A stretch of DNA of 64,000 nucleotides, from the NCBI GenBank assembly GCA_963805975.1, contig CAWDVR010000002.1, positions 640,001 through 704,000 of the forward strand, in the 5' to 3' direction. Within the stretch, counting starts at the first letter, position 1. Every line of letters begins with the position of its first letter. Shown one piece after another: positions 1 through 64,000 of this stretch. Position numbers and translations under genes: made by a program. The DNA comes from an uncultured Acidobacteriota bacterium. Its GTDB lineage: Bacteria > Acidobacteriota > Thermoanaerobaculia > Multivoradales > SZUA-115. The notes beneath the pieces were generated by a model. It was not told the origin of the DNA, made no database searches, and saw only the letters and a list, made by a program, of their open reading frames with translations.

Positions 1-835
1 AGGACAGGCTGCGCTCCACCTTCAGGAAATCGTTGCTCGACATGCGGCCGGCCTCTTTGCCCGCCACGTAGACGATCGCCGTCGGCACCCCCTTGACGCC
101 CAGCCGCACCACCTCGGCGTCCTGCCAGGCGGCCGGCGGACGGGGCAGGCCGTAGTAGTCGAAGGTGACCTTGGAGCCCACCAGGCCTTCCTCGACCTTC
201 AGGATGTGGGGCAGCATCTGCCGGCAGTGCCCGCACCAGGAGCCGAAGAAGACCCGGACCTTGACGTCCCGGAGCTGGCCGCGGAGGCGGTTGAGGAGCT
301 GCGGGTCCGGCTGGTAGGTCGCGGCGCCGCGCCCGTACTCCGGCGTGTGGGCGAGGAGATCGACGCGCGGGTGCGAGCCGGTGAGCGGGGGCGATGCCTT
401 GAGGCTCGCGGCCTTGCCGGCCATGTTGAAGGAGATCTCGGTGTAGTCCTTGTTCACCGCCGCGGTGCCCAGGGGCTCGAGCGTCGCGTCCGCCAGGAGG
501 TCCACCGAGCCGTTCGCCTGCTTGGCGACCTTCATCAGGTCCACGGTCTCGACCGAGAGGGAGCGCTTGCCGACCAGCACCGGCGAGGCGAAGGACGAGG
601 TGACGATCAGGTAGGCGCCGGCCACCGGGGAGTCGTAGACCTCCGCCTTCGGCACCTCTTTGCCGGCCACCCACAGGCGGTACTCACTGGTGGGCTCGAA
701 ACCGCGGAGCACGGCGTCCGACTGGGCAAGGAGGGAAACGGCGGCGCCGAGCGCGAGGAGCAGGGCGGAGGCGATCGCGAGCCGGCGGAGGCGCCGGCTC
801 GAGGCCGCGTTGCGAGGGCGGAGCATCATCATCAT
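1..835 (-). CDS. Secreted thioredoxin-family protein (3' end runs off the window)
   Basis: Manual translation (absent from the ORF track because it is truncated): MMMMLRPRN..., hydrophobic signal segment, VFFGSWCGHC redox motif, cis-Pro motif KGVPT. AGGAG RBS upstream. Confidence 0.8.
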   Translation of the reverse strand, partial: MMMMLRPRNAASSRRLRRLAIASALLLALGAAVSLLAQSDAVLRGFEPTSEYRLWVAGKEVPKAEVYDSPVAGAYLIVTSSFASPVLVGKRSLSVETVDLMKVAKQANGSVDLLADATLEPLGTAAVNKDYTEISFNMAGKAASLKASPPLTGSHPRVDLLAHTPEYGRGAATYQPDPQLLNRLRGQLRDVKVRVFFGSWCGHCRQMLPHILKVEEGLVGSKVTFDYYGLPRPPAAWQDAEVVRLGVKGVPTAIVYVAGKEAGRMSSNDFLKVERSLS

Positions 836-865
836 GAGGTACGTCTCCTGAAATCCAGACTCGAG

Positions 866-1873
866 TCAACCGGCCAGCTCGCTCGCAGGCGGCAGGCCGG
901 GGTACGTTCGGATCACGATGCCGTCCTGCACCACGAAGCTGCGCGGCATCCGCCGGTACAGCGGGCGCAGCAGCGCCAACGGCGCCTCGCGCACTTCGAA
1001 GGCCGGCGCAGAGCTCCAATCGAACTTGCGGCGCTCCTCCTCCGGCGATGCGGTCAGCAGCCACAACGTCGGCCGGCCGCCGGAGCGCACGTGGACGTTC
1101 CACGCCTCCACTGCCTGGCCGACCGACGGGTCGGTGAGATCGGCGATCACCACCAGGTGCTCACCCTCCGCCAGCTCGCCGATCACCAACTGCCCCAGGC
1201 AGATCCGCTCCGTCCCGCGGCCGGTGCACAGGTCCGCTGCCCGCGCGCCGGGATGCAAGCGGGTCGCCAGGTCGTCGAGCGGCAACGCGGGCGCCCGAAT
1301 CGCGAGCACCACGCTCGCCGCCACGCCCAGGACGACCACGCCGAGCCGCCAGCCGATGGCGCGCGAGCCCAGGCGGGGAGGCGCCAGGAAAGCGAGCAGC
1401 AGCGGCGGCACGAGGAGCAGCAGGTCCTGCCAGAAGGCCTGGGCGGGGGTGCGCTCGACGAGGTTGCCGAAGCAGCCGCAGGAGGCCGCTTCCGGGCGCA
1501 GGCCGTGCGCGTCGAGGTACCAGGCGCGGCCGTTCAGCACCAGGAACGCCGCCACCAGGAGAGCGGCCGGGATCAGCACCCAGGGCCGGCGCAGACCCAG
1601 GATCAAGGCCAAGCCCAGGCCCACTTCGATGGCGATCACCAGCCAGGCCACGGCCTTGGCGGAGAGCAGGAAGTCGAGCCCTTCGGTGGTGATCAATTCG
1701 GCGAAGGACAGGGGGTCGATCGTCTTCGCCCAGGCGGCGACCAGGAGCACGGCACCCAGGACCGCGCCGCCAGCGTAACCCACCGCCCGGCGCCATAACG
1801 GCGAGCCAAGCGGCGAAAGCGGCATGCTCAGGCTCCGGTCGGCACTGTGGTCGGCGGCCACCATGGTGGCCAT
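866..1873 (-). CDS. MauE/DoxX-family redox-associated membrane protein
   Basis: Several TM helices, AAWAK and SCGCFG motifs typical of MauE. Start may be at 1825. Confidence 0.75.
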   Translation of the reverse strand: MATMVAADHSADRSLSMPLSPLGSPLWRRAVGYAGGAVLGAVLLVAAWAKTIDPLSFAELITTEGLDFLLSAKAVAWLVIAIEVGLGLALILGLRRPWVLIPAALLVAAFLVLNGRAWYLDAHGLRPEAASCGCFGNLVERTPAQAFWQDLLLLVPPLLLAFLAPPRLGSRAIGWRLGVVVLGVAASVVLAIRAPALPLDDLATRLHPGARAADLCTGRGTERICLGQLVIGELAEGEHLVVIADLTDPSVGQAVEAWNVHVRSGGRPTLWLLTASPEEERRKFDWSSAPAFEVREAPLALLRPLYRRMPRSFVVQDGIVIRTYPGLPPASELAG

Positions 1874-1888
1874 CCTAGCAGGAGCCCC

Positions 1889-2941
1889 TCACCCCCGACG
1901 CGCCACGTAGCTCCCCGCCATCAGATCGTGGAGCGCCCGCTTCTGCGGCCCGAAGAGGGCCACCAGGAAGCCGGCGCCGAGCGGGATGGCGCTCACCAGG
2001 TAGCCCAGCCAGCGCACGATCGCCCGGCCCAGGGGCAGGCCCACGGTGCCGGAGACGTCGCACACCACCAGGCCGAGGAGCTTCTTGCCCGGCGTGGTGC
2101 CGAAGCGCGACCAGCCGATGATCGACAGCAGGGCCGAGCCGGCGAAACCGAGGAGGCCGGCGACCAGCGAGGCGCTGGGGTTCTCGAGCCCGCCCAGCGC
2201 GAAGAAGGCGGCGACCTCGACCACGGCGAGCAGCAGGCCGTCGACGAGCAGCGCGGCGAAGCGGCGCAGAAAGCCCGCCGGCGCAAGCGTCTGTGCCACG
2301 GCCCGCCGCGCGCCGCGCGCTGCCGGCACGGCGGCCTCCTGCGCCGCGAGCTGGCGCTCGATGTCGTCGATCGAGGGCAGCAGCTCGGCGGTCGAAGGCC
2401 GCTCGGGGGCCGGTGTGGCCGGAACCTTCGGGTAGGCAGGCGGCGCTGGAGCCGGCGGGGGCGGCGGCACCGCGACCGGGCGCGGCCGGATCGCCGGCCC
2501 GTGGTCGGTCTTCTCCCAGGCCGCCGGCGCCTGGGCCAGCACCTCCCCTACCGCCATCACGTCGCCCACCGCGATCGCCTCCGAGGAGGTGGGCCGCGGC
2601 ACGAGGCGCGTCGAGAGGTCCGAGGCGGGAGCGGGGCTGGCAGGGACCGCGACGGGTTGGCGGCGGAAGACCAGCTCGCTCTCGCCGATCGCCACCACGT
2701 CGCCGGGGGCGAGCTCCACCTCGGTGCCGAGCCGCGCCCCGTTCAGGAAGGTGCCGTTGCTCGACTCGAGATCCTTCACCGTCACCCGGTCGCCGTCGCG
2801 CGACAACAACGCGTGGTTGCGGGAGACGGCCAGGTCGTCGAGGCGCACGCCGCAGGTACGGCTGCGCCCGATGGTGGTCGAGCCCGGCGCAATGTCGAGG
2901 CGCTGACCGTTCAGCTCGAGGAAGATCGTGGCAGAGCTCAA
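1889..2941 (-). CDS. FHA domain + RDD family membrane protein
   Basis: FHA motifs IGRS, VSRNHA, DLESSNGTFLNG; Pro-rich linker; RDD motifs RRFAALLVD, TPGKKLLG, HDLMAGS. TTG start at 2941 inferred. Confidence 0.8.
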   Translation of the reverse strand: MSSATIFLELNGQRLDIAPGSTTIGRSRTCGVRLDDLAVSRNHALLSRDGDRVTVKDLESSNGTFLNGARLGTEVELAPGDVVAIGESELVFRRQPVAVPASPAPASDLSTRLVPRPTSSEAIAVGDVMAVGEVLAQAPAAWEKTDHGPAIRPRPVAVPPPPPAPAPPAYPKVPATPAPERPSTAELLPSIDDIERQLAAQEAAVPAARGARRAVAQTLAPAGFLRRFAALLVDGLLLAVVEVAAFFALGGLENPSASLVAGLLGFAGSALLSIIGWSRFGTTPGKKLLGLVVCDVSGTVGLPLGRAIVRWLGYLVSAIPLGAGFLVALFGPQKRALHDLMAGSYVARRG

Positions 2942-2957
2942 GGTCGCTCCATCCTCA

Positions 2958-5834
2958 TCAGGGAATCTCCAAGCTTTGCGCAAGCATACCATCGGCCCCG
3001 GTGGCCCCCGCCCCCTCTTCGGCCCGCGCCGGCAGCCACTTGAGGAAGGCGCGCAGCTCGTCGGCCGTGGGGCTCTCGGCGCGCTCCAGGAAGGTGCCCA
3101 GCGAGCCGCAGTGCAGCAGGCTCCCGCCGTGCTCGCCGCCGCCCGGCCCGAGGTCGATCACCCAGTCGGCGCGCGCCACGAGGTCCAGGCTGTGCTCCAC
3201 CACCACCACCGTGTCGCCGCGCTGCACCAACCGGCGCAGCGTGTGGTAGAGCACGTCGATGTCGGCGAGGTGGAGGCCCGTGGTCGGCTCGTCGAAGAGG
3301 AAGAGCCGCGGCTTCTCGGAGGGCGGGCGGTCGAGGAAGCTCGCGAGCTTCAGGCGCTGCGCCTCGCCGCCCGAGAGCGTGGCCGTGGGCTGACCCAGCC
3401 GCAGGTAGCCGAGGCCCACGTCCGAGAGCAGCTTCAGGCGCCGCGCCAGCCGCTTCTGGGGAGCGAAGATCCCGGTGGCCTCCTCGACCGTCAGGTCCAG
3501 CACCTCGGAGACGTTCCGGCCCTGGTAGCGCACCGCCAGCACCTCGGGCTTGAAGCGGTGCCCCTGGCACGAGTCGCAGACCACGGTCACCGGCGCCATG
3601 AACTGCATGTCCACCTCGACCACCCCCGTGCCCTTGCACACCGGGCAGCGCCCGCGGTCGACGTTGAACGAGAAGTGCGCCGCCGTGATGCGCCGCGCCC
3701 GCGCCGCGACGGTGCCGGCGAAGAGCTTCCGGATCTCGTCGTAGGCCTTGACGTAGGTGATGGGGTTCGAGCGGCTGGAACGGCCCAGCGGCCGCTGGTC
3801 GACGAGGGTGACGTCCGCCAGGTCCGCGAGGCCCGAGAGCTCGTCCACCTCCCCGGGCTCGACGTCCACCACTCCCCGCGCGCGCTGGTAGGTGCCGTAG
3901 AGCACGTTCTCGATCAGCGTCGACTTGCCCGATCCCGACACGCCGGTGACCGCCACCAGGGTGCCGAGCGGCAGCTCGACGTCCAGGTTCTTCAAGTTGT
4001 GGGCCCTGGCGCCGCGGATCCGTACTCGTGGCCGGCCCGCCAGCTCCTCTTCCAAGGTCTCCTTGCCCTGCTCGCGGCGGAAGCGCGCCACGTGCGCGCG
4101 CGCCGGGGTGGGAACACGCTCGCGCAGATAGAGGGCGGTCAGCGACTCCTCGCACTCGAGCACCCGGTCGATCGCCCCCTCGACCATTACCCGGCCGCCG
4201 TGCTCGCCGGCCTTGGGGCCCAGGTCGATCACCCAGTCCGCGCCCTGGATCAGCGTGCGGTCGTGCTCCACCACCAGCACCGTGTTGCCGCGCGCGGCGA
4301 GGTCCGAGAGCAGGGCGAGGAGGCGTTCCGAGTCGCGTGGATGGAGGCCGATGGTGGGCTCGTCGAGCACGTAGAGCGTGCTGGTCAACCCCGAGCCGAG
4401 GGCCGCCGCGAGGTGGATGCGCTGCGCCTCGCCGCCCGAGAGCGTGCGCGCCTGGCGGTCGAGGGTCAAGTAGTCGAGACCCACGCGGGAGAGCACCTCG
4501 ACGCGCTCGGCCAGCTCTGCGAGCAGGTGGCCGGAGAGCTCGCGCTGGCGCGCCGTCCACTGCCGCGCCGCGAGCCAGGCACGGAGATCCTCGACGTTCA
4601 TCGCCGTGAGCTGCGGCAGCGTGCGGCCCTCGAGCTGCACCGCCAGGGCCTCCGGCTTGAGGCGTTTGCCCCGGCAGACCGGGCAGACCTCGTAGGCGCG
4701 GTAGCGCGCCAGCAGCACGCGCACGTGGACCTTGTAGATCCGGCCCTCGAGCCAGGAGAAGAACTTCGCGAGATTGACGAACGGGCCCTCGCCGCTCCAC
4801 ACCCACTCGCGGGCCGCGTCCGGCAGCTCTTCCCAGGGCACGTCGAGCGGCACCTTGCGCCGCCGGGCGGCCTTGTAGAGGCCGTCGTAGAGATCCTCGT
4901 AGGCGGGTGAGTTCCAGACCGCGATCGGCCGCTCGCGCAGGCTCTTCTTCGGATCCGGGACCACCCGCTCGCGGTCGACCCCGATCACCCGGCCGAAGCC
5001 CTGGCACTCGGTGCAGGCGCCGAGCGGCGAGTTGAACGAGAAGAGGGCCGGCACCGGCCGCCGCGCGGTGGCGCCGCAGGTGCCGCAGACCAGATCGGTC
5101 GCGAAGTAGCGCGCGCCGTCCGGCCCCACCGCCTCGACCCGGTTGCCGGTGAGGCGGTAGCCCTCCTCCACCGCGGCGGCGATGCGTCCCGTGCTCTCGG
5201 TCGTGGCGGTGAAACGCCCCAGGGCGAGCGGCAGCGGGTCCAAGGCCTTGCGCCAGAGAGTGCCCGGCTCCATGCGCACCACCTCGTCCCCTTCGAGCCG
5301 GCGCGCCCAGCCCTGGCGGATCAGCTCGGCCAGCGCCTGGTCCGCGTGCTTCTTGGGCCGGGGAACGCGGGCCACCACCGTGAAGCGCTCTCCCGCCTCG
5401 CCGGCCGCCAGCGCGGCCGCCGCCTCCTCCGCCGCGTAGCGCCGCAGCGGGCCGTGACCGTTCGGGCAGTGGACCTCGCCCAGGTGGGTGTAGAGCAGCC
5501 GCAGCACGTCGTGCGTCTCGGTGATGGTGCCCACCGTCGAACGCGCGTTCTTGATCGCGTTCGAGGCCGCGAGCGCCACCGCCGGGAGCACGTTGTGCAC
5601 CGCCTCGACGGGCGGGCGCTCCATCTGGTCGAGGAACTGGCGGGCGTAGGTGGACATCGACTCCACGAAACGCCGCTGCCCCTCGGCATAGATGGTGTCG
5701 AAGGCGAGAGAGGACTTGCCGGCCCCCGACGGCCCGGTCACCACGGTCACCTTGCCGTGCGGCACGCGGCAGTCGATGCCCTTCAGGTTGTGCGTGCGGG
5801 CCTTGACGACCTCGATGGCGGTAGGAGTGCGCAT
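2958..5834 (-). CDS. uvrA: Excinuclease ABC subunit A (UvrA family)
   Basis: Two ABC ATPase halves (GPSGAGKSSLAFDTIYAEGQRR, GVSGSGKST), LSGGEAQR twice, CxxC zinc fingers. Confidence 0.93.
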   Translation of the reverse strand: MRTPTAIEVVKARTHNLKGIDCRVPHGKVTVVTGPSGAGKSSLAFDTIYAEGQRRFVESMSTYARQFLDQMERPPVEAVHNVLPAVALAASNAIKNARSTVGTITETHDVLRLLYTHLGEVHCPNGHGPLRRYAAEEAAAALAAGEAGERFTVVARVPRPKKHADQALAELIRQGWARRLEGDEVVRMEPGTLWRKALDPLPLALGRFTATTESTGRIAAAVEEGYRLTGNRVEAVGPDGARYFATDLVCGTCGATARRPVPALFSFNSPLGACTECQGFGRVIGVDRERVVPDPKKSLRERPIAVWNSPAYEDLYDGLYKAARRRKVPLDVPWEELPDAAREWVWSGEGPFVNLAKFFSWLEGRIYKVHVRVLLARYRAYEVCPVCRGKRLKPEALAVQLEGRTLPQLTAMNVEDLRAWLAARQWTARQRELSGHLLAELAERVEVLSRVGLDYLTLDRQARTLSGGEAQRIHLAAALGSGLTSTLYVLDEPTIGLHPRDSERLLALLSDLAARGNTVLVVEHDRTLIQGADWVIDLGPKAGEHGGRVMVEGAIDRVLECEESLTALYLRERVPTPARAHVARFRREQGKETLEEELAGRPRVRIRGARAHNLKNLDVELPLGTLVAVTGVSGSGKSTLIENVLYGTYQRARGVVDVEPGEVDELSGLADLADVTLVDQRPLGRSSRSNPITYVKAYDEIRKLFAGTVAARARRITAAHFSFNVDRGRCPVCKGTGVVEVDMQFMAPVTVVCDSCQGHRFKPEVLAVRYQGRNVSEVLDLTVEEATGIFAPQKRLARRLKLLSDVGLGYLRLGQPTATLSGGEAQRLKLASFLDRPPSEKPRLFLFDEPTTGLHLADIDVLYHTLRRLVQRGDTVVVVEHSLDLVARADWVIDLGPGGGEHGGSLLHCGSLGTFLERAESPTADELRAFLKWLPARAEEGAGATGADGMLAQSLEIP

Positions 5835-5981
5835 GCGGCGGCTCGCCCGAAGGCAAGCCGGCTATTCTAGCTCGCGGGGTGGCACGGATTGCCGCGTCAG
5901 AGCCTTGACGACACTCTCCCCGTAAGGCAAACTGTCCTACGATCCTGAGCACGACCCGTAGCACGAGCGGGCTCCCTGTCC

Positions 5982-6227
5982 ATGACCACTCTGAGCATCC
6001 GCATCCCCACCGCCCCTAACGAGAGGCTCAGCCGTAAGGCGCGCGCCGCCCGGGTGCCTCGCTCCGTCGTGGTGCGAGACGCCCTGGCGGACTTCGTAGC
6101 GCGCAAGGAGGAGGAGAGATTCATAACGGAGCTCGTCGCCGCGGCCAAGGCGCTGGCCCGGAGCCCTACCGGGTCTCTCGCCCTCGCAGAGGAGTTCCAC
6201 CGCTCGAGAACGAGGCGTTGGACCTGA
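5982..6227 (+). pseudogene. Ribbon-helix-helix (CopG-like) antitoxin, probably frameshifted/truncated at the 3' end
   Basis: MTTLSIRIP...RSVVVRDALADFV RHH pattern. A shifted frame near 6200 reads PLENEALDL and runs directly into a PemK fragment. Confidence 0.6.
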
Positions 6228-6426
6228 CCACCCAGCTTTGGCCCGCGCTGGAGCCGATCCGCGTCAGGATCCCAGCTCGCGGGCGTCTCACACAAGACTG
6301 TCACGAGATGGTCGAGCAGGTGCGGGTCGTAGACCGCCGCCTAGGTGAGGTCCTCTCACTGTGCTGACCGCCGATGAGCTGGCAGCTCTCGGACGTAGCC
6401 TGAAGGCTGTGCTAGGTCTGCGGTAG
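6224..6426 (+). pseudogene. PemK/MazF toxin remnant (no N-terminus, internal frameshift)
   Basis: Manual translation LTTQLWPALEPIRVRIPARGRLTQDCHEMVEQVRVVDRRLGE, then shifted GPLTVLTADELAALGRSLKAVLGLR*. Resembles the C-terminal half of MazF. Confidence 0.7.
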
Positions 6427-6458
6427 TACACTGACTCCGACGCCGCGTCAGGGCACCT

Positions 6459-6959
6459 GTGGAACGAGTAGGCAAGCATCTCGCCGAGGTCGCCACTTCG
6501 AAGAGCAGCGTCGACGAGATCGACCTCTTCGCGCGCAGCGCCTTTAACCGCTTCTACTATGCCGCCTTCCTCGCCACCCGCGAGACACTACGGAAGCTGG
6601 ATGACCGTTGGAGGGAGCCCAACCATAAGGATGTTCCAGCGATTCTGCGAGGCAGAGTAGTCGACCGGGTCACAGAAGAGCTGAAGCGGCAGAGCGATGC
6701 TGGCATTCCACTCCTCCCGGGCCTGCCGCAGCTGACGCACGAGATTCACGCGGCTACCGATGCACTGGCGCAACTCCTTAAGCAAGCGTACAGCGTCCGC
6801 CGGACGGCTGACTACAAGCCGGAGGCTCGAGCGCTGAGGTCTGCGGGGATGATCATGCTTGATCAGGTCAAGCTCTCCCAGGCAGAGCATTGGCCTCGGC
6901 GCGCCAGGGCGTATGCACTGCAAATCGAGAGAGTCTATGGAAAGCTCGCGCTCCTCTAA
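6459..6959 (+). CDS. HEPN-domain protein, putative retron effector RNase
   Basis: RSAFNRFYYAAF N-terminal HEPN motif, NHKDV, and RRTADY (RxxADY-type site). First gene of the RT operon. Confidence 0.8.
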   Translation: MERVGKHLAEVATSKSSVDEIDLFARSAFNRFYYAAFLATRETLRKLDDRWREPNHKDVPAILRGRVVDRVTEELKRQSDAGIPLLPGLPQLTHEIHAATDALAQLLKQAYSVRRTADYKPEARALRSAGMIMLDQVKLSQAEHWPRRARAYALQIERVYGKLALL

Positions 6960-7698
6960 GGTCGAGGGAGTCCGCGAGCTCCTTGCGGCTAGAGGGCTCG
7001 ATTTCGTGAGCCGGATCGAACACAGCAATTCGCCCCCACCCGACCTCGTGCTCTTCGTTCCGGGTAGCCGCGTCAGCGCAGAAGCCGGGAAAGGCAAAAC
7101 GTCTCGGCGCCAACTGGCTGCGCTCGCTCGATCGATCCAGGAAAGCTTCGGCCTTACTGTGGAGTGGCTACTCTTTCAGAGCCCTGAGGACGAGACTCTC
7201 GAGCAGGATCTGAGCGCCCTTCTGGAGCACAGATTCCCAGCTACGGTCGGCCATCTCTCTGTCTCCGGGGCTGGCCTGCCGCAGCCGACCGTCTGGGTCG
7301 AGAGAGTTCCTGGTCGTAAGCCGACGATCGAGCCGGAGCAGATCCGAAAAGTCGTGGCCGAGTTCTTCGAGCTCTACCGACTCGGCTCTCCAGGCGTGGT
7401 GTTCAACGACGAAGCTCCTGAGCCGACCGGTCCGTTGATCCTTAGGGTGATCAAGCAGCATTCCCCCACGGATCCCGAGCTCTTGGAGGAGTGCCTGCGG
7501 GCAAGAGGTTTCTGGGTGCCGAAGCCCGGGGCGCTGGCAGCCAAGCTCGACCTGCTGAGGAAGAAGGGACTAGTCAGCCGGCTCGAGGATGGCTCGTATG
7601 TGCTCACGGAGGAAGCCTTGCAGATCGTCCCGCACGGTCGGTACCGCAGCAGCTCCGACATCGAGCGTGCCCTTGCTCTCGCGAAAAGGAAGTGGTAG
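6937..7698 (+). CDS. Retron-associated protein with C-terminal winged helix-turn-helix
   Basis: ATG at 6937 overlaps the HEPN 3' end. C-terminus LDLLRKKGLVSRLEDGSYVLTEEAL is a wHTH recognition helix plus wing. Confidence 0.7.
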   Translation: MESSRSSKVEGVRELLAARGLDFVSRIEHSNSPPPDLVLFVPGSRVSAEAGKGKTSRRQLAALARSIQESFGLTVEWLLFQSPEDETLEQDLSALLEHRFPATVGHLSVSGAGLPQPTVWVERVPGRKPTIEPEQIRKVVAEFFELYRLGSPGVVFNDEAPEPTGPLILRVIKQHSPTDPELLEECLRARGFWVPKPGALAAKLDLLRKKGLVSRLEDGSYVLTEEALQIVPHGRYRSSSDIERALALAKRKW

Positions 7699-7705
7699 AA
7701 GGACG

Positions 7706-7882
7706 CGAGGAATGACGGTGGAACTCTCGCGCGGGCGTGCATCACGCCCATTAGCGAAGACCGGCGAAAGAAGGTGCCTGCCCAGCGGCAGCCGCTCCTT
7801 CGAACCGCCCGCCGCTGGGCAGGCGATCGCCCTGAAAGCAGATTCAGCTTTGCTCTTCCCGTGAAACCGCCGCCATTCCTCG
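7706..7882 (+). ncRNA. Putative retron msr-msd ncRNA
   Basis: Inverted repeat CGAGGAATGACGGTGG (7706-7721) / CCGCCGCCATTCCTCG (7867-7882): 14 WC pairs, 1 GU, 1 mismatch. Hairpin GGGCGTG-cat-CACGCCC (7733-7749). Perfect 14-bp stem 7776-7789 / 7811-7824. Lies directly upstream of the RT. Confidence 0.75.
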
Positions 7883-8814
7883 TCAGCTTCCCCGACGAAA
7901 CCTCCCTCAGACAGGCTCTCACTGGCGAGTCTCAGTCCTATTGGCCGGAAGTGGAAGCGCTCCTAGAGCAACGTCTTCCGCCAGTCGTCGCCATCAGAAT
8001 CCTCGCCTGCATGTTTGGCTATAGCGCTCGTTTCGTAGGGGCTCTCCAGCGCCGCCCAGAGCGCTACTACCGCACCTTCCTAGTTCACAAAGGTAAGAAG
8101 AAGCGCGAGATCCAAGCACCAAGAGTGGCACTCAAGGTCATTCAGAAGTGGTTCGCTCACCACTTGGCGCAGGCGGTAGAGCTCGACGAGTGCGTGTTCG
8201 GCTTTGTGCCCGGGCGATCTGCCCCGCATGCGGCAGCACGCCATTGTGGAGCGAACTGGGTATACGCGATCGACCTTGCCGACTTCTTTCGATCGACGCC
8301 ACGGGAGCGCGTAGAGGCTGTGTTGCGGGATCTGGGCTACCCCTCTCATGGAGCAGACCTCGCCGCTCGCCTCTGCTGCTACGGCGACTACCTGGCGCAG
8401 GGCTCGCCAGCGAGCCCAGTGCTTTCGAACCTGGTGCTGCGCCCCTTGGATGGGAGCTTGAAGCAGATCGCCATCGACGCTGGCGCCACCTATACACGGT
8501 ACGCAGACGATCTGGTCTTCTCTGGTTCGGGCGACTTCCCAGCGGGCCTCGACGAGAGAGCTCGACAGGCGGTCGCAGAGGACGGCTGGAGGCTCGCCGA
8601 GGGCAAGGAGCATCTGGCGAAGCTTCCGCAGCGCCTCAAAGTGCACGGGCTCTTGGTGCACGGCCCACGCCCGAGGCTGACCAAAGGCTATCGAAATCGC
8701 CTGCGAGCGTTCCGGCATCTCATCGAGCACAATCGCGTCAAGGAAGAAGATCTAGGGCGCTTACAGGGGCACCTTGCGTACGCGGAGTCCGTTGAAGGCT
8801 TCAAGCCCGCGTGA
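7861..8814 (+). CDS. Retron-type reverse transcriptase
   Basis: KKREIQAP, LKVIQKW, GFVPGRS, AAARH (region X NAxxH variant), IDLADFF, LAQGSPASPVLSN, YTRYADDLVFS, LKVHGL (VTG variant). About 317 aa with no maturase/endonuclease domain. GTG 7861 preferred over 7774. Confidence 0.9.
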   Translation: MKPPPFLVSFPDETSLRQALTGESQSYWPEVEALLEQRLPPVVAIRILACMFGYSARFVGALQRRPERYYRTFLVHKGKKKREIQAPRVALKVIQKWFAHHLAQAVELDECVFGFVPGRSAPHAAARHCGANWVYAIDLADFFRSTPRERVEAVLRDLGYPSHGADLAARLCCYGDYLAQGSPASPVLSNLVLRPLDGSLKQIAIDAGATYTRYADDLVFSGSGDFPAGLDERARQAVAEDGWRLAEGKEHLAKLPQRLKVHGLLVHGPRPRLTKGYRNRLRAFRHLIEHNRVKEEDLGRLQGHLAYAESVEGFKPA

Positions 8815-8910
8815 TAGGCGACGACACCCGCACTCGACCCACCAGAAGCTCAAGCCGGCAAGTTAGCGGCACTTCTCCTTGGCCAGGACTTCGCGCTCGA
8901 CTGCACGCGC

Positions 8911-9333
8911 TCACCGAACCCTCGTGTCGCTCCCCCAGTCCTCGACTCGGAGGCCAACGACACGCAGCATGTGCTCGAGATTGGCCGTCACCAGAACCGC
9001 GCCGGTGGCGAGAGCGTGGGCCGCGATGGCGGCATCGAAGTCCTCTATGACCCGGCCCTTCTTCTCCAGCTCCGCCTTGATCGCCCCGAAGCTCTCGCTC
9101 ACCCGGTCGGTCCACTCCGCGCGAGCCAGCTCGGAACGGATCGTCTCGAACCGCTCCTCCAGTGCCTGCCTCCGCTTGGACCGCGGCAACCGCGCCAGCC
9201 CGTACGCGATCTCCGCCAGCACGGGCTGAGGCAGCGCGACATCCGCCCGGCTGACCTGCTTCAGCCGGTCGAGGAATCCGGCCTCGCCCTTCATCAGTGC
9301 CGAGACTGCGTTCGTGTCCAGGAGGTATTTCAT
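8911..9333 (-). CDS. vapC: PIN-domain VapC toxin
   Basis: YLLDTNAVS, AEIAYG, DFDAAIAAHA, LVTAN PIN motifs. Confidence 0.88.
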   Translation of the reverse strand: MKYLLDTNAVSALMKGEAGFLDRLKQVSRADVALPQPVLAEIAYGLARLPRSKRRQALEERFETIRSELARAEWTDRVSESFGAIKAELEKKGRVIEDFDAAIAAHALATGAVLVTANLEHMLRVVGLRVEDWGSDTRVR

Positions 9334-9578
9334 AGCAGTCTTGGCGGCTTCGACCGGCGCCCGGCAGCGATCGCCGCCAGCAGCTCGTCGGCCGCCTGGC
9401 CGATCTCCGCGTTCGTCGCGCTCAGCCGCTCGAAGAAACCGGGAGACCAGTCCCCACCGCCGGCCAGCTCTCGCTCCAGAGCACGGACGATGAGGCGGTT
9501 TCTGCTCACTCCGAGGTTACGGGCCCTGCGGTCCGCGGCGTCGAGCAAAGGCCGGGGAATGTGGACGCTGGTCGACAT
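9330..9578 (-). CDS. RHH antitoxin (VapB-like)
   Basis: MSTSVHIPRPLLDAADRRARNLGVSRNRLIVRALE; 4-nt overlap with vapC. Confidence 0.8.
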   Translation of the reverse strand: MSTSVHIPRPLLDAADRRARNLGVSRNRLIVRALERELAGGGDWSPGFFERLSATNAEIGQAADELLAAIAAGRRSKPPRLL

Positions 9579-9685
9579 GCCGCAAATATACTCGCAAACA
9601 TACCAAGAGCGGCAACTCTGAGCCTTGCCGAGCGCCTGTGGCAACCGGGCCAAGCCGCTCCGCGGGCCGGTGCTACCATCCGGTC

Positions 9686-10111
9686 ATGGGCGAGCCGCCG
9701 CGCGGCGCCGGGCCGGACGACCGCACTCTGCTCTTCGACGGCGTCTGCAACCTGTGCAGCGGCTGGGCGCTGTTCGTGATCCGGCGCGACCGCCGCGGGC
9801 TGTTCCGCCTAGCCGCCATCCAGTCCGACGCCGGCAGCGCCATCCTGCGCTGGGCCGGCCTGTCGGAGACGGACCTCGACACCATGGTGCTGGTGGACCG
9901 GGGGCGCGTCTTCACCCGCTCGGATGCCTTTCTCAATGCCGTTCGCTACTTTCCCTGGCCCTGGCCCTGGTTGGCGGCCGGCCTCGTCGTGCCCCGGCGC
10001 CTGCGCAACTGGCTCTACGACCGGGTGGCAAGAAACCGCTACTCCCTTTTCGGCCGCCAGGAGACCTGCATGCTGCCGACCCCGGAGATGCGCGGCCGCT
10101 TTCTCTCCTGA
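9686..10111 (+). CDS. DCC1-like thiol-disulfide oxidoreductase (DUF393)
   Basis: LFDGVCNLC and YDRVARNRY motifs. Confidence 0.88.
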   Translation: MGEPPRGAGPDDRTLLFDGVCNLCSGWALFVIRRDRRGLFRLAAIQSDAGSAILRWAGLSETDLDTMVLVDRGRVFTRSDAFLNAVRYFPWPWPWLAAGLVVPRRLRNWLYDRVARNRYSLFGRQETCMLPTPEMRGRFLS

Positions 10112-10207
10112 GCCCTGGCGCTCCTGGTGAGATTCCAGGCGCCCTCGCGACAGTAGCTCGGTCGAGGGAAATCGCTCCCTCGAGCAACCGAGAAGAGGAG
10201 AGATGCC

Positions 10208-11317
10208 ATGCTGAGACCCGGCGCCACTTCCCTGCGTCCCAAGCGTCTGCTCGCCGCGAGCTTGCTGGTGCTCGCCACGGCCATCCTGGCCAGCCCGCCC
10301 GCGACGGCAGCGGAGCGGGCGACCACCACGTTCGACGCCACGCAGGCCCAGGACCCGCAGTTCTCCGCCACCGCGCCCGAAGCGTTCTGGACGCAGCAGC
10401 GAGTCAAGGCGGCCAAGCCCCTGCCGTTCTACGACGACGATTCCGACCTCGCCAAGGGCAAGGGCCCCGAGGTGCCGCCCGTCGTGGGGCCGTCGGGCCT
10501 CACCGCCGGCGGTCGTCCCCGGCTCAAGCCTCCGACCCCGTCGGCGGTGAGCTCCGGCGAGGCGAGCCCCTCACCGGCCGAGGCGGCACTCCTCGGCACG
10601 CAGAACGTCGGCGACAACACCTTCCTCAACCGGAACACGACCCTCTGGTTCAGCTACCCCTGGGTGACCATCGGCAAGGTGTTCTTCACCACGGTGAGCG
10701 GCTCGGACACCTACTGCTCGGCGTCGGTGATCAGCGGCAACAGCATCATCGTGACCGCCGCCCACTGCTGCTGGGATCGCGGCGCGGGCCAGCCCAACCG
10801 CAACTTCACCTTCGCTCCGGCAGTGCGCGAGGCTACCGCTCCATTCGGCATGTTCGGCTTTCGGCAGGGCCGGGTCCTGGCGGCCTGGACGACCGGCGGT
10901 GGCCGCGCCAACGACGTCTGCGTGCTCAGCCTCAACCCGCGCGGGGACGGCCAGGCGGTGAGCAACGTAGTGGGCTGGCTGGGGCGCTCGTGGAACCAGG
11001 ACCCCACCCAGCACCACTTCGCCTTCGGCTACCCGGGCGCCATCGCCGAGGGGCAGTACAAGTACGAGTGCTCCGCCGAGAGCTATGCCAACTGCGGGGA
11101 CGGCCAGGTTCTGGGGATGGGCTGCAACATGACGGGCGGCAGCAGTGGCGGGCCGTGGGTGCGGATGTTCAAGAAGTTCGAGTCCGGCTCGGTGAACGCC
11201 GTCAACGGGGTGGTGAGCGGCTACGACGAGTGCACGGGCACCGTCGGCCAGTCCTTCAACAGCCCGCGGTTCACCAGCAACAACATCGTGCCGCTCTGCA
11301 CCGCCGAGGGCTGCTAG
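10208..11317 (+). CDS. Secreted trypsin-like (S1) serine protease
   Basis: Signal peptide, TAAHC, ND, MTGGSSGGPW catalytic triad motifs. Confidence 0.88.
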   Translation: MLRPGATSLRPKRLLAASLLVLATAILASPPATAAERATTTFDATQAQDPQFSATAPEAFWTQQRVKAAKPLPFYDDDSDLAKGKGPEVPPVVGPSGLTAGGRPRLKPPTPSAVSSGEASPSPAEAALLGTQNVGDNTFLNRNTTLWFSYPWVTIGKVFFTTVSGSDTYCSASVISGNSIIVTAAHCCWDRGAGQPNRNFTFAPAVREATAPFGMFGFRQGRVLAAWTTGGGRANDVCVLSLNPRGDGQAVSNVVGWLGRSWNQDPTQHHFAFGYPGAIAEGQYKYECSAESYANCGDGQVLGMGCNMTGGSSGGPWVRMFKKFESGSVNAVNGVVSGYDECTGTVGQSFNSPRFTSNNIVPLCTAEGC

Positions 11318-11376
11318 AGCGCCGGCTTCGATCGTTCGGCAGCGCGGGCTCCAGCGCGGGCCCGCGCCCGCCGCGG

Positions 11377-12612
11377 TCAGAGCAGCAGCCAGGCGAGCCC
11401 GACGACTGCGGCGAGCGCGTAGCCGACCCCCACCCGGAGCAGCATGCCGCGGCTGCCGAGCACGGCGACCATGCCGGCCTTGAAGGCCAGGTTGGCGAGC
11501 GTCGCCAGCACCACCAGCCGGGCGCCCACCGCCGCCTCCAGCCGGCCCGCGGAAACCAGGTTCGCGGTCGAGAGCGTGATCGCGTCCACGTCCGTGAGCC
11601 CGGAAACGGCCGCCACCGCGTAGAGCCCTGCCTCGCCCAGGTGTCGGCGGGCCGCCTCGACCGCCACCAGGATCACGGCGTAGAGGAAAGCGAAGATCAG
11701 CGCCGGCTTGAGCTCCGAGGGATTCCCCGCCTCCGGCACCTTGGCCTCGGCCGCCGAGTGCTGGCGCCAGAGCACCAGTGAATAGACCGCGAAGGTGACG
11801 AGGAGCAGGCCCAGGGGCAGGGCGACGGCGGCGAGAAAGGCCGGCGCCACCACGCCGATCTCGACCAGCACGCGCACACAGGCCACTCCGGAAGCGAGGA
11901 TCACCACCAGCGCCGCGAGGCCGCTCGCCGGGGGTGAGGCCTCCGCCCGCCGGGAGTACGAGACCGTGGTCGCCGTGCTCGAGATGGCGCCACCGAGAAC
12001 GCCGGCGAGGAGGGTGCCAACGCGGTCTCCCAGCGCCTTGTAGGCCAGGTAGCCGACCAACCCGAGGCCGACGATCAGCACCACCATGAGCCAGATCTCG
12101 CGCGGGTTGAGCACCTGGTAGGGCCCGAAGGTGCGGTCCGGCAGCACCGGCAGGATCACCAGCGTGATGAGCGCGAACTGCATGATGGCGCGGAAATCGG
12201 CGTCGGCGATCCTCGTGGAGAAGTCGTGGAGCTGCGGCTTCAGGTGCAGCAACACCGCCACCACGCTGCCCACCACGATCGCCACCGGGGCCGGGCCCAC
12301 CACCACGAAGGCGCCGACGCCGAACATCAGGAGCATCGCCACCTCGGTGGTGAGGCCGGGGTCTGCCTTGCCTCCCTCGAGCTTGGCGAGGTTGCCGACC
12401 ACCATCAGCCCGGCGAGGCTGACCAGACCGGCAGCCACCACCCAGCCGCCGAAGGGTTCCGCGAGGTACGCGGTGAGCGTGCCGGAAAGCGTCACCAGCG
12501 CGAACGTACGCACCCCGGCGAGGCGCGACTCCGACCGCTCGCGCTGCAAGCCCACCAGCAACCCCAACCCGAGCGCGATACCGAAGTGGAGAAATATGTC
12601 GGGGAGAGTCAT
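11377..12612 (-). CDS. MgtC/SapB family membrane protein with DUF4010
   Basis: GLLVGLQRE, AGVRTF, GLTTE, ISSTATT, GLTDVDAIT motifs. Confidence 0.88.
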   Translation of the reverse strand: MTLPDIFLHFGIALGLGLLVGLQRERSESRLAGVRTFALVTLSGTLTAYLAEPFGGWVVAAGLVSLAGLMVVGNLAKLEGGKADPGLTTEVAMLLMFGVGAFVVVGPAPVAIVVGSVVAVLLHLKPQLHDFSTRIADADFRAIMQFALITLVILPVLPDRTFGPYQVLNPREIWLMVVLIVGLGLVGYLAYKALGDRVGTLLAGVLGGAISSTATTVSYSRRAEASPPASGLAALVVILASGVACVRVLVEIGVVAPAFLAAVALPLGLLLVTFAVYSLVLWRQHSAAEAKVPEAGNPSELKPALIFAFLYAVILVAVEAARRHLGEAGLYAVAAVSGLTDVDAITLSTANLVSAGRLEAAVGARLVVLATLANLAFKAGMVAVLGSRGMLLRVGVGYALAAVVGLAWLLL

Positions 12613-12653
12613 GGGGAGACCGGAGGTGGTGAAGGGGCAGTACGACTCGGACG

Positions 12654-12947
12654 CTAGCGGCGGCCCGCTCGCGCCGGTTTCGAGGTCGAGGCTCCGCGCG
12701 GGAGGGGGGATCGAGGTGGCGAGTGATGATCCGCATAGGAGTCCAGAAGCCGACGGATCATCCGCTGATATTGCGTCCGATGTGTGGCTGCCTCGCGCTT
12801 GAAGAACTCCACGCTCTTCCTGCTGAGCGAGATGGTGACCTTGACGCCTTCCTCCTGGAAGGCAAGCTCCTCGGGCGGCGGCAGGAAATCCGCGACCACC
12901 TCCAACCTCCCCAACGGCTCATTCGTGTACTTGATTGGTCTGCTCAT
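12654..12947 (-). CDS. CopG/BrnA-like antitoxin-type DNA-binding protein (orphan)
   Basis: DFLPPPEELA...KVTISLSRKSVEFFK...YQRMIRRLLDSY pattern. No toxin ORF adjacent. Confidence 0.7.
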   Translation of the reverse strand: MSRPIKYTNEPLGRLEVVADFLPPPEELAFQEEGVKVTISLSRKSVEFFKREAATHRTQYQRMIRRLLDSYADHHSPPRSPLPRGASTSKPARAGRR

Positions 12948-13001
12948 AGTAGAGCCTCTTCCCCCTTCGCCAGTAGCCGGCAAGCGCCCGGCGCTCGCGT
13001 T

Positions 13002-13169
13002 CTAGGGCCAATACCGTTCACTGAAGCCTCTTGGCTCGTCATCCCCGCGAAAGCGGGGATCCATCTTGGTCTCGTCGCCCGCCCTGGATCCCCGCTTTCG
13101 CGGGGATGACGACAGGAAAAAAAGAGCTCGATTGGAAGACAGTCGCTAAGTGAACAGTATTGGTTCTAG
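13002..13169. mobile_element. MITE-like element with 21-bp terminal inverted repeats ending in CTAG
   Basis: CTAGGGCCAATACCGTTCACT (13002-13022) vs AGTGAACAGTATTGGTTCTAG (13149-13169): 18/21 complementary. No transposase inside. Confidence 0.7.
13036..13112. repeat. REP doublet (REPIN), perfect 28-bp inverted pair
   Basis: TCGTCATCCCCGCGAAAGCGGGGATCCA (13036-13063) and its exact reverse complement (13085-13112). Each unit is itself a hairpin. Confidence 0.9.
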
Positions 13170-13978
13170 GGCTTCTCAGCGGTCGCCGCCGGCTTGAAGA
13201 CCTCGTTCAGCACCCCCGCCAGCCGCACTCCCGCCTGCTGCAGGCGGCGCTCGAGAATCGGCAGCACCTTGAAGGTGTAGGGGTAGCCCAGCCGGGCGTT
13301 ACCGATGTCGTAGACCTGCGGGCGCAGCGCGATCGACTCGCGGAGCCAGTCGGCGATCGTGGCCTTCTGCCACTCGGCGACCTGGGCGGACGGCACTTTT
13401 CGCAGAACCTCGGCGTACTCGGAGAACGACAGGCGGCTGTCGTTGATGATCTCCGAGTCCCACACCGAGTGCAGGTTCGAGATCTTGTCCCCCTGCCAGG
13501 TGACGATGATCTCGTTGCCGCCGCGGTCGGCCCGGCGGCCGATATGGAGCGGCTGGTGAATGTCTCCCACCAGGTGCACTAGCCACTTGAGCGCCGCCGC
13601 CCTGTCCGCCGGGCTGGCGCCGGCGTTGCGAAGAGTGGCGATCGAGGTCTCGAGCGTCAGGAGGGCGTCCCCTTTCGGGTCACGGGCCGTGGTTTCGAGC
13701 GCTTCGCCGTCGTCGATCGAGAAGAAGTGCCAGCGCCACTGGTCGCCCTTCTCCCAGGCCGGGTCGCTGCGCATGTCGTCGGCCCACACGGCGACCCTGG
13801 CGAGCGTCTCGACCCCGAGCAGAGCCTCGACCGCGGCCGTGGCCTCGTCCGACAGGTGGTACTCGGCGATGCGGCCCACGATGCGGTGGCCGGTCGGCCC
13901 CCAGGCCCGGGCGGCGCCCGGCGCCAAGACGGCCCAGGCAGCGGCGGCGAGCAGCAGAAAACGCCTTGTGGTGATCAT
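13166..13978 (-). CDS. S1/P1 nuclease (secreted)
   Basis: Signal peptide then WGPTGH, WADD, HLVGDIHQPLH, NLHSVWDS. Confidence 0.92.
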   Translation of the reverse strand: MITTRRFLLLAAAAWAVLAPGAARAWGPTGHRIVGRIAEYHLSDEATAAVEALLGVETLARVAVWADDMRSDPAWEKGDQWRWHFFSIDDGEALETTARDPKGDALLTLETSIATLRNAGASPADRAAALKWLVHLVGDIHQPLHIGRRADRGGNEIIVTWQGDKISNLHSVWDSEIINDSRLSFSEYAEVLRKVPSAQVAEWQKATIADWLRESIALRPQVYDIGNARLGYPYTFKVLPILERRLQQAGVRLAGVLNEVFKPAATAEKP

Positions 13979-13985
13979 CGCCAGA

Positions 13986-14465
13986 TCATCGCATAGCCCG
14001 GATAAACGCGGCCGTGGCGGCGAGGGCCGTGAGCGTCCGTACGTGGTTCCAGGCCGTCCAGGTGGACAGGTAGCCGGCCCACAGCCGGCCGGCCTCCAAG
14101 CTCACCGGGTCGACGGCCGCGAGCGCGTTGTTGCGCGGCACGTTGCAGACCATCGTCACCAGGATGACCCCGACGAGGTAGAGCAGGCTGCCGGCCAGCC
14201 GGTAGCCCGAGCCCGGCGTGTCCCACCGCCAGAGCGAGTGCGCGGCCAGGAACGCGCAGGCCACCGCCGTACCGAGGAACACCAGCAGGAAGACCGGGTT
14301 GACGATGACGACGTTGATGGACTGCATGGCGGCGATGCCCTGCGCCGAGGGCAGGCGCCCCAGGGCGCTCATCACCGATACCGAGAAGGCGAAGAACAGC
14401 CCGGCCATCAGTCCGCTGCCCAGAGCCGAGCCGAAGGTCAGGCTGAAGAGCAGGTTGTCGAGCAT
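13986..14465 (-). CDS. DUF1772 / anthrone oxygenase family membrane protein
   Basis: AGLFFAFS, AMQSIN, NVPRNNAL, WTAWNHVR. Confidence 0.85.
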   Translation of the reverse strand: MLDNLLFSLTFGSALGSGLMAGLFFAFSVSVMSALGRLPSAQGIAAMQSINVVIVNPVFLLVFLGTAVACAFLAAHSLWRWDTPGSGYRLAGSLLYLVGVILVTMVCNVPRNNALAAVDPVSLEAGRLWAGYLSTWTAWNHVRTLTALAATAAFIRAMR

Positions 14466-14570
14466 CTGCCACCTCCTGCCGCCGGGTAGGCATCCGGGAG
14501 CTCGCTGCCGAAGCGACCGATTCGACGATATCAGTCAGGACATCCATGTCAGGTCCGGCCTCATGAACTA

Positions 14571-14627
14571 GCAACTCAACGGTTGCATTTCTGGGAAGGT
14601 TCCCCTAAGATGCAACCAGGAGGTTGC
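14571..14627. promoter_or_regulatory. Two palindromic operator sites in a divergent promoter region, probably for the downstream ArsR regulator
   Basis: GCAACTCAACGGTTGC (14571-14586) and GCAACCAGGAGGTTGC (14612-14627). The second overlaps the AGGAGG RBS. Confidence 0.6.
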
Positions 14628-14629
14628 TC

Positions 14630-15094
14630 ATGAACGAGACCAGCACGGATCGCATCGAGAAAGAAGTGTTCCTGAAAGCGCCCATCGCGAGGGTCTGGCG
14701 CGCGCTGACCGACGCTGCCGAGTTCGGCCAGTGGTTCGGCGCCGACATGAAGGGCCCTTTCGCGGCCGGTGCGCACGTCCGGGGGAGGGTGACGCAGCCG
14801 GGCTACGAGCACATGACGATGGACATCACGATCGAGCGGATGGAGCCGGAGCGGGTGTTTTCATGGCGCTGGCACCCCGGTGCCGCCGAGCCGGGCGAGG
14901 ACTTCTCGCACGAGCCGACCACGCTCGTGGTGTTCGAGCTGACGGAGGTCGCCGGTGGAACGCGGCTCAAGGTCGTCGAAACGGGCTTCGACCAGCTCCC
15001 TCTCGACCGCCGCGCGAGCGCCCTGCGCGACAACACGGGCGGCTGGATCGAGCAGCTCCAGAACATCGCGAAGTATGTCGGCGAGCAGCACTGA
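14630..15094 (+). CDS. SRPBCC (AHSA1/START-like) protein
   Basis: APIARVWRALTD, FSWRWHP, TLVVFEL, GTRLKVVETGF, GW motifs. Confidence 0.88.
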   Translation: MNETSTDRIEKEVFLKAPIARVWRALTDAAEFGQWFGADMKGPFAAGAHVRGRVTQPGYEHMTMDITIERMEPERVFSWRWHPGAAEPGEDFSHEPTTLVVFELTEVAGGTRLKVVETGFDQLPLDRRASALRDNTGGWIEQLQNIAKYVGEQH

Positions 15095-15431
15095 CCCCCG
15101 CGCGAAGGCGGTGGTGCCCACGGGGGCGGCTCCGGTCTTCGCCGCCCTGGGGGACCCGACGCGGCTTCGTCTGGTTGCCCGCCTCGGCGCCGAGGGGCCG
15201 CTGTCCATCGCCCGGCTCACCGCCGGCACCGCGGTGAGCCGGCAGGCGGTCACCAAGCACCTGCGCGTGCTGGCGGGCGCGGACCTCGCCCGAGCGGTGC
15301 GCCAGGGGCGCGAACAGATCTGGGAGCTGCTGCCCGAGCCGCTCTCCGAGGCGCGCCGCTCACTCGACCTCATCTCGCGTCGTTGGGACGAAGCGCTCGC
15401 GCGCCTCAAAGCTGCGGTGGAAGAAGAGTGA
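15075..15431 (+). CDS. ArsR/SmtB family transcriptional regulator
   Basis: FAALGDPTRLRLV, SRQAVTKHLRVL, GRE motifs. Confidence 0.88.
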   Translation: MSASSTDPRAKAVVPTGAAPVFAALGDPTRLRLVARLGAEGPLSIARLTAGTAVSRQAVTKHLRVLAGADLARAVRQGREQIWELLPEPLSEARRSLDLISRRWDEALARLKAAVEEE

Positions 15432-15445
15432 CCGGCCGCGGCCAG

Positions 15446-15880
15446 TCAGCGCGGCGTGGCCGGCCGCGCTCTGGCCGCACGCCATTCGTCGATCGAAAAC
15501 CGTCCGGCGCCGAGAAGCAACAGGCAGAGCGCGCCGGCCAGCATGGCGGCGGGGTCCAGCGCCTCGCGGAAGGGCATCGCCGGGTGCACCATGACGAGGG
15601 CGACCACGAAGTTCACCACCATGGCGAGCGCCGCCCAGCGTACGAACGCACCGGCCAGGAACAGCACACCGGAGAGGAACTGCGCCGCCACCGACACCAC
15701 GGCCGACGCGAGGGGGAATGGAAACCCGTGCTGGTGCAGGAAGCCCGCGAACTCCTCCATGCGCGCCCAACTGAAGACGTTGTCCTGGGACATGTGGACC
15801 AGAAACGTCCCCGCGAAGAGGCGCAGGAAGAGCGGTGCGAGGTCACGCCGTTCGTCCAGCCAGGCCCACAGTGCGTTCAT
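15446..15880 (-). CDS. DoxX family membrane protein
   Basis: LFLRLFAG, four TM segments, GAGRFSID. Confidence 0.82.
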   Translation of the reverse strand: MNALWAWLDERRDLAPLFLRLFAGTFLVHMSQDNVFSWARMEEFAGFLHQHGFPFPLASAVVSVAAQFLSGVLFLAGAFVRWAALAMVVNFVVALVMVHPAMPFREALDPAAMLAGALCLLLLGAGRFSIDEWRAARARPATPR

Positions 15881-15952
15881 CGGTCCGGTTCCTCGTGAAT
15901 CCCAAACTGGCCAGTGAGTAGGCGTCTCGCGGCGCCGGGCTCGCCCCCGGCC

Positions 15953-18900
15953 TCAAGGGCGCGGCAACGACTTGTCCGGATACGGCGGCGGCGAGGGTAC
16001 CACCGGCGGCTGCTCGCGGATGAGCCGCTGCAAGTGCGCGACCGCGGCCTCGAGCTGCGCGTCGCGGCCGTCGAAGGTGGCCCGCGGCAGGTTCTCGACC
16101 ACGAGGTCCGGCTCGACGCCGTGGCCTTCGATCAACCACCGGCCTTCCGGCCCGTAGACGCCGAACTCCGCCGCCGAGGCGATGCCGTTGTCCACCAGCG
16201 TGTTGCTCGCGGTGAGCCAGATCTCCCCGCCCCAGGAGCGCGCGCCGATCACCTGCCCCAGCCCCAGCCGGCGGAAGCCTTCGGCGAACGCCTCGCCGTC
16301 CGAGGAGGTCCATTCGTTCATCAGCACCACGGCGTGCCCGGCAAAGGCAAATTGCATATTGCGGTAGGGCCAGCCGACCCGCGGCTGCCACCACATCCAC
16401 GCCTTGCGCACGAGCTGGCCCAGCACCCAACTGTCGATGCTGCCGCCGCGGTTGTGCCGCACGTCGATCACCAGGCCCTGGCGCTGGAAGACCGGGAAGA
16501 AGTGCCGCGCCCACTCACTGTAGTTGCCGCCGCCCATGGCCCGCAGGTGGACGTAGCCGATCTCGCCGCCGCCCAGCCGCTCGACCTCCTGGCGCCGGCT
16601 GAGCTCCCAGGCGTCGTAGCGCAGCTCGGTGGCACCCTTGGGGTCGAGCGGCTCGACGATCACCTCGCGCGGCTTGCCCGTCCCGCCGGGCGAGACGGCG
16701 AGCAGCACCTGCTTGCGCGCCTGGTTGCGCAGCAGGGCGCCGGCGTGCGGGGCGGAGAGCGCCGGCACGCCGTTGACGGCGAGGATCACGTCGCCTTCGC
16801 GCACCTCGACCCCCGGCCGCGCCAGAGGCGAGACCTCCTCGGGCACGTCCGGGTCGGCGGGATAGATCTCGACCACGCGCAGGCCGCCGGCCGCCTCGTC
16901 GCGCTCGAGCACCGCACCGAGCGAGGCGGGCTCGATCGGGTCCTCGCCCTTGCGGAGGTCGCCGCCGCTCACGTAGTGGTGGAGCGCCGAGAGCTCGCCG
17001 GTCATCTCGCCGAAGAGGTCGGAGAGCTCGGCGCGGTCCGCCACCCGCGCGAGAAGCGGCCGGTACTTGTCGAGCACGCCCTGCCAGCCGACGCCGTGCA
17101 TGCCGGGGTCGTAGAAGTAGTCCCGCAACAGGCGCCAGCTCTCGGTGAGCATCTGCCGCCATTCCTCCTGCGGATCGAGGAGGACCTTCCAGCCCGCGAG
17201 GTCCACGCGGTGCTCGGCGAGGTCGGCGATCGCCTCGGCGGTCGCGGGGCGGACGAAGAGCTCCTTGCCCTTGCGCAGCAGGAGCTTCTTGCCGTCGGCC
17301 GAGAGCTCGTAGTCGCCGAGGCCGGAGTGCAGGGTCTTGGGCTCCGCCCCCTCGCGCTTCACCGGCAGCACCACCAGCTCCTGCTCCTCGGACTCGGCCG
17401 CCGCCGAGAGGTAGAACAGCAGCTCGCCGTTGGTGGCGAGGGCACCGTAGTTGCCGGCCGGCGCGGGGGCGACGAACAGCCGCTCGGCCAGGCCCTCGGC
17501 GTCGATCTCGACGCGCACCTCGCTCGCCGAGGCTCTCTTGGCCGCGGCCTCGTCTTTCGCCTTCCCCGCTTCCGGCTGCGCGGCGGTGGTCAGCTCGTTG
17601 GGCGCGGCGAACGGCGAGTCGAGCCCGGCGCGGAGCGCCAGGAAGTAGATGCGGGTCTTGCGGTCGAGCCACGGGCTCGGCTGGTAGCTGCCCCACGGGC
17701 TCTGCGACACGGAGTTGAGCGTGCGGTTCGACAGGAAGTAGAGATAGCGGCCGTCCGGCGAGAAGACCGGGCTGAAGTTGTCGAAGCGGTCGCTGGTGGC
17801 GTCGAGACGGCGACCGGTTGCCACCTCGTAGAGGCGGATGCGGGTGAAGAAGTTCTCGGAGGGCACCCTGTAGGCCAGCCAGCGGCCGTCCGGCGACCAG
17901 GTGAAATCGAACACGTCGCCGAGCTCCGAGCGGTCCACCCGGCTGAGCTTCCGGCTCGCCACCTCCACCACCCACAGCTCCTGGTTCTTGTCGGTGAAGG
18001 CGATGCGCGCTCCGTCCGGCGAGGCCAGGCCGTCGAAGCGCAGCACGGTGCCGCCCTCGGTGAGCCGCCGCGGCGCTGCGAGGCCCCGCGCGTCGAGCGT
18101 CCAGACCTCCACCTCGCCGCTCTCGTCCGAGAGCACGGAGAGCGACTTGCCGTCCGGCAGGAAACGGGCGCTCCGGTAGCGCACGCCCGGCCGGCGGCTC
18201 GCCTCCACCAGCCGCCCGGCCTCGACCGGCACCACGAACACCTGTCCGCGGGCGGTCGCCACCACGCGGTCGCCGGAGGGCGAGAGGTGGGCGGCCGTCA
18301 AGTAATCCATGGGCTCGTCGAGCCAGCGCTCGCGCCGCTGGTCGAAGTCCGAGGCCAGGGTGATGGGGAGCAGCCGGTCCTCGCCCGTCGCGAGGTCCAG
18401 CAGGCGCAGGTCGGCGCCGAGCTGGTAGGCGACCCGGCCCGCAGACAGGCTGGGCGAGCGCAGGTCCCAGCCATGGTGGCGGGTGTGCTGGGTGAGCCCG
18501 GTGCCGTCCTCCTCCATGGACCACAGGTTCAGCGTGCCGTCGCGGTCGCTCGCGAAGTAGACCCGACCCTGCCACCACGAGGGCCAGCGGCTGGTGCCGG
18601 CGAAGTCGGCGGTGAGCGGCCGGGCCTCGCCGTCGCCCTCGGCAAAGCGCCAGAGGTTCTGCGCCGTACCTCCGCGGTAGCGCTTGGTGAAGCTCGGCTG
18701 CGGCGAGAAGCGGGTGAAGAAGAGGGTCTTTCCGCTCGGCTCGTAGGCGGCCTCGCTCGCCTGCGCGAGCGGCAGCAGGCGCTCCGCCAGCGTCTTCGGG
18801 TCGACGATCACGAGCTGGTAGTTGGGCAGGGTCGAGAAGTGGCGCGTCGTGTAGATCACCTCGCCGGCCGGCGTCCAGCCGGCCACGTGCGCCGTCTCTC

Positions 18901-19231
18901 CCAGCCAGGTGAGACGCTTGGGGAGGCCGCCCGCGAGCGGCATCACGTAGACCTCCGTCGCCCCTTCGTAGTCCGCGGAGAACGCGACCTGGGTGCCGTC
19001 CGGCGAGATCGCGGCCCGGGTCTCCTGGCCCAGGTGCGTGGTCAGCCGCCGTGCCTCGCCGCCCTCGGTGCTCACGGTCCACAAATCGCCCTCGGCCGTA
19101 AAGACCACGGTCGCCCCGTGCAAGGCCGGAAAGCGGTAGTAGCCGGCCGGCTCGGAGCCAGCGGGCTCGGGAGCGGCGGCCACAGGGAGGGCCGAGAGAA
19201 GACTGACTACCAGAACCGCTCGCCAACGCAT
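15953..19231 (-). CDS. Tricorn protease homolog (S41 family)
   Basis: Signal peptide, beta-propeller repeats, PDZ, IGYVHL, DVRHNRGG, SSDGE, IEGHGVEPD. Confidence 0.92.
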   Translation of the reverse strand: MRWRAVLVVSLLSALPVAAAPEPAGSEPAGYYRFPALHGATVVFTAEGDLWTVSTEGGEARRLTTHLGQETRAAISPDGTQVAFSADYEGATEVYVMPLAGGLPKRLTWLGETAHVAGWTPAGEVIYTTRHFSTLPNYQLVIVDPKTLAERLLPLAQASEAAYEPSGKTLFFTRFSPQPSFTKRYRGGTAQNLWRFAEGDGEARPLTADFAGTSRWPSWWQGRVYFASDRDGTLNLWSMEEDGTGLTQHTRHHGWDLRSPSLSAGRVAYQLGADLRLLDLATGEDRLLPITLASDFDQRRERWLDEPMDYLTAAHLSPSGDRVVATARGQVFVVPVEAGRLVEASRRPGVRYRSARFLPDGKSLSVLSDESGEVEVWTLDARGLAAPRRLTEGGTVLRFDGLASPDGARIAFTDKNQELWVVEVASRKLSRVDRSELGDVFDFTWSPDGRWLAYRVPSENFFTRIRLYEVATGRRLDATSDRFDNFSPVFSPDGRYLYFLSNRTLNSVSQSPWGSYQPSPWLDRKTRIYFLALRAGLDSPFAAPNELTTAAQPEAGKAKDEAAAKRASASEVRVEIDAEGLAERLFVAPAPAGNYGALATNGELLFYLSAAAESEEQELVVLPVKREGAEPKTLHSGLGDYELSADGKKLLLRKGKELFVRPATAEAIADLAEHRVDLAGWKVLLDPQEEWRQMLTESWRLLRDYFYDPGMHGVGWQGVLDKYRPLLARVADRAELSDLFGEMTGELSALHHYVSGGDLRKGEDPIEPASLGAVLERDEAAGGLRVVEIYPADPDVPEEVSPLARPGVEVREGDVILAVNGVPALSAPHAGALLRNQARKQVLLAVSPGGTGKPREVIVEPLDPKGATELRYDAWELSRRQEVERLGGGEIGYVHLRAMGGGNYSEWARHFFPVFQRQGLVIDVRHNRGGSIDSWVLGQLVRKAWMWWQPRVGWPYRNMQFAFAGHAVVLMNEWTSSDGEAFAEGFRRLGLGQVIGARSWGGEIWLTASNTLVDNGIASAAEFGVYGPEGRWLIEGHGVEPDLVVENLPRATFDGRDAQLEAAVAHLQRLIREQPPVVPSPPPYPDKSLPRP

Positions 19232-19389
19232 GCGATCAATCCTCCCAAACCCGCCAGGAACAACCCTTGCCAATTGGGCGCCGCCCACGACCAAGCGTAC
19301 GACAAATGTAGGTGCAGGTTTCGCGTGCGGGGTTGAGTGCCGGACGCAAGGAGCCCAAGGTGGGCCCACGCCTGAGCTACACTGGCCCG

Positions 19390-19650
19390 ATGCAGAAGAG
19401 AGCTGCGCTCCACACCTTGGTCGACGAGCTCCCCGAGGGTGAGCTGGTCACTGCCGAGAGGTTCCTCGACTATCTCCGCTCCCGAGCGCAAGAACGGCTC
19501 GAGGTTCATCTGGCAGAGGCTCCCCTCGACGACGAGCCGGTGACCGGCGACGACTTGGCGGCGATTCGTGAAGGCCGAGACCAAGTCGAGCACGGCGAGG
19601 TCGTCTCCCACGAAGAGGTCAAGCGCCGCATCCTGGGCTCGGCTCGGTGA
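19390..19650 (+). CDS. Putative antitoxin
   Basis: LHTLVDELPE...APLDDEP...GEVVSHEEV; acidic; overlaps the relE start (GTGA). Confidence 0.7.
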   Translation: MQKRAALHTLVDELPEGELVTAERFLDYLRSRAQERLEVHLAEAPLDDEPVTGDDLAAIREGRDQVEHGEVVSHEEVKRRILGSAR

Positions 19651-19904
19651 ATCAGGAGGCTCGTTGGACCAAGCGAGCCCTCAAGGAGCTCGAGACGCTC
19701 GATCGCCGCCTTCAGGAACGCATCCTCGGCGCGCTGGATCGCCTGGTGTCCGAGGCTCGCGGTGACACGCGCCGCTTGCAGGGAATGGCCGAAGCCGTCT
19801 ATCGGCTGCGGGTGGGAGACTGGCGAGTGATCTTCACCCGTGACCAGGACGGGGCCATTCTCGTGCTTCGGGTGCGGCCCCGCGGCTCGGCCTACGAGCC
19901 GTAG
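19647..19904 (+). CDS. RelE/ParE family toxin
   Basis: ALKELETLD, YRLRVGDWRVIF, RPRGSAY. Confidence 0.88.
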   Translation: MNQEARWTKRALKELETLDRRLQERILGALDRLVSEARGDTRRLQGMAEAVYRLRVGDWRVIFTRDQDGAILVLRVRPRGSAYEP

Positions 19905-21015
19905 ACGCCTTCACGCTCGCCCGCTCCACCGGCAGCGAGGTGCGGGCGAGGAGCGGATGGGGAGCCCGCTCGCGACCCTGGTAGCGCGGCGCTACCTCGT
20001 CGTCGCGGATCACCTCGTCGAGGTTCTCGATCGTCAGGTAGCCCAGCTCGTGCAGGTACTCGACGTGCGCCCCGGCCTCGGAGAGGGCGAGCATGGCTCC
20101 ATAGCCCTGCTGCGCGCCGAAGAGATGGCGGGAGATTTCGCTCACCGTCGACGGCAAGCCATGGCAGGTCTCGAAGACCTGCCGCAGCCGCCGCTCGTGG
20201 TGGGCCAGGGTCTCGGCCACCCGCTCGGTGATGCGTGGGATCGGCGCCTCGTGGCCGCCCAGGCCGAGAGCGAAGTCCCCCCAGGCGAGGAGCTTCTCGA
20301 GCGAGCGAAAATAGTTCTCGAGCCCCATGAACGGCGTGATGCTCTGCGGGCGCTGCACCGGCGTGATGCGGGCGAGGAGGTGGTCGGCAGTGAGCAGCAC
20401 GTCGTCGACCGCCAGGCAGATCATCCCCGGGCAGTGCCCCGGCACGTGGAGCACCCGCCAGCCGGGGCCCACCCGGTCGCCATTGAGGAGCCGGCGGTCG
20501 GGCTCGAGATCGGGGAACAGGTCCTTGTTCTCCCGGTAGAGGGTGATGAGCCCCTCCACCTCGCCGCGGTCGAGCCCGGTCTGCAGCAGGTAGTGGCGAA
20601 AGTCCCGCGTCGCGAGCAGGAAACGCTCACGGAAGCCCTCGATGGCGCGGGCGTCGAGCTCGTGGATCGAGATCGGCGTGCCGCGCTCCGCGAAGGCGTG
20701 AGCGCCGCCGAAGTGGTCGATATGGGCGTGCGAGAGGACCAGCTCGGCCAAGCCCTCCAGCCGGGTGCGGACCCCGAAGCGCTCGCCGATCTCCTCGAAC
20801 CGGGCCGCGAGCTGGCCTCGCGCCGCCTGGTCGCCGGAGGCGGCGTCGAAGAGCAGCGGGTGCTCCGGGTGATCGACCAGATAGAGGTTGTTGACGTGGC
20901 CGAAGAAGGTCTCGACCGGCAGCAGGTAGATGCGCGTCCCCGCCGCGGTCACGATCTCCGCGGCCGAAGACGGGCGGCCCTTGGCGTCGGCGGAAAAGGC
21001 GCTGATGGTGGCCAA
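19834..21015 (-). CDS. MBL-fold metallo-hydrolase
   Basis: SHAHIDHFGG, VPGHCPG, ADH, GGH motifs. Start approximate. Confidence 0.82.
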   Translation of the reverse strand: MATISAFSADAKGRPSSAAEIVTAAGTRIYLLPVETFFGHVNNLYLVDHPEHPLLFDAASGDQAARGQLAARFEEIGERFGVRTRLEGLAELVLSHAHIDHFGGAHAFAERGTPISIHELDARAIEGFRERFLLATRDFRHYLLQTGLDRGEVEGLITLYRENKDLFPDLEPDRRLLNGDRVGPGWRVLHVPGHCPGMICLAVDDVLLTADHLLARITPVQRPQSITPFMGLENYFRSLEKLLAWGDFALGLGGHEAPIPRITERVAETLAHHERRLRQVFETCHGLPSTVSEISRHLFGAQQGYGAMLALSEAGAHVEYLHELGYLTIENLDEVIRDDEVAPRYQGRERAPHPLLARTSLPVERASVKASTARRPSRGAAPEAREWPRPGHG

Positions 21016-21056
21016 GGGAAGGCGATCCTCGGGGACGGAGTCTACAGGCCCCGTGG

Positions 21057-21083
21057 GGATCCTTCGCTTCGCTCCGGATGACA
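21057..21083. repeat. Single REP-like unit (same family as 36263-36338)
   Basis: GGATCCTTCGCTTCGCTCCGGATGACA resembles AGATCCTTCGCTGCGCTCAGGATGACA at 36312-36338. Confidence 0.6.
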
Positions 21084-21185
21084 AGGGGTATCTAATACCG
21101 CCGCCCCTCTCGAACGTCAGAAGGAGCAGGAGCTCGGCAGGTTCCGCGCGCCGCGGGGCCGTTTTCCGGGCTATGGAGCCAACCC

Positions 21186-24100
21186 ATGACTCGTCGGCAC
21201 GCTGTTTCGCCTCGGTTCGTCGCCCTCTGGCTCGGTCTCGTCCTCTGTGCGGTGTCACCGCTCACCGCTGCACCCACGGGCTGGCGCCCGCTGGGCCCGG
21301 CACTGATCCTCGATGGGCAGGCATGGGAGGGGCGGGTGCCGGTGACCGGCCGCATCAACGTGGTAGCCCCCAACCCGATGAACCCCCTGGGCGACATCTG
21401 GATCGGCTCGGCCGGCGGCGGCGCCTGGCGCGGTTCGATCATGCCGGTGGTCCACTGGCAGCCGATGACCGACCAGGCCCCCACCCTCGCAGTGGGCGAC
21501 ATCCAGCTCGACTCCTGCGACACCGAGCACTGCGCCACTGTCTGGATCGGCACCGGCGAGAACGGCATCCGCCGCGACACCCAGCACGGCCGCGGTGTGC
21601 TCAAGGGGACCTGGAGCCCGGCCCATGCGGACTACGGCTGGGCGCTCCTGGGCGAGGAGGTCTTCTCCTACGGCAACGTGTCGCGGCTGCTGCTCGACCC
21701 CACCACCGCGGACGGGCCCAATAAGCGCCTCTGGGTGGCCCTGTCGAGCGGCGTCACCAGCAACGCCACGCACTCGACGGTCACCACCAAACCTTTGGGC
21801 GCTCTCGGGATCTGGCGCTCCGGGAACGCCGGCACCACCTGGAAGAACGTGCTCGATGTAGGCGCCGAGGCCACGGACCTCGAGATCGACCCGCAGGACG
21901 CGCGGGTCCTCTTCGCCGGCTTCCGTGGCCAAGGCCTCTACCGCTCCGTCGACAGCGGTGACAACTGGGAACCGATCCACAACGGCATCCCGCCGGCGCT
22001 CCTCGCCGCGGCGGACTGGCCGGAGATCGCCGTCCACCGGGCTCCCAGCGACGCGCGGGCGATCCTGTACGTGGTGCTGGGAAGCTGCCCGCACCCGCAC
22101 GAGAAGCAGGCCCTCGGCTACTGCTCCCCGGCCGTCTATCGCTCCACGACGTCCGGCGACTCCTGGACCGAGGTGAAGCCGGCCCTCGACCCGCCGCCCG
22201 AGCACGGCGCGCCGCTCACCTCCTACACCTCGTACACGCACGCGCTGACCATCCATCCCACGGACCCGGACCGGCTCTGGTACGGCGGTATCAACCTCTA
22301 CCGCTCGACCGACGGCGGCCAGAGCTGGGAGACAGTCGGCAGGAACAAGCTCCACCCCGACCATCACCAACTGGTGATCGTCCCCACCAAGGAGCTGGTG
22401 GGCGGCTATGCCTTCCTGGACGTGAGCGACGGCGGCTTCTTCGTGGGCGACGGCGACAAGCAGTGGAACGGCACCTTCCAGCACGGGCTGGCGGTGACGC
22501 AGGTCCAGTCCCTCTCGGCGCTCGGGAGCACGCTCCTCGCCGGTACGCAGGACAACGGCAGCAACCTCTTTCTGGGCGCCGGCATCTGGCAGCACATGGA
22601 TGACGGCGGCGCGGCCTCGACGCTGATCGACCTCGACACCGGCGACACATTCTTCTCCACCTTCGTCGGCGTCTCTCCGCGGCGGTCGGCCCACCCCGGT
22701 CTCGGCTGGTACCAGTGGCCGGAGATCGCCGGCGACCCCGGCCTCAGCAGCGCCCTGCCGGTGAGCCCGCACGTCTCCTGGTACCCGCCCTTCGTCCAGG
22801 ACCCGAGCGCGGTCGAGGGCCAGCACCCCCTCTACTTCGCGGCCGAGGACCTCTATCGCAACGTGAGCGGCGGCGGCGACCCGGCCATGGAGCCGGGCTG
22901 GGCGCCGGTGACCCCGCCCGGGCTCGGCGGCCTGGCCCCGATCCCCGAGCTCGCCGGCATCCACAACCCGATCACCGCGGTCGCCGTGGCGCCGTCGAGC
23001 TCCAACCGCCTCTACGTGGGCTACTACGACGGCAGGCTGGTGACCACGGAAAGCGCCCTGGCGAAAGAGCCCAAGTGGGTGCCGGCCGATGCCGGACTGC
23101 CGGCCCGGCCGGTGGCGGCGATCGCCGTCGCTCCCATGGACCCGACCTCGGTGCTGGTCGCCTTCGAGGGCTTCGGGGAGCACTCGCTCTACCGCAGCAA
23201 GGACGCCGGCCAGAGCTGGGCGCCGTTCGACGACTCGGCCGATTCGACGCTCGCCGGACGGCCGATCCACGCGGTGGTGATCGAGCCCGGCCCGGTGCCG
23301 CAGATCTGGATCGGCACGGAGGACGGCGTCTACACCCGGCCGAGCTTCGATCCCGCCGACGTCTTCGTCAAGAACCTCGGGCTGCCGAACGTGCCGGTCT
23401 ACGACCTCGAGATGCTGCCGGAGGGCGAGGCCTTCTTCGCCGCCACCCACGGCCGCGGCGTGTGGATGCTCGCCAAGGAGCCCCGGGCCGAGGTCCTGCT
23501 CGAGGACTGCTGCACCTCTTCCGGCGTCTACGATCCCAGGCCGTTCGTCGCCGTGTCGGCGGCGGGCTTCGACCCGGGCAAGTCGTGCTCGCTGGCGCTC
23601 TGGGCCGGCACCACACCCTGCGGCACCTCCGCCTTCGACGCCCGCGGCGCCGCGATCTCGACCGACGACCGCGGCTTCCTGGTCTCGACGAGCACCGGCA
23701 ACTTCGAGGACCGGGCCTTGGCCTGGGCCTGCTACGAGGGCTTCTGCGCCGGCGGCCTCGACTACTCCACCTGTCCGGTGAGCGCGGTCCACATCAAGTG
23801 CGGCGACCGCGAGGCCGGCTCCGCCGTGCGCGTGCCCCAGGAGAAGCTCGACCCGGCCTCCACATTGCTCTCCTTCCGGCCGTGGCACAACGCCGGGACG
23901 CTCCACGTCAAGGCCGTGCTGAAGCGGAGCACCGGCCCGTCCGAGGTGCTCTGCGAGGTGACGACCGGCTACGCGGAGGGTGAGGCCGGGGCCAGTGTCC
24001 TCGGCCGGGTGGCGGAGCAGTTCAACTTCTTCGCGGACTGCGGGCGAACCGGCCTCCAGGCATACCTCCTGGACCGCGTCCCCGCCGGCACCCGGGAGGA

Positions 24101-24557
24101 CGAGGTGCCGGCCCCCGCCCGCCTCGGCCTGCGCGCGCCGCTCGTCACCGGCGTGCAGCTCATCACCGAGGTAAGGCTCTCGGGGCCCGGCACGATCGGG
24201 ATCAGCGCCTTCGGCGACCTCCGCCACGGCAGCGAGGTGGTGCCGCGCGTCACCGTCACTGGCAACGCGACCGGCGGCCAGCTCATCTTCCGCACCGCTT
24301 CGCCCCTCGGCCGATACAACCTGGCGGTCGACACCGAGGTGGGCGCCACCGGCTTTCAGGTCGCCACCTCGATCCACGACGGCATGACCGGCCGCGACAC
24401 CGGCGGCGGCCTGCCCATCGGCGGCGTCGGCGGCCCGCCCAAGAAAGCCTACGCCGGAGTGCAGACCGACCAGGCCGTGGACCTGCCGCACGTCGACGCG
24501 ATCGAGGTGGAGAGCCTCGACGCCGGCCTCACGCTGACCCTCGGCAGCGGCTGGTAG
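21186..24557 (+). CDS. Large secreted BNR/Asp-box beta-propeller protein with an unrecognised C-terminal region
   Basis: Signal peptide, repeated SxDxGxxW boxes, LHPDHH, GTQDNG, GLPNVPV, AATHGRGVW. Confidence 0.8.
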   Translation: MTRRHAVSPRFVALWLGLVLCAVSPLTAAPTGWRPLGPALILDGQAWEGRVPVTGRINVVAPNPMNPLGDIWIGSAGGGAWRGSIMPVVHWQPMTDQAPTLAVGDIQLDSCDTEHCATVWIGTGENGIRRDTQHGRGVLKGTWSPAHADYGWALLGEEVFSYGNVSRLLLDPTTADGPNKRLWVALSSGVTSNATHSTVTTKPLGALGIWRSGNAGTTWKNVLDVGAEATDLEIDPQDARVLFAGFRGQGLYRSVDSGDNWEPIHNGIPPALLAAADWPEIAVHRAPSDARAILYVVLGSCPHPHEKQALGYCSPAVYRSTTSGDSWTEVKPALDPPPEHGAPLTSYTSYTHALTIHPTDPDRLWYGGINLYRSTDGGQSWETVGRNKLHPDHHQLVIVPTKELVGGYAFLDVSDGGFFVGDGDKQWNGTFQHGLAVTQVQSLSALGSTLLAGTQDNGSNLFLGAGIWQHMDDGGAASTLIDLDTGDTFFSTFVGVSPRRSAHPGLGWYQWPEIAGDPGLSSALPVSPHVSWYPPFVQDPSAVEGQHPLYFAAEDLYRNVSGGGDPAMEPGWAPVTPPGLGGLAPIPELAGIHNPITAVAVAPSSSNRLYVGYYDGRLVTTESALAKEPKWVPADAGLPARPVAAIAVAPMDPTSVLVAFEGFGEHSLYRSKDAGQSWAPFDDSADSTLAGRPIHAVVIEPGPVPQIWIGTEDGVYTRPSFDPADVFVKNLGLPNVPVYDLEMLPEGEAFFAATHGRGVWMLAKEPRAEVLLEDCCTSSGVYDPRPFVAVSAAGFDPGKSCSLALWAGTTPCGTSAFDARGAAISTDDRGFLVSTSTGNFEDRALAWACYEGFCAGGLDYSTCPVSAVHIKCGDREAGSAVRVPQEKLDPASTLLSFRPWHNAGTLHVKAVLKRSTGPSEVLCEVTTGYAEGEAGASVLGRVAEQFNFFADCGRTGLQAYLLDRVPAGTREDEVPAPARLGLRAPLVTGVQLITEVRLSGPGTIGISAFGDLRHGSEVVPRVTVTGNATGGQLIFRTASPLGRYNLAVDTEVGATGFQVATSIHDGMTGRDTGGGLPIGGVGGPPKKAYAGVQTDQAVDLPHVDAIEVESLDAGLTLTLGSGW

Positions 24558-24606
24558 GAAAGGCGAGGGCTTCCCGGCCGGCAGCGATTTCCGGGCCCTC
24601 CGGCTC

Positions 24607-24628
24607 CCGGGCCTGCCGGCAGGCCCGG
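24607..24628. terminator. Perfect GC palindrome after the BNR gene, possible terminator
   Basis: CCGGGCCTGCCGGCAGGCCCGG; weak U tract. Confidence 0.3.
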
Positions 24629-24706
24629 TTCCACGGCAGCCCGGCCCGGGGGGCGCCCTGGCCCAGGGGTTGCTCGGAGCACTGGCATCCGCGAAGGGAG
24701 AATGCC

Positions 24707-25267
24707 ATGCGCAAACCGAGAAACTTGAGCCTCCCCAGCACCGGCTGGGCCGTCGTCCTCGCCCTTGTCCTCGCCGCCGCCCTGCCCGTGCAGGCTCACG
24801 GCGAGCGGTTCCGGGCCACCCTGGTGGACATGCAGGAGGGTGAGAACGACCCGATCTTGATCTACATCGAGCAGTACTCGAGCGACGAAGAGGTCGCCAA
24901 GCTCCGGGGCATCCTCGCCGAGAAAGGGCCGGAGGCGCTGAGCGACGCCCTGTGGGACTACGAGAAGGGCTACATCCGCATCGGCGGCGGCCTCGGCTAC
25001 CCGATCGCCGCGGCGCGCACCCGAGACACGGACAGCGGCCGTGTGGTCCGCATCATGATCGACCGCGCCATCTCCTTCCGCGAGCTGGCGAGGAACGCGC
25101 GGAGCCTCGACTACCCGTTCAGCTACATCGAGCTGACGCTCGACGAGAGCGGCAAGGGGGAAGGGAAGATGTACGCGGCGGCGCAGGTGAAGCTCGAAAA
25201 CGGCGGGGTCGAGATCGAGAGCTACACCGCCCAGCCGCTGCGGCTGCTCAACGTGCAGATGGAGTGA
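24707..25267 (+). CDS. Secreted hypothetical protein
   Basis: Signal peptide ending VQA, GGGAG RBS, host-like codon usage. Confidence 0.7.
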   Translation: MRKPRNLSLPSTGWAVVLALVLAAALPVQAHGERFRATLVDMQEGENDPILIYIEQYSSDEEVAKLRGILAEKGPEALSDALWDYEKGYIRIGGGLGYPIAAARTRDTDSGRVVRIMIDRAISFRELARNARSLDYPFSYIELTLDESGKGEGKMYAAAQVKLENGGVEIESYTAQPLRLLNVQME

Positions 25268-25303
25268 GAGCGCGCCGCGGCGGACTGCCAACCGGCAGCG
25301 ACC

Positions 25304-25561
25304 TCAGGCAGTGGTCGAGCTCGGCGGCGGGCTGCCGTCGTCCGGATGGTAGACGGTGTGCCACGAGACCTCGCCGCACTGCGGGCACAGCATCAGGCGG
25401 CGCGGCCTGCCTGCCGCCTTCCAGCGGATGCCGCCCGCGTCCCAGACCGACCTCTCGAAGCCGCACCGGCAGCGGATCATCCACCGGTGGGAGTCTGCTT
25501 CCATCGACCGCGCCCAGCTCGCCGGCAGCAGGGCCGTGAAGAACCTTTGTATGGAGCTCAT
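25304..25561 (-). CDS. Small zinc-ribbon hypothetical protein
   Basis: CRCG...CPQCG..WH, AAGGGG RBS. Confidence 0.6.
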   Translation of the reverse strand: MSSIQRFFTALLPASWARSMEADSHRWMIRCRCGFERSVWDAGGIRWKAAGRPRRLMLCPQCGEVSWHTVYHPDDGSPPPSSTTA

Positions 25562-25642
25562 CGTGCCCGCCCCTTCCTGACTGGCTTCGAGTCTCGGAAT
25601 CCTACATTGGCGCTGCTAGAGTCGACTGCGTCGGAGGTCCGC

Positions 25643-26984
25643 ATGATCCAGCCAGCCGAGCTCGACACCGAGCGTCCCCACGGGCCGTGGTCCTGCCGCG
25701 GCTGTGATGTCTGGGACGTGCTCTGCGCCGCGCGGAGCGGCGATGCGGCGGCGATGCGCCGCCTGCTCGAGCGCGACCCGAACCTCTACCGTGCCGAGCA
25801 CTGGTACACGCAACCCATCCACTTCGCGGTGCGCGAGGGGCACGCGGAGGCGGTCCGGGTGCTGCTCGACGCGGGGGCGGACCCGCACTTCGTGGGCCTC
25901 CGAGGCGAGGACCTGATGACCACCGCCCGGGAGCGCGGCCACGAGCCGGTCGCGCACCTGATCGAGGAAGCTCGAGCGCATATGCGGCCGGTCGTACCGG
26001 CAGGCGTTCCGCCCGAGCCTGCGGCCGATCTGCCAATCCACCTCGCGGCGGCAGACGGCGACCTGGGTCGCGTGCGGGAGCTGCTCGACGCCGAGCCGGG
26101 GCTCCTGCACGCGGAGGGTCACGCGTGCGCCACGCCGCTCTCGCGGGCGGTCGCGGCGTCCGCAGGCGAGGTGGTGGCACTGCTCCTCGACCGCGGCGCC
26201 GACCCCAACTGGCCGGAAGGCTCCGATCGCGCCCCGCGGGAGGGCGCTCCACATCGCCGCCCGCGCCGGCGACCGGCCGCTGGTGGAGCTTCTTCTGGCT
26301 CATGGCGCGGACCCCAACGGCTGGATCGACTCCTCCGGCAGCGCCACCTACGCCGCTCGCACTCCCGGCCTGCGCGCTCTGCTCGTCGAGCACGGCGGCA
26401 CGCTCGACACCTACGACCTGGTCTGGCTGGGCGAGGACGACGAGGCGGTGCGCCGCGTGACCGCGGACCCGCGCTCGGCCGATGCCGGCTGCGGCGGCGC
26501 GCTCGCGGCGGCCTCGACGCTGGGCAAACGCGAGCTCCTGGTGCGCCTCCTCGCCGCCGGGGCGCGGGTGCCGCCGGTCCTGACCGCGTGCCGCTCGTAC
26601 CTGCTCGCCGACCCCGAGATGCTCCGCCTGCTGCTCGCGAGCGGCATGGACCCCGACCTGCCCAACTGGCTGCACGCGACGCCGCTGCACGACCTCTGCG
26701 GGCGCGACAGCCGGGGCCGGCCGCTGCCGCACCGCACGGAGTGCGCGACGATCCTGCTCGACGCCGGGGCCGCGATCTCCGCGCGGGACGAGGACTACCG
26801 CTCGACGCCGCTCGCCTGGGCGGCGCGGAGCGACCTGCCGGACATGGTCGAGCTGCTCCTCGCCCGCGGCGCCCCGACCGAGCTTCCGGACGACGAGCCG
26901 TGGGCCACCCCGCTCGCCTGGGCCACCCGGCGAGGGCATGCCCGCATCGCCGAGAGGCTGCGCGCAGCCGGCGCAACGGCGTGA
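25643..26984 (+). pseudogene. Ankyrin-repeat protein with a frameshift near 26240
   Basis: Ankyrin motifs (PIHFAVREGH, LLDAGAD, TPLH, TPLAWA) split over two frames. ALHIAARAGD continues in the shifted frame. Confidence 0.75.
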
Positions 26985-27002
26985 GCCGAGGAGGACGAAC
27001 CG

Positions 27003-27320
27003 ATGGTGCCGCAACTGCTCCGGGTCCTGGCCCCACTCCTGGTGATCTTGATCGTCCGCACCGATCGCCGGCTCATCCGCGCCGTCGAAGGCACTCGTCG
27101 CGATCAGCCGGCGCTGCTCCCGCCCCTCAACCGGCTCGCGAGATGGCGCCTCCAGCGTCTCCTGGCCGTGGGTGCGATCGTCCAGGCCTCAGAGGGCCGC
27201 TTCTTTCTCGAGCCGGATGGCTGGCAGCGGTATCGCGCTCGCCGGCGCAAAAGGGTGGCGATCGTCCTGGTCGCCTTGCTGCTCGTCGTTCTTGCCCTCT
27301 GGGCAGCAAGCCGCGGCTGA
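27003..27320 (+). CDS. Small membrane hypothetical protein
   Basis: GAGGA RBS; hydrophobic N- and C-terminal segments. Confidence 0.55.
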   Translation: MVPQLLRVLAPLLVILIVRTDRRLIRAVEGTRRDQPALLPPLNRLARWRLQRLLAVGAIVQASEGRFFLEPDGWQRYRARRRKRVAIVLVALLLVVLALWAASRG

Positions 27321-27342
27321 AGCGGCGCTTCCGTTGCGCCCT

Positions 27343-28038
27343 TCACACGCCGGGATAGCGGCCGAAGTAGATGAGGAGGAACGCCACGGTGTTCGAGACC
27401 CCGTGGGCGACGATGGGCACGGCCAGGTTTCTGCCGGTGCCCAGGTACAGCAGCCCCAGGAGCAGGCCGGCGAACGCCTCCTGCAGCATACCGGTCACCT
27501 CCTGGGCCTCGTGCCCCCAGCCGAAGAAGGCGCTGACCAGGACCAAGCTGAGCACCCAGGCCCCCCGCGTGCCCCGCCCGAGCCCGGCGACGCGGTTCAT
27601 GAGGTAGCCGCGGTACACCAGCTCCTCGCCGAAGGCCGCGAGCAGCCACATCGGCACCAGCAAGGCGAGCACCAGGCCGAGGTCTCCCACCAGCGGCCGG
27701 AAGTCGGAGAGATCCGGCGGCTGGCCGGTGAGCCGGGTCAGGAAGGGCACGCTGACGAAGGTCGAGAAGAGCTCCATGGCGATGCCGGCGAGGGCCCCCA
27801 GCGCAAGGGCTCGGGGCCAGCTAGGAGGCCGCGCGAACCCCACGTCCCGCCACCTTCGGCCGCAGAGGCGCAGCGAGATCCAGCCCAGGGCGAACAGAAA
27901 GGGCGTCTTGCTGAGCGGGACGAGGCCATAGAGGTCCGCGATCGCCAGCCCGACGACCAGGGCGAGCTCGATCCAGGCCAGAGACCTGTTCTCACTCCAG
28001 CGCAGGCCGCGGGACGAAATGCCTTCGGCGGTCGGCAA
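27343..28038 (-). CDS. CPBP family (CAAX/Abi) intramembrane glutamic endopeptidase
   Basis: EELVYRGY, FGWGH, AHGVSN. Start approximate. Confidence 0.88.
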   Translation of the reverse strand: MPTAEGISSRGLRWSENRSLAWIELALVVGLAIADLYGLVPLSKTPFLFALGWISLRLCGRRWRDVGFARPPSWPRALALGALAGIAMELFSTFVSVPFLTRLTGQPPDLSDFRPLVGDLGLVLALLVPMWLLAAFGEELVYRGYLMNRVAGLGRGTRGAWVLSLVLVSAFFGWGHEAQEVTGMLQEAFAGLLLGLLYLGTGRNLAVPIVAHGVSNTVAFLLIYFGRYPGV

Positions 28039-28153
28039 AGGGGCTCCTTTCGTGGCGGCGGTCGGAGCCTGGGCGGCTCGCCTGCGTGAACAAACGCAGA
28101 ACCGTGGCGCAAGGTTCACCTGACAGGCACAGCACACGCCAATTCGAGATATG

Positions 28154-28181
28154 TTGACTCACCCTATTTTGCGGATAGAAT
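28154..28181 (+). promoter_or_regulatory. Sigma70-like promoter upstream of the Cys-rich peptide gene
   Basis: TTGACT-N16-TAGAAT in an AT-richer intergenic stretch. Confidence 0.55.
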
Positions 28182-28312
28182 ACCCCTAACTACTGGCATC
28201 CGAAATGACGACGTTGACGATCGGTGGGTCCGCCGCGCTGCAACCACCGGCACGAACGTCGAGACTTCGAGCGCTCGACGACCGCGCCGCTATCCGTAGA
28301 AAGGAGATCGCC

Positions 28313-28765
28313 GTGAAACTGAGGAAAATGGTGCTCCGCCTCGGCATGGCCGCGCTTTCGGTTGCTGTCGCATCGACCCTTCTGACCGGCCCGGCCAGGG
28401 CCGAGGAGAGCCAGGCCGGCGAGAGCTCGAAGGTCGCAGCGCCTGCCGTGTCCCAGGCCCGTTGCGGTGTCTCCTCGTTGTTCGAGTCCCCCGGCCAAGC
28501 GGTGGGGGGCCCAGCGCTGGGAGGCCAAGCGCTGGTGAGTCTGGTCCCGGTGCCGTCCCAGAGCGAAGGAAGCCTCTTCGGCACGCCGGCGCCGGCGCCG
28601 GTCTGGCTGTCGTGCTCCGGCGACAACTGCGGCTGCTTTGACCCATCCTGCCCGGAGCAATGCGACGGGGAGCCCAACTACAACCAGTGCGTTTCGAGCT
28701 GCATGCATGGCCAGTCGCGCTGTGCGCTCTGTTGCTGCTGCGGGCCATGCCCACCCTATTGCTGA
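28313..28765 (+). CDS. Secreted precursor with a Cys-rich C-terminal domain
   Basis: AAGGAG RBS then GTG, signal peptide ending ARA, 14 Cys in the last ~50 aa including CCCC. Confidence 0.72.
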   Translation: MKLRKMVLRLGMAALSVAVASTLLTGPARAEESQAGESSKVAAPAVSQARCGVSSLFESPGQAVGGPALGGQALVSLVPVPSQSEGSLFGTPAPAPVWLSCSGDNCGCFDPSCPEQCDGEPNYNQCVSSCMHGQSRCALCCCCGPCPPYC

Positions 28766-28814
28766 TCATCCGGCCCTGAGGGCCTCGGGCCGAGAGCGCC
28801 CGGGCCGCCGGCGC

Positions 28815-31800
28815 CTACCTCGCATCCCCGCTGAGCTCGAAGGCGGCCCAGTGGAAGGGGTGGGCGGTGGCGCCGCCGGCCGCGAGCAGCGCCTGCTGGG
28901 CCTCGGCGAGCGCCTGATCGCGGGGCGCGCCGGCCGCCCAAGCCGTGTAGAAGCGGCGCATCAGCTCGGCGGTCGAGCGGTCGGACACCTGCCACAGCGA
29001 GGCCAGCACCGAGCGCGCACCGGCGTACTGGAAAGCGCGGGAGAGGCCGGTCAGACCCTCGCCCGCTCCGTCCCGCCCGAGCGCCGTCTCGCAGGCCGAA
29101 AGGGTGACCAGGTCGGTGTCGAGCCGCACCTGGTCGAACACCTCCCAGGCCTGGAGCAGGCCGTTGTCGCCCTCGGCGCCTTCTCTTGCGGAAGCGGCGA
29201 GGGCGACGCCCGAGTCGAGAGGTGAGGCGAGGTCCAGGAGCGCGTGGCTCGCGAAGTGAACGAAGCCGGTCCGGGCAGGCAGGTCCTTCACCCGCTCCTC
29301 GCGAGCCTCGGCGCCGGTCAAGACCGTGAGCCCACCGGCGAAGAGCGCCGCGAGGGCGCTCGCCTCCTCGCGCGGGCCGGCGAGCGGCGGCAGGCCGGCA
29401 CGGTAGCGCTCGAGGGCTGATCCTTGCGCCGTGGCCTTGCCTGGCGCGGGCGGGAAGGCGGGTGCCGCAAAGGCGAAGCTGGGGCCGCTCTGCCCCGCCT
29501 CGCGGCGTGACCGCCGGAGCTCCGCATGGAGCGTCGCCGAAAGCGAGAAGAGCAGAGGCTTCTCCTGTGCGAGATAGCGCACCGCTCCCGCCGGCCCACC
29601 GGGCAGGGCCAGCGCGGCGAAGGGCAGGTGATGCAACGGCCCGTCCGGGCTGAGGAGCAGCCGCTCTGCCCGGGCCACGGCCGGTGCCGCGGGGGCGAGC
29701 AGCAGGTCGTAGAGCCTTCGCGCCTGCGCCACGAGGGCCGCGGCCTCGCCCGGCTCCCGCTGCCCGAGGAGGACCAGGCTGCGGAAGATCGCCACCTCCT
29801 TGGCCAGGCGCTCGCGGCCGATGGGCAGGCGGTGGACGGCGAGACCCGCGGCGGATGGCGGCTCGTCTGCCGCAGACGAGACCACGAACAGGAAGCTCTC
29901 GTTCGGGCCCACGCTGTAGGCGAGCCACAGCGTGCCGGGATCGATCGCGCGGCGCAGCGCGGCCAGATCCGGCGCCACCGGATAGCGGAGAGCGGCGTAG
30001 CGCGGCGCGCTCGCCGCGAGGCGCTCCCGGAACACGGCTCGACGGCTGCGGAGCGCCGCCAGCTCCGCGAGCAGCGCCTCCCTCCGGGCGGCCGCGTGCA
30101 CGGCGTCGGTCTGCGCCAGCTCGCGCTGTGAGCGGTCGTAGGCGCGGTCCAAGTCGCGCTCCTGGGTCGCCAGCTCGGGGGCGAGGTGTGGTCTCCAGCC
30201 GAGCTCGCGCGCCACGAGCTGGGCGAGGAGCCCCCGGCCGCGGGAGCGCTCCAGCGCTTCGAGCGCCGCGGCCGGACGGCCGAGCGCCAGCTCCAGTGCG
30301 ACGAGGCGCTGGTAGAGCGGCGCGTACTCGACCTCGAAGCTGGCGCGCGCCTCGGCATCGCCGCCCAGGCGGCTCACCTGGCCTTCGAGCGCCTCGATGC
30401 CGGAGCGCTGGGCCTCGGCCGCCGACGCCAGCCTGCCGGTCCGTTCGAGGTGCGCTCCCAGCCCTCCCCAGGCTCTCGCGAGCTGGAAGGAGTCCGGTGC
30501 CAGGCGCGAGAGCAGCTCGATCGCCTCCCGGAGCGCGGCCTCGGCCGGGGCCTTGCGACCGGCGCGGCTCAGCAGCTCACCCCAGGTCTCGAGCCCGATC
30601 GCCAGGCGGAGCGAGCCCGGCACGGCCTTGCGCTTCCAGGAGAGAGCGCGCTCCATCCGGGCGATGGCGGTCGCCAGGTCGCCGCGCTCGGCTGCGATCT
30701 CCGCCAGGGTCTGGAGGCTCGCCGAGCTCTCCGGGGTCTCGTCCGGCGCCTCGGGAGAAGACGCCTTCGCGATCTCCAGCACGCGGCCGGCGAGGCTCTG
30801 TGCCTCCGCGAGCTGCTGGCGCCGGAAGAGGACCCAGGCGAGAGCGGACAGGCTCCGTGCCTCGGCAGTCGAGGCCGGGGCCAGCTTCTGGCGGATGGCG
30901 AGCGAGCGCCGCAGCAGGGTCTCGGCCTGCGGGTAGTCGGCACGGTCGCGCGCCACCTTGCCCAGGTTCTCGTAGATCTGCGCCACGGCCAGGCTCTCCG
31001 GCTCCTGGTTCGGGGGCGCCAGGGCCTCGAAGCGCGCCAGGGCTTCCAGCAGCAGCGCCTCGGCCGGCACCAAGTCGCCGCGGTCGAGGGCCACCAGCGC
31101 CAGGTTGACGAGGTTGCGGGCGCCGTTCTCGCCCGCGGGCTCGAGCGTCTCGTAGAGCGCCCTCGCCTCCGCGAAGTGCCGGCCGGCGGCTTCGAGGTCG
31201 CCCTGCTCCCGCGCCAGGAGGCCCAGGTTCGAGGCCACTCCCGCGAGCTCGCGGCTCTGGGGAAGGGCCTTGGCCATCAGGCTGCGGGCCCGCTCGTAGG
31301 ACTCCCGCGCCGCCGCGTAGTCCTGGCGGAGATAGGCGTCGATGCCGAGGTTGACCAGGGTCCAGGCGAGGTCGACGCTCTCCGGCGCCAGCCTTTCGAG
31401 CAGCGCGCGTGCCTCCCCCAGCGCCCGATCGGCGGCGGCCAGGTCTCCCCGCCGCTGCTCGAGCTGGCCGAGCCCGTGCCAGCTCGCCGCCTCCGCCAGG
31501 CTGCCTGGAGCCGCCTGCCGGCGTAGCTCCAGGCCCTGCGACAGGGCTTTCTCCGCTTCCTCGAACCGCTCCTGGGCGAGGAGGGTCATGCCCTGGCGGT
31601 GGCGCGCCAGGGCGAGCCACCGCGGTTCCCCGAGCTCGGCCAGGGCCGCCTCCGCCGCGGTGAAGGCCGCATCGGCGTCCGGCCAGCGGCGGTCCGAGTA
31701 GGCTTGGCGGGCCTGTCCGAGCGCGCGGCAGGCCCGCTCCGCGGGCGAGGGTCCGCTGCCCGGCGCCACCTCGACCCGCCAGTCTCCCGGCGGCAGCTCG

Positions 31801-32123
31801 ACGCGGATCTCTCTTTCCTCGCGCAGCAGGGAAAGCCGAACCGCGCCGCGTGGCGCCTGCTCGATCTCCACCTCGGCCAGATCCAGGCAGGAGCGGATGG
31901 GCCCGGAAGACGAGGGCCTGGAGAAGGAGAGCAAACGGTCGCCGGCCACGAGCCCGGCCCGTGCCGCGGCGCCACCGGGCGCGACAGTCACCACCTCGAC
32001 CCCGGCTCGCGCGCCCTCACCCGCCGGTCCCTGGGCTCCGCACCCGGCCAGCGCCAGGACGGCCAGCAGCCGGGCTGCGGCCGGCCGACCTCGCCATCGT
32101 GCTCGCGCCGGCGCCGGCCTCAC
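28815..32123 (-). CDS. Lipoprotein PDZ-TPR-CHAT (caspase-like) protease
   Basis: Lipobox LAGC, PDZ-like AARAGLVAGD, many TPRs, CHAT dyad motifs VHFASHA and LSACET, HPFHWAAF. Confidence 0.9.
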   Translation of the reverse strand: MRPAPARARWRGRPAAARLLAVLALAGCGAQGPAGEGARAGVEVVTVAPGGAAARAGLVAGDRLLSFSRPSSSGPIRSCLDLAEVEIEQAPRGAVRLSLLREEREIRVELPPGDWRVEVAPGSGPSPAERACRALGQARQAYSDRRWPDADAAFTAAEAALAELGEPRWLALARHRQGMTLLAQERFEEAEKALSQGLELRRQAAPGSLAEAASWHGLGQLEQRRGDLAAADRALGEARALLERLAPESVDLAWTLVNLGIDAYLRQDYAAARESYERARSLMAKALPQSRELAGVASNLGLLAREQGDLEAAGRHFAEARALYETLEPAGENGARNLVNLALVALDRGDLVPAEALLLEALARFEALAPPNQEPESLAVAQIYENLGKVARDRADYPQAETLLRRSLAIRQKLAPASTAEARSLSALAWVLFRRQQLAEAQSLAGRVLEIAKASSPEAPDETPESSASLQTLAEIAAERGDLATAIARMERALSWKRKAVPGSLRLAIGLETWGELLSRAGRKAPAEAALREAIELLSRLAPDSFQLARAWGGLGAHLERTGRLASAAEAQRSGIEALEGQVSRLGGDAEARASFEVEYAPLYQRLVALELALGRPAAALEALERSRGRGLLAQLVARELGWRPHLAPELATQERDLDRAYDRSQRELAQTDAVHAAARREALLAELAALRSRRAVFRERLAASAPRYAALRYPVAPDLAALRRAIDPGTLWLAYSVGPNESFLFVVSSAADEPPSAAGLAVHRLPIGRERLAKEVAIFRSLVLLGQREPGEAAALVAQARRLYDLLLAPAAPAVARAERLLLSPDGPLHHLPFAALALPGGPAGAVRYLAQEKPLLFSLSATLHAELRRSRREAGQSGPSFAFAAPAFPPAPGKATAQGSALERYRAGLPPLAGPREEASALAALFAGGLTVLTGAEAREERVKDLPARTGFVHFASHALLDLASPLDSGVALAASAREGAEGDNGLLQAWEVFDQVRLDTDLVTLSACETALGRDGAGEGLTGLSRAFQYAGARSVLASLWQVSDRSTAELMRRFYTAWAAGAPRDQALAEAQQALLAAGGATAHPFHWAAFELSGDAR

Positions 32124-32248
32124 GGCAGCCACCTCCTCTTGGGGCGGTCTCCTACAACGGTGGTCTCGTACATGCGGGGGACGGGCCTGATTGTAAGTTG
32201 GATTGCGAGGGAGCCCCAGCGGCCCGCGATAGACTGGCGCCCTTCTCC

Positions 32249-33289
32249 ATGCGCTACGGCACCATCCCGGAAAACCTCGCCGAGAGGATCGCTCTCCTGG
32301 CGGGCAAGGTGCCGGTGCCGATCCTCGACTCGCTGTTCCCCCTGCTGACGGCGCGCTCGCTGATGGCGGGCGTCAAGCTCGGCGTCTTCGAGGCGCTGGC
32401 GGGCGGGCCGCTGCCGGCCGCCGAGGTCGCCGCCCGCCGCGGGCTCGACCCGGAGGCGACCGAGCTGCTGCTGCGCACACTGTGCCTCGCCGGCTACATC
32501 GAGATGGGACGGGGGGGTTACGGCCTGTCGCGGCTCGGGCGTCGCACCATGCTGCCGGGCGGCGAGATGGAGCTGCGGGGTTACGTGCTGTGGAACTTCA
32601 CCCAGTGGGAGATGGTCGAGCACCTCGAGGAGCTGGTGGCGACCGGGCGCGGCCTCGACTTCCACCGCACCATGACCGACCCCGAGGCCTGGGCCCACTA
32701 CCAGCGAGCCATGTTCGAACTCGCTCGGCTGGAGGCGCCGCTGCTGGTGGCCAAGGTGCCGGTGAAGCGGGGTGCGCGGCGCCTGCTCGACCTCGCCGGC
32801 TCGCACGGCCTCCTGGGCGCGGCCCTCTGCCGCGCGCATCCGCCGATGCGCTCGCTGGTGATCGACCTGCCGGCGGCGATCGGGCATGCCCGTACCCTCG
32901 CCCGCGAGGCGGGGATCGAAGACCTCGTGGAGCACCGCGAGGGGGACCTGCTGGCCGCGGAGCTGCCCCGCGAGCAGGACGTGGCGCTGCTCTCGAACAT
33001 CCTCCACCACTTCGACGGCAAGACCAACCTGGCGCTCCTCCGGCGGGTGGCCGCCGCTCTCACGCCGGCGGCCACGGTCGCGATCTGGGAGATGGAGACG
33101 CCGGACAAGAGCCGCCAGCCGAGCGCCGGCGACGGCGCGGCGCTCTACTTCCGGCTGACCTCGAACGCCCGCTGCTACAGCGCCGGCGATTACACCGGCT
33201 GGCTCGGCGAGGCGGGCTTCGAGAAGGTGCGGGTCCACCACTCGCTCCTCGCCCCGGGGCAGATCCTGGTGGTGGGGCGCAAGCCCTGA
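32249..33289 (+). CDS. SAM-dependent O-methyltransferase (dimerisation domain + Methyltransf_2)
   Basis: KLGVFEAL, LLDLAGSHG, GD, SNILHHF. Confidence 0.85.
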   Translation: MRYGTIPENLAERIALLAGKVPVPILDSLFPLLTARSLMAGVKLGVFEALAGGPLPAAEVAARRGLDPEATELLLRTLCLAGYIEMGRGGYGLSRLGRRTMLPGGEMELRGYVLWNFTQWEMVEHLEELVATGRGLDFHRTMTDPEAWAHYQRAMFELARLEAPLLVAKVPVKRGARRLLDLAGSHGLLGAALCRAHPPMRSLVIDLPAAIGHARTLAREAGIEDLVEHREGDLLAAELPREQDVALLSNILHHFDGKTNLALLRRVAAALTPAATVAIWEMETPDKSRQPSAGDGAALYFRLTSNARCYSAGDYTGWLGEAGFEKVRVHHSLLAPGQILVVGRKP

Positions 33290-33334
33290 CCGGGCCCGAT
33301 CACCCCACCACCGTGTCGCGCTACGACGTGCGCG

Positions 33335-35277
33335 TTACGTCACCGTCACCTGCACCGCGGTGCCGAGGTCGCCGAAGAACTCCACGCACTCGTGGACCAT
33401 GCGGAGCCGGAAGGTGTAGGGCCCCGGCGTCGACGGGGCCGTGACGTTGAAGTTGAGCGTCGCCTGCCCCACGGCCGGGACCTGTGAGGAGAGGTCGGCC
33501 CGGATCGGCGTCCAGCCCGAGCTGCCCACCAGGGCCAGTCGATAGGCTTCGCACAGCGCGCCGACAGAGTCCCAGTCGACGTTTCCGCTGTTCTTCACCG
33601 TCACGCTGATCGCGTACTGTTGTCCCGCCACCATGGTCGAGGGCACGGTCTGGCTGATGAACTCCGCGTCCTTGACCGCCGGGGTTACGCTGACCACCAC
33701 GTTGGTGCTCTCGTCGCCGAAGAAGGCGGTGCACTCCTCGACCATCTGCACCTGGAAATCGTGCTCACCGCCCACCGCGGGCGCGGTGACCGTGTAGCTG
33801 AACGTAGCCTGCCGGCCGGGAAGGACGGGTGTGGACAGATCCGCGCGGATCGGCGACCAGGCGGTGCTCCCCACCTGCGCCAGGCGGAAGCCGTCGCACT
33901 GTGCGCCCACCGTGTCCCACGCCGTGACCCCCGTGTTCTCGACGGTGATCGACGCCGGGTACTGCTGCCCGCCGGTCATCAAGGTGGGCACGCTCTGGCT
34001 GACGATGCGCGCGTCCCGGCTGGGGATCAGGTCGAGGCAGATGCCGTCGACGAAGTCGCGTTGGGCCGGGATCGAGGTGAGTGTCGAGCCGCACCAGGCC
34101 GAGTTGCATTGCCCACCCGTGGGCGCCATGACCCCGCATGCCTCGATGGAGCCCCAGCTATGCCCTAGCTCGTGCATGACCAGCCCGGACGAGGAGCAGC
34201 TATTGCTGAGCACTTGGGCGAAGGAATACATGCCCGAGCCGCCGAACGTGCAGACCTTGCCGACGTGGCTCTGACCGGCGGGCACTGCGAAGGCGCCCCC
34301 TCCGTACAGCAGATGCACCAGGTCGACGTCCTTGCCGCTCGGGGCCACGGGCCATTGCTCGCCCACCGTCGCCAGCAGCTCGGATCCGGTATCGATCGCC
34401 GGGTCGGCATAGGGATCCTCGAGCGGGTCCGGACGGCGCTCGATATGCGAGATCTCGTGCCGGATGTGGAAGAACGCGTAGCGCTCGTTGACCTGGGCGA
34501 AGATGGCTTCGATCGTGCCATCGACTTCGTCGGGGTCGTTGTCGTGGGCGGCGTAGAAGGCGCTGTCGGTGTCGACCAGGACTCGCGCCAGGCAGCCCCC
34601 CAGCACGGCGCAGTCCTGGCCGGTGGACTTGTCCGGGCCGAGCAGCCCGATATCTGCTGCGAGCTCCTTCGCGCCCTCCTCCAAGCCACAGGTCCAGCCT
34701 GCTTCCTCCTCGCAGGCGCGGAGCGCGTAGAGATCGCCCGCCACGCCTTTGAGCCGGCGCGAGAGCGGTTCGACCTCGACGACTCTCCCACCGGGGAGAT
34801 GGAAAGCTCCAGGCCGGACGGCTTGACGACGCCCAGGACCACCGAGCCCTCGATGCCGGGGATCGAGCCGCGCAGAGTGCGGACCGGACCGGGTTCTTGC
34901 GTCTTGCAGGGCCCACCGCCCGAGCACTTTCCTACCGTGAAGCCCGGCGCCCGTACCGAGTTCGGGACGAGAACGAGCTGGACCTCCGCACCGTTGAGGA
35001 CGAGCGTGGCGCGGAGCGGTTTCCCCGGCTCGATCGCACCGGTGATCCGCGCCACGGCCGCGTCCTCGACGGCGAGCAACGCGGCCTCCGGGTCGAACCG
35101 GCGCTCGCCTGCCCGCGGCCCGCTCTCGAGCTCTTCGAGCGCCACCCGCAGGCGCTCGGCGCGCGCCTCCTCGTGAATGCCGTCCACCCCAGCCTGAGCG
35201 CTAAAGGCATTCGTCAGCAGCAGAGTCACAGCGAGAATCTGGCTACCGAACGACATGGATCTCCTGCCGGTTCTCAT
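33335..35277 (-). pseudogene. Secreted M12B/reprolysin-like metalloprotease with two Ig-like (NBR1-type) C-terminal repeats, frameshift near 34790
   Basis: Signal peptide and prodomain in one frame. Catalytic region (HELGHSWG, VMAP) and duplicated A..VSQ.VP..M..GQQY domains in another. Confidence 0.7.
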
Positions 35278-35370
35278 GGATGCCCCCTTTCCGTTGTATG
35301 ACTCGCCAGCACTCCCTCGACAGGAGATGCGAGGAACCGTCCCCCGCACCCGTCACCGAACGAGGGGAAA

Positions 35371-36249
35371 TCAGCGTGGAGCCGGAGAGACCGGCAGCGA
35401 GGCGGTGATCGCGCCCACGTAGAGCGTGCCGTCGTAGCCCAGGTCGCCCGTCTTGCCGAACGGCGTCTCGACCGCGGTGCCCAGCACCACGCGGCGCGGG
35501 CCGGGAGGATGGCTGCCCCGCTGGCGGGTCGGGCCGCACGGCCGGTCGGACTGGCAGACCCACGCCTCGCCGGCAGAGTAGGTGCCGAGCAGCGAGACCA
35601 GCTTCCACTCCGGCCGGACCTTCGCCACCAGGAAGGCCATGGGCTCGGTGAGGAAGGGCACCGTGTTCGCCTTCTTGCGGTTGTGGAGGTTGCCGGAGAG
35701 CACCACGGCGAGGTCCGAGGGGCTCGCCTCCAGGCTCCGGATCAGCGACTTCGCCATCAGCAGGTCACGCTCCGCCTTGCGCTCGGACGGCGGCAGCGCG
35801 GCCCAGGCATCGAAGGCGCGGATCTCCACCTTCCCGCCCCGGCGCCGCAGGGCATGAAGCCGGCGCAGCAGGTCGAGCATGGCCTCGCTGGTGCGGCCGT
35901 CCGGCGGGAAGCCTTCGGGGAAGCGCTCCCAGCCGGTCTCGGCGCGCAAAGCGGCGAGCGCCGGCTCCACCTCCCGCGCCGCGAGAAAACGATCGAACGC
36001 CGCATTCCAGCGCGAGTCGAGCTCGAGCCCCACCACCACCGAGCGCTGGAGCTCGACCGCCCGGCACACGATGTCGACCACCGCGGCCGGGTGCTCGCGG
36101 GTGCCGTGGAGCTCGCCCACGAAGAGGCGCGTGCCGGGCGCGAGCAGCGGGTCGAGACCTTCGATCGAAGCGCAGGCCGAGGGCGAGGTGGCGGCCACGG
36201 CGTGGCTGCCGAGAGCTGCCAGAAGAAACGCGGCCAGTAGGTGTCTCAT
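35371..36249 (-). CDS. Secreted hypothetical protein (EreA/ChaN-like fold possible)
   Basis: Signal peptide, VGELHGTRE, VGLEL, RD..MA, GNLH. Confidence 0.6.
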   Translation of the reverse strand: MRHLLAAFLLAALGSHAVAATSPSACASIEGLDPLLAPGTRLFVGELHGTREHPAAVVDIVCRAVELQRSVVVGLELDSRWNAAFDRFLAAREVEPALAALRAETGWERFPEGFPPDGRTSEAMLDLLRRLHALRRRGGKVEIRAFDAWAALPPSERKAERDLLMAKSLIRSLEASPSDLAVVLSGNLHNRKKANTVPFLTEPMAFLVAKVRPEWKLVSLLGTYSAGEAWVCQSDRPCGPTRQRGSHPPGPRRVVLGTAVETPFGKTGDLGYDGTLYVGAITASLPVSPAPR

Positions 36250-36262
36250 TGCAGGCCCCTCC

Positions 36263-36338
36263 TGTCGTTCTGAGCGTAGCGAAGAACCTGGGCGGTGGCA
36301 GCCCGCCCGCCAGATCCTTCGCTGCGCTCAGGATGACA
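36263..36338. repeat. REP doublet (imperfect inverted pair)
   Basis: TGTCGTTCTGAGCGTAGCGAAGAACCTGG ... CCAGATCCTTCGCTGCGCTCAGGATGACA; intergenic. Confidence 0.8.
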
Positions 36339-36348
36339 GATACGGAGG

Positions 36349-37476
36349 TCAGCGCTCGGCGAGATCCAAGTCCGCCGTGCCGACACGCCCCGCCTTGCGC
36401 CCGGCGCGCACCGAGCGCGGGGCCTGGGTGTCCACGGCCAGGAGCTGCCGGCTGGTGGCGACCGCCCGCTCCACCAGCTCGCGCGCCGCCTGGCGCAGCG
36501 GCTCGCTCTTCTTCACCTGCTCGACGTTTCTCTCCATGTCCTCGGAGGACCAGCCGCGGGAGTGGGCGATGAAGGGGAAGGGCGGGAAGCGGCAGCCGAT
36601 CTCGGAGAAGAACATCAGCATCTGGCCGGCCACGGACTGCACGTTGTCCTGCCCGCCGGTGATGATGAAGGCCGCCACCTTGTTCTCGATCAGCACCTTG
36701 TTCTTGATCGTGACCTGGTTCTGCACGCAGTTCAGGCGCTCGACCATCTTCTGATAGAGGGCCGAGGGCTGGCCCCAGCGGATGGGTGTCGAGACCAGGA
36801 TCACGTCCGCCCAGAAGACGAACGCCTCGTAGACCTGCTCCATCTCGTCCTTCTTGTCCATCTGGGTGATGGAGCACGGCCAGGTGCAGGCGTGGGCGCT
36901 CTTCGAGTAGTAGCCCTCGCAGGCGCGGAAACGGAGATCGTTGAGCTTCAGGAGCCGCGCCTCGGCACCCAGGCTCTCCCGGGCGTGCGCGAGCGCCGCC
37001 TCGAGAAGGGCGTCCGAGGTCGAGTAGCGCGGATAGGCGGCATCCATGGCGGTGGTCGAGATGCCGATCACGCGGAGCGGCCCGTCCTCGCGGCGCACCG
37101 GCCGCGAGAGCGGGTGCGGCGCATGGGGCTTCTTGGTTCGCAGGCTCGCGGCCTCGAGGTTCACCCACAACCGGCCGCCCTCCTGCTTCAGGTCGTGGCG
37201 CGGCACGGCGTCTTCCTCGTAGCCGGGCTCGCCCAGACCGGTGCCGCGATGGAACTTCCAGTGGTGCCAGGGGCAGACCAGGTAGTCGCCCTCGAGCCGG
37301 CCCTCGCCGAGCGGCCCGCCGGCATGGTTGCAGACGCCGGAGACCGCGCCGAACTCGCCCTGCGCGTACGAGAGCGCGATCCGCGTGCGGCCGGCCGCCA
37401 CCTGCCGGACGCCGCCCTCGCCGAGCTCGGCGCGAAGGACGTCGATCGATCCCAGGTCGTGCCAGCTTTCCGTCAC
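36349..37476 (-). CDS. Rieske [2Fe-2S] + flavodoxin-like (iron-sulfur flavoprotein/FMN reductase) fusion
   Basis: CNHAGGPL and CPWH Rieske motifs; ACEGYY..CTWPC, TPIRWG, ITGGQD. Confidence 0.85.
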   Translation of the reverse strand: MTESWHDLGSIDVLRAELGEGGVRQVAAGRTRIALSYAQGEFGAVSGVCNHAGGPLGEGRLEGDYLVCPWHHWKFHRGTGLGEPGYEEDAVPRHDLKQEGGRLWVNLEAASLRTKKPHAPHPLSRPVRREDGPLRVIGISTTAMDAAYPRYSTSDALLEAALAHARESLGAEARLLKLNDLRFRACEGYYSKSAHACTWPCSITQMDKKDEMEQVYEAFVFWADVILVSTPIRWGQPSALYQKMVERLNCVQNQVTIKNKVLIENKVAAFIITGGQDNVQSVAGQMLMFFSEIGCRFPPFPFIAHSRGWSSEDMERNVEQVKKSEPLRQAARELVERAVATSRQLLAVDTQAPRSVRAGRKAGRVGTADLDLAER

Positions 37477-37592
37477 GCGAACCTCCTCTCGGTCCCGCCC
37501 CGCGGACGGCCGGTACAAGCCCGGCCGCTACGTCCTGCAGCGCGCCCTCCGGTCTCTGGCCGTAGCGGCCGGACCTGTGCCGGCCGTTCGGG

Positions 37593-37859
37593 CTAGGGTG
37601 AGGGGCTCTGTACCGCCACCGGGGCCGGCAGCACTTCCACCGCGTCTTCCCACCAAGCCTCGCGGGACGTGAAGGCCTCGCCCTGGTGCGGGCATGGCGA
37701 GGCCACGTGGTCCTTGCCGTGCAGCGGCTTGCCCTGGTGGAAGCCGGCGAAGAGCGAGTACACCTCGCCGCAGGCGAGGCAGAAGCGGCCCAGCACGCGT
37801 CCCCGGCGCTCGGCCGGGATGCGGCTCGCCGGGGCGGCCTCGGGTCCGCGATAGGCCAT
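37593..37859 (-). CDS. Small hypothetical protein with a CxxC motif
   Basis: Starts 2 nt after the ndk stop; FCLACG. Confidence 0.55.
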   Translation of the reverse strand: MAYRGPEAAPASRIPAERRGRVLGRFCLACGEVYSLFAGFHQGKPLHGKDHVASPCPHQGEAFTSREAWWEDAVEVLPAPVAVQSPSP

Positions 37860-37861
37860 GG

Positions 37862-38284
37862 TCAGCGCCCTCCGAGCAGCTCGGCTCGCGAGAAGAAGAA
37901 GGCGAGCTCGAGGGCGGCGTTCTCTGCCGAGTCGCTGCCGTGGATGGCGTTCCGCTCGATCGAGGTGCCGAAGAGGTTGCGGATGGTGCCGGCCTCGGCC
38001 TTCGCCACGTCGGTGGCGCCCATCACCTGCCGCAGGTGGGCGACGGCGTTCTCGCGCTCCAGAGCCACGGGAATGACGGGTCCGCTGGTCATGAACTCCA
38101 CCAGGCTGCCGTAGAAAGGCCGCTCCTTGTGGACCTCGTAGAAGGCCTGCGCCTGCGCCGTCGAGAGGCGCAGCTTCTTGAGGCCGTGGATGACGAAACC
38201 TTCTTCCTCGAGCCGGGCCAGGATCCTACCGCCGCTGCCGGCGGCGACGCTGTCGGGTTTGAGGATCGCGAGGGTCTTCTCCAT
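37862..38284 (-). CDS. ndk: Nucleoside diphosphate kinase
   Basis: TLAILKPD, NAIHGSDS. Confidence 0.97.
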   Translation of the reverse strand: MEKTLAILKPDSVAAGSGGRILARLEEEGFVIHGLKKLRLSTAQAQAFYEVHKERPFYGSLVEFMTSGPVIPVALERENAVAHLRQVMGATDVAKAEAGTIRNLFGTSIERNAIHGSDSAENAALELAFFFSRAELLGGR

Positions 38285-38350
38285 GATCGATGTCTCTCCA
38301 CGCCGGCGCTCCGCGAGAGGGCCCGGCTGAACGGGTTCTGTTTTTGCTGC

Positions 38351-39034
38351 CTACTCTTCGTCGCTGCCCAGCACTTCGAAATCGTCGTCGGCATCGCCCA
38401 GCCGGAAGGCGGTGCCCACGGTTTCTACCACGCCCTCGGGCCCTAGGAGGAGCGCCGAGCCCGCCGGCAGGCCCACGCCCCAGCGCACGCCCGGCGAGCC
38501 CAGGAGCTGGCGCAGCCGCCGGTCGTGGCCGGGGTCGAAGTTCGGTTCCAGGACGCCGTCCGGGAGCCAGCCGAGGCCGGGGATGGAGGAGCGGGTGAGG
38601 AGGCTCCGCGCCACCTTGCCCGCCGCCTGCGCCGCGGCGGCGATCGCCACCACGATGCCGTCTCCGGCGAGCCTGGCGGCGAGGACCTCGCCGGCCAGGG
38701 TGCCCGGCAGCGTCTCGAGCAGATGATCCGTGACGCCGCCGCCCAGGTATACGGCCGCCGCCGCCGCGATCCGCTCCGCGTTCTTGCCGCGTGCCGCGTC
38801 CCGGCCGCGGTAGACCGGGATCACTTCCACCTCGCGGCCGAAGACCTCGCCCATGTAGGTCGCGAAGTGGCGGCCGTAGTCCGCCGAGTCGCTCGCCGTG
38901 GGCAGGAAACCGATCGCGCCCGGCGGCGCCTTGGCCAGCCAGGCGCGGTCGGCCTCCTCGGTCTCGCCGAAGCTGAACTCGCCGCCACCCACCAGGCAGA
39001 GCCAGCCGGTGCCTGGGACGCGGTTGAACTTCAC
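38351..39034 (-). CDS. Peptidase E/cyanophycinase (S51)-fold protein lacking catalytic residues
   Basis: LVGGGEF, FLPTAS, YLGGG. The GxSAGA position reads AIAAAA. Confidence 0.7.
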   Translation of the reverse strand: MKFNRVPGTGWLCLVGGGEFSFGETEEADRAWLAKAPPGAIGFLPTASDSADYGRHFATYMGEVFGREVEVIPVYRGRDAARGKNAERIAAAAAVYLGGGVTDHLLETLPGTLAGEVLAARLAGDGIVVAIAAAAQAAGKVARSLLTRSSIPGLGWLPDGVLEPNFDPGHDRRLRQLLGSPGVRWGVGLPAGSALLLGPEGVVETVGTAFRLGDADDDFEVLGSDEE

Positions 39035-39036
39035 GG

Positions 39037-39145
39037 GCCCTCACCCCGTCCCTCTCCCGCGAGCGGGAGAAGGCGCCACCTCCCACCCCCGCGGGCTCCG
39101 GTCCCCTCGCCCCGCGCAAGCGGGGAGAGGGCTAGGGTGAGGGGC
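39037..39145. repeat. REP-like inverted doublet (CCCTCACCC..CCCTCTCCC family)
   Basis: GCCCTCACCCCGTCCCTCTCCCGCGAGCGGGAGAAGG ... GGGGAGAGGGCTAGGGTGAGGGGC. Partial copy near 37590-37608. Confidence 0.75.
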
Positions 39146-39152
39146 TCCGGTC

Positions 39153-40025
39153 TCACCGCGCGAGCGCCCTCTGGACGGTCGTCCCCAGCTCGGCCGGCGA
39201 CTCGCAGACGTGGAGACCGGCCTCCTGCATCGCCGCCATCTTCTCCGCCGCCGTGCCCTTGCCGCCGGCGATGATCGCGCCCGCGTGGCCCATGCGGCGG
39301 CCCGGCGGTGCCGTGCGGCCGGCGATGAAGCCCACCACGGGCCGGTCGAAATGCTCCTTGATCCACGCCGCCGCCTCTTCCTCGGCGCTGCCGCCGATCT
39401 CGCCGATCAGGATCACCGCCTCGGTGTCGCCGTCGGTGCGGAAAGCGGTCAGCACGTCGATGAAGTTGGTGCCGTTGACCGGGTCGCCGCCGATCCCGAC
39501 GCAGGTCGACTGGCCGAACCCCAGGTTGGTGAGCTGCCAGACCGCCTCGTAGGTGAGCGTTCCCGAACGGCTGATGACGCCCACCCCGCCCCGGCGATGG
39601 ATGTGCCCCGGCATGATGCCGATCTTCGCCATTCCCGGCGAGATAACGCCCGGGCAGTTGGGGCCGATGAGTCGTGTGGGATGGTCCCGGAGGAAGGCCT
39701 TGACGCGCAGCATGTCCGCCACCGGCACGCCCTCGGTGATGCAGACCACGAGGTCGATCCCCGCCGCCGCGGCCTCCATGATGGCGTCGGCCGCGAACGG
39801 CGGCGGCACGAAGATCATAGTCGCGTTGGCGCCGGTCTCCGCCCGCGCCTCGGCCACCGAGTCGAAGACCGGGATGCCTTCGACCGTCTCGCCGCCCTTG
39901 CCGGGCGTCACCCCGCCCACCACCTGCGTGCCGTAATCGCGGCAGCCCAAAGCGTGGAAGGTGCCCTCTTTGCCGGTGATGCCCTGCACCAGAAGGCGCG
40001 TCTCGTTGTTCACCCAGATCGCCAT
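39153..40025 (-). CDS. sucD: Succinyl-CoA synthetase alpha subunit
   Basis: QGITGK, IGPNCPG, RMGHAGA. Confidence 0.97.
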
Positions 40026-40027
40026 GG

Positions 40028-41197
<1,170 letters not shown>

Positions 41198-41317
41198 GCT
41201 CTCCTCCTAAGTTTCGCTGGATCGCTGCCAGAGCTGCCTCAAGAGCCAGGATATCCGTGCCTCGCGGGCTCGCTTGCGGAGCGCGGAGTGTAGCAAGGGT
41301 GCGGCGCCAGTGACACC

Positions 41318-41345
41318 TTGACCCGTTTCTTGCTTCGGGTATAAA
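41318..41345 (+). promoter_or_regulatory. Sigma70-like promoter upstream of vapBC
   Basis: TTGACC-N16-TATAAA. Confidence 0.45.
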
Positions 41346-41468
41346 AACCGCGATTTCGCGGGCCGGGCTCGGGCCGTCTTCTCGCCTGGTAAGCCTCGCT
41401 CCACCCGCCTTGAGCTTCGGGAGGCTGCTGATCTAGAATCTATATTGAATTCTAGAAGGGAGAAGCTA

Positions 41469-41723
41469 GTGGCCCTCAGCATCAAGCATCCTGAAGCCGA
41501 CACCCTGGCCCGAGAGGTCTCCAAGCTGACCGGTGAGAGCTTGACCGAGGCTGTGGTGAGCTCTCTCAGAGAGCGTCTGCGAGTGATCCGCGGGCGTGCA
41601 TCGGCACCCCGGCTCGAGGAGGAACTGGCGGCGATCCGGCAGCGGTGCTCCACTCTGCCCGTGCTCGACTCGCGTAGCGCCGAGGAGATCCTGGGATACG
41701 ACGACCGGGGCCTGCCGCGCTGA
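41469..41723 (+). CDS. vapB: VapB antitoxin (Rv0623-like)
   Basis: [28 protein letters not shown]. Confidence 0.88.
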
Positions 41724-42121
41724 TGGTGATTGACTCCTCGGCGTTGCTGGCGATCCTTTGCGACGAGCCCGAGGCTCCGACGTTCGAGGCGGCAATCGCG
41801 GTCGATCCGGTGCGCCTGCTCTCGGCCTCTTCCTTCCTAGAGACAGCGATAGTCGTCGAGACGCGTTTCGGTGAAGCGGGCGGACGCGAGCTCGACCTCC
41901 TGATCCACAAGGCGCAAGTCGAAATCATCGCCGTCACCGCCGAGCAGGTCGAGCTGGCGCGGCAAGCATTCCGGGCCTTCGGCAAAGGCAGGCATCCCGC
42001 AGGCTTGAACTACGGCGACCTCTTCGCCTATGCACTCAGCCACGTCTCCGGCGAGCCGCTGCTCTACAAGGGCCAGGACTTCGCGAAGACCGATGTGGCT
42101 TCGGTTCACCTGCCGGCCTGA
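41723..42121 (+). CDS. vapC: VapC PIN toxin
   Basis: [27 protein letters not shown]. Confidence 0.9.
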   Translation: MVIDSSALLAILCDEPEAPTFEAAIAVDPVRLLSASSFLETAIVVETRFGEAGGRELDLLIHKAQVEIIAVTAEQVELARQAFRAFGKGRHPAGLNYGDLFAYALSHVSGEPLLYKGQDFAKTDVASVHLPA

Positions 42122-42233
42122 GCTCCGGCCGCGGGGCGGGAATCACACCCATCGCTTGGGCCACTCCCACTCCAAAACCGCCCGAACTACCGGAAGCTCG
42201 CCGTCAGCGCGTGGCCGCTATACTGCGAGTGCC

Positions 42234-42455
42234 ATGCGCTCAGTAGCTGACACGATGCGCGAGGAGCTCGAAGAGCGCGTTCGCGCTCTCAGTCCGAAGC
42301 GCCGCCTGGAGCTTGCGTTCGAGATGGGCCAGAACGACCTCGCGTTGCTCCAGGCTGCTCAGAATCTGGATCGCGAGGCAGCTCTGCGCCTCCTGCGCCG
42401 ACAACGACAGGCCGGGCGACGACCCTCCAGTTGCATGCAGGAACTCGAAGGGTGA
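42234..42455 (+). CDS. Small hypothetical partner of a nucleotidyltransferase
   Basis: MRSVADTMREE...LSPKRRLELA; GTGA overlap with the next gene. Confidence 0.55.
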   Translation: MRSVADTMREELEERVRALSPKRRLELAFEMGQNDLALLQAAQNLDREAALRLLRRQRQAGRRPSSCMQELEG

Positions 42456-42982
42456 CCTTGCTGGCCCTTGTCGTCGAGGCGCTGGAGCGCGCTGAGCTCC
42501 GCTTCGCCGTGATCGGCGCTGCCGTGCTTCCGACGCTCGGCGTCAGCCGCTCCACCCTGGATTTCGACCTTCTCTCCACGGATCCACGCTGCCTCCAGGC
42601 TCAGACCTGGGACCTCCTGGGCAAGAGTGCCGTTCAAACCGACATCCGTCACGGCGATCTCTCCGACCCTCTGCTCGGCGTGGTGCGGTTCACGCGTCTC
42701 GAGGAAATCGCAGTCGATCTCGTGGTGGGCCGCTCGTCTTGGCAGACCCGAGCAATCACGCGGGCGCGGGCACTACCGACAGCCGGCCTCACTCTACCGG
42801 TCGTCCGCGGCGAAGACCTGATCCTGCTGAAGCTCTTCGCCGGCGGGCCGCAGGATCTCTGGGACGTTCAGCAGATCCTGCACGGCCCGACGAGGCGCGA
42901 GCTGATCGCCGCCGTGGAGCGGGATCTGGGCGATCTGCCGGAGGAGGCGCGACGGCTGTGGCAATCGGTCGTGGCCCCCTGA
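42452..42982 (+). CDS. Pol-beta-like nucleotidyltransferase (AbiEii/DUF6036-like)
   Basis: AVIGAAV, RSTLDFDL, VDL, EDLILLKL..GGPQDLWD. Confidence 0.7.
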   Translation: MTLLALVVEALERAELRFAVIGAAVLPTLGVSRSTLDFDLLSTDPRCLQAQTWDLLGKSAVQTDIRHGDLSDPLLGVVRFTRLEEIAVDLVVGRSSWQTRAITRARALPTAGLTLPVVRGEDLILLKLFAGGPQDLWDVQQILHGPTRRELIAAVERDLGDLPEEARRLWQSVVAP

Positions 42983-43040
42983 GACGCCGGGAGAACCTCG
43001 CACCTGCCACCTCCGTATCCCTCTCTCGGAGGATCCATCG

Positions 43041-44738
43041 ATGAGAACGAGCCTCAGACGTTGGGCCCGCGGTGCGAGCGCCGCGGTCTTGCTGCTTTCT
43101 ACCGCCGGCTCTACGTGGGCAGCGAAGGAAGAGAACCTCACGACGCGGGTGGATGCCGTGTTCGAGGAGTACACCAAGGCCGGGTCGCCGGGGTGTGCCG
43201 TGGGTGTGATCCAGGACGGCCGGCTGGTGCAGCGGAAAGGCTATGGCCTGGCGAACCTGGAGCACGAGGTGCCTATCACGCCGCAGACCGTGTTCGACAT
43301 CGGCTCGACCGCGAAGCAGTTCACCGCCGCGAGCGTGCTCCTGCTGGCCCAGGACGGCAAGCTGTCGTTGGACGACGACGTCCGCAAGCTCGTCCCCGAG
43401 ATCCCGGACTACGGCACGCCGGCCACCATCCGCCATCTCCTCCACCACACCAGCGGCCTGCGCGACTACATCAACCTGATGATCCTCGGCGGGAGCCGCG
43501 AGGAAGACCTCACCACCGCCAAGGACGCGCTCGCCGTCCTCGCCCGCCAGAAGGCGCTCGATTTCGCGCCGGGAGACGAGCACAGCTACAGCAACAGCGG
43601 CTACTTCCTGCTCTCGGTGATCGTCGAGCGGGCGAGCGGCAAGTCGCTTGCCGACTTCGCCCGCGAGCGCCTCTTCGTGCCGCTGGGCATGGAGAGCACA
43701 CAGTTCCTGGACGACCACACGCAGGTGATCCGGCGGCGAGCGTCGAGCTACGCGCCGCGCGAGGAGGGCGGCTTCGCCGCCACTCTCTCCGACTGGGAGC
43801 AGACCGGCGATGGCGCCGTGCTGACCACCATCGAAGACCTGGCCAAGTGGGACCAGAACTTCTACACGCCGCGGGTGGGAGGCCCGGCGCTCCTCGCCGA
43901 GCTCCAAACCAAGGGGACCCTCAACAGCGGCGAGACGATCCCCTACGCCCGCGGCCTGTTGGTGGACGAGCAACGTGGCCATCGGCGGGTCTCCCACGGA
44001 GGCGCGTGGGTGGGCTTCCGCGCCCAGATGATGCGCTTCCCCGACGACCGCTTGACCGTCATCACTCTCTGCAACCTGGCGACGGCGGACGCCTCGGCCC
44101 TAGCGCGGAAGGTAGCGGATCTCTACCTGCCGGAGGCTCCACAGCCCGCAAAGCCGACAGTGGCCCCGGCGCCACGAGCGGCGGCGGTGGCGCTCGCGCC
44201 GGCCGAGCTCGCAACCTACAGCGGCGTCTTCTGGAACGAGAGCACCGCGTTCGTCCGCCGGCTCGTGGTGCACGACGGCAAGCTCTTCTATTTCCGCGGT
44301 CCGGGCAACGAGACCGAGCTGGTGCCCCTGGGGGATGGCCACTTCGCCTTTGCAGATGCACCGGAATTCCGCCTCACCGTGGCGGCCGAGGCCGGTGGCG
44401 GCCGCCGGCTCACGCTCGAGGGCGCTGGCCCAGCGGTCGAGCTGGTGGAGGTCGAGCCGGCCCAGCCTGCGGCCGAGGAGCTACCCGCCTACGCCGGCTC
44501 GTTCTGGAGCGAGGAGCTGGACACCACGATGCGGCTCTCGGTCGCCGCGGGCAAGCTCGTGATCGAGGACCGCCGCGGGAAGCGCATCGAGCTCGAGCCG
44601 CTCGTCTGGGACACCTTCAGCGGCCGTGGCTTGACTCTGCGCTTCTCCCGCGACGCCGCGGGCGGGGTGACCGGCTTCGCCCTCACCGTGGGCCGCGCCC
44701 GGAACCTCGGCTTCACCCGCGCGCCGGCTCCGCGGTGA
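43041..44738 (+). CDS. Beta-lactamase/serine hydrolase family (S12) protein, secreted
   Basis: STAK (SxxK), LLHHTSG, YSN, HGG. Confidence 0.9.
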   Translation: MRTSLRRWARGASAAVLLLSTAGSTWAAKEENLTTRVDAVFEEYTKAGSPGCAVGVIQDGRLVQRKGYGLANLEHEVPITPQTVFDIGSTAKQFTAASVLLLAQDGKLSLDDDVRKLVPEIPDYGTPATIRHLLHHTSGLRDYINLMILGGSREEDLTTAKDALAVLARQKALDFAPGDEHSYSNSGYFLLSVIVERASGKSLADFARERLFVPLGMESTQFLDDHTQVIRRRASSYAPREEGGFAATLSDWEQTGDGAVLTTIEDLAKWDQNFYTPRVGGPALLAELQTKGTLNSGETIPYARGLLVDEQRGHRRVSHGGAWVGFRAQMMRFPDDRLTVITLCNLATADASALARKVADLYLPEAPQPAKPTVAPAPRAAAVALAPAELATYSGVFWNESTAFVRRLVVHDGKLFYFRGPGNETELVPLGDGHFAFADAPEFRLTVAAEAGGGRRLTLEGAGPAVELVEVEPAQPAAEELPAYAGSFWSEELDTTMRLSVAAGKLVIEDRRGKRIELEPLVWDTFSGRGLTLRFSRDAAGGVTGFALTVGRARNLGFTRAPAPR

Positions 44739-44786
44739 TCGGAGCCAACGCCGGGTGGAGAGCCGGGTTGAGAGTCTCGCCGCAGG

Positions 44787-45089
44787 TCAGCGAGGCGCCT
44801 TCGGTGTCGAGCGGGACGGGCTGCCGATCTCGAGGCCGATCGGAGGCGGAGCGGAGGATCTCGGGTCCATGGATGGCATGAAGTAGGGGCAGGAAGGCGT
44901 CCAGGGACAGCACGGGCTCACCGGCTTGCAAGCCCAGACCGGCACGACGACGGGGGGATGGGACGCCTGGATCCCCGGCTGCGCGGAGCGGGCGGGCTGG
45001 GCCGAGCCTTGGTCGAAGCTGAAGGCCGCGGCCAGTGCCACGAGGCTGAAGACGAGCGCCGTGGCGCACTTGCGAAGCATGCTGTTCAT
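44787..45089 (-). CDS. Small secreted Pro/Cys-rich peptide
   Basis: AAGGAGGAGG RBS, signal peptide, PVWACKPVSPCCPWTPSCPY. Confidence 0.6.
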   Translation of the reverse strand: MNSMLRKCATALVFSLVALAAAFSFDQGSAQPARSAQPGIQASHPPVVVPVWACKPVSPCCPWTPSCPYFMPSMDPRSSAPPPIGLEIGSPSRSTPKAPR

Positions 45090-45162
45090 AGTTTCCTCCT
45101 CCTTGTTTGTACTCAGAGTAGAGGAGGACCCGGGACCCGAGAACTGGCAAAGGTGAGGAGCC

Positions 45163-45184
45163 GGCCCTGCCTTTCGGCAGGGCC
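45163..45184 (-). terminator. Hairpin after the DinB-family gene
   Basis: GGCCCTGCC-GAAA-GGCAGGGCC on the minus strand, 10 nt past the stop codon. Confidence 0.55.
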
Positions 45185-45194
45185 AGGAGAGGCC

Positions 45195-45704
45195 CTACAT
45201 GTTGCCTTCGTCCGCGGACGGGCCGTAGATCGACGGCAGTGGAACGTCGTTCAGCCGCAGATAGACGCCGAGCTGGGCGCGATGGTGGATCATGTGGCTC
45301 AGCACGAACGAGCGGATCACGACGGCCTTCGGCAGAGTGAAGATCTCGTGGCCGCCGGAGAGCAGCTTCCAGGGCTTCCCGAACTCCTCGTCCGAGCAGC
45401 CGGCCAGCGCCGCCCGCGCTTCCTTCACGAAGCCATCGAACTTCTCGAGCAGCTCGGCAGTGCTCGACGGCACGTACGGCTGCCACGGAGCGGCGCCTGC
45501 CGGAGCGAAGTCGAGCTCGTCCTGCAGGATGGTGACGGTGGTCCAGGAGGGTATCTCGGCCACGTGCCCGGCCAGGCTGCCCAGGGACGTCGACTTCTCG
45601 TGCGGCTTGTACTCGAGGCGGTCCTCCGGCACCCGCTCCAGGGTCTTCCGGGTGCTGGCCATCTCTTGATCGAACTCGGGAAGCAGCATCTCGCTCAGGC
45701 TCAT
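45195..45704 (-). CDS. DinB/YfiT (DUF664) family protein
   Basis: LAGH, HMIHHRAQLGVYLR, PSIYGPSAD. Confidence 0.88.
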   Translation of the reverse strand: MSLSEMLLPEFDQEMASTRKTLERVPEDRLEYKPHEKSTSLGSLAGHVAEIPSWTTVTILQDELDFAPAGAAPWQPYVPSSTAELLEKFDGFVKEARAALAGCSDEEFGKPWKLLSGGHEIFTLPKAVVIRSFVLSHMIHHRAQLGVYLRLNDVPLPSIYGPSADEGNM

Positions 45705-45748
45705 GGTTTCCTCCGTGGTTGGGGGCCGGATCTTAGCCGAGCGCCGGG

Positions 45749-48157
45749 CTAGGGGACCCGCAGCACGAGCACTGTTTGATCGTCGTCACGCGGTGCACCG
45801 TGGGTGTGGGTCTCCACGTCCTGGAGCACCGCGTCCCGCAGGCGGGCCACACCCAAGTGATGGTGTCTCTTGAGGCTCTGCTCGAGCCGATCGAAGCCGA
45901 ACATGTCCTCGCTGTCCTCCGGCCGCGCCTCGACCAGCCCGTCCGACAGCAGGAACAGCGTGTCTCCGGAGCCCAGACGGGCGAGCCGTGCCTCGACGGC
46001 CAGATCGCTCCGCACACCCAAGGGGTAGGCCACGAACTCGAGCGGGTGGACTCCCCCCTCGCCGGTCACGATGTAGGGGTAGAGGTGGCCGGCGCTGGCG
46101 TAGAGCAGCTCGCGCTTGACCGGGTCGAGCACCGCGTAGCAGAGGGTCGCGAGCAGGCGCTTCCTGGCGCTCTGGTAGACCACCCGGTTGAGGGTGGCGA
46201 AGACCGCCTCGACCCGCGGGTTGAAGGTCACCTGCACGGCGAGCGCCGAACGCGCCATCGACATCACGAGCCCGGAGGAGACGCCATGGCCGGCGACGTC
46301 CCCCACCGCCACCGCCAGCCGCCCGTCCTCGAGCGCCAGCACGTCGTAGAAGTCGCCGCCCACCTCCGAGGCCGGGAGGTACGAGTGGGCGATCTCGACA
46401 CCGTTCAACTGCGGCGGCAGGTCGGGCAGGATCGTGCTCTGGATGCGCCGCGCGGTCTCCAGCTCCACCCGCTGGCGCTCGCGCTCGGCGATGCGGCGCA
46501 CGTGCGGCGGCACGTCGTCGTAGCGGTAGACGAACTCCTTGCCCGAGGTGATGTGGCGCAGGCTCACCGCCAGCGGCAGCAGGGCGACGAACACCGGGAT
46601 GGCGGCCTGCAGCTCGAGCCAGGGGTGGCCGGAGGTAAGGAAGGCGTAGGCGGAGAGCAGCACGGTGCCGGTCAGCGAGGCGAGGAGCGAGGTGGCAAGC
46701 CCGTAGCGCAGGAAGAGCACCACGTGCACGGCGGCCAGGAGCAGCCAGATCGGGAGGCTGTAGAGCATCGGGAAGGCGACGACCGGCGGGAAGAAGATCA
46801 GCGCGCCGATCACCGCGGCGACCGCCGCCCCGCCCCAGGTGCCCAGCCGGCGCACCAGGGCGGAAGTCAAGAGCAGGCGGCCGAAGAGCTCGGCGTAGAG
46901 GACGTGGAAGGCCACGAAGCAGAGCATCGCGACCCCGAACCAAGTGGCGCCGTCCCACCAGGGACCGAAGAGGTTCCCGAGCGTCACCCAGGCGCCCATC
47001 CGCGCCGCCACCAGGAGGCTCAGCACTTGGAGGGCGGCGAGCGCGATGCCGCACACCAGCCCGCGCAGCGCCGCGGCGGCCACCGTCGCGTTCGCCCAGT
47101 CGCCCTTGAACAGGGCGTCGAAGGCGGCGAGCCGTTGCGGCGCCCGGTCGCGGCACAGCACCTCGCCCACGCTCCAGCCGAGGGCCGAGAGCACGGCGAC
47201 CGGAAAGAAATAGGTGACCAGCACCAAGAGGGAGACAACCCAGGAGATCTGGGGCCGGGTGAGCGTCGGACCGAAATCGCTGCCGAGGCCCATGGCGGCG
47301 GCCGAGAGCACGGTGGCCACCAGGCCGAGGCCGGCCGAGAGCACCGCGATCTGCGTCCCGCGCCGGATGCCGATCTCGCCCTCGTGGTAGCGGCGCACGA
47401 AGAAGATCATCACCACCGGCAGGATCAGAAAGGGCAGCAGGCGCCAGCCGATCTGGCCGAGCACGAAGAGGCTCATCAACGTGCCCCACTGCTTTTCCTT
47501 CGGGTTCTCGACCCAGGGCTCGTAGCCGGTGAGGCGGTCGCCGGCAAAGCCGACCTCGAGGCCGTAGGCCACCTCGGCGCCGAGCGGCCGGCCGCGCAGC
47601 CGGTAGAGGAAACGCCGGTCGACCCGTTCGGCGAGCTGCTGGCTGCGGACCTCCGGCTCCTCGAGCTCCCCGAGGTCGAAGCCCTGCTCGGTGAGGAAGG
47701 CGTCGGCGCGGGCACGGGCCGCCGCCGGGTCGATCTCGCCCGCCTTCGCCTCCGGCGGCAGGCGCATCCGGAGCGCCACGATCTCCCCGGAGGGCGCGAT
47801 GCGAGCCCGGTAGGTCCACTCGCCGGCGTGCGCCGTACGCTCGTACACCCGCACCAGCCAGCAGAGAGTTTGCGCGCGCACCCGCTCCCGCACCGCGGCC
47901 GGCACCTCGCCGGTCTTCTCGAGCTGCCAGACGGCCTGGCCCACGTCGTCGTCGTAGTCGAGGCTCGCCTCCACGTAGGGGTTCGCCACCGGGTCCCCGA
48001 GATCCCGCAGCCGCTCCAGGGTGGTGGCGACCGCCTCGCCCTTCGAGACCGTCCAGCGCTCGGGCAGCCAGGGGAAGGCGCGCGGGAACGCCCAGAGGAA
48101 GAGGACGAGCGCCAGCGCGCCGCCGAGCAGCCAGCCGAGCAGGGTCTTGGGTCTCAT
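45749..48157 (-). CDS. Membrane PP2C/SpoIIE-family phosphatase with periplasmic and multi-TM sensor regions
   Basis: VGGDFYD, GDVAGHG, SAGH, SDGLVE, DDQT. Confidence 0.88.
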   Translation of the reverse strand: MRPKTLLGWLLGGALALVLFLWAFPRAFPWLPERWTVSKGEAVATTLERLRDLGDPVANPYVEASLDYDDDVGQAVWQLEKTGEVPAAVRERVRAQTLCWLVRVYERTAHAGEWTYRARIAPSGEIVALRMRLPPEAKAGEIDPAAARARADAFLTEQGFDLGELEEPEVRSQQLAERVDRRFLYRLRGRPLGAEVAYGLEVGFAGDRLTGYEPWVENPKEKQWGTLMSLFVLGQIGWRLLPFLILPVVMIFFVRRYHEGEIGIRRGTQIAVLSAGLGLVATVLSAAAMGLGSDFGPTLTRPQISWVVSLLVLVTYFFPVAVLSALGWSVGEVLCRDRAPQRLAAFDALFKGDWANATVAAAALRGLVCGIALAALQVLSLLVAARMGAWVTLGNLFGPWWDGATWFGVAMLCFVAFHVLYAELFGRLLLTSALVRRLGTWGGAAVAAVIGALIFFPPVVAFPMLYSLPIWLLLAAVHVVLFLRYGLATSLLASLTGTVLLSAYAFLTSGHPWLELQAAIPVFVALLPLAVSLRHITSGKEFVYRYDDVPPHVRRIAERERQRVELETARRIQSTILPDLPPQLNGVEIAHSYLPASEVGGDFYDVLALEDGRLAVAVGDVAGHGVSSGLVMSMARSALAVQVTFNPRVEAVFATLNRVVYQSARKRLLATLCYAVLDPVKRELLYASAGHLYPYIVTGEGGVHPLEFVAYPLGVRSDLAVEARLARLGSGDTLFLLSDGLVEARPEDSEDMFGFDRLEQSLKRHHHLGVARLRDAVLQDVETHTHGAPRDDDQTVLVLRVP

Positions 48158-48293
48158 TTGGCCGTCCATCCTACCTTTCAACCGCCGGCACCCGAGAGGT
48201 TAGTACGCGCACCGGCGCGGTTCGTTCCGCGGCGGCGATGCGATACTGTTGCCGGCCCTGGAACCCCAAAAACGCCTGCACCGAGGAACCCCG

Positions 48294-49292
48294 ATGAGCC
48301 CCTCCTCTTCCAGCAAGACGCCCCTCCGAGTCGCCGTCACCGGCGCCGCCGGCAACATCGGCTACGCGCTGGTCTTCCGCATCGCCGCCGGCGACCTCTT
48401 CGGTCCCGACCAGCCGGTCACCCTGCAACTGATCGAGATCCCCTCCGTCCTCGACACCTTGAAGGGCGTGGTGATGGAGCTCTCCGACTGCGCGTTCCCG
48501 CTGCTGGCCGGCGTGGTCGCGACCGCCGACCTGGCCGAGGGCTTCGGCGGCGCCGACGCCGCCTTCCTGGTGGGCGCCCGCCCACGCGGGCCGGGCATGG
48601 AGAGGAAGGATCTCCTCTCCGCCAACGGCGCCATCTTCGGCCCGCAGGGCAAGGCGCTCGCCGCGCACGCCGCGAAGGACGTGAAGGTGCTGGTGGTGGG
48701 CAACCCCGCCAACACCAACTGCCTGATCGCGGCGGAGAACGCGGGCGGGCTCGACCCGCGGCAGTTCCACGCCATGACCCGGCTCGATCACAACCGCGCC
48801 CTCTCGCAGCTCGCCGAGAAGACCGGCAGCCACGTCAACGACATCCGCCGCATGACGATCTGGGGCAACCACTCCTCCACCCAGTTCCCGGACGTGGCCC
48901 ACACGACGATCGGCGGCCAGCCGGCGACGGGCCTCTTCGACGAGGGCTGGTACCGCGACACCTTCATCCCCACCGTGCAGCAGCGCGGCGCGGCGATCAT
49001 CAAGGCGCGCGGCGCCTCCTCCGCGGCCTCGGCGGCCTCGGCGGCGATCGACCACGTGCGGGACTGGGTGCGCGGCACGCCCGAGGGCGACTGGGTGTCG
49101 ATGGCCGTGCCGTCGGACGGCAGCTACGGCATCGCTCCGGGCGTCGTCTACTCCTACCCCTGCGTGTGCAAGGACGGGGACTACGAGATCGTCCAGGGCC
49201 TCGACTGCGACGAGTGGAGCCGCGGCAAGATGGCCGCCACCGAGGCCGAGCTGCGCGAAGAGCGGGCCGCGGTGGAGGAGCTGTTGGGGTAG
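48294..49292 (+). CDS. mdh: Malate dehydrogenase
   Basis: [32 protein letters not shown]. Confidence 0.96.
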
Positions 49293-49296
49293 ATAC

Positions 49297-49626
49297 CTAT
49301 TCCGCGAACATCTCGGCCAGGATGGCCAGGATCTTCTTCTGGGTCGGAGCGCCGAGGCGACCGAGGCGGCGGACGAGCCGCGTCTTGTCGACGGTCCGTA
49401 GCTGGTCGAGCACGACCAGTCCTCCCTTATCGTCGAATGAGCAGCGCACGCGTGTTGGATACATCCGGCCGCGCGAGGTCATCGGCGCCACGATGACCGT
49501 GGCGATGTGCCGGTTCATCTCGTCCGGGGAAACTACCAGGCAGGGGTGGGTCTTCTGGATCTCGCTCCCTACCGTAGGGTCGAGGTTGACCAGAAATACC
49601 TCGAACCGCTCTACCTCCACTGCCAC
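49297..49626 (-). CDS. mazF: PemK/MazF toxin
   Basis: LDPTVGSEIQKTHPCLVVS, DQLRTVDK. Confidence 0.9.
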   Translation of the reverse strand: MAVEVERFEVFLVNLDPTVGSEIQKTHPCLVVSPDEMNRHIATVIVAPMTSRGRMYPTRVRCSFDDKGGLVVLDQLRTVDKTRLVRRLGRLGAPTQKKILAILAEMFAE

Positions 49627-49871
49627 TCTTGATCCTCGAAGCTCGTCGGCGCCGGCTCATCGAGCAACCGGTCGTCGCCGCGCTCCGCCATGCTGCGAAA
49701 CTGCGCGTCCCAGTGCTGGCGGGGCCGATCCGCCGCGCGGATCACCAGATGATCCTCCTCGACCTGGATCTCGATCTCCCGTACCAGCCCGACTTGCTCG
49801 ATCATCGGCTTGGGAAGCCGAAGGCCCCGGGAGTTGCCGATCGAGATCAGTTGTGTTCTGACGGTGCTCAT
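49611..49871 (-). CDS. mazE: AbrB/MazE antitoxin
   Basis: IGNSRGLRLPK. Confidence 0.88.
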   Translation of the reverse strand: MSTVRTQLISIGNSRGLRLPKPMIEQVGLVREIEIQVEEDHLVIRAADRPRQHWDAQFRSMAERGDDRLLDEPAPTSFEDQEWQWR

Positions 49872-49952
49872 GATCACTCCTCTTCGAGAGTGATCACATT
49901 GTAGGTACGACGAGGCTCTCCGTCAAGCCTTTTCGGCGCGCTCCTTCGCGGT

Positions 49953-51194
<1,242 letters not shown>

Positions 51195-51331
51195 GCTTCC
51201 ATCCTCCTCGAATTTTGTGGGGCGAGATCGCGGCGATTCCGGCGCGAAAGGGTATCACGCGGCCACCGGCGTCCTGCCAGGCCGCGGCCCGGTGGCGGCA
51301 CGGCCGGTCCGCGGCACAGAATAGCCGCGCC

Positions 51332-52831
51332 ATGCCCCATCTCGGCATCGTCGATCTCGGCTCGAACAACGCCCGCATGGTGGTCTACGAGTACGAGCCC
51401 GGGCGCTGGTTCCGGCTGGTGGACGTGATCCGCGAGCCGGTGCGCCTGGGTGAGGGCCTGGGGGCCACCGGGGAGATGACCGGGGCGGCCATCCAGCGCG
51501 GCCTCGCGGCGCTCGACCTCTTCGTGGACTACGCCGCCGCCGCCGGCCTCGACCACCTGGAGACGATCGGCACCAGCGCGCTCCGCGACGCCGCCAACCG
51601 CGCCAGCTTCCGCCGCGCCGTGGCGCCGCTGGGGGTCGAGGTGAAGGTGCTCTCCGGCGAGGAGGAGGCACGGCGTGGCCTGTCCGCGGTGGCCAACGGC
51701 TTCGACCTCGAAGACGCCTGGGTGATGGACCTGGGCGGCGGCAGTGCGCAGATCTCCCGCATGCTGGGCAGGAGGTACGCCGACGGCGCCTCCTACCCGC
51801 TGGGCGGCGTGCGCCTCACCGAGGCGTTCCTGCGCAGCGATCCACCACGCCGCGCCGAGGTCAAGGCGCTGGAAGCCGAGGTCGCCCACCATCTGGGGCC
51901 GGCGGCCAAGTCCATGGCGAGGGCGCCGGCGCCGCTGGTGGTGATGGGCGGCACGATCCGCAATCTCGCCCGCATGATGCAGCGGAAGAAGGCCTATCCT
52001 CTCGACCTGCTGCACGGCTATTTCCTGTCGCGCGCCGAGCTGGAGGAGGCCACCGGCATCCTGCTCGCCAAGACCTCCCGCCAGCGGCGGCGGGTGCCGG
52101 GCATCAACGAGGACCGCGCGGACGTGGTGCTGGCCGGCGCCCTGGTGTATCGCTGGCTGGTCCGGGCGAGCGGCACGGCCGGTGTCTTCATTTCCGGCCA
52201 CGGAGTGCGCGAAGGCACCTTCTATCGCCACTTCTTGAAGGCGCCCTACCGCATCCGGAACGTGCGGGCCTTCTCGGTGGCCAACCTCTCGGCCCGCTTC
52301 GGGCTCGCCTCGCCGCACATCGACCACGTGCGGCGCCTGGCGCGCCGGTTGTTCGACGGGCTGGCGCCCATCCACGGCCTGGGCCCGCGCGAGGCCGAGC
52401 TGCTCGACGCTGCCGCGGCGCTCCACGACATCGGGATCAGCGTCGACTTCTACCGCCACCACCGGCACGGCGCCTATGTGCTCGAATCCGATCCCCTCCC
52501 CGGCTTCAGCCACCGCGAGCACGCCCTGCTGATGCTCCTGGTGCGCTATCACCACGGCGGCCTGCCGAGCCTCGAGCCCTACCAGCGCCTGATGGCGGCG
52601 GGCGACAAGCGCATCCTGGCGCGCCTTGCCGCCTGCCTGCGGCTCGCCGAGTCCCTCGAGCGCTCCCGCGCGCGCCGGGTCAAGGACGTGGCGGTCGAAA
52701 TGAGCCAGCGCACGGTCACGCTCCGCCTCAAGGCCCGCGAGGAGCCGGCCGTCGAGATCTGGGAGACGGCCCAGCACGCGGATCTGTTCGAGCTGGCCTT
52801 CGGCAGGCGGCTCGAGCTGGCGAGGGGCTGA
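51332..52831 (+). CDS. ppx: Ppx/GppA exopolyphosphatase
   Basis: DLGSN, TSALRDA, DLGGGS, GVREG, LHDIG. Confidence 0.92.
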   Translation: MPHLGIVDLGSNNARMVVYEYEPGRWFRLVDVIREPVRLGEGLGATGEMTGAAIQRGLAALDLFVDYAAAAGLDHLETIGTSALRDAANRASFRRAVAPLGVEVKVLSGEEEARRGLSAVANGFDLEDAWVMDLGGGSAQISRMLGRRYADGASYPLGGVRLTEAFLRSDPPRRAEVKALEAEVAHHLGPAAKSMARAPAPLVVMGGTIRNLARMMQRKKAYPLDLLHGYFLSRAELEEATGILLAKTSRQRRRVPGINEDRADVVLAGALVYRWLVRASGTAGVFISGHGVREGTFYRHFLKAPYRIRNVRAFSVANLSARFGLASPHIDHVRRLARRLFDGLAPIHGLGPREAELLDAAAALHDIGISVDFYRHHRHGAYVLESDPLPGFSHREHALLMLLVRYHHGGLPSLEPYQRLMAAGDKRILARLAACLRLAESLERSRARRVKDVAVEMSQRTVTLRLKAREEPAVEIWETAQHADLFELAFGRRLELARG

Positions 52832-52837
52832 GAACGC

Positions 52838-53347
52838 CTACGCTTCGAGGCCCAGGTTCTCCAGCAGCCTGGGAACCACCAGCCAGAGCAACTTCCCCCG
52901 CCCCGGGGCCACCTCGGCCCAGCTCTCGATGTCGAGCTCGATGGCTGCCACCGCTGCCGTCGTCATGCGGACCGTGCCGCCGCCGATGAGGAGGCTCGCG
53001 AGGCTCGACCACGTGGGTTCGTGGCCCGCGAGCAGCACGGTTTGCGCCGCGGCGGGCTGGAGCTGCAACAGGGTCAGCACCGCCGCCGGCGTGGTCTCGT
53101 AGAGGTCCGGCGTGATCTCGACCTTGGACGCCCACCGGCCGGCCGCCGCGCCCAGCTCGACCGTGGTGCGGGCGCGCACTGCCGAGGAGGTGAGGGCCAG
53201 GTCGGGCACGGCACCGGCCCGCGCGAGAAAGGAGCCGACGACCGCCGCGGCTTTCCGCCCACGCTTGTTGAGCGGCCGCTCGTGGTCGCCCCCGGCGGGC
53301 GCGTCCCAGTCGGACTTGGCGTGGCGCAGCAGGAGAAGAGTTCGCAT
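52838..53347 (-). CDS. sixA: SixA phosphohistidine phosphatase
   Basis: LRHAKS, RPL, GHEP. Confidence 0.88.
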   Translation of the reverse strand: MRTLLLLRHAKSDWDAPAGGDHERPLNKRGRKAAAVVGSFLARAGAVPDLALTSSAVRARTTVELGAAAGRWASKVEITPDLYETTPAAVLTLLQLQPAAAQTVLLAGHEPTWSSLASLLIGGGTVRMTTAAVAAIELDIESWAEVAPGRGKLLWLVVPRLLENLGLEA

Positions 53348-53409
53348 GACGTCACCATATCGTGATGCTCACGGCGTGTCCCTGCCGGCGGTTTTGCTAG
53401 TCTCGGCGG

Positions 53410-55599
53410 GTGAGTGAAGCCCTCCGCACGACCGATTTGAGGCTGGCCGAGCCACCGCCCGCGGTTCCCGAGCCGCCCGCCGTCGGGCTGGACGACCCGG
53501 CGCTCGACGACCCGGGCCTCTACTTCAACCGCGAGCTCTCCTGGCTCAAGTTCAACGAGCGGGTGCTCGAAGAGGCTCTCGACGAGAAGAACCCCCTGCT
53601 CGAGCGGGTGAACTTCCTGTCGATCTTCGGCAGCAACCTCGACGAGTTCTTCATGATCCGCGTCTCCGGCCTCAGGCGCCAGATGGCGACCGGAGTGGTC
53701 GGCGCGCCGCCGGACGGCATGACCCCCACCGAGCAGCTCGCCGCCATCCGCCAGCAGCTCATGCCGGTGCTCGAGACCAGCAGCCAGTGCTGGAAGAGCG
53801 ACCTCGAGCCCAAGCTGCGCGAGGCCGGGATCAAGATCTTCTCCTACGACCAGCTCAAGGGCCGCCAGCGCCGGTTGCTCCGGCTCCATTTCAAGTCCGA
53901 GATCTTCCCCGTGCTGACTCCTCTGGCCTTCGACCCGGGGCACCCGTTCCCCCACATCTCCAACCTGTCGATGAACCTCGCGGTGGTGGTGCAGGACCCG
54001 GTCGAGGGCGAGAAGTTCGCGCGTCTCAGGGTGCCGCAGACGGTACCGCGCCTGCTGCGCATCCCGGAGGAGGAGAAAGCCGACTCCTACGAGAAGCTGG
54101 GCCTGGCGGCGGTCAAGACGCCCTACTTCATCTGGGTCGAGGAGGTGATCGCCGCCAACCTCGATCTGCTCTTCCCGGGCCTCTCGGTGATCGCGGCCCA
54201 TCCCTTCCGCGTCACTCGGGACGCCGACCTCGAGATCGAGGAGGACGAGGCGAGCGACCTCCTGAAGGCGATGTCGGACGTCGTGGGGCAACGCCACTTC
54301 GGCTCGGCGGTGCGGCTCGAGATCGACGAGACCATGCCGCCCAGGATCCGCGACATCCTGACCCGCAACCTCGAGCTGGCGCCGTTCCAGGTCTTCATCA
54401 CCGCCAAGCCGATCGGCCTGGCCGACCTCTCGCAGCTCACCGGCATCGAGCGCCCGGCGCTCAAATACCCGCCGTTCCTGCCCCAGGTGCCGCCGGGCCT
54501 GGGCAGCGAGGACGACGTCTTCGCCACCTTGAAGCGGCGCGGCAACGTCCTCCTCTACCATCCGTACGACAGCTTCTCGCCGGTCGTCACCCTGCTCCAG
54601 CAGGCGGCCCGCGACCCCAACGTGCTGGCCATCAAGCAGACGCTCTACCGCGTGGGGCCCAACTCGCCGATCGTCAAGGCGCTGATGGAAGCGCGGGAGA
54701 ACGGCAAGCAGGTGTCGGCGCTGGTCGAGCTCAAGGCCCGCTTCGACGAAGAGAACAACATCGTCTGGGCGCGGGCCCTGGAACGCGCCGGCGTGCACGT
54801 GGTCTACGGCGTGATGGGGCTCAAGACCCACGCCAAGATCTGCCTGGTGGTGCGCCGCGAGCCCGGGGGGCTCCAGCGCTACGTGCATCTTTCGACCGGC
54901 AACTACAACCCGGCGACCTCCCGGATCTACACCGACTTCGGCTACTTCACCTGCGACCCCGGCGTGGCCGACGACGTCTCCGACCTGTTCAACGCGCTCA
55001 CCGGCTACTCACGGAAATCCGAGTACGGCAAGCTCCTGGTGGCGCCCTGGCAGATGCGCGAGGGCATTCTGGCCCGCATCGAGCGCGAGATCGCCGAGCA
55101 CCGGGCCCACGGCGGCGGCGTCATCGCCTTCAAGATGAACGCCCTGGTGGACCGCGCCTGCATCCAGGCTCTCTACCGGGCCTCGCAGGCCGGGGTGAAG
55201 ATCGAGCTCCAGGTGCGGGGGATCTGCTGCCTGCGGCCCGGCGTGCCGGGAGTCTCGGAGAACATCCGGGTGACCTCGATCGTCGGCCGCTTCCTCGAGC
55301 ACAGCCGCGTCTTCTACTTCCGGAACGGCGGCAAGGAGGAGGTCTTCGCCGGCAGTGCCGACCTGATGCCACGCAATCTCGTGGGCCGCGTGGAAGTGCT
55401 GTTCCCGGTCGAGGACCCGCGCCTGCGCTCGGCGCTGGTGGACGGCATTCTCCCCCTGCACCTCGCCGACACCAAGAAGGCGCGCCTCATCCTGCCGGAC
55501 GGCGCCAACTCCCGGGTGACCCCGGCCGAGGGCGAGCCGCCCATGAGCTCGCAGGACTGGCTGCTCGAGCGCGGCGGCGGTTGGCGGGCCGAGGAATAG
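53410..55599 (+). CDS. ppk1: Polyphosphate kinase 1
   Basis: NRELSWL, NLDEFFMIRV, ELKARFDEENN, KTHAK, RFLEHSR. Confidence 0.97.
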   Translation: MSEALRTTDLRLAEPPPAVPEPPAVGLDDPALDDPGLYFNRELSWLKFNERVLEEALDEKNPLLERVNFLSIFGSNLDEFFMIRVSGLRRQMATGVVGAPPDGMTPTEQLAAIRQQLMPVLETSSQCWKSDLEPKLREAGIKIFSYDQLKGRQRRLLRLHFKSEIFPVLTPLAFDPGHPFPHISNLSMNLAVVVQDPVEGEKFARLRVPQTVPRLLRIPEEEKADSYEKLGLAAVKTPYFIWVEEVIAANLDLLFPGLSVIAAHPFRVTRDADLEIEEDEASDLLKAMSDVVGQRHFGSAVRLEIDETMPPRIRDILTRNLELAPFQVFITAKPIGLADLSQLTGIERPALKYPPFLPQVPPGLGSEDDVFATLKRRGNVLLYHPYDSFSPVVTLLQQAARDPNVLAIKQTLYRVGPNSPIVKALMEARENGKQVSALVELKARFDEENNIVWARALERAGVHVVYGVMGLKTHAKICLVVRREPGGLQRYVHLSTGNYNPATSRIYTDFGYFTCDPGVADDVSDLFNALTGYSRKSEYGKLLVAPWQMREGILARIEREIAEHRAHGGGVIAFKMNALVDRACIQALYRASQAGVKIELQVRGICCLRPGVPGVSENIRVTSIVGRFLEHSRVFYFRNGGKEEVFAGSADLMPRNLVGRVEVLFPVEDPRLRSALVDGILPLHLADTKKARLILPDGANSRVTPAEGEPPMSSQDWLLERGGGWRAEE

Positions 55600-55606
55600 G
55601 CTCTCT

Positions 55607-56867
55607 GTGCGGTCGGGGCCGGCCTGGGAGCCTCTGAAAAAGCTGCTCTTCCGCTTCGCTTTCGTGTATTGGTTCCTGTACTGCTTTCCGTTCCCTCTTT
55701 CCTACATCCCCGACGTCTACACGTGGCACTTGCGGCTGTGGAACGCGCTCGTGCCCTCGGTCGCGAAGCATGTCTTCGGCGTGGGCACCACCTCCTATGG
55801 CGGCGGAGACTCGACCTACGCCTTCGTCCAGATCTTCTGCTGCCTGGTGATCTCCATCGCGGCCGCGCTGATCTGGACCCTCCTGGACCGGAAGCGGAGC
55901 AACTACGCGCGGCTCTACGAGTGGCTGAGGGTCTACGTCCGCTTCATGCTCGCCGTGACCATCATCGAGTACGCGTCCTGGAAGGTCGTTCCAACGCAGT
56001 TCCCCGCACCGACGACGGACCGCCTGATGCAGCCCTTCGGGGACGCCTCGCCCATGGGGCTGCTGTGGACGTTCATGGGCGCGTCCGTGCCCTACACCGT
56101 CTTCGCCGGCCTGAGCGAGCTGGTCGGCGGGCTGCTCCTGACCGTCCGCCGGACCACCCTGCTCGGCGCACTGGTCACGATCGGCGTCATGAGCAACGTC
56201 GTGATGCTCAACTTCAGCTATGACGTGCCGATCAAGCTCTTCTCCACGCACCTGCTGCTGATGGCGGTCTTCCTGGCGGCTCACGACCTGCGGCGCCTCG
56301 CCAACCTGCTCGTGCTCAACCGCCCGACCGAGCCCGAGGAGGTCCGCCCACTCTTCCGGAGGAGATGGCTCGCCCGCACCGCGACGGGCTTCACGGCCGT
56401 GCTTCATCCTCTTCATGACCGGCATGCTGCTGCACAAGTCCTACCGGGACTTCGAGCAGTACGGCAGCGAGGCGGCGGCCAAGTCGCCGTTCTATGGGAT
56501 GTGGAACGTCGAGGAGCTCGTGGTCGACGGCGAGGTCAGGCCGCCGTGGGTCACGGACGAGACGCGATGGCGGCGGATGTTTTTCAACACGCTCGACCGG
56601 TGCACGATCCAGCTCATGAGCGACTCGCGCGAGCGCTACGACCTCGAGCACGACGAGACGAAGAGGACGCTGGTCCTCAGCAAGCGCACCGACCCCGACT
56701 GGAAGACAACTCTCGTCTACAGCTTGTTGCAGCCGGACGTTCTCTACGTGGAGGGGTCGTTCGACGGGCAGAACGTCCGAGCGCGGCTCCGTCGGACCGA
56801 GCCTCCCGAGTTCCTGCTCGTCACCCGCGGCTTCCACCTGATCAACGATCGCCCGCTCAACCGCTGA
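55607..56867 (+). pseudogene. DoxX-like membrane protein with a frameshift near 56403
   Basis: SPMGLLWTFMG and NFSYDVPIKLFS in one frame; C-terminal domain ending TRGFHLINDRPLNR in another. Confidence 0.7.
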
Positions 56868-56969
56868 GAACCCCCGACTCAAGGCTGCCTCACCGTCGCA
56901 AAGAGGCTTCGACTTGGTGATCGGCTCGGCAGCGAAGGGTGACCCGCTAGCCGTACTCTCGTCGCCGCG

Positions 56970-56997
56970 TTGACTCCTATTGAAGCAGGCGTAAAAT
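56970..56997 (+). promoter_or_regulatory. Sigma70-like promoter for the SLATT-like gene
   Basis: TTGACT-N16-TAAAAT. Confidence 0.55.
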
Positions 56998-57059
56998 GCT
57001 GCCAACTACTGACATCCGAAAGCGCTTCGAGTGGGCAGCGCCCAACAAGGGGACTTCTC

Positions 57060-57593
57060 ATGGCTGACGAAAAGCGCGTGTTTACCCCTCCTGGGACGGA
57101 CCAGCTTCTCACCGGCTGGCTCATTCATTCCCACAAGGCCCGGGACAGGCATGACGAGGCAGCCCGCAGATATGCGAAGGGGCAATTTGCCTTGGGAATT
57201 CCTTCACTCATTGTTTCTACTGTCGTTGGAACGTCAGTCTTTGCGGCACTGTCCTCCAAGGAGGTTCCACCGCTGTGGGTAGGCCTGCTGAGCATCCTTG
57301 CTGCCGTGTTAGCAGCGCTGCAAACGTTTATGGACTTCGGAGGTCGATCCGACAAACATCGGAACGCAGCTGTCAAGTACAAGTCGTCCATCCGCCTGCT
57401 CGAGGAATCAATAGTTCAACAGAAGCAGGGGACAGCACTTACCAAAGAAGAGATCGCGGCCATAAGAACAGCGCTGGACAGCCTGGAAGAAACTGCTCCT
57501 GTGGTCATGCCAAGGATCTATGTCAACGTGGAGAAAAAATATCAAGACATGAAGTATGTTTCCGAAGCGATTGGTCTATACAGCAAGCAGTAG
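57060..57593 (+). CDS. SLATT-like 2TM domain protein
   Basis: W...H..AA..Y, GIP..IVSTVVGTSVF TM1, ILAAVLAALQTF TM2, H..AA..Y. GC visibly lower than the flanks. Confidence 0.7.
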   Translation: MADEKRVFTPPGTDQLLTGWLIHSHKARDRHDEAARRYAKGQFALGIPSLIVSTVVGTSVFAALSSKEVPPLWVGLLSILAAVLAALQTFMDFGGRSDKHRNAAVKYKSSIRLLEESIVQQKQGTALTKEEIAAIRTALDSLEETAPVVMPRIYVNVEKKYQDMKYVSEAIGLYSKQ

Positions 57594-57654
57594 GTATCTC
57601 CTTGATGCGACGGCGCACGTTGGCGCGCTGTCCGCGGTTCGGCACTGAGAGGTC

Positions 57655-58395
57655 TCACACCTTCCGCTTCACTTCCTTCCACAGGCTCTCATACGCCTGC
57701 CCCGCGACGCTCGAGGGCGCGTAGGCCGTGATCGGCTGCTGGCGCAGGCCCATCCCTTCGACCAGGCTCGAGTACGGGACCTGGGTCTTGAGCAGCGGGT
57801 AGGGAGACTGCTTCACGAGCCATTGCGGCTCCCGGTGCATGAGCTTGCGCCGGTCGACCAGCGAGAGGAAGGGGAGCACCTTGAGGTCCCTGGGGCCCTT
57901 CTCGTCGAGGTGCTGGTGGAGCTGCTGCAGGGCGCGCAGGGAGAGCGGCGTGGGGATGGTGGGCACGATCAGCGCGTCGGCGAGCGCGAACAGCGACTCC
58001 GAGAGCACCGAGAGGCTCGGCGGGCAGTCGAGGAAGAGGTAGTCGTAGGTTTCGACCAGCGGCCCGATGAGGCGCGCGAGCTGCTGGCTCGGCCGCTTGG
58101 TCTCGGCGAGCGCCAGATCCAGCTTGCGGTAGGAGAAGTCGGCCGGCAGGAGGTCCAAACCCTCGAAGTCGGTGCCGCGTACCAGATCGTCGAGCTCCTT
58201 CTTGCCTTCGATCAGCTTGCGGCCACCGCCCGGGACCTTGGGCTCGACGCGGAAATAGAAAGAGGCGGCGCCCTGCGGGTCGAGGTCCCAGAGCAGCGTG
58301 CGCCCGCCGGCGCGGGCCGCGAGATAGGCCAGGTTCACTGCCGTCGCGGTTTTGCCGACCCCACCTTTGATGTTGTAAGCCGCAAGCACTTTCAT
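57655..58395 (-). CDS. ParA/Soj family ATPase
   Basis: KGGVGKT, DLDPQG, DCPPS. Confidence 0.9.
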   Translation of the reverse strand: MKVLAAYNIKGGVGKTATAVNLAYLAARAGGRTLLWDLDPQGAASFYFRVEPKVPGGGRKLIEGKKELDDLVRGTDFEGLDLLPADFSYRKLDLALAETKRPSQQLARLIGPLVETYDYLFLDCPPSLSVLSESLFALADALIVPTIPTPLSLRALQQLHQHLDEKGPRDLKVLPFLSLVDRRKLMHREPQWLVKQSPYPLLKTQVPYSSLVEGMGLRQQPITAYAPSSVAGQAYESLWKEVKRKV

Positions 58396-60071
58396 GGCGA
58401 CACCTCGATGTCAGAGGAGGGGGGGCTGAAGAGACGACGGACCCGCTCCTGGTTGTCCCGCCGGAGAAACGCTCGCAAGGCACCGGCAAACCGCTCTCCC
58501 TCGCGGGCGCGGTGCTCGTCCAGTCGTGCGACCACATACCCGGTGGCGGCGAGCGCCGACGTACCCACCTCGACCGCTGCCCGGCGCAGGGCCTGCTCCT
58601 GATTCACCAGGTCGTTCAAGCTCCCCAGCACGTTCTGAAGACCCTTCAGCGCCTCCAGCAGCCGGTCGATCTCCGCTCGAGGAAAGAGAGAACGGAAGAA
58701 CTCCAACAGATACCGCAATTTCTTGCAAGCGATCCGCAGGGCGTGGAGGGCCGCCGGCTCAGGGTCGGGCCCCAGGGCCTCGGCGCGCTCGACCACCCGC
58801 CGGGCGGCTTTGCCGAGGCGCTCGGAGGCGACTTCGCGAATCGGCCGGCGGGCCGCGGCAGGCTGCCGCGAGGCCTGGGCGCGGCGCTCGAGAAAACCGT
58901 CCAATGCTTCCATCGTCTGCTGGTAACGACTGGAAGCAAAGGACTTGACGATCTCTTTCTGCGCCTCCCGTGCCGCCTGGACAAGCTGTGCCTCGACCGG
59001 CACAAAGCCCTCCCGGACCCAGGACGGCAGGGGATCGAGGAGGTCCGGCAGGCTCTCGAGAAGGACGTCCAGGTCCCGCTTGGGGCCGGTCTGCTGCCCG
59101 AGCCAGGCGAGCTCGGAGCGGAGTGCCTCCACCTCGCGCCGGGGGAACAGGCCCCGGAGCTGGCCCAGGGCGGACCGCAGCCGCCGCAAGGCCACGCGGT
59201 AGTCGTGCAGGAACTCGCGATCGAGCTCCGCCACCACGCCCTGCTCGTTGGCGCGGAGGGTGGCACGGAGCGGGCGCAGGATGGCGAGGGCCGCGGCGCC
59301 GGCGGCCTCCTCGGGATCGAGATCGAGGCCAGGCTTCAGGGAACGCCGGTCGAGCCAGGAACCGGCGGCGGTCAGCGCGTCGGCCAGCTCGTCCTCGAGC
59401 GCCTCGGCGGGCCGGCCCAGCCGGACTTCGAGAGCCTCCACCACCGGGTGGCAGGCAGCGGCATAGCCGCGCAGCGGCTCGATGCGCAGGCGCCGCTGCA
59501 GATCCCTGGAACCCAGCGCTCCGCTCGGCACCACCCGGCGATCGACCAGCGTGAGGTAGCCGATCTTCTTGGCAGGTCGAAGCCGTGTGCTCAGAAGCTT
59601 CGAGGCGAGGCTTGAGGTTCGGGATCTCCTGCCGCCGGCAGAAGCTGCCGGTCCCGAGGCCGGGGCCTGGTACAGCGGCCGGATCTCGAGACGCTTCTCG
59701 ATGGTCACCGCCGGTAGCAGCCGGCGGGCTCCTATCGTCTCGGCCACCACGTCCCGCAGGCGGCCCGCGGGCAGGTTGGCGGCGAAGTCCAGCGTCTCGG
59801 GAAGCGGCAGCTTTCCCCGCAACTGGCCCGCCAGCGTCAGGAGCTGGAGCTCCCGCCGGCCCTCTGAAACCAGGCCACGCAGGCAGAGACCTTCCTGCCA
59901 CAGAAGGCCGTCGAAGGTGTCGTAGAGGGTGAGGTGAGCGCTACCGCTGCGCCGCCGGCCGAGCGGCAGCCCTTCGATGAGCGCGAGCCAGCCTTCACCC
60001 GCGGCCCGCTCGGCGGGAAGTGGAAAGGAGAAGACACCATGCATGGGAGGGGAGGTCCGATCCGGCAGCAT
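58392..60071 (-). CDS. CHAD domain protein (polyP-binding)
   Basis: LHDYRVALRRLRS, RDLDV, LHALRIACKKLRY, LQNVLG. Start may be ~60044. Confidence 0.85.
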   Translation of the reverse strand: MLPDRTSPPMHGVFSFPLPAERAAGEGWLALIEGLPLGRRRSGSAHLTLYDTFDGLLWQEGLCLRGLVSEGRRELQLLTLAGQLRGKLPLPETLDFAANLPAGRLRDVVAETIGARRLLPAVTIEKRLEIRPLYQAPASGPAASAGGRRSRTSSLASKLLSTRLRPAKKIGYLTLVDRRVVPSGALGSRDLQRRLRIEPLRGYAAACHPVVEALEVRLGRPAEALEDELADALTAAGSWLDRRSLKPGLDLDPEEAAGAAALAILRPLRATLRANEQGVVAELDREFLHDYRVALRRLRSALGQLRGLFPRREVEALRSELAWLGQQTGPKRDLDVLLESLPDLLDPLPSWVREGFVPVEAQLVQAAREAQKEIVKSFASSRYQQTMEALDGFLERRAQASRQPAAARRPIREVASERLGKAARRVVERAEALGPDPEPAALHALRIACKKLRYLLEFFRSLFPRAEIDRLLEALKGLQNVLGSLNDLVNQEQALRRAAVEVGTSALAATGYVVARLDEHRAREGERFAGALRAFLRRDNQERVRRLFSPPSSDIEVSP

Positions 60072-60135
60072 CCTACCCGAACGACAGCAAGGAGCCTGCC
60101 CGAGGGGCGCAGGCCCGCATGCTAGATTGCGCGCC

Positions 60136-60543
60136 GTGGCCGAGCCGACCCTCGACTGGGAGCCCCTGGTGGCCGCCGCCCGGGCGGTTCGCGAGCATGC
60201 CTACGCTCCGTTCAGCCGCTTCCGGGTGGGGGCCGCGCTGCTCGCCGAAGACGGCCGGATCTACGCCGGCTGCAATGTCGAGAACCGCACCTTCGGGCTC
60301 ACGGTCTGTGCCGAGCGCTCGGCCGTCCTGCAGGCGGTGGCCGCGGGCGCCGGCCGGCCCCTCGCGCTCGCCGTGATCGCCGACGCCAACCCCAAGGCCC
60401 CGCCCTGCGGCATGTGCCGCGAGACGCTGGTCGAGTTCACGCCGGACCTGCCGATCCTGCTGGTGGACGTGGAGGGTGGGCGCGAGGAGATCCGCCTGGC
60501 GGAGATCTTTCCGCGGCCGTTCGTGTTCCCGGAGATTCCCTAG
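60136..60543 (+). CDS. cdd: Cytidine deaminase
   Basis: AYAPFS, GCNVEN, CAERSA, PCGMCR. Confidence 0.93.
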   Translation: MAEPTLDWEPLVAAARAVREHAYAPFSRFRVGAALLAEDGRIYAGCNVENRTFGLTVCAERSAVLQAVAAGAGRPLALAVIADANPKAPPCGMCRETLVEFTPDLPILLVDVEGGREEIRLAEIFPRPFVFPEIP

Positions 60544-60953
60544 TAGGGCATGTCCTCTTCTTCCATCCCGAAGTAGTGCCCCAGCTCGTGGAGGACCGTT
60601 TTCGCCACCTCCTCCACTACCTCGCGCCGGCTCTCGCAGGCCCGCAGGATGGGCCCCGAATAGATGACGATGCGGTCCGGCATGGCCTGGTAGAAGGTGT
60701 CGCGCTCGGTCTGCGGCACCCCGAAGTAGAGGCCGAAGAGCTCGCCGCGCTCGGGATCGTCCGGGTCGTCGTCCGGAAGCGTGGCCAGATCCTCCTCGGT
60801 GGGCTCCTCCTCCACCGTCACCACCACGTTGTCCAGCAGCTCCGCGAACTGCTCGGGCAGGGAATCGAGGGCCTTCTCGACCAGCGCCTCGAACTCCTCG
60901 GGCGCCAGGCGCAGGTGCGGGCGGCGTGAGGAGCGCGGGTAGCGGGAGCTCAT
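60540..60953 (-). CDS. Minimal zincin metallopeptidase (DUF1025-like)
   Basis: LFGLYFG, PDRIVIY, HELGHYFG. Confidence 0.85.
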   Translation of the reverse strand: MSSRYPRSSRRPHLRLAPEEFEALVEKALDSLPEQFAELLDNVVVTVEEEPTEEDLATLPDDDPDDPERGELFGLYFGVPQTERDTFYQAMPDRIVIYSGPILRACESRREVVEEVAKTVLHELGHYFGMEEEDMPY

Positions 60954-61011
60954 GGCCGGGATCTTAGCCGAGGGAGCTCCGCGCTCCGTGGCCGGGTAGA
61001 CTCTGCGTACC

Positions 61012-61419
61012 ATGAGCGAGCCCCGCCCGTCCGCCGCTCCCCACGCTTCCGTCCGCCTCGACAAGTGGCTGCAGGTGGCCCGCGCCTTCAAGACTCGCAC
61101 CCAGGCGACGGACGCCTGCTCGCTCGGCCGGGTGAGGGTGAACGGCAGCGTGGCCAAGCCGCACCGGGCGGTCGCTCTCGAAGACGTGATCGAGGTCGAG
61201 CAGCGCGAGTGGACACGCGTGCTGGTGGTCAAGAGGCTCGCCGATCGGCCGTTGCGCAAAGAGGAGGCGAAGCTGCTGTTCGAGGACCAGAGCCCGCCCC
61301 GCCCCGAGCTCGACCCCCTCGAGCGCCTCCTGCGCCGCGCGCCCGTGCGGCGCGAGCCCGGAGCCGGAAGGCCGACCAAGCGGGACCGGCGTGAGATCGA
61401 GAAGCTAACCGGCGAGTGA
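61012..61419 (+). CDS. hslR: S4-domain heat shock protein 15
   Basis: RLDKWL, FKTRTQA, GRPTKRDRR. Confidence 0.88.
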   Translation: MSEPRPSAAPHASVRLDKWLQVARAFKTRTQATDACSLGRVRVNGSVAKPHRAVALEDVIEVEQREWTRVLVVKRLADRPLRKEEAKLLFEDQSPPRPELDPLERLLRRAPVRREPGAGRPTKRDRREIEKLTGE

Positions 61420-61434
61420 GCTACTCTTGCGGTC

Positions 61435-61827
61435 ATGAGCGAGGCGATGCTCGAAGCCGCAAGGGCCCTGGCTGCCGACCCGCGGGTCCTCGCGGTCTAT
61501 GCGTTCGGATCCCAGGCCCGCGGCGTTGCACGACCTCACAGCGACCTCGATCTGGCCGTCCTTCTCGATCGGTCTGTCAGCCTGCGCGAGGAGCTGGCAC
61601 TGCGCGCCGAGGTCGTGGACGCTCTCCATCGCGACGACATCGACCTGGTGGTCCTGAACCTCGCTCCACCGCTGCTGCGCTACGAGGTGATCTCGGCAGG
61701 CTCGCGGCTCTACTGCCGATCCGCCCTGGAGGCCGATCACTTCGAGGAGAAGTCTCTGCGCGAGTATCTCGACACCGCTCACCTGCGCCGCGTCCAACAG
61801 GATCTCGCCCGACAGGCCGCAGCATGA
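61435..61827 (+). CDS. mntA: MntA-type minimal nucleotidyltransferase antitoxin (type VII TA)
   Basis: FGSQARG..SDLDLAV, IDLVVLN. Confidence 0.88.
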   Translation: MSEAMLEAARALAADPRVLAVYAFGSQARGVARPHSDLDLAVLLDRSVSLREELALRAEVVDALHRDDIDLVVLNLAPPLLRYEVISAGSRLYCRSALEADHFEEKSLREYLDTAHLRRVQQDLARQAAA

Positions 61828-62261
61828 CCTTGCGACCGGCGGTGGTGCGCGAGCGGCTCCGTAAGCTGCGGGAGGTGGTGCGCAATCTCGAGAGCCTTCA
61901 GAGCATCGAGCGCGCCGATTTCACCGTCTCTTTTCGCCACTACTGGCTGGCCGAACGCGGCCTGCAGCTCGCCGCCGAGTGCCTGCTCGATATCGGCAAC
62001 CATATTCTCGCGGGACAGTTCAACGTCCACCCGAGCGACTACGAGGACGTGGTTCGCAAGCTGGCCGAGCATCGGGTCGTGTCCGAGGAGCTGCGGCAGG
62101 ATCTGCGCGGCCTGGGCGGCTTCCGCAACCTCCTCGTCCACGAGTACCAGGACATCGACCTCGACCGAGTGTACGACTACCTGCAAACCGGCCTTGGGAG
62201 CTTCAAGGCTTTCGCCGAGGAGATCGAGGCTTTCCTGGAGCGCTCGCCAGACAGCGATTAG
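61824..62261 (+). CDS. hepT: HepT (DUF86) HEPN RNase toxin
   Basis: FRNLLVHEY (Rx4HxY); ATGA overlap with mntA. Confidence 0.9.
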   Translation: MTLRPAVVRERLRKLREVVRNLESLQSIERADFTVSFRHYWLAERGLQLAAECLLDIGNHILAGQFNVHPSDYEDVVRKLAEHRVVSEELRQDLRGLGGFRNLLVHEYQDIDLDRVYDYLQTGLGSFKAFAEEIEAFLERSPDSD

Positions 62262-63447
62262 CCGTCGGTCTTCGGTATGGCCGCCTCGCCCGACGAAGCA
62301 ACTGCCGCCCCGGCCGCGGCCCATCCCCCCGGTACACCGCCGAGCTCTTGTAGGCAGCCAGCCAGTGGCGGGCGAAGACCTGGATGGCCGCCGCGGTGGG
62401 CACGGCGACCAGCATGCCGATGAAGCCGAAGAGGCTGCCGCCGGCGATCACCGCGAGCAGCACCCACACCGGATGGAGGTTGACGTTCTTGCCCAGGATG
62501 CGCGGCGAGAGCACCGTGCCTTCGAGGAACTGGGCACCGGCGAAGACCGCCGCCACCGCCGCCAGGCGGCCGAGGCTCTGGTGCTCCACCCAGCAGAGGA
62601 GGAGCGCCGGCGTCAGGCCCACCACCAGCGCCATGTAGGGAATCATGTTGGCGAGGCCGGCCACGATACCGATCACGATCCCCATCGGCACGCCGATCAC
62701 CATCATGCCGGTGGCGTTGATGGCGGCCAGGATGAGCGCGATGGTGAGCTGGCCGCGCAGGAAGCCGGCGACCGCGCCGTCCACCTCCTGCGCCCGCTCG
62801 AGAACGGTCGGGCGGTAGGGGATCGGAACCAGATCCACGGCGGCGCGCTTGATCTTCGGGAAGTCCACCAGCAGATAGAAGGCGAAAACCGGCACGAAGA
62901 TCAGGTTGAGCAGCACCAGCAGGAAGCGCAGCGCGTTACCCGCCAGCGCGCCCAGCATCTTGCCCGCCCGGCCGGCGACGTCGGGAAGGTTCTCGGAGAG
63001 CGAGCTCCGCAGGCGTTGCTCGAGGCTTCCCATCTCCTCCGGAAACTGCTGCTGGAGGGTGGCGATCCAGGGCGCGAACTTTGCCTCCAACTGCGTCCGG
63101 TACTGCGGGAGGCGGCTGCCCAGGCTCTTCACCTGCTCACCGATCGCCGGCACCAGGTACATGAAGAACGCCGCCAGGAAGAGCAGCAGGATGGCCATCA
63201 CCGCCACCACGCCCAGCGAGCGGGAGAGGCCTCGCCGCTCGAACCAGGTCACCAGAGGGTCGAAGAGGTAGGCGATCGCGAGGCCCATCAGGAGCGGGGC
63301 GAAGATCTCGTCGAAGACGATCACCAGCACCAGGAGCAGCGTCAACGCGCCGAAGAAAACCAGCAGCCGCAGCCAGGCGGGGTCGATGCGGGCCAGCCAG
63401 CGCGGGGGTGGCGGGGTGGGTGGGGAGACAGTGCGGGCGACGGGCAT
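62203..63447 (-). CDS. AI-2E (PerM) family transporter
   Basis: AYLFDPLV, FLRGQL, IPY, LSPRILG, LHPVWV, GMLVAVP. Confidence 0.9.
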   Translation of the reverse strand: MPVARTVSPPTPPPPRWLARIDPAWLRLLVFFGALTLLLVLVIVFDEIFAPLLMGLAIAYLFDPLVTWFERRGLSRSLGVVAVMAILLLFLAAFFMYLVPAIGEQVKSLGSRLPQYRTQLEAKFAPWIATLQQQFPEEMGSLEQRLRSSLSENLPDVAGRAGKMLGALAGNALRFLLVLLNLIFVPVFAFYLLVDFPKIKRAAVDLVPIPYRPTVLERAQEVDGAVAGFLRGQLTIALILAAINATGMMVIGVPMGIVIGIVAGLANMIPYMALVVGLTPALLLCWVEHQSLGRLAAVAAVFAGAQFLEGTVLSPRILGKNVNLHPVWVLLAVIAGGSLFGFIGMLVAVPTAAAIQVFARHWLAAYKSSAVYRGDGPRPGRQLLRRARRPYRRPTANRCLASAPGKPRSPRRKP

Positions 63448-63461
63448 GGGAGGGACCGATC

Positions 63462-64000
63462 CTACCGGAAGAGCGGCAGCTGGCCGCGTTCCTGCGCCGA
63501 GACGAGGTTCGAGACACTCACCCCCAGGAGGCGCACCGGCCGGCGGCCGGCCTCGGTCGCCGCGAGGAGCGCCGCGGCGTGGCGCGCGATCTCGGTACCC
63601 TCGGTCACGCTCCAGGGCACGCTCCGGGCGCGGGTGAGGGTCGTGAAATCGCCGTAGCGCACCTTGAGGGTCACCGTCCGCGCCGCGATCCCGCGGCGGC
63701 CGAGCGAGCCCGCCACCAGCTCGGACAGGCGCTCGATCTCGGTCCGCACGGCGGCGAGCTCCCGCAAGTCCTCGGCGTAAGTCCGCTCGTTGCCGACGCT
63801 CTTGCGCTCCCGGTGGGACTCGACCGGGCGCGGGTCCTCGCCGCGCGCGTAGCGATAGAGGGCCTCGCCGTAGCGGCCGAAGCGGGCTTCGAGCTCCTCG
63901 GGAGAGCGCACTCGCAGGTCGGCCACGCTCTCGATCCCCATCTCGACGAGAGCGCGCTCGGTGGCCGGCCCCACACCGTGGAGCCGGCGCACCGCGAGCG
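63462..64000 (-). CDS. dinB: DNA polymerase IV, C-terminal part (5' end outside the window)
   Basis: LHGVG, RKSVGNERT, VTLKVRYGDF, VRLLGVSVS. Confidence 0.9.
   Translation of the reverse strand, partial: LAVRRLHGVGPATERALVEMGIESVADLRVRSPEELEARFGRYGEALYRYARGEDPRPVESHRERKSVGNERTYAEDLRELAAVRTEIERLSELVAGSLGRRGIAARTVTLKVRYGDFTTLTRARSVPWSVTEGTEIARHAAALLAATEAGRRPVRLLGVSVSNLVSAQERGQLPLFR

Follow-up and report, generated by a model that had tools for sequence, protein, structure and literature searches.

The question raised by positions 6459-8814 of the 64-kb stretch of DNA analysed here (the window) is whether three co-oriented open reading frames (ORFs) and a non-coding gap ahead of the third make up a complete type IX retron, and whether such a system would defend its host. 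The initial annotation had read these elements, from the letters alone, as a HEPN gene, a winged-helix-turn-helix (wHTH, here WH) gene, a ncRNA and a reverse transcriptase (RT) gene. That type IX assignment and the gene roles are upheld by PADLOC, by the chains of PDB entry 36HT, by a covariance match to the ncRNA and by an RT tree, and on its sequence the locus is judged to be genuine and intact, its identification as a type IX retron being correct. We consider it very likely that it forms a complete operon which probably defends the host by abortive infection, as for Retron-Kva2, Retron-Sen3 and Retron-Yin1. Comparisons with these and other published systems draw on the portions of the cited sources available to us.

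Gene content and assignment to type IX

HEPN, WH, ncRNA and RT lie in that order on one strand, the arrangement that defines type IX, and all three ORFs are full length with no internal stops. The claim that they are less GC-biased than their surroundings was confirmed: GC is 0.61-0.64 across the retron patch vs approximately 0.70-0.75 in the flanks, and the GC3 values of the HEPN, WH and RT genes (0.71, 0.74 and 0.71) fall within the lowest 3-5% of 2732 non-overlapping ORFs in the genome, which has a median of 0.91. The motifs quoted in the initial annotation were all found, RSAFNRFYYAAF and RRTADY in the HEPN ORF and AAARH, YADD and KVHG in the RT ORF. The PADLOC search it had proposed was run, and the HEPN_IX, HTH_IX and RT_IX models are the best match of the three proteins.

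The first gene (6459..6959, + strand) has a GTG start and encodes a predicted type IX HEPN RNase effector of 166 aa, which has HEPN_IX as its only PADLOC match (2e-46) and also matches 36HT_I (4.5e-21). A frameshift at the start of this gene was suspected and ruled out, as the relatives begin at the same position and their N-termini agree with the GTG at 6459. Residues H56 and R114 align to the Kva2 catalytic residues H64 and R122, and the H and R of this pair are kept in 68/68 relatives. The protein thus has the catalytic His and Arg, non-canonical and far apart in the sequence, that mark the upstream HEPN of type IX systems; the type IX HEPN of Mestre et al. 2020 (PMC7736814) likewise does not have the canonical Rx4-6H histidine. 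F32-Y33-Y34 correspond to Kva2 Y40-42, with F in the window in place of Kva2 Y40.

The second gene (6937..7698, + strand) encodes a 253-aa protein of the KH-KH-HTH kind, with HTH_IX as its only PADLOC match (2.7e-57) and a match to 36HT_B (3.9e-16) that covers residues 31-251. Its start is most likely the ATG at 6937, which gives a 23-nt overlap with HEPN and agrees with both the database call (P0001) and the relatives. The model matches and this overlap confirm the earlier description of a C-terminal wHTH protein overlapping HEPN. Among the relatives the overlap is 8-29 nt by a nearest-start heuristic, and in the type IX description of Mestre et al. 2020 it is approximately 8 nt, vs 23 nt in the window (PMC7736814). 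An AlphaFold model of WH (pLDDT 81.6, pTM 0.54) shows a pair of alpha/beta domains and, at the C-terminus, a helical one. The best fold matches of this model are tandem-KH proteins, for example archaeal NusA, and although weak (E about 5e-4) they agree with the KH-KH-HTH description in preprint 10.64898/2026.07.14.737667. The overlapping second gene therefore appears to have the tandem KH-like domains and C-terminal winged helix of type IX. WH residues R58, R65, D205, R208, K209 and R215 match Kva2 R50, K57, D197, R200, K201 and R207, the second of these being K in Kva2 and R in the window; by the residue numbers in the Sen3 text (10.64898/2026.07.14.737667), the Sen3 tip residues D197, R200, K201 and R207 are conserved as well. 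Neither HEPN nor WH has a match in Pfam or NCBIfam.

The third gene (7861..8814, + strand) has a GTG start and encodes a retron RT of 317 aa. RT_IX (1.4e-129) is the best of 61 PADLOC models that match it, the next model reaching 2.1e-62 and RT_X 7.6e-58, and its match to 36HT_A is 3e-76. The protein begins MKPPPFLVSF, which contains the type IX N-terminal PPP segment. Two other versions of the gene, one starting at the first GTG (7774) and the other the 267-aa database call, were rejected against the relatives, which are approximately 316-327 aa long and match the GTG at 7861.

The YxDD catalytic motif of retrons is present as YADD, which is the form in 80/80 aligned type IX RTs. Taken to the letter, the classical NAxxH and VTG motifs are replaced here by AAARH and VHG, which retain H and G, the residues that are most conserved. 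The initial annotation had taken these for variants of motifs X and Y in this copy, a view that did not hold up. In 74/79 relatives an A stands in place of the N in NAxxH, the 80 aligned type IX RTs read KVHG (74) or KVYG (6) and never VTG, and the Kva2 RT itself reads AAFRH and KVHG. Since the departure is the type IX norm, the validated Kva2 included, it does not bar the protein from membership in the retrons.

Placement of the RT in a phylogeny, a second check proposed at the outset, was carried out with a careful tree of 27 rows, confined to retron RTs of types other than X: the window RT, 17 type IX RTs taken from related loci and 9 RTs from plasmids, which PADLOC places in other retron types. 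The window RT falls in the type IX clade, on the type IX side of a branch with 99/99 support relative to these nine RTs. It groups with RTs from Acidobacteriota with weak support (80/40 and 85/44), and we therefore claim no donor.

Were the RT of another class (group II intron, DGR or DRT/UG), its neighbours would be unrelated to it and the retron reading would fall. Weak NCBIfam matches point that way, one to the group II model TIGR04416 (53.7 bits, 1.8e-14) and one to the Drt2 model (33.2 bits, 3.2e-8), but they are far under the respective cut-offs of 300 and 390 and the retron models score much higher. Moreover, among PDB entries the Kva2 RT matches best and group II RTs reach only approximately 1e-4, and both the gene order and the ncRNA are shared by many phyla. 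PADLOC, PDB, the conserved neighbours and the ncRNA match rule out a group II, DGR or DRT identity, and we regard an RT of another class as barely conceivable.

The ncRNA and the predicted msDNA

The gap that precedes the RT had been described as structured and non-coding. Its structure was confirmed, positions 7704-7884 folding at -94.4 kcal/mol (z -6.1) with 0/200 shuffles as good, but the ncRNA reaches beyond the gap, approximately 25 nt into the RT gene. We built a covariance model of our own, distinct from the published type IX model, from 58 other loci with the window left out, and it identifies a type IX msr-msd ncRNA, flanks included, at 7704..7890 (+ strand; 139.2 bits, E 5.7e-35). 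This is the only match in the 64-kb window, and its 139 bits compare with 115-160 for other full copies. The model has no match in nine retron loci of other types or in one further locus (L002). A search of Rfam matched no retron family and returned two chance microRNA matches far under their gathering scores.

A normal gap between WH and RT is present in 66 loci, of which 58, excluding the window, were aligned for structure. The named structure consists of the RNAalifold helices, stem-loop 3 and one added pair. In this alignment 93.9% of cells are paired and 28/36 pairs have changed on both sides, including 15/15 pairs in family helix 4, which forms the msd. None of 500 shuffles reaches these values and slid controls pair 36-42%; both controls lean in favour of the structure, which comes from the very alignment on which they were run.

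In the window, all elements of the ncRNA lie on the + strand. The 5' arm of a closing helix (7705..7721) and its 3' arm (7866..7883), the latter inside RT codons 2-8, were found as an inverted repeat (I14) and by folding, the 5' arm corresponding to family helix 1. Within them is a 17-nt msr stem-loop (7733..7749, equivalent to Kva2 G18-C34), which was found by folding and in which helices 2 and 3 covary, and a further predicted helix (7727-7730 with 7754-7757) extends it in the fold. The 10-nt linker that follows the msr hairpin has A and G at Kva2 positions 42 and 44. The msd template would be the 74 nt at 7760..7833, its boundaries taken from the Kva2 register, which was mapped through the numbering in the text of preprint 10.64898/2026.07.14.738597 and not through the Kva2 ncRNA sequence. 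Next comes the 19-nt stem-loop 3 (7834..7852), with a predicted opposing G7834 and branching G7852 (Kva2 G121 and G139), whose equivalents are G in 57/58 and 51/58 relatives, respectively. The 17-nt msr hairpin, the 10-nt linker and the 19-nt stem-loop 3 with its two Gs are all shared with Kva2.

The predicted msdDNA, the reverse complement of 7760-7833, folds as a long hairpin (z -5.8) with the tip TCGAAGG at d31-d37; the product would measure about 74 nt, or about 69 nt once trimmed. Tip positions 31-36 are shared with Kva2: T31, G33, A34, A35 and G36 occupy the positions contacted by the Kva2 WH, and at dT31, dG33, dA34 and dG36 the base agrees with the one contacted in Kva2. By the numbers in the text, the Yin1 tip bases dT26, dG28, dA29, dG31 and dG32, together with the essential dA30, also fit the window tip. 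The locus thus has a conserved type IX ncRNA, as recognized by our covariance model, with predicted branching and opposing Gs and hairpin tip. It differs from Kva2 in the msd, which is 76 nt in Kva2 vs 74 nt in the window, and at two of the msDNA base-triple positions, where Kva2 G59 and A61 are d59 A and d61 C.

Distribution, genomic site and activity

A scan by RT alignment gave 78 genome and 5 viral loci, to which 2 plasmid loci were added for a total of 85, and 76 of these have at least 1600 nt upstream of the RT. HEPN and WH are present at the expected spacing in 64 of the 76 by tblastn and in 4 more by profile. HEPN is therefore conserved beside homologous RTs, as the initial annotation required (68/76 related loci). 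In 2 of the remaining loci transposase insertions separate HEPN and WH from the RT, and 6 show neither gene. The hosts of type IX loci include Pseudomonadota, Verrucomicrobiota, Acidobacteriota, Nitrospirota, Bacteroidota and others.

The lineage of the window had been called far from the enterobacterial models, and this stands: the named relatives of its UvrA are nearly all labelled Thermoanaerobaculia. The retron, on the other hand, has relatives in many phyla, other Acidobacteriota included. With the window's genome counted, HTH_IX occurs in 1/401 genomes of the phylum and HEPN_IX in 2/401 genomes of the class Thermoanaerobaculia, the second of which (G416) holds a complete type IX copy. 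Read by eye, that copy sits amid other predicted defence-type genes. The module was likely acquired horizontally, which fits both its low GC3 and this rarity. None of the 5 type IX rows of the SPIRE survey table (PMC13712802) is from Acidobacteriota, and the taxonomy table of the Sen3/Yin1 preprint, which spans 68 genera, may already list some Acidobacteriota. What is new here is the Thermoanaerobaculia host, the setting, with a decayed MazF-type module on one side and VapBC on the other, and an unusual alanine in WH (W199A).

The retron site is a toxin-antitoxin (TA) hotspot. Upstream and outside the retron lies a module of RHH antitoxin and MazF/PemK toxin (5982..6426, + strand; Pfam RHH_1) that is decayed by frameshifts and by a deletion of approximately 197 nt at 6223/6224; only 32 nt lie between the dead MazF-type gene and the HEPN start. 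Downstream, also outside the retron and convergent with the RT, is an intact VapBC pair (8911..9578, - strand; Pfam PIN and RHH_1), whose NCBIfam VapC matches are below the curated cut-off. At the uvrA locus of a genome of the same genus (G401), an intact copy of the RHH and MazF/PemK module is followed by 33 nt and then by only the first codons of vapC. At this place the window has 2.9 kb, which holds the retron and most of vapC. The G401 junction also cuts vapC, and this pair of genomes would fit either gain or loss at the site.

A different reading of this site is that of a module kept mainly for addiction or persistence, in which HEPN would be the toxin and WH the antitoxin, with phage sensing secondary. 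It draws on the position of the retron between two TA modules, with no evident defence island, and on the report that in Kva2 the toxicity of HEPN is lessened by WH on its own (10.64898/2026.07.14.738597). Yet the RT and ncRNA, needless for a simple two-gene TA pair, are fully conserved, the RT is needed for defence in Kva2 and Sen3 (10.64898/2026.07.14.738597, 10.64898/2026.07.14.737667), and the G416 copy has predicted defence-type genes around it. We therefore hold a primary role in addiction to be highly improbable.

Intact appearance is no proof of activity in the window copy, since other type IX copies are visibly decaying: L066 and L068 are interrupted by IS elements, L010 is frameshifted in WH and L039 has lost part of its msd. 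The locus could accordingly be a true type IX retron by descent that is silent or crippled, having lost its own promoter behind the decayed TA module or having a weakened HTH through W199A, so that assembly and defence fail. A scan for sigma-70-type promoters passed none, with 0.2 expected by chance, and the adjoining TA module is a pseudogene. In WH, A199 replaces a residue (Kva2 W191) that is W in 57/65 related loci and in 15/15 of the closest proteins. In place of the Kva2 tip contacts D190 and N193 the window WH has G and A, at two positions that vary widely in the family. Against these points, many real promoters are missed by a consensus scan, and a residue other than W is also found at the equivalent of position 199 in 8/65 relatives. 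The three ORFs are full length without stops, the HEPN catalytic pair and the four predicted DNA-tip residues of WH (D205, R208, K209 and R215) have all been retained, and the score of the ncRNA falls among those of other full copies. A silent or crippled copy is thus unlikely, and we favour a working defence system.

Proposed mechanism and relation to known retrons

The initial annotation had proposed that RT, msDNA and wHTH hold a HEPN RNase in check. By homology this model holds, and it has been demonstrated by experiment for Kva2, Sen3 and Yin1 in three preprints of 2026 (10.64898/2026.07.14.738597, PMC13405049, 10.64898/2026.07.14.737667). In these July 2026 preprints msDNA and WH cage the HEPN RNase, which is set free by phage proteins and then cuts tRNA; for Sen3 and Yin1, a ring assembly and the B14T nuclease as trigger are described (10.64898/2026.07.14.737667). 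Triggers published so far include B14T of Bas14, the exonuclease of Bas24 and D5 of T5.

We infer the corresponding steps in the window copy by homology from these three systems. The RT would prime on G7852 and copy from 7833 back to 7760 into the DNA hairpin. WH would bind the N-terminal part of the RT together with the hairpin tip of an adjacent unit, and its two KH-like domains would wrap the HEPN dimer in a ring- or sheet-like assembly, caging the active site. HEPN (H56/R114) may then be released when the hairpin is cut by a phage nuclease or bound by a phage HTH protein, and the freed enzyme would cut tRNA anticodon loops, and perhaps rRNA, so that the infected cell is arrested.

The closest characterized system is Retron-Kva2 of Klebsiella variicola (PDB 36HT; PMC13405049), which has the same gene order and whose chains are the best PDB match for the window RT, HEPN and WH. 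The two share the HEPN H/R pair, equivalents of WH R50, D197, R200, K201 and R207, and VHG with a non-N motif X in the RT. Kva2 comes from a Klebsiella host, the window copy from a likely acidobacterial one. Retron-Sen3 (Salmonella enterica) and Retron-Yin1 (Yersinia intermedia) also consist of RT, ncRNA, tandem KH-HTH and HEPN (10.64898/2026.07.14.737667), and type IX as defined by Mestre et al. 2020 (RT clade 7; PMC7736814) has the same HEPN, overlapping C-terminal winged-helix gene, ncRNA and RT.

The type IX family and its mechanism are already described, and the locus by itself answers no open question. Its value is that of a distant, high-GC type IX orthologue, which could show whether assembly into rings or sheets, the tip code TCGAAGG and triggering by nucleases or HTH mimics extend beyond the enterobacteria. 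It also supplies a natural W199A variant of WH and adds to the compact RT-ncRNA pairs on which editing tools can draw.

The pairing of 7705-7721 with RT codons 2-8 recurs in 64/66 related loci, the two misses being mis-picked starts. A tentative and rather doubtful reading is that the type IX closing helix swallows the RT start, its 5' arm covarying with the RT N-terminus, that each transcript would therefore be either an RT message or an msDNA template, and that this choice gives feedback on RT translation. The window copy might further have come under the dead MazF-type module's own promoter and RHH repressor, defence having replaced the toxin in place. The overlap of ncRNA and RT is not mentioned in the main text of the Kva2 preprint (10.64898/2026.07.14.738597), as far as that text was available to us. 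Retron-Eco11 (type III-A3; 10.1101/2024.02.09.579579), which differs in having an RT of another clade and a PRTase-like effector, likewise has an ncRNA that overlaps the 5' end of its RT gene.

A helix extending the msr hairpin and the RT subclades

The msr hairpin of the window's type IX retron is prolonged by a short helix (window 7727-7730 paired with 7754-7757) that has strong covariation: across the 58 related loci in the ncRNA alignment, one of its pairs is C-G 28 times and G-C 26 times. The site where the RT is inferred to stop lies immediately 3' of the helix. In the structure of Retron-Kva2, a solved type IX complex, the 5' strand of this helix (corresponding to window 7727-7730) is not visible; the helix may act in the precursor, where it would set termination.

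The type IX RTs of the related loci L004-L088 form two well-supported subclades, one starting MxPPP, with gaps of 150-170 nt, and one starting MRLP, with gaps of approximately 145 nt. The ncRNA 5' arm, the strand of the closing helix that pairs with RT codons 2-8, varies in step with the first RT codons of these subclades, those for MxPPP or MRLP.

Complete, joined and decaying type IX copies

A complete type IX retron with the gene order of the window is present in a second Thermoanaerobaculia genome (L114, G416:C1:2227000-2238000), and its RT is 60% identical to that of the window. By eye, the neighbouring genes resemble Fic, DNA methylase and helicase genes.

In L064, from a Roseomonas MAG, HEPN and WH lie in a single 402-aa frame (about 410-1615), while the near-identical L063 has them as separate genes. 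The joined frame could have arisen by a recent gene fusion, or it could reflect an indel in the assembly.

Several type IX copies are decaying. L020 has a transposase-like ORF upstream and its HEPN and WH are absent, L066 and L068 have insertions within or next to the ncRNA, L010 has a frameshift in WH, and the msd stem of L039 is shortened. L011, from a Binatia MAG, has a type IX RT (5001-5951, plus strand) that stands without HEPN or WH, and the ncRNA of this locus is degenerate, scoring 30.9 bits with the covariance model built from the 58 loci. A divergently oriented 383-aa gene, SIR2-like by eye, adjoins this RT (3734-4885, minus strand).

Other toxin, defence-type and RT genes in the window's genome

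The window carries a decayed RHH and MazF/PemK toxin-antitoxin module (5982-6426, plus strand). Compared with the intact copy in the same-genus genome G401, the antitoxin is cut to 81 aa by a 1-nt loss and approximately 197 nt, covering the antitoxin end and the toxin start, are gone. Small toxin or defence-type genes are also found elsewhere in the window: a VapB-like and PIN pair (41445-42121), an intact PemK/MazF toxin (49300-49626) and a SLATT_4 two-transmembrane effector gene of low GC3 (56970-57593).

Besides the retron RT, the window's genome contains a second RT match, a distant one, at L002 (G000:C4:585800-586042; E 3.7e-7 to RT_IX, the PADLOC type IX RT model), with an open frame of 551 aa.

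What the first reader, a model, noticed from the sequence alone, without database searches (positions are those of the whole stretch)
7699..7884. Internal msr-msd ncRNA whose closing inverted repeat overlaps the RT's first codons
Seen: arm 7706-7721 pairs with 7867-7882. Between them lie a 7-bp hairpin (7733-7749), a perfect 14-bp stem with a 21-nt loop (7776-7824, msd-like) and a small AAAGC/GCTTT hairpin (7835-7851). The 3' arm lies just inside the probable RT ORF (GTG 7861, codons K-P-P-P-F-L), and there is no clear Shine-Dalgarno before the GTG. Inference: ncRNA folding and RT translation may be mutually exclusive on one transcript, giving autoregulation of RT:RNA stoichiometry. The sequence would be under dual coding/structure constraint. 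The branching G is not certain; G7720/G7721 are candidates.
Basis: partly seen in the sequence, partly recalled or inferred. Interest (0 to 1): 0.72.

Follow-up and report, generated by a model that had tools for sequence, protein, structure and literature searches.

The report
Retron RNA overlapping its enzyme's gene
This is a new copy of a known anti-virus system of bacteria (a type IX retron) whose template RNA is predicted to fold back onto the first codons of its own reverse-transcriptase gene in every intact relative examined, so the enzyme likely starts its DNA just in front of its own start codon; whether that limits how much enzyme is made is untested.

Summary
The locus is a type IX retron: HEPN 6459-6959, winged helix 6937-7698, ncRNA about 7706-7882, RT 7861-8814 (PADLOC HEPN_IX, HTH_IX, RT_IX; best solved relative Retron-Kva2). 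The GTG 7861 start is supported by homologues. The closing helix pairs with RT codons 3-8, and this is family-wide: in 81 of 81 loci at least 11 bp lie inside the RT reading frame. Synonymous third positions change together with their 5' partners (codon 4: 14 of 14 changes on the same tree branch), so dual coding is supported. By base-for-base mapping to Kva2, the likely branch G is G7852, opposite G7834, at the foot of the small 3' hairpin, with 8 nt between it and the GTG. The long helix is therefore likely a clamp, not the priming a1/a2 stem. Autoregulation of RT translation is plausible (start region about 9 kcal/mol harder to open, weak SD) but untested; about 0.3. Type IX retrons were solved in 2026, and ncRNA/RT overlap is described for Retron-Eco11. 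Verdict: new member of a known kind, with a useful unreported detail.

The parts
6459..6959 (+). HEPN-like RNase effector of the type IX retron (166 aa); H56 and R114 align with the positions reported catalytic in Kva2 (H64, R122)
   Evidence: PADLOC HEPN_IX E=2e-46; alignment with Kva2-class locus L109; residues from Hayashi 2026
6937..7698 (+). Winged-helix / KH-HTH accessory protein (253 aa from ATG 6937; frame open from 6859); D205, R208, K209, R215 align with Kva2/Sen3 msDNA-tip binders D197, R200, K201, R207
   Evidence: PADLOC HTH_IX E=1.9e-57; alignment; residues
7706..7882 (+). Retron ncRNA (msr-msd); ends defined by the closing helix, true transcript ends unknown
   Evidence: fold z=-4.9; 80-sequence alignment and covariation
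7706..7721 (+). 5' arm of the closing helix
7728..7756 (+). msr element: 3-bp helix 7728-7730/7754-7756 enclosing stem-loop 1 (7733-7749; equals Kva2 G18-C34, bound by the RT thumb there)
   Evidence: 99.6% and 99.5% of cells paired in 80 sequences, two-sided changes in 3 of 3 and 3 of 7 pairs; Kva2 numbering
7760..7833 (+). Predicted msd template; its reverse complement is a 74-nt msdDNA (inferred from Kva2, where nt 45-120 are copied)
   Evidence: Hayashi 2026
7776..7824 (+). msd stem-loop; 14-bp stem; conserved tip at 7797-7804 gives dT31, dG33, dA34, dG36 in the predicted DNA, the same numbers as the WH-contacting bases of Kva2
   Evidence: 14 of 14 pairs with two-sided change, 95.9% of cells paired; tip conservation; numbering
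7834..7852 (+). Stem-loop 3 (7835-7851) flanked by the likely opposing G7834 and likely branching G7852
   Evidence: G at 7834 in 74 of 80 rows; outside one 27-locus clade 53 of 53 (7834) and 52 of 53 (7852); G-blind stem search gives G...G flanks in 50 of 54; Kva2 G121/G139
7867..7882 (+). 3' arm of the closing helix, identical with RT codons 3-7 plus one base of codon 8 (dual-coded)
7861..8814 (+). Retron reverse transcriptase, 317 aa, GTG start, YADD motif
   Evidence: PADLOC RT_IX E=4e-130, next model 1.6e-62; Pfam RVT_1; PDB 36HT Retron-Kva2 RT E=1.9e-76

Best explanation
This is the non-coding RNA of a type IX (HEPN-WH-ncRNA-RT) retron, likely an anti-phage system, whose closing helix is predicted to pair with RT codons 3-8 and whose RT likely primes DNA synthesis from G7852, just upstream of its own start codon. 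Steps: (1, shown) gene order, family identity and RT start. (2, shown by comparison) the 5' arm and the first RT codons are kept complementary across the family, including at synonymous sites. (3, inferred from Kva2) the helix clamps the RNA so that stem-loop 1 docks on the RT thumb and stem-loop 3 presents G7852 opposite G7834; RT copies about 7833 back to 7760 into a DNA hairpin of about 74 nt, and host RNase H and possibly ExoVII trim it. (4, inferred from Kva2/Sen3/Yin1) RT-msDNA-WH cages the HEPN RNase; a phage nuclease or DNA-binding protein acting on the msDNA frees HEPN to cut tRNA/rRNA and arrest the cell. (5, inferred) because the primer G and the clamp lie on the RT's translation-initiation region, a given RNA molecule cannot be initiating RT translation and priming at the same moment; whether this acts as feedback control is not shown.
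For: Family. Architecture HEPN-WH-gap of 140-171 nt-RT in 80 distinct loci. Closing helix: 81 of 81 loci with at least 11 bp inside the RT frame; mean duplex -27.7 kcal/mol vs -18.2 for synonymous recodings and -14.1 for internal RT windows; p<=0.05 in 69 of 81; on average only 4% of foreign 3' arms pair better than the own arm. On a structure-blind MAFFT alignment, 14 of 16 helix pairs show two-sided changes; the third bases of window codons 4 and 5 give C-G 37 / U-A 29 / U-G 7 and U-A 37 / C-G 22. Pro codons 2-7 end in A/G in 154 of 170 vs 552 of 1106 elsewhere in the same genes; paired partners CCA:U 76, CCG:C 65, CCG:U 9. Parsimony on the RT tree: codon 4, 14 of 14 third-base changes fall on a branch where the partner also changes; codon 6, 13 of 16; codon 5, 10 of 17; codon 3, 10 of 18; 160 branches. 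Priming site: Kva2-class loci L093 and L109 reproduce the published numbering with the opposing G at nt 121 and G45-C120 giving 76 nt; 21 and 22 of 23 DNA positions checked agree with the bases I read or derived from the paper. Stem-loop 3 shows compensatory variants (AAAG/CTTT, TAAG/CTTA, AAGG/CCTT, AAAC/GTTT). Two loci not used in the statistics (L112, L085) show the same layout.
Against: RNAalifold on the 80-row alignment predicted neither the closing helix nor stem-loop 3; register shifts between subfamilies may explain it; only 75% of helix cells pair on that alignment. In this window the synonymous test is not significant (p=0.23), and stem-loop 3 costs 3.4 kcal/mol over the MFE, which instead pairs G7852 and the GTG; it has probability above 0.5 in 31 of 54 loci. 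27 of 81 loci, one clade, lack the G-flanked stem-loop 3. The Kva2 branch point is itself an inference: the sequenced DNA starts at dT6 and no G139 mutant appears in the passages read. Carabias 2026 calls the architecture canonical. Partner choice used the predicted duplex, which favours pairing; one search does not. No msDNA, RNA or defence data for this locus.
Confidence: 0.7

Rival explanations
1. The overlap is selected mainly for control: the closing helix and the branch next to the start codon shut RT translation on RNAs that are folded or primed, so RT limits its own synthesis and the RT:msDNA ratio. This adds to the best explanation rather than excluding it.
For: Opening positions -15 to +16 costs 18.4 kcal/mol on average with the 5' arm and 8.9 without; more than 2 kcal/mol difference in 76 of 81; window 17.1 vs 9.3. 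SD duplex at or below -3.5 kcal/mol in 9 of 81; GTG starts in 22 of 80. Putative branch G 8 nt before the start in 36 of 54 loci, 3-17 nt in all 54 (with L005 and L008 corrected). Type VI retrons control effector translation through ncRNA structure.
Against: The start codon is touched by the duplex in only 32 of 81. All 5 Kva2-class loci keep an SD-like AAGGA between the branch G and the ATG. WH starts also score poorly (14 of 46 at or below -3.5; starts uncertain), so weak SD is not peculiar to RT. Any helix over a start region gives a higher opening energy whether or not it regulates. No translation measurement.
Confidence: 0.3
2. Canonical layout: the long arms are the a1/a2 priming stem and a G at the inner end of the 5' arm (G7720/G7721) is the branch point.
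For: Terminal inverted repeats enclosing msr hairpins and an msd stem are the textbook layout; two of the three type IX preprints describe priming in canonical terms.
Against: G7720 and G7721 are paired; no conserved G or G-G opposition at the inner end (22 of 81; 4 of 81). Priming there would begin copying near 7865 and include stem-loop 3, giving DNA about 30 nt longer than the 70-71 nt reported for Kva2, Sen3 and Yin1 unless heavily trimmed (inference).
Confidence: 0.12
3. The DNA starts where it is sequenced in Kva2 (dT6, window about 7828) from a primer other than G7852; stem-loop 3 and its flanking Gs are an RT-binding or folding element.
For: Observed 5' ends in Kva2 are at dT6 and the 3' RNA has no density; Sen3 and Yin1 msDNA measure 71 and 70 nt in a protocol that included debranching enzyme; a 27-locus clade lacks the G-flanked stem yet keeps the msd tip.
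Against: Trimming a few bases from the branch is described for Eco7 (nucleotides 1-4 missing); G...G flanks in 50 of 54 loci match the branching/opposing G geometry; 26 of the 27 stem-less loci still keep a G at -3.
Confidence: 0.15
4. The inverted repeat is a chance by-product of a GC-rich, proline-rich N-terminus.
For: 14% of random window pairs reach the same duplex energy; window-only synonymous p=0.23.
Against: Present in 81 of 81 loci, including AT-rich ones, with repeated compensatory changes at synonymous sites.
Confidence: 0.01

Closest known systems
Type IX retron, Retron-Kva2 (Hayashi 2026, 10.64898/2026.07.14.738597; Hibshman 2026, PMC13405049; PDB 36HT)
   Same: Gene order HEPN-WH-ncRNA-RT; HEPN His/Arg pair; WH tip-binding residues; stem-loop 1 of 17 nt; msDNA tip bases at the same numbers; G-flanked stem-loop 3 with the two Gs 18 nt apart. 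In Kva2-class loci nt 173, the last base of the paper's ncRNA, falls in RT codon 6, so the overlap is implicit in its numbering (Kva2 DNA itself not seen).
   Different: Predicted msdDNA 74 vs 76 nt; GTG start 8 nt after the branch G with no SD, against ATG 15-16 nt after it with an SD-like AAGGA; RT 317 vs 327 aa; only one of the two msDNA base triples has matching bases; different subclade.
Retron-Sen3 and Retron-Yin1, type IX (Carabias 2026, 10.64898/2026.07.14.737667)
   Same: Same operon, HTH residues and msDNA tip.
   Different: That paper describes the ncRNA as canonical and does not use the words overlap, start codon or branching in its main text.
Retron-Eco11, type III-A3 (PMC12746101)
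   Same: ncRNA gene overlaps the 5' end of the RT gene through its inverted repeats.
   Different: PRTase effector; predicted canonical branch G next to the 5' repeat; the inner 11 bp suffice for msDNA.
Retron-Eco1 operon (Lopez 2021, 10.1101/2021.03.26.437017)
   Same: ncRNA in the RT 5' UTR with the RBS in or near the a2 arm; the authors note that arm changes could affect RT translation.
   Different: No statement there that the arm lies in RT codons; canonical priming.
Type VI retron Vpa2 hybrid RNA (Zhang 2025, 10.1101/2025.10.22.683967)
   Same: Retron RNA structure and a coding sequence share one transcript, with translation controlled by structure.
   Different: It is the toxin, not the RT, that is repressed, and msDNA derepresses it.

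Membership tests
Type IX retron | Retron-type RT of the type IX group | tested here: met
   RT_IX E=4e-130 vs next model 1.6e-62; best PDB hit Kva2 RT 1.9e-76 vs Ec86 RT 1.7e-25
Type IX retron | Upstream HEPN-like gene with conserved His and Arg instead of Rx4-6H | tested here: met
   HEPN_IX E=2e-46; H56 and R114 invariant in a 4-sequence alignment and aligned to positions 64 and 122 of the Kva2-class protein
Type IX retron | Second, overlapping gene for a winged-helix protein | tested here: met
   HTH_IX E=1.9e-57; overlaps the HEPN gene by 23 bp (about 8 bp is typical); tip-binding residues kept
Type IX retron | Structured ncRNA between WH and RT with msr hairpin, msd stem and conserved tip | tested here: met
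   No Rfam family matched; the published type IX covariance model was not available
Type IX retron | Production of msDNA | not testable with these tools
   needs expression; no sequencing run was listed
Type IX retron | Abortive-infection defence through HEPN cleavage of tRNA/rRNA | not testable with these tools
   shown for Kva2, Sen3 and Yin1; inferred here
Canonical retron ncRNA (a1/a2 priming) | Unpaired branching G at the inner end of the 5' repeat, opposite a G | tested here: not met
   G7720 and G7721 paired; G in 22 of 81, G opposite G in 4 of 81
Kva2-type 3' priming | Short stem-loop after msd flanked by opposing and branching G | tested here: met
   G7834 and G7852, 18 nt apart; 54 of 81 loci; absent in a 27-locus clade. 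That G7852 is the actual primer was not testable
Translation-controlling retron RNA (type VI-like) | Translation of the overlapped gene depends on ncRNA structure or msDNA | not testable with these tools
   only folding energies and SD scores

The most novel reading that the evidence does not exclude
Type IX retron RTs prime on the leader of their own mRNA: the 2'-5' branch forms at a G a few bases before the RT start codon while the first RT codons are locked in the ncRNA's closing helix. Each operon transcript would then either be translated into RT or be committed as primer and template, giving a self-limiting loop that sets RT:msDNA stoichiometry for a toxin-caging complex. The conserved proline-rich RT N-terminus would be partly written by RNA structure, and a 27-locus clade would have rewired priming to a G three bases before the start.
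Probability: 0.3. Interest if true: 0.65.

Novelty: new member of a known kind. Interest (0 to 1): 0.38.

Why it matters
The system itself is known and was solved three times in 2026. What this analysis adds is practical and testable: the type IX ncRNA needs the first RT codons. Recoding the RT, tagging or truncating its N-terminus, or cutting the ncRNA at the annotated intergenic border would likely break the RNA. The published Kva2 mutant lacking RT residues 1-39, which lost defence and was read as loss of an RT-WH contact, would also remove the 3' arm if made in the native operon (construct details not seen). If priming in the RT leader also limits RT translation, it would be a simple case of an enzyme using up its own message as primer.

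Tried and rejected
Rfam scan of 5800-9000: three miRNA-family hits at E 0.8-4, far below gathering scores; chance hairpin matches. RNAalifold consensus found only stem-loop 1, the 3-bp helix and the msd stem. Longer RT starts: the 346-aa ORF from GTG 7774 runs through the msd stem and has no support in homologues, several of which have in-frame stops before the ATG; the database protein for this window is a 267-aa form covering 84%, rejected because the N-terminal residues are conserved. Genome-collection scan with the single RT gave only 2 loci; E. coli genomes gave no match with L086 and 3 of 5426 genomes with L092. Kva2 DNA was not found, so its layout is read from L093 and L109; the Kva2 RT begins with the same 11 residues as the L093 RT. 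No promoter-like or terminator-like site in 5800-9000. Sequencing runs: none was listed, no RNA holder listed. Earlier findings of this scan: none by words or by sequence. The careful tree did not finish; the quick tree was used. Rows dropped before counting, of 108 loci: 14 distant RTs without WH/HEPN hits (L094-L106, L108), the window's own copy (L107), 7 with no WH hit (L031, L058, L063, L069, L079, L085, L088; most are cut short upstream), L024 (no intergenic gap; see noticed), and 6 duplicates; the window and L109 were added, giving 81. L055's start was set by hand to a GTA codon by position; L005 and L008 stem-loop 3 were corrected by hand. Literature searches for an earlier statement of the type IX overlap or of RT autoregulation: and word searches in the three preprints found none for type IX; figures and bioRxiv supplements could not be seen and may show it. 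No structure or complex prediction was run, since Kva2 structures exist.

Full report
Observation. Arms 7706-7721 and 7867-7882 give 14 Watson-Crick pairs, one U.G and one A.C mismatch. Between them lie a 7-bp hairpin (7733-7749), a perfect 14-bp stem (7776-7824) whose loop pairs further, and a 5-bp hairpin (7835-7851). The 211-nt region folds at -102 kcal/mol, z = -4.9, with 0 of 200 shuffles as stable. An equally good 16-nt repeat turned up in 2 of 300 random stretches of the window, but by duplex energy alone 14% of 3000 random pairs are as good, so the window alone is only moderate evidence. The 3' arm starts at codon 3 of the RT, not at the GTG.

Identity. The three flanking proteins match the PADLOC type IX retron models: HEPN_IX 2e-46, HTH_IX 1.9e-57, RT_IX 4e-130 with the next RT model at 1.6e-62. 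The closest solved RT is Retron-Kva2 (PDB 36HT, 1.9e-76; Ec86 RT 1.7e-25). HEPN H56/R114 and WH D205/R208/K209/R215 align with the residues reported as catalytic and msDNA-binding in Kva2 and Sen3 (against 11, 27, 28). The system is patchy among relatives: HTH_IX in 2 of 41 genomes, RT_IX in 2 of 151 of the class, both counts including this genome, as expected of a mobile defence cassette (inference).

RT start. The RT_IX profile aligns from residue 1. In an alignment of the window RT with 48 of the 120 listed homologues, P5 is invariant and M1 and P4 are in at least 90%. Several loci have an in-frame stop just before the ATG.

The overlap is a family trait. From 108 fetched loci, 79 distinct ones with WH and RT were kept (dropped rows listed under Tried and rejected); with the window and one E. 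coli locus that makes 81. In 81 of 81, the segment before stem-loop 1 pairs with at least 11 bases inside the RT frame, most often positions +10 to +19. Mean duplex energy is -27.7 kcal/mol, against -18.2 after synonymous recoding of codons 2-12 and -14.1 for internal RT windows; p<=0.05 in 69 of 81, but 0.23 for the window itself. On average 4% of foreign 3' arms pair better than the own arm. On a MAFFT alignment made without structure, 14 of 16 helix pairs show two-sided changes and 75% of cells pair; for the whole structure 88% of cells pair against 37-48% with slid partners. RNAalifold on the same alignment did not predict this helix; subfamilies with an extra codon or a shorter leader are out of register there. 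Proline codons 2-7 end in A or G in 154 of 170 cases against 552 of 1106 elsewhere (loci are related, so the Fisher value overstates), and the partner follows: CCA with U 76 times, CCG with C 65 or U 9. By parsimony on a quick RT tree, third-base changes share a branch with a change of the partner in 14 of 14 (codon 4), 13 of 16 (codon 6), 10 of 17 (codon 5) and 10 of 18 (codon 3) cases among 160 branches; partners there came from the predicted duplex, which leans towards pairing. Dual constraint is thus supported by repeated compensatory changes.

The branch point is likely elsewhere. G7720 and G7721 are paired, and across 81 loci the base after the inner end of the 5' arm is G in 22, with G opposite G in 4. 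Hayashi et al. [quoted passage not shown] Loci L093 and L109 belong to the Kva2 class and reproduce that numbering: opposing G at nt 121, 76-nt DNA, the same bases at nearly all positions named. The window maps onto it: stem-loop 1 is G18-C34, G7834 and G7852 are 18 nt apart like G121 and G139, and the predicted 74-nt DNA has dT31, dG33, dA34 and dG36, the Kva2 tip bases. G7834 is G in 74 of 80 rows; outside one clade the two Gs are kept in 53 of 53 and 52 of 53, and a search blind to G found G...G flanks in 50 of 54. Against this: in the window stem-loop 3 has probability 0.02 and costs 3.4 kcal/mol over the MFE (above 0.5 in 31 of 54 loci); a clade of 27 loci (support 95) lacks it; and the Kva2 assignment is inferred, with no mutant in the passages read.

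How it likely works. Shown: gene content, RT start, conserved pairing into RT codons. Inferred from Kva2, Sen3 and Yin1: RT binds stem-loop 1, primes at G7852, copies about 7833 to 7760; the DNA hairpin with WH cages the HEPN dimer; a phage nuclease or DNA-binding protein releases it to cut tRNA and rRNA. The long helix is then a clamp closing the RNA, not the priming stem. A consequence I did not find stated: the primer G sits in the RT's translation-initiation region, 8 nt before the start in 36 of 54 loci and 3-17 nt in all.

Autoregulation. Opening -15 to +16 costs 18.4 kcal/mol on average with the 5' arm and 8.9 without (window 17.1 and 9.3). An SD-like duplex at or below -3.5 kcal/mol is present in 9 of 81 RT starts against 14 of 46 WH starts, the latter uncertain; 22 of 80 starts are GTG. 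But the start codon is touched in only 32 of 81, the five Kva2-class loci keep an SD-like AAGGA, and nothing here measures translation. Physical exclusion on one molecule at one moment is likely; selected feedback is about 0.3.

Comparison with what is known. Type IX was defined by Mestre et al. 2020 (passages) and characterised in three 2026 preprints: Hayashi (parts 1, 3, 4, 5 of 7 and passages), Carabias (parts 1, 2 of 7 and passages) and Hibshman (part 1 of 6, passages, and the text of the supplementary PDF, 7 of 20 pages pictures). None uses 'overlap' or 'start codon' in its main text. Hayashi's 173-nt ncRNA would end in RT codon 6 by the mapping, so the overlap is implicit there; figures and bioRxiv supplements were not seen. 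An ncRNA overlapping the RT 5' end is stated for Retron-Eco11 (passages and section 26). Lopez 2021 notes the RT RBS in or near a2 in Eco1 (passages), and type VI retrons control effector translation by RNA structure (passages). Khan 2024 (passages and a supplement search) and the Eco7 paper (passages) were read for priming and trimming. Searches found no statement of the type IX overlap or of RT autoregulation; most subscription papers are not in the library.

Verdict. Real feature, correctly seen, in a known system: a new member of type IX retrons. The dual coding is supported and general to the family; the branch G should be moved to G7852; autoregulation stays a hypothesis. Family membership about 0.97, full best explanation 0.7, interest 0.38.

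Noticed in passing
27 loci including L002, L004, L027-L030, L035, L072 (one clade): These type IX loci lack the G-flanked stem-loop 3. Instead five bases near the msd 5' end can pair with positions -5 to -1 before the RT start, with covarying forms (GACAC/GTGTC in 10, GGCAC or GGCAT/GTGCC in 6), and 26 of 27 keep a G at -3. Their primer is unknown.
   Followed up: partly
L024:1491-1515: A type IX locus in which the WH stop is followed within 5 bases by RT codon 6: the whole ncRNA and the RT start are missing. It could be a hairpin-promoted deletion between the closing arms or an assembly artefact.
   Followed up: partly
window 5982-6423 (+): Ribbon-helix-helix / CcdA-like antitoxin ORF at 5982-6227 (Pfam RHH_1 6e-5, CcdA 4e-5), followed by broken frames that by eye resemble the C-terminal half of a MazF/PemK toxin (resemblance recalled; no Pfam hit). 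Possibly a decayed toxin-antitoxin pair just upstream of the retron.
   Followed up: partly
window 8911-9653 (-): PIN-domain gene (8911-9333, Pfam PIN 1.7e-14) with an upstream RHH gene: a VapBC-like toxin-antitoxin pair directly downstream of the retron.
   Followed up: no
window 7861-8814: The protein collection holds this RT as a 267-aa form covering 84% of it (P0001): gene callers miss the SD-less GTG start, which hides the overlap.
   Followed up: yes
Hayashi 2026, Figure 3F legend: The RT mutant lacking residues 1-39 would also lose the ncRNA's 3' arm if made in the native operon, which could confound its interpretation; construct details were not seen.
   Followed up: no
L109 (E. coli NZ_CP148034.1 3419152-3421555): A Kva2-class type IX retron sits between a replication endonuclease and a portal gene, that is, inside a prophage cargo site.
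   Followed up: no
G000:C4:585800-586042 (L108): A second, distant reverse transcriptase elsewhere in the genome, with no HEPN or WH hit nearby.
   Followed up: no
window 2958-5834 (-): UvrA-like ABC ATPase gene (958 aa) upstream on the opposite strand.
   Followed up: no
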